In this document: positions 1 to 14,701 of the stretch, in pieces
Position numbering within the stretch: the stretch's first letter is position 1
Layout of the letters: the number at the start of each line of letters is the position of its first letter
DNA from: a virus
Lineage: Duplodnaviria; Heunggongvirae; Uroviricota; Caudoviricetes
Virus record (IMG/VR): IMGVR_UViG_3300029184_000058
Reading direction: 5' to 3' (one strand)
DNA length: 14,701 nt
Made by a program: the position numbers and the translations under genes
The notes under the pieces: model-generated
The model's input: the letters and a program-made list of their open reading frames with translations, nothing else
Databases searched by the model: none
What the model was told of the DNA's origin: nothing

Positions 1-56
1 CATGACCATGAACGGCGGGCGATGGGTGAATTTTAACTGGGAGAGCTGGCGTCCGA

Positions 57-869
57 ATGTCGTCCAGCCAGGAATTGCGAAGTGATTTTTACCGGGAGGA
101 AATTTTAATGGAAACCGTTTTTGATGCACTGAAAGCAATGGGAAAAGCCACGTCGGTAGAACTGGCTGCGCGATTTGATATCAGTCGTGAAGAAGTGCTG
201 AACGAGCTGTGGGAACTTAAAAAGGCTGGCTTCGTTGATAAAAGCGTATACACCTGGCGTGTGGCTGATAACAACGTTCAGCAGGAACAGCCAGAGCAGG
301 CAGAACTGCCGGAAGAAACCACCACGGCAACAGTAGCGAAAATCTCAGAGTGCGATTTAACCGCGACGATTGAACAACGTGGCCCACAAACGGCGGATGA
401 ACTGGCTACGTTTTTCGGCACCACATCACGCAAAGTGGCTTCAACGCTGGCAATGGCAATCAGCAAAGGCCGTCTGATTCGCGTTAATCAGAACGGTAAA
501 TTTCGTTACTGCATGCCGGGCGATGATTTACCAGCAGAGCCGAAAGCTGCATCGGTAACGGAAACTGATGGTAAAGCCTTTCCTCAACCAGCAGGTGTTG
601 CGTTACCGGGACAGGAAGCTGCAACACAGGAAGATATTAAAACAGAAACTGTGGCGGACATTGTGCAGTCGTTGCCATCGTTTACCGAAACGCGAGCGGA
701 TGACCTCGTTCTGCCATCGCTGCATATGGCAAACCGCGAACTGCGTCGGGCGAAAAATCATGTCCAGAAGTGGGAACGTGTCTGCGCCGCGCTGCGGGAG
801 CTGAACAAGCACCGGGATATTGTTCGACAGATTACTGATTCTTCTCGCTGTGTTGCATCGGAAAAGTGA
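57..869 (+). CDS. Hypothetical phage protein with two winged-helix-like segments, an acidic Pro/Glu/Thr-rich linker and a C-terminal helical region
   Basis: 270-codon ORF, ATG at 57 with GGAG about 12 nt upstream. Two similar segments (around residues 18-70 and 98-150) look like wHTH modules. Its stop is immediately followed by the next ORF's start region. Function not recognised; may correspond to a DUF-type prophage family. Confidence 0.7.
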
Positions 870-884
870 TTGCCGGAGGCGCTT

Positions 885-1301
885 ATGGCAAAAGTATTTA
901 CACAAGAAGAGCGGGAAAAAATCAAGGGACAGGTTGTTGAGCTAGTACGCCGGAGTGGGCGCGAGACGTTACGGCAACTGGAAGCCAAGACAGGTGCGAC
1001 AAGATATCTGATGAGCGTTCTCGCCAGAGAGCTGGTTGCCAGTGGCGATGTATACAACTCTGGCTACGGGTTATTCCCGTCTGAACAGGCTCGTAAGGAC
1101 TGGCAAAATGCCCGCAAAAAACTATCTAGGGCAAAGGTGAAGAAACCATCTGTGGTTGATCCGGACCTTATCTGGTCATTACCTGACGGAGAAATACGTC
1201 GTTATGACAGGCACCAAAACATAATTTGCTGTGAGTGCCGGAAGAGCGAAGTTATGCAGCGCATACTGGCATTTTATCAGAGAAATTTTCGTTATTTATA
1301 G
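885..1301 (+). CDS. Hypothetical phage protein (N-terminal wHTH-like segment, C-terminal Cys-containing segment)
   Basis: The ORF track begins at a TTG at 870, but ATG 885 is preceded by GGAGG at 874-878 (6 nt spacing), so 885 is the preferred start. Closely coupled to the upstream gene. Confidence 0.65.
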   Translation: MAKVFTQEEREKIKGQVVELVRRSGRETLRQLEAKTGATRYLMSVLARELVASGDVYNSGYGLFPSEQARKDWQNARKKLSRAKVKKPSVVDPDLIWSLPDGEIRRYDRHQNIICCECRKSEVMQRILAFYQRNFRYL

Positions 1302-1464
1302 ACGTTACTCGATTAAAGAGCATTAGTTCAGATGTGAATTGACATTTTCACGGCACAGGATTGAGCTAGCGTGGTTGTCTGCTTTGTGTCAAAAGCAGAT
1401 ATTACCAGATTTAGACATCTATTCCCGATAGCCCTGCTCTGATGCTACACTCTGTGCTATTTTC

Positions 1465-2151
1465 ATGACCCCAATAAAAATATTTATGACTATTGCTGAT
1501 TTCAAACGGCCTAAATTGGAGCTCCCAAACGGGGCAAACAAACTACTACTGCACTCTTGCTGTGCTCCATGTTCCGGTGAAGTGATGGAGGCGCTTCAGG
1601 CCTCGGGAATCGACTATACCATCTTTTTCTACAACCCGAACATTCATCCTCAGAAAGAGTATTTAATTCGTAAGGATGAGAATATTCGCTTTGCTGAACA
1701 ACACGGCGTGCCATTTATTGATGCTGATTACGACACAGACAACTGGTTTGAACGTGCCAAAGGAATGGAATGGGAGCCCGAGAGGGGGATCCGTTGTACC
1801 ATGTGTTTTGACATGCGTTTTGAGCGGACAGCGCTGTACGCTGCTGAAAATGGTTTCAGTGTGATCAGCAGTTCACTGGGCATTTCACGCTGGAAAAATA
1901 TGCAGCAGGTTAACGACTGTGGGCGGCGAGCCGTCGCGCATTATCCGGGCATGGTGTACTGGGATTATAACTGGCGCAAGCAGGGCGGCTCGTCCCGCAT
2001 GATTGAAATCAGCAAGCGCGAAAAATTCTATCAGCAGGAATATTGTGGCTGTGTGTATTCTCTGCGCGATACCAATCTACACCGCAAATCTCAGGGACGC
2101 CCTCTTATCAAAATTGGTCAACTCCACTACGGTAAAGAAGAGAAGGAGTGA
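1465..2151 (+). CDS. queH: QueH-like epoxyqueuosine reductase homologue (DUF208 family)
   Basis: 228-aa product carries the HSCCAPCS motif near the N-terminus plus further conserved Cys pairs (RCTMCF, YCGCVY), as expected for the DUF208/QueH family. Typical phage-gene composition. Start could alternatively be ATG 1486; neither has a strong SD. Confidence 0.65.
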
Positions 2152-2159
2152 TTTTATGG

Positions 2160-2388
2160 AGCACCTTTCTTATTGATTTCATATTGGCGAGGTAGCGGGA
2201 GTTAAGTAAAATTGCTGCGGGTGCTTGAGGCTATCTGCCTCAGGCATGAACACCAAAAGGCAGATAGAGAAAAGCCCCAGTTAACATTACGCGTCCTGCA
2301 AGACGCTTAACATTAATCTGAGGCTCAATCTATGCTGAACACATGTAGGTTAGCCTCTTACGTGCCGAAAGGCAAGGAGAAGCAGGCT
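2160..2388 (+). promoter_or_regulatory. hok-type mRNA leader: structured 5' UTR with an in-frame upstream (mok-like) start at 2332; expected target region for an antisense Sok-like RNA
   Basis: Perfect 9-bp inverted repeat CTATCTGCC (2231-2239) / GGCAGATAG (2259-2267) with an inner palindrome TGCCTCAGGCA. In-frame ATG at 2332 upstream of the hok start. AAGGAG SD at 2374-2379. A 3' hairpin (2552-2573, GGCGAGGG/CCCTCGCC) follows the hok stop. The antisense RNA itself was not located. Confidence 0.35.
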
Positions 2389-2544
2389 ATGAAGCAGCAA
2401 AAGGCGATGTTAATCGCCCTGATCGTCATCTGTTTAACCGTCATAGTGACGGCACTGGTAACGAGGAAAGACCTCTGCGAGGTACGAATCCGAACCGGGC
2501 AGACGGAGGTCGCTGTCTTCACAGCTTACGAACCTGAGGAGTAA
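2389..2544 (+). CDS. hokD: Hok/Gef-family type I toxin (small membrane toxin), hokD/relF-like
   Basis: 51-aa product MKQQKAMLIALIVICLTVIVTALVTRKDLCEVRIRTGQTEVAVFTAYEPEE: single N-terminal TM helix, then the conserved RKxLCE...TGQxEVAxF Hok/Gef signature. SD AAGGAG 9 nt upstream. The hokD symbol is from memory of the E. coli Qin-prophage paralogue. Confidence 0.85.
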   Translation: MKQQKAMLIALIVICLTVIVTALVTRKDLCEVRIRTGQTEVAVFTAYEPEE

Positions 2545-3010
2545 GAGACCGGGCGAGGGAGAAATCCCTCGCCACCTCTGATGTATTATGCATCCTCAAC
2601 GCACCCACACTTAACCAGTTTTGGCGAGTTTATTTTATCTGTAAATATTTTTATAAAAATAATGCCCACGCACAGCATAAAACAAAAAGTATTACAGATA
2701 AAAAAGGAGCGTAATGTGCAGATTTGTTGTTTTCCATATTTACTCACCTTAATATGATTGATCTTGATAGGATTGTTATTTCAGTGGTTTTCAAATGAGA
2801 TATTATGGTGATCTGGTAGATTTGCATAACATTAAAATTTAATTTGTTTAACCGCTTTTAATAATAAGCGTTGTTTTTATCCCGGCAATCTGTTGTTTGG
2901 TTTTTATTCCATTAAGGTGGGGACTTTACACTGGAGCCAGTTTATTTATACTTCATACGTCAGCCTGAACAACTGGCATCTGCTGCACTGCGCCATCGAG
3001 AGATTGAGAA

Positions 3011-3610
3011 ATGGCGCATATACAACTGGTCAAACAAACTTCTTCTGGTTTACTTCTCCCGGCGACGCCGGAGAGTTGCGATTTTCTGCATCAAATCAAA
3101 ATAGGTGAGTGGATACACGCAGACTTTAAGCGTGTGCGTAACTACGCATTCCACAAGCGTTTTTTCAAACTCCTGCAACTGGGATTCGATTACTGGACTC
3201 CGGTCGGTGGGGCGATCACGCCTCGCGAACGAGAACTGCTGTCTGGTTTCGTGGATTACCTGTGCGAATCAGTTGGTCGGGAACATACGCCAGCCCTGAG
3301 TGATGCCGCAGAGCAATACCTTAACACCGTTGCGACTCGCAGAACCCGGGATACGGCGTTGCTAAAGTCGTTTGAGGCTTTCCGCGAGTGGGTAACCATT
3401 CAGGCCGGATTTTACACCGAGCATATTTATCCGGACGGTAGCCGTGGGCGTCGGGCAAAATCCATCGCTTTTGCGAATATGGACGAAGTCGAGTTTCAGC
3501 AGGTTTATAAATCTGTACTGAATGTGCTGTGGAACTGGATTCTGTTCCGTAAATTCTCCTCTCAGGAGGAAGTTGAAAATGTGGCCGCACAACTACTGGA
3601 GTTTGCGTAA
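3011..3610 (+). CDS. Conserved lambdoid nin-region protein (DUF1367-like, about 200 aa), function unknown
   Basis: 199-codon ORF with regular coding composition. Its stop overlaps the start of the next gene (TAATG at 3608-3612). The DUF1367 assignment is from recalled family size and synteny with the YbcO-like gene, not from a search. Confidence 0.7.
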   Translation: MAHIQLVKQTSSGLLLPATPESCDFLHQIKIGEWIHADFKRVRNYAFHKRFFKLLQLGFDYWTPVGGAITPRERELLSGFVDYLCESVGREHTPALSDAAEQYLNTVATRRTRDTALLKSFEAFREWVTIQAGFYTEHIYPDGSRGRRAKSIAFANMDEVEFQQVYKSVLNVLWNWILFRKFSSQEEVENVAAQLLEFA

Positions 3611-3900
3611 TGGTGAATTTACGTAAAGCGGCTAAAGGCCAGATGTGCCAGATCAGAATCCCTGGCTACTGCAATCACAATCCCGAAACCTCTGTGCTGG
3701 CGCATTACAGGCTGGCGGGGACGTGCGGAACAGCGACAAAACCACACGATATGCAGGCAGCGATTGCCTGTAACTCATGCCACGATTTAATCGACGGGCG
3801 GGTAAAAACCAGTGATTACACCAAAGAAGAATTACGCCTGATGCATGCAGAAGGTGTTTTTCGCACGCAAGAAATCTGGAGAAAGGAAGGTTATTTATGA
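3610..3900 (+). CDS. YbcO-like (DUF1364) small Cys-rich putative nuclease
   Basis: 96-aa product with Cys/His clusters (CQIRIPGYCNHNPE ... CNSCHD) matching the roughly 95-aa YbcO family of lambdoid prophages. Start overlaps the upstream stop; its own stop overlaps the Q-like start (ATGA at 3897-3900). Confidence 0.75.
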   Translation: MVNLRKAAKGQMCQIRIPGYCNHNPETSVLAHYRLAGTCGTATKPHDMQAAIACNSCHDLIDGRVKTSDYTKEELRLMHAEGVFRTQEIWRKEGYL

Positions 3901-4433
3901 TTTACCCAACAAATACAGGCAAAAGCGGGGAACACCTTCGTCTCACCACGCTGGAAAGTGTCTGGATTCAGGGAAAACTGCGCATGTGGGGGCGCTGGTC
4001 GTATATTGGCGGCGGTAAGACGGGGAATATGTTTAACCAGTTGCTGGCGTCAAAAAAATTGACGAAAACAGCCATCAATGAAGCCCTGCGCAGAATGAAA
4101 AAAGCGGGAATAGAGAAAGCTGAGCTGGAAGCGTTTTTGCGAGAGATGATCAACGGCAAGCAAAAGAGCTGGCTGGCGCATTGTACTGATGCAGAGGCAC
4201 TAAAAATTGATAGTGTTATAGGTGAAGTTCTGGCGGATCATCCAGGACTACTAAATGTCCTGAGTCAGCGTTATGTGGGGCGAGGGATGAGTAAGAGAAG
4301 GATGGCCGAGTTATTAAACGAACAGTACCCAGAGTGGGCGTTGATTACATGCCGACGTCGTGTTGATCAGTGGTTGCGTGTTGCTGAGTTCATTTTGTAT
4401 TCACCTATGAGAGAAGCGTTCGATTATGCTTAA
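3897..4433 (+). CDS. Putative late-gene antiterminator (Q-like)
   Basis: 178-aa ORF, last gene of the operon, sitting directly upstream of a promoter-like element plus intrinsic terminator, the tRNA genes and the lysis cassette: the canonical Q position. Sequence family not recognised with certainty. Confidence 0.55.
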   Translation: MIYPTNTGKSGEHLRLTTLESVWIQGKLRMWGRWSYIGGGKTGNMFNQLLASKKLTKTAINEALRRMKKAGIEKAELEAFLREMINGKQKSWLAHCTDAEALKIDSVIGEVLADHPGLLNVLSQRYVGRGMSKRRMAELLNEQYPEWALITCRRRVDQWLRVAEFILYSPMREAFDYA

Positions 4434-4440
4434 AAAATCA

Positions 4441-4469
4441 TTGCAAAATGAGCCACAAACTGCTTCAAT
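4441..4469 (+). promoter_or_regulatory. Candidate late promoter (pR'-like) downstream of the Q-like gene
   Basis: TTGCAA (4441-4446), 17-bp spacer, TTCAAT (4464-4469), located 8 bp after the Q-like stop and about 60 bp upstream of an intrinsic terminator, like lambda pR'/tR'. Confidence 0.3.
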
Positions 4470-4528
4470 TTCGGTACGCTTCGCATAGCTGTATCGCGAG
4501 GCAAATTAAGCGCATGAACTTTAATACA

Positions 4529-4557
4529 ACCCGCCATTGAGCGGGTTTTGTTGTTTC
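4529..4557 (+). terminator. Rho-independent terminator (tR'-like) after the Q-like gene
   Basis: Stem ACCCGC (4529-4534), loop CATTGA, stem GCGGGT (4541-4546), followed by TTTGTTGTTTCT. Confidence 0.6.
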
Positions 4558-4795
4558 TGTGGCGTGATATCAGAAACGACATTTAATAATCGCCTTCAAA
4601 ATAAATTTGTTTATACATTGTCATGTATATTTTAAGTGAAAGTGAATTATTCACATAAAATAAAAACATATAAATAAATTTACATAACTTGACGCAAAGT
4701 GTTGTTGCGATTGGAATATTAAATCGTATCATCGAAAACGGTTCTGAGGGGGAACTCTTCTTTGCTCGGTGATATCGCTCCCCTGAAGAACCAAT

Positions 4796-4871
<76 letters not shown>

Positions 4872-4874
4872 TAT

Positions 4875-4949
<75 letters not shown>

Positions 4950-5310
4950 GCATTTGAAACAAGCCTTATTGTATTGCGGCACTGGCGTATTTTTTTATTA
5001 CGTGGGAGCAGGTTGTTTTGAAAAAGCATTCTGTTCTCTGGCTATGATTTGAGGCCGGGTGTAGCCTCAGTGCTGATTTTTTACGGCAGCAGAATGGTGC
5101 ATTATCGGTGGAGATTTTGTATTTCCTGGCAGGGTCGGTGATGCATCATTCTGGTGTTGTAAAAGCACCGCAGAGGCGTTCCTCAGGGCGAGGGTGGTTT
5201 AAAGAGTCGGTTTAGCGGGAAACCACAGTATCCATACGGCACGGAATACTTCGGGAGGCACCCGACGCCTCGGTTTTATAACAATTAAATAATTCATCCC
5301 TTAATTGACC

Positions 5311-5337
5311 AACCGCCGTATCAGGCGGTTTTTTTAT
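5311..5337 (+). terminator. Rho-independent terminator in the tRNA-to-holin intergenic region
   Basis: Stem ACCGCC (5312-5317), loop GTATCA, stem GGCGGT (5324-5329), then TTTTTTTATT. A weaker hairpin (GAGGC...GCCTC plus GGTTTTAT) precedes it at about 5253-5280. Confidence 0.55.
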
Positions 5338-5720
5338 TCTTAATTCGAAAAAAGAAAACACGGACACTGATAATGTCCGTGCGGCAATGCCATGTAAGTC
5401 AGTGATGAATATGGCGCAAAAAAAGCGCGGCTGTCGGATTAACGCCGCGGGACAAAGTCCGTGAAGAAGAATAAGTATCGGTCTCCTTCCGGAGACGAGT
5501 TGATATTACTAAGCTTTAAAAATGGTTTAAATCCTCAGATTAACCTTAATTTCAGATAAGGTTTATTTCATTTTCTCCGCGTCACATCCGACGCACATCA
5601 CATCAGATAACACCACACAAAAGGCATCTGCGGGTGTCTTTGACGGGGTGTTTTTTACGGGCCGCTGGTGGCCATTTTTTGTTTCCATTACACAGCGCCC
5701 GCATCTGCGAGGTGGGGGTT

Positions 5721-5936
5721 ATGAAATCCATGGATAAGTTAACAACGGGTGTCGCCTATGGCACCTCCGCAGGCAGTGCTGGCTACTGGTTTTTACAGCT
5801 GCTCGATAAAGTCACGCCCTCACAGTGGGCAGCAATAGGTGTGCTGGGTAGCTTGGTATTTGGCCTGCTGACGTACCTGACAAACCTTTATTTCAAGATT
5901 AAAGAAGATAAGCGCAAGGCTGCGAGAGGTGAATAA
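5721..5936 (+). CDS. S: Class II pinholin, phage-21 S-type, with dual-start motif (Met1-Lys-Ser-Met4)
   Basis: 71-aa product [28 protein letters not shown]...: two TM segments (Gly/Ala-rich TMD1, then [18 protein letters not shown]), charged C-terminus, and the two-Met start typical of antiholin/holin pairs. SD GAGGTGGGGG just upstream. The track's longer ORF from 5634 lacks an SD and would add a non-homologous extension. Confidence 0.9.
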
Positions 5937-6433
5937 TGCCTCCATCATTACGAAAAGCCGTTGCTGCTGCTATTGGTGGCGGAGCAATTGCTATAGCATC
6001 AGTGTTAATCACTGGCCCAAGTGGTAACGATGGTCTGGAAGGTGTCAGCTACATACCATACAAAGATATTGTTGGTGTATGGACTGTATGTCACGGGCAT
6101 ACAGGAAAAGACATCATGCTCGGTAAAACGTATACCAAAGCAGAATGCAAAGCCCTCCTGAATAAAGACCTTGCCACGGTCGCCAGACAAATTAACCCGT
6201 ACATAAAAGTTGATATACCGGAAACAACGCGCGGCGCTCTTTACTCGTTCGTTTACAACGTGGGCGCTGGCAATTTCAGAACATCGACGCTTCTTCGCAA
6301 AATAAACCAGGGCGATATCAAAGGCGCATGTGATCAGCTACGTCGCTGGACATATGCTGGCGGTAAGCAATGGAAAGGTCTCATGACTCGTCGTGAGATT
6401 GAGCGTGAAATCTGTTTGTGGGGTCAGCAATGA
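5936..6433 (+). CDS. R: SAR endolysin (T4-lysozyme-like muramidase with N-terminal signal-anchor-release domain)
   Basis: 165 aa. N-terminal Gly/Ala-rich weakly hydrophobic segment ([20 protein letters not shown]), then a catalytic triad at E35, D44 and T50 ([18 protein letters not shown]). Start overlaps the holin stop (TAATG). Confidence 0.93.
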
Positions 6434-6894
6434 ACAGAGTAACCGCGATTATCTCCGCTCTGGTTATCTGCATCATCGTCTGCCTGTCATGGGCTGTTAA
6501 TCATTACCGTGATAATGCCATTACCTACAAAGCGCAACGCGATAATGTGAAGGAAAAACTCAACCAGGCGACCGCAATCATTACTGACATGCAGATACGC
6601 CAGCGTGATGTTGCTGCACTCGATGCAAAATACCTGAAGGAGTTAGCTGATGCGAAAGCTGAAAATGATGCTCTGCGTGATGATGTTGCCGCTGGTCGTC
6701 GTCGGTTGCACATCAAAGCAGTCTGTCCGTCCGTGCGTGAAGCCACCATCGCCTCCAGCGTGGATAATGCAGTCTCCCCCAGACTGGCAGACACCGCTGA
6801 ACGGGATTATTTCACCCTCCGGGAACGACTGGTAATGATGCAGGCCCAACTTGAAGGTGCTCAGCAATACATAACCGAACAGTGTTTAAAGTAA
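6430..6894 (+). CDS. Rz: Rz i-spanin (inner-membrane spanin subunit)
   Basis: ATG 6430 overlaps the endolysin stop (ATGA). N-terminal TM helix ([16 protein letters not shown]) followed by a charged coiled-coil-like periplasmic domain. The track's GTG 6418 start is less likely. Confidence 0.85.
6650..6835 (+). CDS. Rz1: Rz1 o-spanin (outer-membrane lipoprotein), embedded in the +1 frame of Rz
   Basis: 61 aa, wholly inside Rz in a different frame. Signal peptide with lipobox VVGC, proline-rich mature region (PPSPPAW...PPDW). SD GAAGGAG 8 nt upstream of the ATG. Confidence 0.8.
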
Positions 6895-7031
6895 AATCTT
6901 AACTACAATATGATTCATTTTGATGATTGTTTCATAAGGAACAGTGAAGTAAGATCTAAGATGAGTTAAATTTTATACAGTATAATAATAATGTTGCAGC
7001 AAGGTGGTTATAATTGAAAGAATATTTAGAT

Positions 7032-8489
7032 ATGAATACATCTCATATAAGAGTTGTTACTCATATGTGTGGGTTCCTGGTTTGGCTCTATAGTCTTTCA
7101 ATGTTGCCACCAATGGTTGTAGCATTGTTTTATAAAGAAAAAAGCCTGTTCGTTTTCTTTATAACTTTTGTTATATTTTTTTGCATTGGTGGCGGAGCGT
7201 GGTATACAACTAAGAAATCTGGTATTCAATTACGTACTCGTGATGGGTTTATTATAATTGTAATGTTTTGGATTTTGTTTTCTGTTATTAGTGCATTCCC
7301 TTTATGGATTGACTCAGAACTTAATTTAACGTTTATTGATGCTCTATTTGAAGGGGTTTCTGGAATAACAACAACAGGAGCAACTGTAATTGATGATGTT
7401 AGTTCATTACCTCGGGCATATTTGTACTATCGGTCACAGTTAAATTTTATAGGTGGTTTAGGAGTTATTGTTCTGGCGGTTGCTGTATTGCCATTATTGG
7501 GTATTGGTGGTGCAAAGCTTTATCAGTCAGAAATGCCAGGGCCATTTAAGGATGACAAACTTACTCCCCGCCTGGCCGATACGTCACGGACACTTTGGAT
7601 AACTTATTCTTTATTAGGTATTGCTTGTATTGTCTGTTATAGACTTGCAGGAATGCCTTTGTTTGATGCTATTTGTCACGGGATATCCACAGTTTCGCTT
7701 GGTGGTTTCTCAACTCATAGCGAGAGTATCGGATATTTTAATAACTATTTGGTTGAGCTGGTGGCTGGTTCTTTTTCCCTGCTATCGGCTTTCAACTTCA
7801 CCCTTTGGTATATTGTTATTAGCAGGAAAACGTTAAAACCTTTAATCAGAGATATTGAACTTCGTTTCTTTCTGTTAATAGCCTTAGGGGTGATCATTGT
7901 TACCTCTTTCCAGGTCTGGCATATAGGTATGTATGACTTGCCAGGAAGTTTTATTCATTCGTTTTTTCTTGCCAGCTCCATGCTCACTGATAATGGTTTA
8001 GCTACGCAGGATTATGCAAACTGGCCCACGCACACGATAGTGTTTTTGCTGTTGTCAAGTTTCTTTGGGGGATGTATAGGTTCAACTTGTGGTGGAATTA
8101 AGTCACTTCGATTTCTTATACTTTTCAAACAAAGCAAACACGAGATAAACCAGCTTTCTCATCCCAGAGCGTTGTTGAGTGTAAATGTAGGAGGGAAGAT
8201 AGTTACAGATCGTGTAATGAGGTCTGTATGGAGTTTCTTTTTTCTTTATACTCTCTTCACGGTGTTTTTTATACTGGTGTTAAATGGTATGGGATATGAT
8301 TTTCTTACATCATTTGCAACAGTGGCTGCATGTATTAATAATATGGGATTAGGTTTTGGGGCTACTGCATCGTCATTCGGAGTGCTTAATGACATTGCAA
8401 AATATTTAATGTGCATAGCTATGATTCTTGGTCGCCTTGAAATTTATCCTGTTATTATATTGTTTTCAGGTTTTTTTTGGCGCTCCTAA
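7032..8489 (+). CDS. trkG: TrkG/TrkH-family K+ uptake membrane protein (cargo gene)
   Basis: 485 aa from ATG 7032 (an alternative TTG at 7014 has an AAGGTGG SD). Polytopic membrane protein with TrkH-family motifs (FEGVSGITTTGATV, LGIGGAKLYQSEMPGP, GGCIGSTCGGIK, MGLGFGAT). Strikingly AT-rich with A/T-ending codons, unlike its neighbours. Position right after Rz/Rz1 matches what I recall for trkG in the E. coli Rac prophage. Confidence 0.9.
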   Translation: MNTSHIRVVTHMCGFLVWLYSLSMLPPMVVALFYKEKSLFVFFITFVIFFCIGGGAWYTTKKSGIQLRTRDGFIIIVMFWILFSVISAFPLWIDSELNLTFIDALFEGVSGITTTGATVIDDVSSLPRAYLYYRSQLNFIGGLGVIVLAVAVLPLLGIGGAKLYQSEMPGPFKDDKLTPRLADTSRTLWITYSLLGIACIVCYRLAGMPLFDAICHGISTVSLGGFSTHSESIGYFNNYLVELVAGSFSLLSAFNFTLWYIVISRKTLKPLIRDIELRFFLLIALGVIIVTSFQVWHIGMYDLPGSFIHSFFLASSMLTDNGLATQDYANWPTHTIVFLLLSSFFGGCIGSTCGGIKSLRFLILFKQSKHEINQLSHPRALLSVNVGGKIVTDRVMRSVWSFFFLYTLFTVFFILVLNGMGYDFLTSFATVAACINNMGLGFGATASSFGVLNDIAKYLMCIAMILGRLEIYPVIILFSGFFWRS

Positions 8490-8573
8490 TATATGGCTGA
8501 TTTATAATTGTGAGTTTAATATTATATTGACTCACTCATTGATCCAATACCTAACTTTACCAGCAACACCTCC

Positions 8574-8610
8574 GCCCCCAGTAGCACTGGCTGCTGGGGT
8601 GCGTTTTATT
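8574..8610 (+). terminator. Probable intrinsic terminator after trkG
   Basis: GC-rich inverted repeat CCCCAG...CTGGGG (with inner CAGT/ACTG) at 8575-8598, followed by TGCGTTTTATT. Confidence 0.35.
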
Positions 8611-8626
8611 CATAAAGCAAGGCTGT

Positions 8627-9418
8627 ATGAGCGAGAAATTAAAGATAGTCTATCGCCCATTACAAGAATTGTCACCGTATGCGCACAACGCCAGGACGCA
8701 CAGTACTGAGCAGGTGGCACAACTGGTAGAAAGTATTAAGCAATTCGGCTGGACTAATCCGGTGCTGATTGACGAAAAGGGCGAAATTATTGCGGGTCAC
8801 GGTCGTGTTATGGCGGCTGAAATGCTCAAAATGGATTCTGTTCCGGTCATTGTTCTGTCTGGCCTGACGGATGAGCAGAAAAAGGCGTACCGCTTGGCAG
8901 ATAATCGCCTACCGATGAATGCTGGCTGGGATGAAGATCTGTTGCGGATGGAGCTGTCGGACCTAATCAATGCTGATTTTGATGTCTCCCTGACAGGCTT
9001 CAGCACGACAGAAATTGATGAACTGTTGACGAATGTTTTGCCCGGTACAGGAAATAAGGAGGAGCCGTATACGACGAAAATTGATACGCCTGTTTATGAG
9101 CCGTCGGGCGGTAAACCGGATATCAGTGAACTGTACGACGATACGAAAACTCAGGAGCTGATCAGCCGGATACGTTCGGCGTCCCTTGATCCTGATATTG
9201 AGAAATTCCTCCTGTGTGCGGCAGAACGTCACACGGTGTTTAATTTCAGCAGAATTGCGGACTATTACGCTCATGCCCCCGCTGAAATTCAGTGCCTTTT
9301 CGAGGAGTCGGCGCTGGTGATCATTGATTATCAGCAGGCTATTGAAAATGGATTTGTCCGAATGACGCAGCGCATGGTGGAGATCATGCATGGCGGGGAG
9401 GAGGAGGAATATGCGTGA
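8627..9418 (+). CDS. ParB-like nuclease-domain protein (ParB/Srx fold), N-terminal ParB domain plus uncharacterised C-terminal region
   Basis: 263 aa. N-terminus has the ParB N-domain pattern (LKIVYRPLQELSPYAHNART...VESIKQFGWTNPVLIDEKGEIIAGHGRVMAA). Its stop (9416-9418) overlaps the ATG of the next gene. Possibly the intact form of a short Rac remnant (ynaK), from memory. Confidence 0.8.
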   Translation: MSEKLKIVYRPLQELSPYAHNARTHSTEQVAQLVESIKQFGWTNPVLIDEKGEIIAGHGRVMAAEMLKMDSVPVIVLSGLTDEQKKAYRLADNRLPMNAGWDEDLLRMELSDLINADFDVSLTGFSTTEIDELLTNVLPGTGNKEEPYTTKIDTPVYEPSGGKPDISELYDDTKTQELISRIRSASLDPDIEKFLLCAAERHTVFNFSRIADYYAHAPAEIQCLFEESALVIIDYQQAIENGFVRMTQRMVEIMHGGEEEEYA

Positions 9419-10343
9419 TGATTTTTGCGCCTTTATTCTGACTCACGGGCGACCGGACAAAGTTCTGACTTACCGGACGTTGCGTCGTGCTGGCTATACC
9501 GGGAAAATTTTTATCGTTGTTGATGATGAAGATAAGACACGGCATCAGTACATGGCTGAATTTGGTGAACAGGTGCTGGTGTTTTCCAAAGCCGATATCG
9601 CCAGTCGTTTTGACGAAGCCGATAATTTCGGTGACCGCCGCTCAATTTTTTACGCCCGTAATGCCTGTTTCGACCTGGCAAAACTGGTCGGGTGTAAATA
9701 CTTCATTCAGCTCGATGATGATTATCACGAGTTCCAGTTTCGGGTGGATCGCAACTATGACCAGGCCTATTTTCCGATAAGGAAACTGGATGCGATCCTT
9801 TCTGAAATGCTGGCGTACTACGAATCAATACCTGCTCTTTCCATCGCTATGTCGCAGGGCGGGGATTTTCTTGGTGACAATGGCGGCCATGCTTCGTGGG
9901 TGAAACGCAAGGCAATGAACAGCTTTATCTGTTCGGTTGATCGACCGTTCTCATTCATGGGGCGCATTAACGAGGATGTGAATACGTACACGAATCTCGG
10001 TCGCTGTGGTGAATTGTTTATGACGATCGGTGCTGTCCAGTTAGGGCAGAAACAGACGCAGAAAAACAGCGGCGGAATGACCGAGCTGTATCTGGATTCC
10101 GGAACCTACGTTAAAAGTTTTTACTCCGTCATGTATGCGCCGTCGTGCGTAAAAATCTCACTGATGGGTGCCAGCCATAAACGCATTCACCATCAGGTCA
10201 CCTGGAACAACGCCGCAGTAAAAATCCTTCACGAAAAATACAGGAAGAAGACACCCTGCATATCAATAGGGGTGACAAATGATTCCGTATTCGAAAGTCG
10301 AGTCTCTGGCAGCGTGCCGGATGACTGCACAACAAATCGCTGA
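9411..10343 (+). CDS. Uncharacterised protein with GT-A-like DxD signature (putative nucleotide-sugar or nucleotide transferase fold), coupled to the ParB-like gene
   Basis: ATG 9411 is preceded by a strong SD (GGAGGAGGAGG, 9396-9406); the track's 9390 start is in the same frame but lacks one. It has an IFIVVDDED strand, a hydrophobic strand + DDD (KYFIQLDDDY) about 60 residues later, and an ED...G segment (INEDVNTYTNLGRCGELF), reminiscent of GT-A/GT2 enzymes. No TM segments. Fold assignment is by eye. Confidence 0.6.
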   Translation: MRDDFCAFILTHGRPDKVLTYRTLRRAGYTGKIFIVVDDEDKTRHQYMAEFGEQVLVFSKADIASRFDEADNFGDRRSIFYARNACFDLAKLVGCKYFIQLDDDYHEFQFRVDRNYDQAYFPIRKLDAILSEMLAYYESIPALSIAMSQGGDFLGDNGGHASWVKRKAMNSFICSVDRPFSFMGRINEDVNTYTNLGRCGELFMTIGAVQLGQKQTQKNSGGMTELYLDSGTYVKSFYSVMYAPSCVKISLMGASHKRIHHQVTWNNAAVKILHEKYRKKTPCISIGVTNDSVFESRVSGSVPDDCTTNR

Positions 10344-10530
10344 CGTTCTGGATGTTGATCTGAACCGACTGAAAGAAAATCGGGAAGCAATGACAGATTT
10401 TTATGCGGCCATCCGTAAGGGCAGAGCGAAAGGTGAAGCCGAGTTACGAGCGGCATTGTTTAAGCTTGCCAGAAAAGGGGATGCCTTTGCTCTGCGCGAA
10501 CTACTCAGGGTGGATAAAAATCAGGACTAA
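10279..10530 (+). CDS. Small hypothetical protein with HTH-like segment, immediately upstream of the small terminase
   Basis: 83-codon ORF with SD-like GGGGTGA upstream of ATG 10279; alternative start ATG 10321. It overlaps the 3' end of the previous gene by 65 nt, so the start is uncertain. Stop is 3 nt before the TerS start. Confidence 0.5.
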   Translation: MIPYSKVESLAACRMTAQQIADVLDVDLNRLKENREAMTDFYAAIRKGRAKGEAELRAALFKLARKGDAFALRELLRVDKNQD

Positions 10531-10533
10531 CTG

Positions 10534-11628
10534 ATGAGCAGACCGGACTGGGGGGCGTTGCAGCAGGAGTATATTGCTGAATACACCCGCTCCGGTATAT
10601 CTCCGGTGGCATGGTGTGAAGCAAGGGGACTGAATTACGCAACAGCCCGTCGTTACATCAAAAAACCTCCGAAAAATGCGCAGACAGAAATGCGCAAAAC
10701 TGCGCAAAAAAGTGCGCAGAAAAAATCTGCGCAGACTGCACAAAAGCGGAACGAAAAATCTCAGGAAAAAAAGCCAGTATTCGATGCGGGCCTGAATGAG
10801 GGCGACGCGGAGGAATTTTCGTTCTGTCCCGATGAATTCGGCATTTCTGACCAGCAGGCTAAGTTTGCGATGCTTGTTGCTCAGGGGAAAAAGCCGACAG
10901 AGGCGTACCGACTAGCCGGTTATGAGGGGCAAGGTGCGACAGCTAACAGCAACTCCAGTCGTATGCTTAGAAATGCCAGGGTTTTTCGCGCTATCAGCTA
11001 CTTCCGCAATCAGTACCAGAAACGCTATACCGCAGACCTGGATTTACTGGTGAGTCAGTTGATGGCCATTGTCCTGGCCGACCCCAATCAGCTTGCACAA
11101 TTTCGCCGTGTTAACTGCCGTTATTGCTGGGGCGAGAATCATCTCTACCAGTGGCGCGATATAGCAGAATTCGACAAGGCAGCGGCGCAGGCTTCCAGAG
11201 ATGGCAAACCCGAACCGGAATATGGAGGCCTCGGCTTTGTTGATAACGCCATACCCAATCCGGACTGCCCGAAGTGCTGCGGTGAGGGAACGGGACAGCT
11301 TTATATGGCTGATACCACTCTGCTTGATGGGGATGCGCGGCAATTATATGCAGGGGCAAAACTCGGAAAATTCGGCGTTGAGATCCTGCTGGAGGATAAG
11401 GCTGCCGCCCGGCGTGAATTGTTGCGTTTGCTTTCTGCTGGCGGGGCTTTATGTGCAGATAAGCGGCTACAGGAACTGGAAATTGAACGACGCAGAATGG
11501 AAAACCAGAAGCTGCGCAAAGAGATCGAAACGGTGGAAGATAATGAACATCCCCAGCCTGTGGCGATCAATATTAATGTGGTTGATGCCAGAGTAAGGAG
11601 TGATGAAGATGATCTCTCCGACGCTTAA
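10534..11628 (+). CDS. Terminase small subunit (Terminase_2-type core with N-terminal HTH-like domain, Zn-ribbon-like Cys pairs and C-terminal coiled coil)
   Basis: 364 aa. Central segment FAMLVAQGKKPTEAYRLAGYEGQGATANSNSSRMLRNARV matches the recalled small-terminase motif. CRYC...CPKCC pairs suggest a zinc ribbon. Sits directly upstream of, and overlaps, the large terminase. Confidence 0.7.
   Translation: MSRPDWGALQQEYIAEYTRSGISPVAWCEARGLNYATARRYIKKPPKNAQTEMRKTAQKSAQKKSAQTAQKRNEKSQEKKPVFDAGLNEGDAEEFSFCPDEFGISDQQAKFAMLVAQGKKPTEAYRLAGYEGQGATANSNSSRMLRNARVFRAISYFRNQYQKRYTADLDLLVSQLMAIVLADPNQLAQFRRVNCRYCWGENHLYQWRDIAEFDKAAAQASRDGKPEPEYGGLGFVDNAIPNPDCPKCCGEGTGQLYMADTTLLDGDARQLYAGAKLGKFGVEILLEDKAAARRELLRLLSAGGALCADKRLQELEIERRRMENQKLRKEIETVEDNEHPQPVAININVVDARVRSDEDDLSDA
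10677..10742 (+). repeat. Array of six palindromic TGCGCA-type hexamers at roughly helical spacing inside the small-terminase gene (candidate pac/recognition site)
   Basis: TGCGCA at 10677, 10691, 10701, 10713 and 10728, plus TGCACA at 10737 (intervals 14, 10, 12, 15, 9 bp). The hexamer is its own reverse complement. The region encodes a low-complexity AQK/SAQ stretch. Confidence 0.5.
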
Positions 11629-12910
11629 TGTGCCTCAGGCGCGATTTCTTTCAATGCCCCAAAAATTTAAAGCCTATATTGCTGGTTTTGGCGCGGGCAA
11701 AACATGGGTTGGGTGTGGCGGCATATGCAAGGGGATTTGGGAGCATCCAAGTATAAATCAGGGATATTTTGCGCCAACGTATCCCCAAATTCGCGATATT
11801 TTTTACCCTACAGTGGAAGAAGTTGCTGCTGACTGGGGATTGAACGTAAAAATTAATGAGGGAAATAAAGAGGTTCACTTTTATTACGGACGCCAGTATC
11901 GGGGAACCACTATCTGCAGATCGATGGAGAAGCCACAAACGATCGTCGGTTTCAAAATTGGTAATGCGCTGGTGGATGAACTGGACATTTTGCCGAAGGA
12001 AAAAGCCAGAACGGCGTGGCGCAAGATAATTGCGCGTATGCGTTATAAGATTGATGGACTTCGCAACGGTATTGACGTTACAACCACGCCGGAAGGATTC
12101 AAATTTGTCTACGAGCAGTTTGTTAAAGCCGTGCGTGAAAAAACAGAGCTGGCCTCACTGTATGGTCTGGTGCAGGCATCTACTTTCGATAATGAAAAGA
12201 ACCTGCCAGCAGATTACATTCCTTCGCTTCTTGAATCATACCCTCCAGAGCTGATTAAAGCCTATCTTCGAGGACAGTTTACTAACCTGACAAGTGGTAC
12301 TGTTTACCATCAGTTTGACCGGAAACTGAATAATTGCGAAGAAGTGGAGCAGCCAGGGGAGCCGATTTATATTGGGATGGATTTTAACGTTGGAAAGATG
12401 GCGGGGATCGTCCATGTGCTGCGTTTGGGGCTTCCATGTGCGGTAACTGAAATCATCAATGCCTACGATACGCCGGATATGATCCGCATCATTAAAGAAC
12501 GCTTCTGGCTGTATGACGGGAATGATTACCGGAAAGTGAGGGAGATTTATATTTATCCAGATGCTTCCGGAGATTCCAGAAAATCAAGTAACGCAAGTAC
12601 GACGGATATAGCCCAGCTTAAGCAGGCTGGTTTTAACGTTGTGGTGAACAGCTCGAACCCGCCAGTAAAAGATCGCGTTAACTCAATGAATGCAATGTTC
12701 TGCAATGCCAATGGTGAGCGTCGCTATAAAGTTAATGTGAAGCGTTGTCCGGTATATGCCGAATCTCTGGAGCAACAGGTCTGGGATGATAAGGGGGAGC
12801 CTGATAAAAAATCTGGCAATGATCACCCGAATGATGCCGGAGGTTATTTCATCGTTAAGCAATTCCCTATTGTCAAACCGACCGGAAGAGTCACATCACT
12901 TCGGATTTAA
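11609..12910 (+). CDS. Terminase large subunit (ATPase + nuclease)
   Basis: Walker A motif YIAGFGAGKTW near the N-terminus and acidic nuclease-domain motifs (YIGMDFN, IYPDASGD) in the C-terminal half. ATG 11609 has SD TAAGGAG 8 nt upstream; alternative starts are GTG 11600 and ATG 11603. Overlaps the TerS 3' end. Confidence 0.9.
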   Translation: MISPTLNVPQARFLSMPQKFKAYIAGFGAGKTWVGCGGICKGIWEHPSINQGYFAPTYPQIRDIFYPTVEEVAADWGLNVKINEGNKEVHFYYGRQYRGTTICRSMEKPQTIVGFKIGNALVDELDILPKEKARTAWRKIIARMRYKIDGLRNGIDVTTTPEGFKFVYEQFVKAVREKTELASLYGLVQASTFDNEKNLPADYIPSLLESYPPELIKAYLRGQFTNLTSGTVYHQFDRKLNNCEEVEQPGEPIYIGMDFNVGKMAGIVHVLRLGLPCAVTEIINAYDTPDMIRIIKERFWLYDGNDYRKVREIYIYPDASGDSRKSSNASTTDIAQLKQAGFNVVVNSSNPPVKDRVNSMNAMFCNANGERRYKVNVKRCPVYAESLEQQVWDDKGEPDKKSGNDHPNDAGGYFIVKQFPIVKPTGRVTSLRI

Positions 12911-12912
12911 TT

Positions 12913-14299
12913 ATGGCTGATATATCAACACCCAACCTCGACTATAACGATATGCTGGAGGCGTGGGATATTAACGACGCATTGATGGGCGGTACGCTTG
13001 AAATGCGCAGGCAGGGGGAAAATTATCTCCCCAAATGGCCTAATGAAGATGAAGACGCTTATAAAAAACGCCTGTCTGTGGCTACGCTACTTCCTGTGTA
13101 TGAAGAAAGCATCAAACAAAATATTGGGCGCATATTTGCAGAGCCGACAGTATTGAGTGAGGAAACGCCGGAAAAAATCAGGGAATATGCAGAAAATATC
13201 GACATGGAGGGGAGCCGACTGGATGTGTGGGCGCAGCAATTTTTCAGTCTCGCATTTCAGTATGGTGTGGCACATGCGCTGGTGGACTATCCACGAACGG
13301 ATATGAAAGAGATTCGGACAAAAGCCGATGAAAACGCGGCCGGTGGTCGCCCGTACGTTACGATGCTGAATCCACGCCAGGTTATTGGATGGAAATCGAA
13401 AGTTGAAAAAGGGAAAGTTGTTCTCACTGATTTGCGTATAAAAGAGGTCATCATTATTGATGGTGATGATTTCGGGCAGAAGAAGGTGGAGCAGATCCGC
13501 CATATTATGCCCCGTCGAGTTGAAATTTATCGACGCAGCGAAGGTACTAATGGCGAATCTGTCTGGACGCTTCATGAGTCATGGAATACCAGCCGTGATG
13601 ATATTCCTCTGGTAACACTGTATACGAAGAAAACAGGGTTTATGCGTGGTACACCGCCATTGCTTAATCTTGGCTTGCTGAATATCAAGCACTGGCAAAG
13701 CCAGAGCGAGCAGGACAATATTCTTCATGTTGCCCGCGTTCCATTGCTGGTGGCCTACGGGCTGGACAGGAATGAAGAACTGACGGTTGGTGCATCCACC
13801 GCTACGATTTTTGAGGACAGAACAAAAAATGGCCTCGAATATGTTGAACATAGTGGCGCAGCGATAGAATCTGGCGAAACATCACTTGAGAAGCTGGAAA
13901 ATCAGATGCGTCATGCCGGCGCTAAACTTCTGCGGGCTGAAAATACATCCACCAAATCTGTTGATCAGACTAATGAAGAGCGGATGCAGGAACACTCGCC
14001 GCTTTATACAATGGCGAACTCCCTCGAAGATGCCCTCGATAATATTCTCCAGATAATGGCGGAATGGAGCGGAGAGAGTTGCGGTGGCAATGTGGATGTG
14101 CGCACTGAACTGGATGTATCTGCCCAGGTGTTTGACTCATCCTCCGCGCTGGCTGTTCAGTCATTGCGTCAGGGCGGTGATATACGTCAGATTGATGCGG
14201 TTCGGGTGTTGCAGGCGTTGAAATTTATCGATCAGGATTCCCGTCCAGAGGAAGTGATCGATGAATTAAAAAATCAGAGTGTAATGCTGATGGAAATCA

Positions 14300-14319
<20 letters not shown>
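12913..14319 (+). CDS. Portal protein (DUF4055-type)
   Basis: 468-aa ORF starting 3 nt after the large terminase stop, the canonical portal position. Size and acidic C-terminus are consistent with a portal; family name is from memory. Confidence 0.75.

Positions 14320-14701
<382 letters not shown>

What the first reader, a model, noticed from the sequence alone, without database searches (positions are those of the whole stretch)
1465..2151. Phage-borne QueH-like (DUF208) epoxyqueuosine reductase homologue
The HSCCAPCS motif and further Cys pairs fit the QueH family, which does the last step of queuosine tRNA modification. E. coli-type hosts use QueG for that step, so a phage copy is an auxiliary gene that could alter tRNA modification. 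Known phage 7-deazaguanine DNA-modification clusters use other Que enzymes, not QueH, so its role here is unclear. It sits in a prophage that also carries its own tRNAs and a hok toxin immediately downstream.
Basis: partly seen in the sequence, partly recalled or inferred. Interest (0 to 1): 0.6.

Follow-up and report, generated by a model that had tools for sequence, protein, structure and literature searches.

The report
Prophage-carried QueH tRNA-modification enzyme
A dormant virus in the E. coli chromosome carries an intact, well-conserved copy of QueH, a vitamin-B12-independent enzyme for the last step of the tRNA base queuosine, so about one in five E. coli strains has a back-up for its own B12-dependent enzyme; the family is known, but the phage location appears to have gone unremarked.

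Summary
Window 1465-2151 (+) is an open frame matching Pfam QueH end to end (E=1.9e-65). All seven family-conserved cysteines are present. The predicted fold superimposes on the Thermotoga maritima QueH crystal structure (TM 0.92, rmsd 1.3 A). The real start is probably ATG 1486, giving 221 aa.

The window is 100% identical to a Rac-type prophage of E. coli 042, where RefSeq already names the gene QueH. It occurs in 995 of 5,426 complete E. coli genomes, all of which also carry chromosomal queG. It is also in the isolated phage HannyBb and in 190 IMG/VR viral contigs.

It behaves as a small mobile cassette (about 1437-2155). It occupies one slot after the DUF977 gene in at least two lambdoid backbones. 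Purifying selection is strong (dN/dS 0.02-0.08). The closest non-Escherichia copies (89-92%) are chromosomal genes of other Enterobacteriaceae.

Most likely it is a genuine cobalamin-independent epoxyqueuosine reductase captured from a bacterial chromosome. It would make queuosine completion independent of B12, which E. coli cannot synthesise. It is a new member of a known kind, of moderate interest. A 2019 survey found no QueH in the viruses it analysed.

The parts
1486..2151 (+). queH coding sequence (221 aa plus stop): cobalamin-independent epoxyqueuosine reductase homologue. This is the most likely true extent.
   Evidence: Pfam QueH E=1.9e-65. RefSeq CDS WP_021554705.1 at these coordinates in E. 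coli 042. Conservation among alleles begins at this Met. dN/dS is 0.02-0.08. AF2 pLDDT is 95.8, and the Foldseek top hit is QueH 7lc5 with TM 0.92.
1465..1485 (+). In-frame upstream extension of the mechanical ORF (MTPIKIF). Probably untranslated leader, not coding.
   Evidence: The equivalent codons contain a stop in GF47 and read MNLINTF in E. coli B and HannyBb, while everything from Met8 on is conserved. DNA homology to chromosomal queH genes starts at 1474-1482.
1552..1575 (+). HSCCAPCS motif: Cys32, Cys33 and Cys36 in ORF numbering (Cys25, 26 and 29 from Met 1486).
   Evidence: These align to T. maritima C9, C10 and D13. C-C-x-x-C is invariant in 37 full-length homologues. The PDB holds C9S and D13N mutants of the T. 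maritima enzyme.
1792..1806 (+). RCxxC motif: Arg110, Cys111 and Cys114.
   Evidence: Aligns to T. maritima R86, C87 and C90. Each Cys is in 76 of 78 residues in its alignment column, and R110 in 78 of 78. Invariant in A2.
2041..2052 (+). YCGC motif: Cys194 and Cys196.
   Evidence: Aligns to T. maritima C169 and C171. Invariant in A2.
1437..2155 (+). Minimal mobile queH cassette shared by different prophage backbones.
   Evidence: blastn of the window against six loci. In GF47 homology runs only from 1437 to 2155. In E. coli B and HannyBb the queH-containing block runs 1362-2157, and homology resumes at hok (2154-2631) after a stretch of about 370 nt that the window lacks.
1443..1451 (+). Candidate extended -10 promoter element TGcTACACT. 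A weak -35 (TTCCCG) lies at 1422-1427. This is inferred, not shown.
   Evidence: The block CTCTGATGCTACAC is invariant in six alleles from the sampled backbones, including GF47 where homology begins only there. The consensus promoter scan did not report it.
870..1301 (+). Upstream neighbour: DUF977 / Ren-like gene. It marks the insertion slot.
   Evidence: Pfam DUF977 E=1.1e-29 and PHROG 142. A DUF977 gene lies within 1.2 kb upstream of queH in 72 of 80 IMG/VR loci and in all six annotated loci.
2184..2544 (+). Downstream neighbour: hok/sok type I toxin-antitoxin locus. It comprises a promoter-like site at 2184-2212, the Rfam hit at 2219-2394, the mok-like ORF at 2332-2544 and hokD at 2389-2544. 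It is a separate module, not part of queH.
   Evidence: hok follows queH in 64 of 80 IMG/VR loci. It is replaced by an NgoMIV-type R-M system in O157:H7 Z1811 and by other genes in GF47.

Best explanation
The gene encodes a functional QueH. This is the iron-sulfur, cobalamin-independent epoxyqueuosine reductase that converts epoxyqueuosine (oQ) to queuosine (Q) at position 34 of tRNA-Asp, -Asn, -His and -Tyr. A lambdoid phage captured it from an Enterobacteriaceae chromosome. It now travels as a roughly 0.7-kb cargo cassette (a moron) in the region between the replication genes and the Q antiterminator of Rac-type and Qin/DicB-type prophages of E. coli and E. albertii.

Every E. coli already has QueG. 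QueG needs cobalamin, which E. coli cannot make de novo, and the last step of Q synthesis in E. coli is B12-dependent. The prophage copy therefore most likely lets the cell complete Q-tRNA without B12. The benefit could fall to the lysogen, to the phage during lytic growth, or to both.

Shown here: family membership, intact catalytic-site cysteines, the QueH fold, purifying selection, mobility between prophage backbones, coexistence with queG, and chromosomal origin of the nearest relatives.

Inferred: enzymatic activity, expression from its own promoter in the lysogen, and the B12-independence benefit.
For: Family and active site:
- Pfam QueH E=1.9e-65 over the full profile.
- All seven family-conserved Cys are present, and CCAPC is the family norm (66 of 70 residues in that column).
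- The AF2 model (pLDDT 95.8) matches T. maritima QueH structures at TM 0.92 and rmsd 1.3 A. The next folds are far weaker.

Maintained function:
- dN/dS is 0.02-0.08 among prophage alleles with dS up to 0.46.
- 80 of 80 IMG/VR loci carry an intact 221-aa ORF.
- 985 of 995 E. coli genomes with a match hold at least 80% of the gene.

Phage carriage:
- The window equals the Rac-type prophage of E. coli 042 at ttcA.
- The gene sits in the same slot in Qin/DicB-type prophages of O157:H7, ST131 and E. coli B.
- It is present in the complete genome of isolated phage HannyBb.
- 190 IMG/VR viral contigs hold close relatives.

Redundancy with QueG: queG is in 5,426 of 5,426 genomes.

Cellular origin:
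- The 84-92% identical copies examined in Scandinavium, Enterobacter, Erwinia and Providencia sit among housekeeping genes.
- None of the 79 non-Escherichia species-representative loci, Kluyvera included, carries the lambdoid flanks.

Cofactor logic:
- QueG is cobalamin-dependent, and the final Q step was shown to depend on cobalamin in E. coli and Salmonella (Payne 2015, PMC4646009, citing Frey 1988).
- In S. aureus, which has both enzymes, the pair is interpreted as cofactor-dependent redundancy (PMC13443448).
- From my own recall of the Zallot 2017 abstract, not tool-verified: heterologous queH genes complement an E. coli queG mutant, and recombinant QueH carried no cobalamin.
Against: - No activity, Fe-S content or expression data exist for this protein.
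- There is no Shine-Dalgarno sequence before either candidate start. The candidate promoter was not picked up by the consensus scan.
- The gene lies co-directionally in the phage early-right operon. It may therefore be transcribed only after induction, which would favour a lytic-phase role over a lysogen benefit.
- Whether oQ-tRNA and Q-tRNA differ functionally in E. coli is not established, so the selective advantage is unproven.
- NCBIfam has no model hit for it, although PGAP still names it QueH.
- I did not test whether Enterobacterales with chromosomal queH lack queG.
Confidence: 0.75

Rival explanations
1. The enzyme is the same, but the beneficiary is the phage. queH would be an auxiliary gene expressed only from the early-right (pR-type) transcript after induction. 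It would keep Q-tRNA fully matured, independently of host B12 status, while NAU/NAC-rich phage genes are translated. It would be silent in the lysogen.
For: The gene is co-directional with the cro-like gene, the replication genes and the Q antiterminator, with no recognisable terminator before it. An isolated, presumably viable phage retains it. No strong independent promoter was detected.
Against: The lytic cycle is short compared with tRNA turnover. Much of the tRNA pool would already carry oQ or Q, so the gain seems small. Defective prophages that can no longer grow lytically still keep an intact ORF, for example E. coli B with its IS-disrupted tail genes. Purifying selection is strong. A conserved extended -10-like element travels with the cassette.
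Confidence: 0.18
2. QueH acts on phage DNA rather than tRNA, as part of a 7-deazaguanine DNA-modification pathway that protects the genome from restriction.
For: Phages are known to use queuosine-pathway enzymes for DNA modification (PMC6884629). The prophage also carries a glycosyltransferase of a DNA-hypermodification-associated family (TAGT).
Against: No DpdA/TGT-type transglycosylase and no FolE, QueD, QueE, QueC or QueA is present in the window or in the annotated whole prophage. Without QueA there is no route to an epoxyqueuosine-type base in DNA. The surveyed deazaguanine phages lack QueH. The protein is 84-92% identical to chromosomal housekeeping QueH.
Confidence: 0.02
3. It is a functionless passenger: a hitch-hiking or decaying gene fragment with no role for phage or host.
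For: Prophage nin regions collect miscellaneous cargo. K-12 lost the whole segment without obvious harm. No Shine-Dalgarno sequence is present.
Against: dN/dS is 0.02-0.08 at dS up to 0.46. The ORF is intact in 80 of 80 IMG/VR loci and near-complete in 985 of 995 genomes. All catalytic-site cysteines are retained. The cassette has spread to several backbones.
Confidence: 0.03
4. It has been repurposed, for example as a counter-defence factor against host systems built on QueC-like or 7-deazaguanine chemistry, or as a reductase for another epoxide substrate.
For: QueC-family proteins act in anti-phage systems such as QatABCD (PMC13639016, listed). The slot next to queH holds conflict-related cargo: hok/sok, or an R-M system in O157:H7.
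Against: There is no PADLOC hit. The sequence is almost unchanged from housekeeping QueH, with no extra domains. No linked partner gene is conserved: the neighbours vary.
Confidence: 0.02

Closest known systems
QueH (DUF208, Pfam PF02677, COG1636), epoxyqueuosine reductase; structural reference Thermotoga maritima QueH (PDB 7LC5, 7LC7, 9DEU)
   Same: Full-length profile match, about 30% identity, and the same fold (TM 0.92, rmsd 1.3 A). Six cysteines align one-to-one, and further invariant residues are shared (N, R, E, R, K, Q). The reaction is presumably the same, oQ to Q on tRNA.
   Different: It has Cys where T. maritima has Asp13 (CCAPC versus CCAPD). Cys is the family norm and the crystallised enzyme is the outlier. 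It carries a basic C-terminal tail of about 25 residues shared with proteobacterial homologues. It is encoded on a prophage rather than a chromosome.
Chromosomal QueH of Enterobacterales (Scandinavium 92%, Kluyvera 91%, Enterobacter 89-90%, Erwinia 86%, Providencia 84%)
   Same: Near-identical length, motifs and C-terminal tail. It is clearly the same orthologous group.
   Different: The copies whose neighbours were examined (Scandinavium, Enterobacter, Erwinia, Providencia, Photorhabdus) sit among housekeeping genes such as purL-glrK, tmcA and mnmA/rluE. None of the 79 non-Escherichia species-representative loci, Kluyvera included, shows lambdoid flanks. The E. coli and E. albertii copy is flanked by DUF977 and hok in lambdoid prophages.
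[quoted passage not shown]
   Same: It catalyses the same reaction, and it is present in every queH-positive E. coli.
   Different: It is not homologous, and it requires cobalamin (PMC4646009). The window protein shows only the QueH domain.
QueG-plus-QueH double carriers (Staphylococcus aureus; Acinetobacter baylyi ADP1, the latter from my memory of Zallot 2017)
   Same: Two non-homologous enzymes with different cofactors serve one step. This is interpreted as insurance against cofactor scarcity (PMC13443448).
   Different: As far as described, both genes are chromosomal in those organisms. Here the second enzyme is strain-variable and phage-delivered.
Phage 7-deazaguanine DNA-modification clusters (DpdA with FolE, QueD, QueE, QueC, and sometimes QueF or ArcS)
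   Same: A queuosine-pathway gene carried by a phage.
   Different: There is no DpdA and there are no preQ0 genes here. Published clusters contain no QueH. The target here is most likely tRNA, not DNA.

Membership tests
QueH / DUF208 (PF02677) | Sequence matches the family profile above the curated threshold over its full length | tested here: met
   220.6 bits against a 23.5-bit cut-off, E=1.9e-65, profile positions 1-174 of 175. No other Pfam domain was found.
QueH / DUF208 (PF02677) | Conserved cysteine set: CCxxC near the N-terminus, RCxxC in the middle, and CGC near the C-terminus | tested here: met
   C32, C33, C36, C111, C114, C194 and C196 are all present. They are invariant in a 37-sequence alignment and dominant in a 79-sequence alignment. 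Six align to T. maritima C9, C10, C87, C90, C169 and C171.
QueH / DUF208 (PF02677) | QueH three-dimensional fold | tested here: met
   AF2 pLDDT 95.8 and pTM 0.91. The top five Foldseek hits are all T. maritima QueH entries, with E down to 3.5e-14, target-normalised TM 0.90-0.92 and rmsd 1.3-2.0 A.
QueH / DUF208 (PF02677) | Binds a [4Fe-4S] cluster plus an adjacent metal, and no cobalamin | not testable with these tools
   Only the candidate ligand residues could be checked. The primary papers (Zallot 2017; Li 2021) were not held.
QueH / DUF208 (PF02677) | Converts epoxyqueuosine to queuosine in tRNA | not testable with these tools
   This needs genetics and LC-MS of tRNA nucleosides. Indirect support comes from 84-92% identity to chromosomal QueH proteins of other Enterobacterales and from strong purifying selection.
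Phage moron / auxiliary (cargo) gene | Located within a phage genome, and variably present among otherwise related phages | tested here: met
   Present in Rac-type and Qin/DicB-type prophages and in phage HannyBb. Absent from K-12 Rac. Found in 995 of 5,426 genomes. The cassette boundaries are discrete.
Phage moron / auxiliary (cargo) gene | Own promoter and terminator allowing expression from the repressed prophage | tested here: inconclusive
   A conserved extended -10-like TGcTACACT lies at 1443-1451, but the consensus scan found no promoter or terminator flanking the gene. No transcript data are available.
Phage moron / auxiliary (cargo) gene | Cellular origin of the gene | tested here: met
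   The nearest non-Escherichia homologues examined lie in non-phage chromosomal contexts. Only 1 of 80 species-representative loci (E. albertii) shares the lambdoid flanks.
Phage 7-deazaguanine DNA modification system (Dpd-type) | DpdA/TGT-family DNA transglycosylase encoded with the Que genes | tested here: not met
   No TGT or DpdA domain was found in any window ORF scanned. None is annotated in the 042 prophage genes from the integrase to the tape-measure gene.
Phage 7-deazaguanine DNA modification system (Dpd-type) | preQ0 synthesis genes (FolE, QueD, QueE, QueC) in the phage | tested here: not met
   None is present in the window or in the annotated prophage.

The most novel reading that the evidence does not exclude
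Prophage queH is a lysogenic-conversion gene that uncouples queuosine completion from vitamin B12 supply in about 18% of E. coli strains. These include EAEC 042, O157:H7, O104:H4, ST131 and the laboratory B lineage. On this reading, queH-positive and queH-negative strains such as K-12 differ in the Q/oQ state of their tRNA whenever cobalamin is scarce or BtuB-mediated uptake is lost. There could be knock-on effects on translation of NAU-rich genes, which have been linked to biofilm formation and virulence (PMC10570037). It would be the first described phage gene that finishes a host tRNA hypermodification.
Probability: 0.4. Interest if true: 0.6.

Novelty: new member of a known kind. Interest (0 to 1): 0.4.

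Why it matters
Queuosine tunes decoding of Asp, Asn, His and Tyr codons. It has been linked to stress resistance, biofilm formation and virulence. Textbook E. coli (K-12) finishes it with a B12-dependent enzyme, yet cannot make B12.

If the prophage QueH is active, a common temperate-phage cargo gene removes that dependence in many pathogenic and laboratory strains, apparently including the E. coli B lineage. tRNA modification status would then be strain- and prophage-dependent. That would extend the list of phage auxiliary genes to the final step of a host tRNA hypermodification. It would also qualify the statement of a 2019 survey of Q/G+ pathway genes in viruses, which found no QueA, QueG or QueH in the viruses it analysed.

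There is a practical annotation point as well. PHROGs lists the family (phrog_3217) as unknown function, and its profile starts after the CCAPC motif. Phage pipelines therefore call the gene 'hypothetical', as in HannyBb.

Tried and rejected
1. Primary QueH papers. I tried Zallot 2017 (PMC5495094 and DOI), Li 2021 (PMC8884141 and DOI), Miles 2011 (PMC3088584) and Frey 1988 (PMC211089). None is held. Exact ligand assignments therefore rest on alignment and on PDB entry titles only.

2. Literature on a prophage or phage QueH in E. coli. Seven full-text searches found nothing relevant. The apparent hit in the BL21/HMS174 paper was the author name 'Quehenberger'.

3. NCBIfam and PADLOC scans of the protein gave no hits.

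4. Promoter and terminator scan. It found nothing convincing flanking queH. A hairpin at 1378-1399 that I considered as a terminator is not conserved in the O157 and ST131 alleles, so I dropped it.

5. ATG 1465 and Met41 as alternative starts. I rejected 1465 from allele comparison. I rejected Met41, the start implied by the PHROG profile, because it would remove the invariant CCAPC motif.

6. A link between queH and the phage tRNAs. I rejected it because Thr(UGU) and Gly(UCC) are not Q substrates.

7. Cys-Cys distances in the AF2 model. The model coordinates are not exposed to the script environment.

8. The DNA-modification role. I rejected it for lack of DpdA, QueA and preQ0 genes.

Full report
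**Observation**

A mechanical ORF of 228 aa lies exactly at 1465-2151 on the + strand. It matches Pfam PF02677 (QueH, formerly DUF208) at E=1.9e-65. The score is 220.6 bits against a curated cut-off of 23.5, covering profile positions 1-174 of 175. No other domain was found. By sequence alone it finds the crystal-structure chains of Thermotoga maritima QueH at E=5e-22, aligned over residues 27-203. The feature is real and far beyond chance.

**Active-site residues**

I aligned the protein with the T. maritima sequence and 77 diverse representatives of 50%-identity clusters. I also aligned it with 36 full-length homologues at 36-86% identity.

Seven cysteines are conserved family-wide, and all are present here:
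- C32, C33 and C36 in HSCCAPCS;
- C111 and C114 in RCTMC;
- C194 and C196 in YCGC.

Six of them align to T. maritima C9, C10, C87, C90, C169 and C171. At the seventh position T. maritima has Asp13. The PDB holds D13N and C9S mutants, so depositors regard these positions as important. In the family, however, Cys occupies that column in 66 of 70 residues and Asp in only one. The window protein is therefore canonical and the crystallised enzyme is the variant.

An AlphaFold2 model built on the 37-sequence alignment is confident (mean pLDDT 95.8, pTM 0.91). Its five best PDB matches are all T. maritima QueH entries, with target-normalised TM 0.90-0.92 and rmsd 1.3-2.0 A. The next folds, TtuA-type adenine-nucleotide alpha-hydrolases, are many orders of magnitude weaker.

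**Start codon**

RefSeq starts the gene at ATG 1486. Allele comparison supports that choice. The seven codons between 1465 and 1485 contain a stop in strain GF47. In E. coli B and phage HannyBb they read MNLINTF instead of MTPIKIF. From Met8 onward the proteins are nearly identical.

PHROGs family 3217, annotated 'unknown function', matches at E=1.9e-138, but its profile begins at residue 41. That is an internal Met preceded by a GGGGAAG Shine-Dalgarno-like sequence (direct reading of the sequence). A protein starting there would lack the invariant CCAPC motif, so that start is an artefact of gene calling. This may explain why phage HannyBb annotates the gene as 'hypothetical protein'.

**Where it sits**

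The window is 100% identical to E. coli 042 (NC_017626.1). The 40-kb annotated context is a full-length Rac-type lambdoid prophage at the ttcA site. Its gene order is:
- intR, xisR, ralR, recT/recE, kilR, sieB, repressor and cro-like genes, ydaT/U/V;
- DUF1627, DUF977, queH, hokD, DUF1367, DUF1364, DUF1133 (Q-like antiterminator);
- tRNA-Thr, tRNA-Gly, the lysis genes, trkG, ParB-like, terminase, portal, head and tail genes (domain checks).

K-12's cryptic Rac has a deletion running from ydaW straight to the rzpR pseudogene. That deletion removes the slot. This explains why the K-12-based description of the pathway lists only QueG.

**Distribution**

- By megablast the gene is in 995 of 5,426 complete E. 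coli genomes. In 985 of them at least 80% of the gene is present, and RefSeq names it 'epoxyqueuosine reductase QueH' in every row listed.
- queG is in 5,426 of 5,426 genomes, so every carrier has both reductases.
- Among 50,697 phage records, only Escherichia phage HannyBb has a close DNA match (94.8%).
- A protein-level search finds 25 phage records, mostly short unannotated faecal contigs.
- IMG/VR holds 190 viral contigs with close relatives. In the 80 kept, the 221-aa ORF is intact in all. A DUF977 gene lies within 1.2 kb upstream in 72, hok follows in 64, and 58 have the full DUF977-queH-hok order.

**A mobile cassette**

The same gene occupies the same slot in different lambdoid backbones:
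- Rac-type prophages with recE/kilR/sieB and a DUF1367/DUF1364/DUF1133 nin region (042 and GF47);
- Qin/DicB-type prophages with dicB/ydfA-D and a DUF968/RusA/antiterminator nin region (O157:H7 Z1811, ST131, E. coli B).

The downstream neighbour varies. It is hokD in most, an NgoMIV-type restriction-modification pair in O157:H7 Z1811, and a DUF1971 gene in GF47.

DNA homology between backbones shrinks to window 1437-2155 in GF47. In E. coli B and HannyBb the queH block is 1362-2157. Within the short retained leader, the block CTCTGATGCTACAC is invariant in all six alleles. It contains an extended -10-like TGnTACACT at 1443-1451. I regard this as a candidate promoter only. The consensus scan did not report it and found no terminator around the gene. 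There is no Shine-Dalgarno sequence before ATG 1486.

**Selection and origin**

Nei-Gojobori estimates among prophage alleles give dN/dS of 0.02-0.08, with dS up to 0.46. The protein has been kept under strong constraint while resident in prophages, including defective ones such as that of E. coli B.

The nearest relatives outside Escherichia, in species-representative genomes, are Scandinavium (92%), Kluyvera (91%) and Enterobacter (89-90%). Erwinia, Providencia, Photorhabdus and many others follow at 79-87%. Only the E. albertii locus shares the lambdoid flanks. The contexts examined are ordinary chromosomal neighbourhoods:
- purL-glrK in Erwinia;
- tmcA and purC in Providencia;
- benE in Photorhabdus;
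- SDR, metallo-beta-lactamase and DUF1543 genes in Scandinavium;
- mnmA, a pseudouridine synthase and chorismate mutase in Enterobacter.

The family is large, with 4,755 representatives at 50% clustering and E<=1e-3. This proteobacterial branch evolves slowly, at 76-80% identity even in Sphingomonas and Stenotrophomonas. The inference is that a lambdoid phage captured a chromosomal queH from an Enterobacteriaceae genome.

**Mechanism**

QueH catalyses the last step of queuosine synthesis, reduction of epoxyqueuosine to queuosine on tRNA. It is a non-orthologous replacement for QueG (PMC5372724).

QueG carries two [4Fe-4S] clusters and cobalamin. The final step was shown long ago to be cobalamin-dependent in E. 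coli and Salmonella (PMC4646009, citing Frey 1988). From established knowledge, E. coli does not synthesise cobalamin de novo and depends on BtuB-mediated uptake. From my recall of the Zallot 2017 abstract (not tool-verified), heterologous queH genes complement an E. coli queG mutant, and recombinant QueH contained no cobalamin.

The best-supported explanation is therefore that the prophage gene supplies a B12-independent route to Q. A parallel exists in S. aureus, where coexisting QueG and QueH are interpreted as cofactor-dependent redundancy (PMC13443448).

Three things remain inferred:
- that this particular protein is active;
- that it is expressed in the lysogen rather than only after induction;
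- that Q versus oQ matters enough to be selected.

**Rivals**

- A purely lytic-phase role for the phage is compatible with the gene's position in the early-right operon. It fits less well with retention in defective prophages.
- A DNA-modification role is very unlikely. The prophage has no DpdA/TGT, no QueA and no preQ0 genes. The published survey of deazaguanine phages found no QueH (PMC6884629).
- A passenger or decaying gene is excluded by the selection data.
- A counter-defence or other-substrate role has no support. There is no PADLOC hit, no conserved partner gene, and no divergence from housekeeping QueH.

**Novelty**

The enzyme family, its structure and its name are known, and RefSeq already labels this gene. 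What I could not find described is its residence in temperate phages and its frequency in E. coli. Seven full-text searches found no such discussion. The 2019 survey explicitly reported no QueA, QueG or QueH in the viruses analysed.

I therefore file it as a new member of a known kind, in an unremarked context, with moderate interest. A simple LC-MS experiment on queH-positive versus K-12 strains grown without B12 would settle its significance.

Noticed in passing
window 9390-10343 (+), with 8627-9418 (+) upstream: A 317-aa protein matches Pfam TAGT (TET-associated glycosyltransferase, E=6.5e-35) and PHROG 842 ('beta-glucosyl-HMC-alpha-glucosyltransferase'). It lies directly after a ParB_N-domain protein and just before the terminase genes. 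No TET/JBP dioxygenase is present in the window, and RefSeq calls the protein hypothetical. It may be a DNA-hypermodification remnant or module in a Rac-type prophage.
   Followed up: no
window 7014-8489 (+): trkG, a TrkH-family K+ transporter (Pfam E=1.8e-143), sits as cargo between the lysis cassette and the packaging genes. It is the same gene as K-12 Rac trkG.
   Followed up: partly
window 4796-4871 and 4875-4949 (+): tRNA-Thr(UGU) and tRNA-Gly(UCC) lie downstream of the Q-like antiterminator. Neither is a queuosine substrate (those have GUN anticodons), so they are unrelated to queH. The ST131 Qin-type prophage carries tRNA-Ile and tRNA-Arg instead.
   Followed up: partly
window 2184-2544 (+): A complete hok/sok locus. 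The Rfam 'sok' model (RF01794) hits the + strand at 2219-2394, which is the hok mRNA strand. It begins just after a promoter-like TTGGCG-17-TAAAAT at 2184-2212. The mok-like ORF is at 2332-2544 and hokD at 2389-2544.
   Followed up: partly
PHROG phrog_3217 versus window 1585-2151: The PHROG profile for this family is labelled 'unknown function'. It starts at the internal Met41, after the CCAPC motif, so many phage gene calls for it appear to be N-terminally truncated. This is a fixable annotation gap. HannyBb annotates the gene as hypothetical.
   Followed up: partly
L009 9872-11882 (E. coli O157:H7 Z1811): In this Qin/DicB-type prophage the slot immediately downstream of queH holds a DNA cytosine methyltransferase plus an NgoMIV-family restriction endonuclease instead of hok. 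The slot therefore looks like a hotspot for conflict-related cargo.
   Followed up: no
L095 (K-12 MG1655 Rac, 1422752-1423782): K-12's cryptic Rac goes from ydaW directly to the rzpR pseudogene and trkG. Compared with the 042 prophage it has lost DUF977, queH, hok, the nin genes, Q, the tRNAs, the holin and the lysozyme.
   Followed up: yes
phage records CAKLQH020000001.1 and CAKLQF020000001.1 ('Acinetobacter phage MD-2021a', 328-379 kb): These records carry a 78%-identical QueH annotated as 'putative prophage protein'. Their size suggests bacterial or chimeric contigs rather than a phage. I did not examine them.
   Followed up: no
L100 (Enterobacter sp. ECC-175, 2381497-2392156): The chromosomal queH here lies next to mnmA and a pseudouridine synthase (rluE-like), so it neighbours other tRNA/rRNA-modification genes. 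A 416-aa ORF between them was not identified.
   Followed up: no

What the first reader, a model, noticed from the sequence alone, without database searches (positions are those of the whole stretch)
8627..10343. ParB-like nuclease-domain protein coupled to a DxD (GT-A-like) protein between the cargo gene and terminase
The two ORFs share an 8-nt stop/start overlap and the second has a very strong SD, so they look like one co-expressed module. The position, immediately upstream of the packaging genes in the moron hotspot, and the domain pair suggest a phage DNA modification, anti-restriction or packaging-linked function. Comparative-genomics work has noted ParB-like domains beside DNA-modifying enzymes in phages, but to my knowledge this pairing has no characterised function. 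No hydroxymethylase or TET/JBP partner is present in the window, so classical hmC/hmU glycosylation is not obviously supported and the substrate is open.
Basis: partly seen in the sequence, partly recalled or inferred. Interest (0 to 1): 0.75.

Follow-up and report, generated by a model that had tools for sequence, protein, structure and literature searches.

The report
ParB-like partner plus phage TAGT glycosyltransferase
Two overlapping late genes of a Rac-like E. coli prophage encode a sugar-transferring enzyme of a DNA-modifying family and its dedicated ParB-like helper, a pair kept together in viruses of bacteria and archaea; its target is unknown because these phages lack the usual precursor pathway.

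Summary

The constant partner of this TAGT clade is that C-terminal domain, not the ParB domain. It sits directly upstream of TAGT in 33 of 33 diverse loci. It also occurs alone, again directly upstream of TAGT in the two families examined. One protein fuses TAGT, ParB and this domain. Both genes are under purifying selection.

No TET/JBP or hydroxymethylase was found in the window, in a related phage genome or in the sampled neighbourhoods. My best reading is a ParB-assisted DNA glycosylation module, analogous to the ParB-dependent phage thymine dioxygenases reported in 2026, with an unidentified acceptor. I rate it a new variant of a known kind. It is untested but easy to test in E. coli.

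The parts
8576..8609 (+). Terminator-like hairpin (10-bp stem, 7 GC pairs) plus T-run between trkG and ORF1. The pair would be read mainly by Q-antiterminated late transcription.
   Evidence: consensus scan only; a Q-like antiterminator lies at 3897-4433. Late expression is inferred.
8627..9418 (+). ORF1, 263 aa: the full-length form of E. coli K-12 YnaK, a ParB-like accessory protein.
   Evidence: It is strongly acidic (pI 4.6, net charge -22). dN/dS is 0.08-0.11.
8627..8926 (+). ORF1 residues 1-100: ParB/Srx nucleotide-binding domain. Box II-like GHGR lies at residues 57-60 (nt 8795-8806) and ADNR at residues 91-94.
8933..9085 (+). ORF1 residues 103-153: acidic helical segment (103-135), then a disordered linker (137-153).
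   Evidence: AlphaFold2 model; net charge -9 for residues 101-145. ParB176 in PMC13229309 has the same domain order.
9062..9415 (+). ORF1 residues 146-263: C-terminal domain with no Pfam family. It has a conserved peptide Y-T-x-K-I-x-x-P-x-Y-E-P (Y148, P155, Y157 invariant), a helical domain (173-227; R201, F205, Y214, E226, D234 invariant) and an acidic tail. It is the dedicated partner of this TAGT clade.
   Evidence: conservation; stand-alone versions next to TAGT; 1,417 representatives at 50% identity; at the C-terminal end of nearly all of the 150 listed; no significant Pfam, PDB sequence or fold match; fusion with TAGT.
9395..9409 (+). Shine-Dalgarno run GGGGAGGAGGAGGAA for ORF2, embedded in the Glu codons of ORF1's tail.
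9411..10343 (+). ORF2, 310 aa: TAGT-family GT-A glycosyltransferase. Key residues are R14, D102-D103-D104 (nt 9714-9722) and E188-D189 (nt 9972-9977). The last ~25 residues are an extension absent from homologues.
   Evidence: dN/dS is 0.05-0.08.
10279..10530 (+). 83-aa terS-like small ORF that overlaps the ORF2 tail by 65 nt. It marks the start of the packaging genes and is context, not part of the module.
   Evidence: phrog_309; homologues follow TAGT in L004, L005 and L032.

Best explanation
ORF1 and ORF2 form a two-protein, late-expressed phage glycosyltransferase module.

Shown by computation. ORF2 is a TAGT-family GT-A enzyme with an intact nucleotide-sugar/metal site. ORF1 is not a partition ParB. 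It has a ParB/Srx nucleotide-binding domain, a linker and a novel C-terminal domain. That C-terminal domain always accompanies this TAGT clade, with or without the ParB domain, and is fused to it in one protein. Both genes are under purifying selection. The pair moves between phages with different terminases.

Inferred. The C-terminal domain docks onto the transferase. The ParB domain is the same kind that phages fuse to DNA methyltransferases; it holds or activates the enzyme on double-stranded DNA, as ParB-like proteins do for phage thymine dioxygenases. The enzyme then transfers a sugar from a UDP-sugar onto progeny phage DNA late in infection, just before packaging, which alters how host nucleases or other defences see that DNA.

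Open. The acceptor in DNA is unknown, because no 5-hydroxymethyl-pyrimidine pathway is present.
For: Enzyme: Pfam TAGT E=6e-35; GT-A fold; R...DDD...ED motifs invariant in 13 homologues, matching the motifs described for DNA-acting phage GT-A enzymes and the base-J glucosyltransferase JGT (bioRxiv 10.1101/2023.12.21.572611).

Complex: the C-domain ORF lies directly upstream of TAGT in 33/33 loci from Proteobacteria, Bacteroidota, Firmicutes, Planctomycetota, Actinobacteria and others. The pair is also present in Lactobacillus phage phi jlb1, a Porphyromonas phage and the archaeal virus HHTV-2, and by gene order only in Nocardia phage NTR1. Stand-alone C-domains lie next to TAGT. P0477 is a TAGT+ParB+C-domain fusion. 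Distance matrices of the two proteins are correlated (r=0.61; 0/2000 permutations reached it).

DNA link: the ORF1 N-terminal module is 40-56% identical to the N-termini of phage DNA methyltransferases (phrog_498 E=1.6e-51; PADLOC MTase_II E=4.5e-38). The module lies among replication or packaging genes. A SAM methyltransferase is an occasional third component. An acceptor shared by viruses of Gram-negative bacteria, Gram-positive bacteria and haloarchaea points to a universal substrate such as DNA.

Precedent: a ParB-like activator with the same domain order and no DNA-binding domain is required by 5mYOX176 on dsDNA (PMC13229309). Iyer et al. 2013, as cited in PMC8256090, proposed that ParB directs modification enzymes to DNA during packaging.

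Selection: dN/dS is 0.05-0.11. The pair is complete in 867 of 5,426 complete E. coli genomes.
Against: No acceptor is known. All characterised TAGT-type or GT-A DNA glycosyltransferases need 5hmC, 5hmU or an existing sugar. Neither the window, a related phage genome that shares this region at 99% identity, nor the sampled neighbourhoods encode a TET/JBP or hydroxymethylase. Pyle et al. themselves regard GT contigs without such neighbours as less obviously involved in DNA hypermodification. ORF1 is very acidic and has no recognisable DNA-binding domain. The animal relative GREB1 is reported to glycosylate a protein (PMC7968844). The acceptor half of the ORF2 model has low confidence. No experiment exists for this pair.
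Confidence: 0.45

Rival explanations
1. Protein glycosylation. ORF2 glycosylates a protein: either its own partner (the invariant Tyr/Thr-rich peptide Y148-T149...Y157 of the C-domain, in the way glycogenin glycosylates itself), a packaging or virion protein, or a host factor.
For: GREB1, a TAGT-domain protein, is reported as an O-GlcNAc transferase (PMC7968844). An invariant exposed peptide with two tyrosines precedes the C-domain in a low-confidence, probably flexible region. A co-encoded partner would be a universal acceptor across host phyla. The pair is adjacent to structural genes. Glycogenin is among the GT-A fold matches, but so are dozens of other enzymes.
Against: The ParB module is the one phages fuse to DNA methyltransferases. 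In a lytic Vibrio phage the pair lies among primase, exonuclease and helicase genes. Characterised phage members of the family act on DNA. A host-protein target is hard to reconcile with 43-57% identity from E. coli to Bacteroides and haloarchaeal viruses.
Confidence: 0.17
2. Packaging function. The ParB-like protein recognises or marks the packaging start site and works with terminase as a TerS accessory or substitute. The transferase has a secondary role.
For: TerS/TerL lie within three genes downstream in about 20 of 28 loci, with several unrelated terminase families. In Nocardia phage NTR1 the pair directly precedes terL and no terS is annotated. Terminases co-occur with 19% of 5mYOX pathways.
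Against: Stand-alone C-domain+TAGT pairs occur without ParB and away from terminase genes. In HHTV-2, eight ORFs separate the pair from terL. The most conserved element is the catalytic transferase. The window has its own terS genes. The start of the late operon is also where phage DNA methyltransferases usually sit, so the position alone fits a modification role equally well.
Confidence: 0.1
3. Orphan hm-pyrimidine glycosyltransferase. The pair acts only on 5hmC/5hmU DNA that it does not make itself, for example the DNA of co-infecting or superinfecting hydroxymethylated phages (interference), or a precursor made by an unrecognised enzyme encoded elsewhere.
For: This matches the known chemistry of the family. 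Pyle et al. speculate that prophage GTs could hypermodify invading genomes. Thousands of 5mYOX-like sequences escape Pfam annotation.
Against: The pair lies behind a terminator in the late operon, not in a lysogen-expressed cassette. There is no PADLOC hit for ORF2. The same stand-alone arrangement recurs in phages of many phyla with no candidate oxygenase within 6-10 kb.
Confidence: 0.13

Closest known systems
ParB-dependent phage thymine dioxygenases (5mYOX176/ParB176; O'Toole et al., PNAS 2026, PMC13229309)
   Same: A phage ParB-like protein with a nucleotide-binding domain, short helical segment, disordered linker and C-terminal domain, and no DNA-binding domain. It is encoded next to a post-replicative DNA-modifying enzyme and is required for that enzyme's activity on dsDNA. 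Glycosyltransferases, ParBs and terminases are the most frequent neighbours in those pathways.
   Different: The partner enzyme here is a glycosyltransferase, not a dioxygenase, and no dioxygenase is present. I could not test whether the C-terminal domains are homologous because the sequences are not held. The C-domain here also exists without the ParB domain.
TAGT / GT-A DNA glycosyltransferases of phages (Pfam PF20691; T6-type second glucosyltransferase; 5mYOX-associated GTs of Burke 2021 and Pyle 2024; trypanosome JGT as structural relative)
   Same: A Pfam family match, the GT-A fold and the conserved R...DDD...ED active-site motifs.
   Different: Those enzymes act on 5hmC, 5hmU or an already attached glucose supplied by a co-encoded pathway. 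This clade travels with a ParB/C-domain protein and with no such pathway. The PHROG-derived name 'beta-glucosyl-HMC-alpha-glucosyltransferase' is therefore not justified for it.
Phage ParB-DNA methyltransferase fusions (ParB_N + N6_N4_Mtase; PHROG 498; noted in Kaljevic et al. 2025, PMC12704722)
   Same: The N-terminal 140 residues, including the helical extension, are 40-56% identical. They occupy the same genomic position upstream of terminase in temperate phages.
   Different: The methyltransferase domain is replaced by the C-domain, and the catalytic activity is supplied in trans by a separate glycosyltransferase.
Chromosome and plasmid partition ParB (Spo0J, P1 ParB, KorB, Noc)
   Same: The fold of the N-terminal domain, with Box II GxxR and Box III N.
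   Different: There is no HTH DNA-binding domain, no ParA partner and no canonical dimerisation domain. The TIGR00180 score is below its cut-off (38 vs 58 bits).

Membership tests
TAGT (PF20691) GT-A glycosyltransferases | Match to the family HMM above the curated cut-off | tested here: met
   121.5 bits against a cut-off of 27.5; residues 8-222 cover profile positions 4-205 of 205. The top BFVD structural matches are TAGT-domain proteins.
TAGT (PF20691) GT-A glycosyltransferases | GT-A fold with a DxD metal/nucleotide-sugar site and the R...DDD...ED[Y/F] motifs | tested here: met
TAGT (PF20691) GT-A glycosyltransferases | Genomic association with a TET/JBP (5mYOX) dioxygenase or a pyrimidine hydroxymethylase that supplies the acceptor | tested here: not met
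   None in the window, in related phage ON470614, which shares this region at 99% identity, or within 6-10 kb in the sampled loci. Limits: Pfam and deposited annotation only, and only the two or three nearest genes on each side were scanned in most loci.
TAGT (PF20691) GT-A glycosyltransferases | Transfer of a sugar to hydroxymethyl-pyrimidine, or to a sugar on it, in DNA | not testable with these tools
   Needs biochemistry or nucleoside mass spectrometry.
ParB/Srx (ParB-CTPase fold) superfamily | ParB_N HMM match and fold, with the Box II arginine | tested here: met
Partition ParB (ParABS) | HTH DNA-binding domain, a ParA partner and parS sites | tested here: not met
   TIGR00180 scores 38.2 against a cut-off of 58.45. 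No HTH domain appears in Pfam or in the model. No parA is annotated in the phage. I did not search for parS.
5mYOX-associated ParB activators (PMC13229309) | NBD, short helical segment, unstructured linker and CTD, with no DNA-binding domain | tested here: met
   The AlphaFold2 model compared with the description.
5mYOX-associated ParB activators (PMC13229309) | A cognate 5mYOX gene next to it, and a homologous CTD | tested here: not met
   No 5mYOX is present. CTD homology was not tested because no sequences are held.
ParB-DNA methyltransferase fusions | A methyltransferase catalytic domain after the ParB module | tested here: not met
   Only the first ~141 residues match (phrog_498 profile positions 31-171 of 633; PADLOC MTase_II positions 13-148 of 436). 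The remainder is the C-domain.
T2/T6 beta-glucosyl-HMC alpha-glucosyltransferase (the name carried by PHROG 842) | A genome with glucosyl-hmC DNA (dCMP hydroxymethylase plus a primary glucosyltransferase) | tested here: not met
   PHROG 842 matches at E=8.6e-104, but the phage has no hmC pathway. No T-even phage appears among the tblastn hits at E<=1e-5.

The most novel reading that the evidence does not exclude
The pair is a self-sufficient DNA glycosylation system that places a sugar on ordinary, non-hydroxymethylated DNA (a canonical base, the backbone or a DNA end). The ParB-like protein would load the enzyme onto dsDNA. That would be a kind of DNA modification not yet described. It would be carried by prophages in roughly one in six complete E. 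coli genomes and by viruses of many bacterial phyla and haloarchaea.
Probability: 0.2. Interest if true: 0.9.

Novelty: new variant of a known kind. Interest (0 to 1): 0.6.

Why it matters
About 65% of phage GT-A/GT-B contigs have no recognisable hydroxymethyl-pyrimidine pathway, and their function is openly unresolved. This module is a large, coherent and strongly conserved subset of them, and it has a defined protein partner. It occurs in E. coli prophages and in cultured Lactobacillus phages (c5, LL-Ku, phi jlb1) and the haloarchaeal virus HHTV-2, so it can be tested directly.

If it modifies DNA, it either reveals a new acceptor chemistry or extends the idea of ParB as activator of DNA-modifying enzymes from dioxygenases to glycosyltransferases. 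It would also explain the origin of the K-12 orphan gene ynaK. If it glycosylates a protein, it would be a new phage protein-modification system. In either case the C-terminal domain of ORF1 deserves a family definition, and the transferred name 'beta-glucosyl-HMC-alpha-glucosyltransferase' should be dropped for this clade.

Tried and rejected
- **Partition ParB:** rejected. There is no HTH domain and no ParA, and the score is below the TIGR00180 cut-off.
- **'Nuclease':** the label comes from the old Pfam name only; nothing here supports nuclease activity.
- **Moron or cargo reading of the position:** rejected, because the same position upstream of terminase recurs across phyla.
- **Defence system:** ORF2 has no PADLOC hit. 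ORF1 hits only through the ParB part of a methyltransferase model.
- **Hidden dioxygenase or hydroxymethylase:** I scanned neighbours with Pfam, including unannotated ORFs at E<=1 in three loci. No TET/JBP or thymidylate-synthase-like hit appeared.
- **C-domain identity:**
  - The profile against PDB sequences gave only chance-level hits (FadA adhesin E=0.027, T4 Rnl2 E=0.09).
  - Pfam gave only sub-threshold PF23887, 'phage L5 gene 47-like', in 17 of 28 members (best E=0.0014).
- **ORF2 against PDB sequences:** no hit.
- **ORF2 model:** only residues 1-150 are confident, so I drew no conclusion about the acceptor site.
- **Unavailable resources:** Iyer et al. 2013 is not in the library, so I cite its content only through papers that quote it. 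The ParB176 and 5mYOX-associated GT sequences are not held, so I made no direct comparison.
- **Wasted searches:** two literature searches were too loosely phrased and returned noise.
- **Mirror-tree correlation:** this shows co-inheritance, not necessarily physical contact.
Full report
**1. Context.** The window is the late region of a Rac-like lambdoid prophage of E. coli. It carries:
- NinB, an HNH endonuclease and a Q-like antiterminator (3011-4433);
- holin, endolysin and Rz (5634-6894);
- the cargo gene trkG (7014-8489);
- the two ORFs of the finding;
- an 83-aa terS-like ORF, then terS, terL, portal and a head-morphogenesis gene.

The 2-kb stretch around the pair is 99% identical to induced E. 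coli phages such as vB_EcoS-666R9. It matches 1,609 of 5,426 complete E. coli genomes, and 867 of them hold at least 80% of it. RefSeq names ORF1 'ynaK: ParB/Srx family N-terminal domain-containing protein' and ORF2 'GREB1-related protein' or 'hypothetical protein'. In K-12 MG1655, ynaK is an 87-aa stump. The large Rac deletion removed the rest of ORF1, ORF2 and the terminase and head genes.

**2. The observation.** It is correct. The ORF1 stop (TGA, 9416-9418) and the ORF2 start (ATG, 9411-9413) overlap in ATGCGTGA, preceded by GGGGAGGAGGAGGAA. Homologues begin at the same MRDDF. The purine run also encodes ORF1's acidic tail, a feature conserved in distant homologues, so it is partly a coding constraint. 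A terminator-like hairpin lies between trkG and ORF1 (8576-8599). Expression therefore probably depends on Q-modified late transcription; this is inferred.

**3. ORF2.**
- Pfam assigns it to TAGT, the 'TET-associated glycosyltransferase' family (E=6e-35).
- PHROG 842 matches at E=8.6e-104.
- R14, D102-D104 and E188-D189 are invariant in homologues down to 59% identity. They correspond to the R...DDD...ED[Y/F] motifs reported for phage GT-A enzymes that glycosylate 5hmC in DNA and for trypanosome JGT.
- The family also contains the T6-type enzyme that adds a second glucose to glucosyl-hmC.
- The last ~25 residues of the E. coli protein are an extension absent elsewhere. They overlap the next ORF.

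**4. ORF1.**
- The model then shows a helical segment (103-135), a disordered linker (137-153) and a small helical C-terminal domain (173-227, pLDDT about 90), followed by a low-confidence helix and an acidic tail.
- There is no HTH domain, the protein is very acidic (pI 4.6), and the phage has no parA. It is therefore not a partition ParB.
- Residues 1-141 are 40-56% identical to the N-termini of many phage DNA methyltransferases (phrog_498; PADLOC MTase_II). This is the known ParB-methyltransferase fusion, which is enriched in prophages (PMC12704722).

**5. The C-terminal domain is the real partner of the enzyme.** I scanned one genome per species with a TAGT alignment and obtained 33 loci from many phyla, at 48-99% identity to ORF2.
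- In all 33, a homologue of ORF1 residues 146-263 lies directly upstream of TAGT, at 40-100% identity (40-57% outside the enterobacterial loci). tblastn detected the ParB part in only 16, although inspection shows ParB-like motifs in the full-length upstream ORFs where the N-terminus is on the contig.
- A search with the C-domain alone found about 130-aa stand-alone proteins. In the two families I looked up (a marine one and one other metagenomic one), these again sit immediately upstream of TAGT, once with a SAM methyltransferase in between.
- A 191-kb lytic Vibrio phage has a 139-aa ORF directly before TAGT, among primase, exonuclease and helicase genes. I did not test whether that ORF is a C-domain homologue.
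- An exhaustive profile search found 1,417 representatives at 50% identity. The domain lies at the C-terminal end of nearly all of the 150 listed; a few carry a 30-50-residue extension after it. Protein lengths cluster near 130 and 250-300 aa.
- One 534-aa protein, P0477, is a TAGT + ParB + C-domain fusion.
- The domain has no Pfam family, no significant PDB sequence match and no structural match.
- It begins with an invariant peptide, Y-[TS]-x-K-[IV]-x-x-P-x-Y-E-P.

**6. Wider distribution and selection.**
- The ParB-like + TAGT pair is annotated in Lactobacillus phage phi jlb1, a Porphyromonas phage at 28% identity and the haloarchaeal virus HHTV-2. Lactobacillus phages c5 and LL-Ku carry TAGT, c5 with a ParB-like gene just upstream. 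In Nocardia phage NTR1 a 282-aa ORF precedes TAGT, but I did not test its homology.
- Terminase genes of several unrelated families follow within three genes in about 20 of 28 loci. Upstream neighbours are replication and recombination genes.
- dN/dS against 90-96% identical E. coli variants is 0.08-0.11 for ORF1 and 0.05-0.08 for ORF2, compared with 0.03 for terL. Some variants (L113, L114) gave no match to this terL, which suggests a different terminase.

**7. The missing precursor pathway.** No TET/JBP dioxygenase, thymidylate-synthase-like hydroxymethylase or C5-methyltransferase is present in the window or in related phage ON470614, which shares this region at 99% identity. None turned up within 6-10 kb in the sampled loci, even at relaxed thresholds. 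One locus does carry a C5-methyltransferase, but no recognisable oxygenase. The survey is limited: in most loci only the nearest genes were scanned with Pfam.

**8. Literature.**
- I found no paper on this pair.
- Iyer et al. 2013 defined TAGT and, as quoted by Burke et al. [quoted passage not shown]
- Pyle et al. showed that 5mYOX-associated GT-A enzymes build glycans on 5hmC. They noted that about 65% of GT contigs have no neighbouring base-modification enzyme.
- O'Toole et al. 2026 showed that a subclass of phage thymine dioxygenases needs a ParB-like activator on dsDNA. That activator has an NBD, a helical segment, a linker and a CTD, and no DNA-binding domain. In those pathways GTs (31%), ParBs (27%) and terminases (19%) are the commonest neighbours.
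- Kaljevic et al. 2025 catalogued ParB-fold fusions in phages. They could not have seen this one, because the C-domain has no Pfam model.

**9. Interpretation.**
- Well supported by computation: the two proteins are one functional unit, the transferase is catalytically intact, and the C-domain is its dedicated partner.
- Inferred: the unit works on DNA. This rests on three things: the kinship of the ParB module with methyltransferase fusions, the family's known substrates, and the need for an acceptor common to viruses of bacteria and archaea. I put this at 0.45.
- Rivals: protein glycosylation including self-glycosylation of the partner's tyrosine-rich peptide (0.17); action on hydroxymethylated DNA made elsewhere (0.13); a packaging role (0.10).
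- The most novel reading still open is direct glycosylation of ordinary DNA (about 0.2).

**10. Verdict.** This is a real, conserved and uncharacterised two-gene module. It is a new variant of a known kind (ParB-assisted DNA-modifying enzymes and TAGT glycosyltransferases), with a previously undescribed partner domain and an open acceptor. It can be tested directly in E. coli.

Noticed in passing
window 8627-8890; L127 4378-4641 (K-12 MG1655): K-12 ynaK (b1365, 87 aa) is only the N-terminal ParB domain of ORF1. The Rac deletion removed the rest of ORF1, ORF2 and the terminase and head genes. A 2026 overexpression screen reported that ynaK raised the MIC of six antibiotics (PMC12924614).
   Followed up: partly
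window 9395-9409: The strong Shine-Dalgarno sequence of ORF2 is formed by the GAG/GAA Glu codons of ORF1's acidic C-terminal tail. Acidic tails recur in homologues from other phyla, so coding and translational signals are superimposed.
   Followed up: partly
window 8576-8609: A terminator-like hairpin with a T-run lies between trkG and ORF1. It suggests that trkG is a separately terminated cargo gene and that the pair depends on antiterminated late transcription.
   Followed up: no
window 10269-10343: ORF2 carries a ~25-residue C-terminal extension absent from all non-E. coli homologues. It overlaps the 83-aa terS-like ORF (10279-10530) by 65 nt in another frame.
   Followed up: no
window 8428-8709: A 93-aa TTG ORF overlaps the start of ORF1 in another frame and matches PHROG 16791 (E=9e-45). 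It is probably a mis-called ORF family propagated in phage annotations.
   Followed up: no
window 2332-2544: A small ORF matches the MokW-like host-killing family (phrog_251, E=8e-33), that is, a hok/mok-type toxin locus in the nin region.
   Followed up: no
L115 6394-7212; L034 6837-7691; L019 189-1739: A class-I SAM methyltransferase (Methyltransf_11/23/25-like in L115) lies between the C-domain gene and TAGT in L115. The Pfam scan counted three Methyltransf_23 matches in the set holding these three ORFs; I assign the other two to the ORF after TAGT in L034 and the N-terminus of the ParB protein in L019 (the latter has a GxGxG-type motif) without seeing per-member hits. This looks like an occasional third component, possibly a sugar O-methyltransferase.
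   Followed up: partly
L124 17837-20316 (also L125): A phage contig carrying the ParB/TAGT pair also has four consecutive GT2-family glycosyltransferase genes just after the major capsid gene. These may serve virion glycosylation.
   Followed up: no
L129 3-3408 (Nocardia phage NTR1): Orf1 (282 aa, upstream of the TAGT gene; its homology to ORF1 was not tested) and Orf2 (TAGT) directly precede the large terminase, and no small terminase is annotated.
   Followed up: no
ORF1 residues 201-220 (window 9227-9286): A weak but recurrent similarity (17 of 28 C-domain members, best E=0.0014, below the cut-off) to Pfam PF23887, 'phage L5 gene 47-like protein'.
   Followed up: partly
L001 26579-27691 (phage ON470614); window 14300-14698: In the related phage the head-morphogenesis (SPP1 gp7-like) gene downstream of portal is annotated as an NAD+-asparagine ADP-ribosyltransferase. 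The window holds only its first 132 codons.
   Followed up: no
L009, L016, L024, L033 upstream ORFs: A Bacteroides group of ORF1 homologues has GNGV in place of the Box II GxxR arginine motif. Nucleotide binding by the ParB domain may therefore be dispensable in some lineages, as the point mutants of ParB176 in PMC13229309 also suggest.
   Followed up: no
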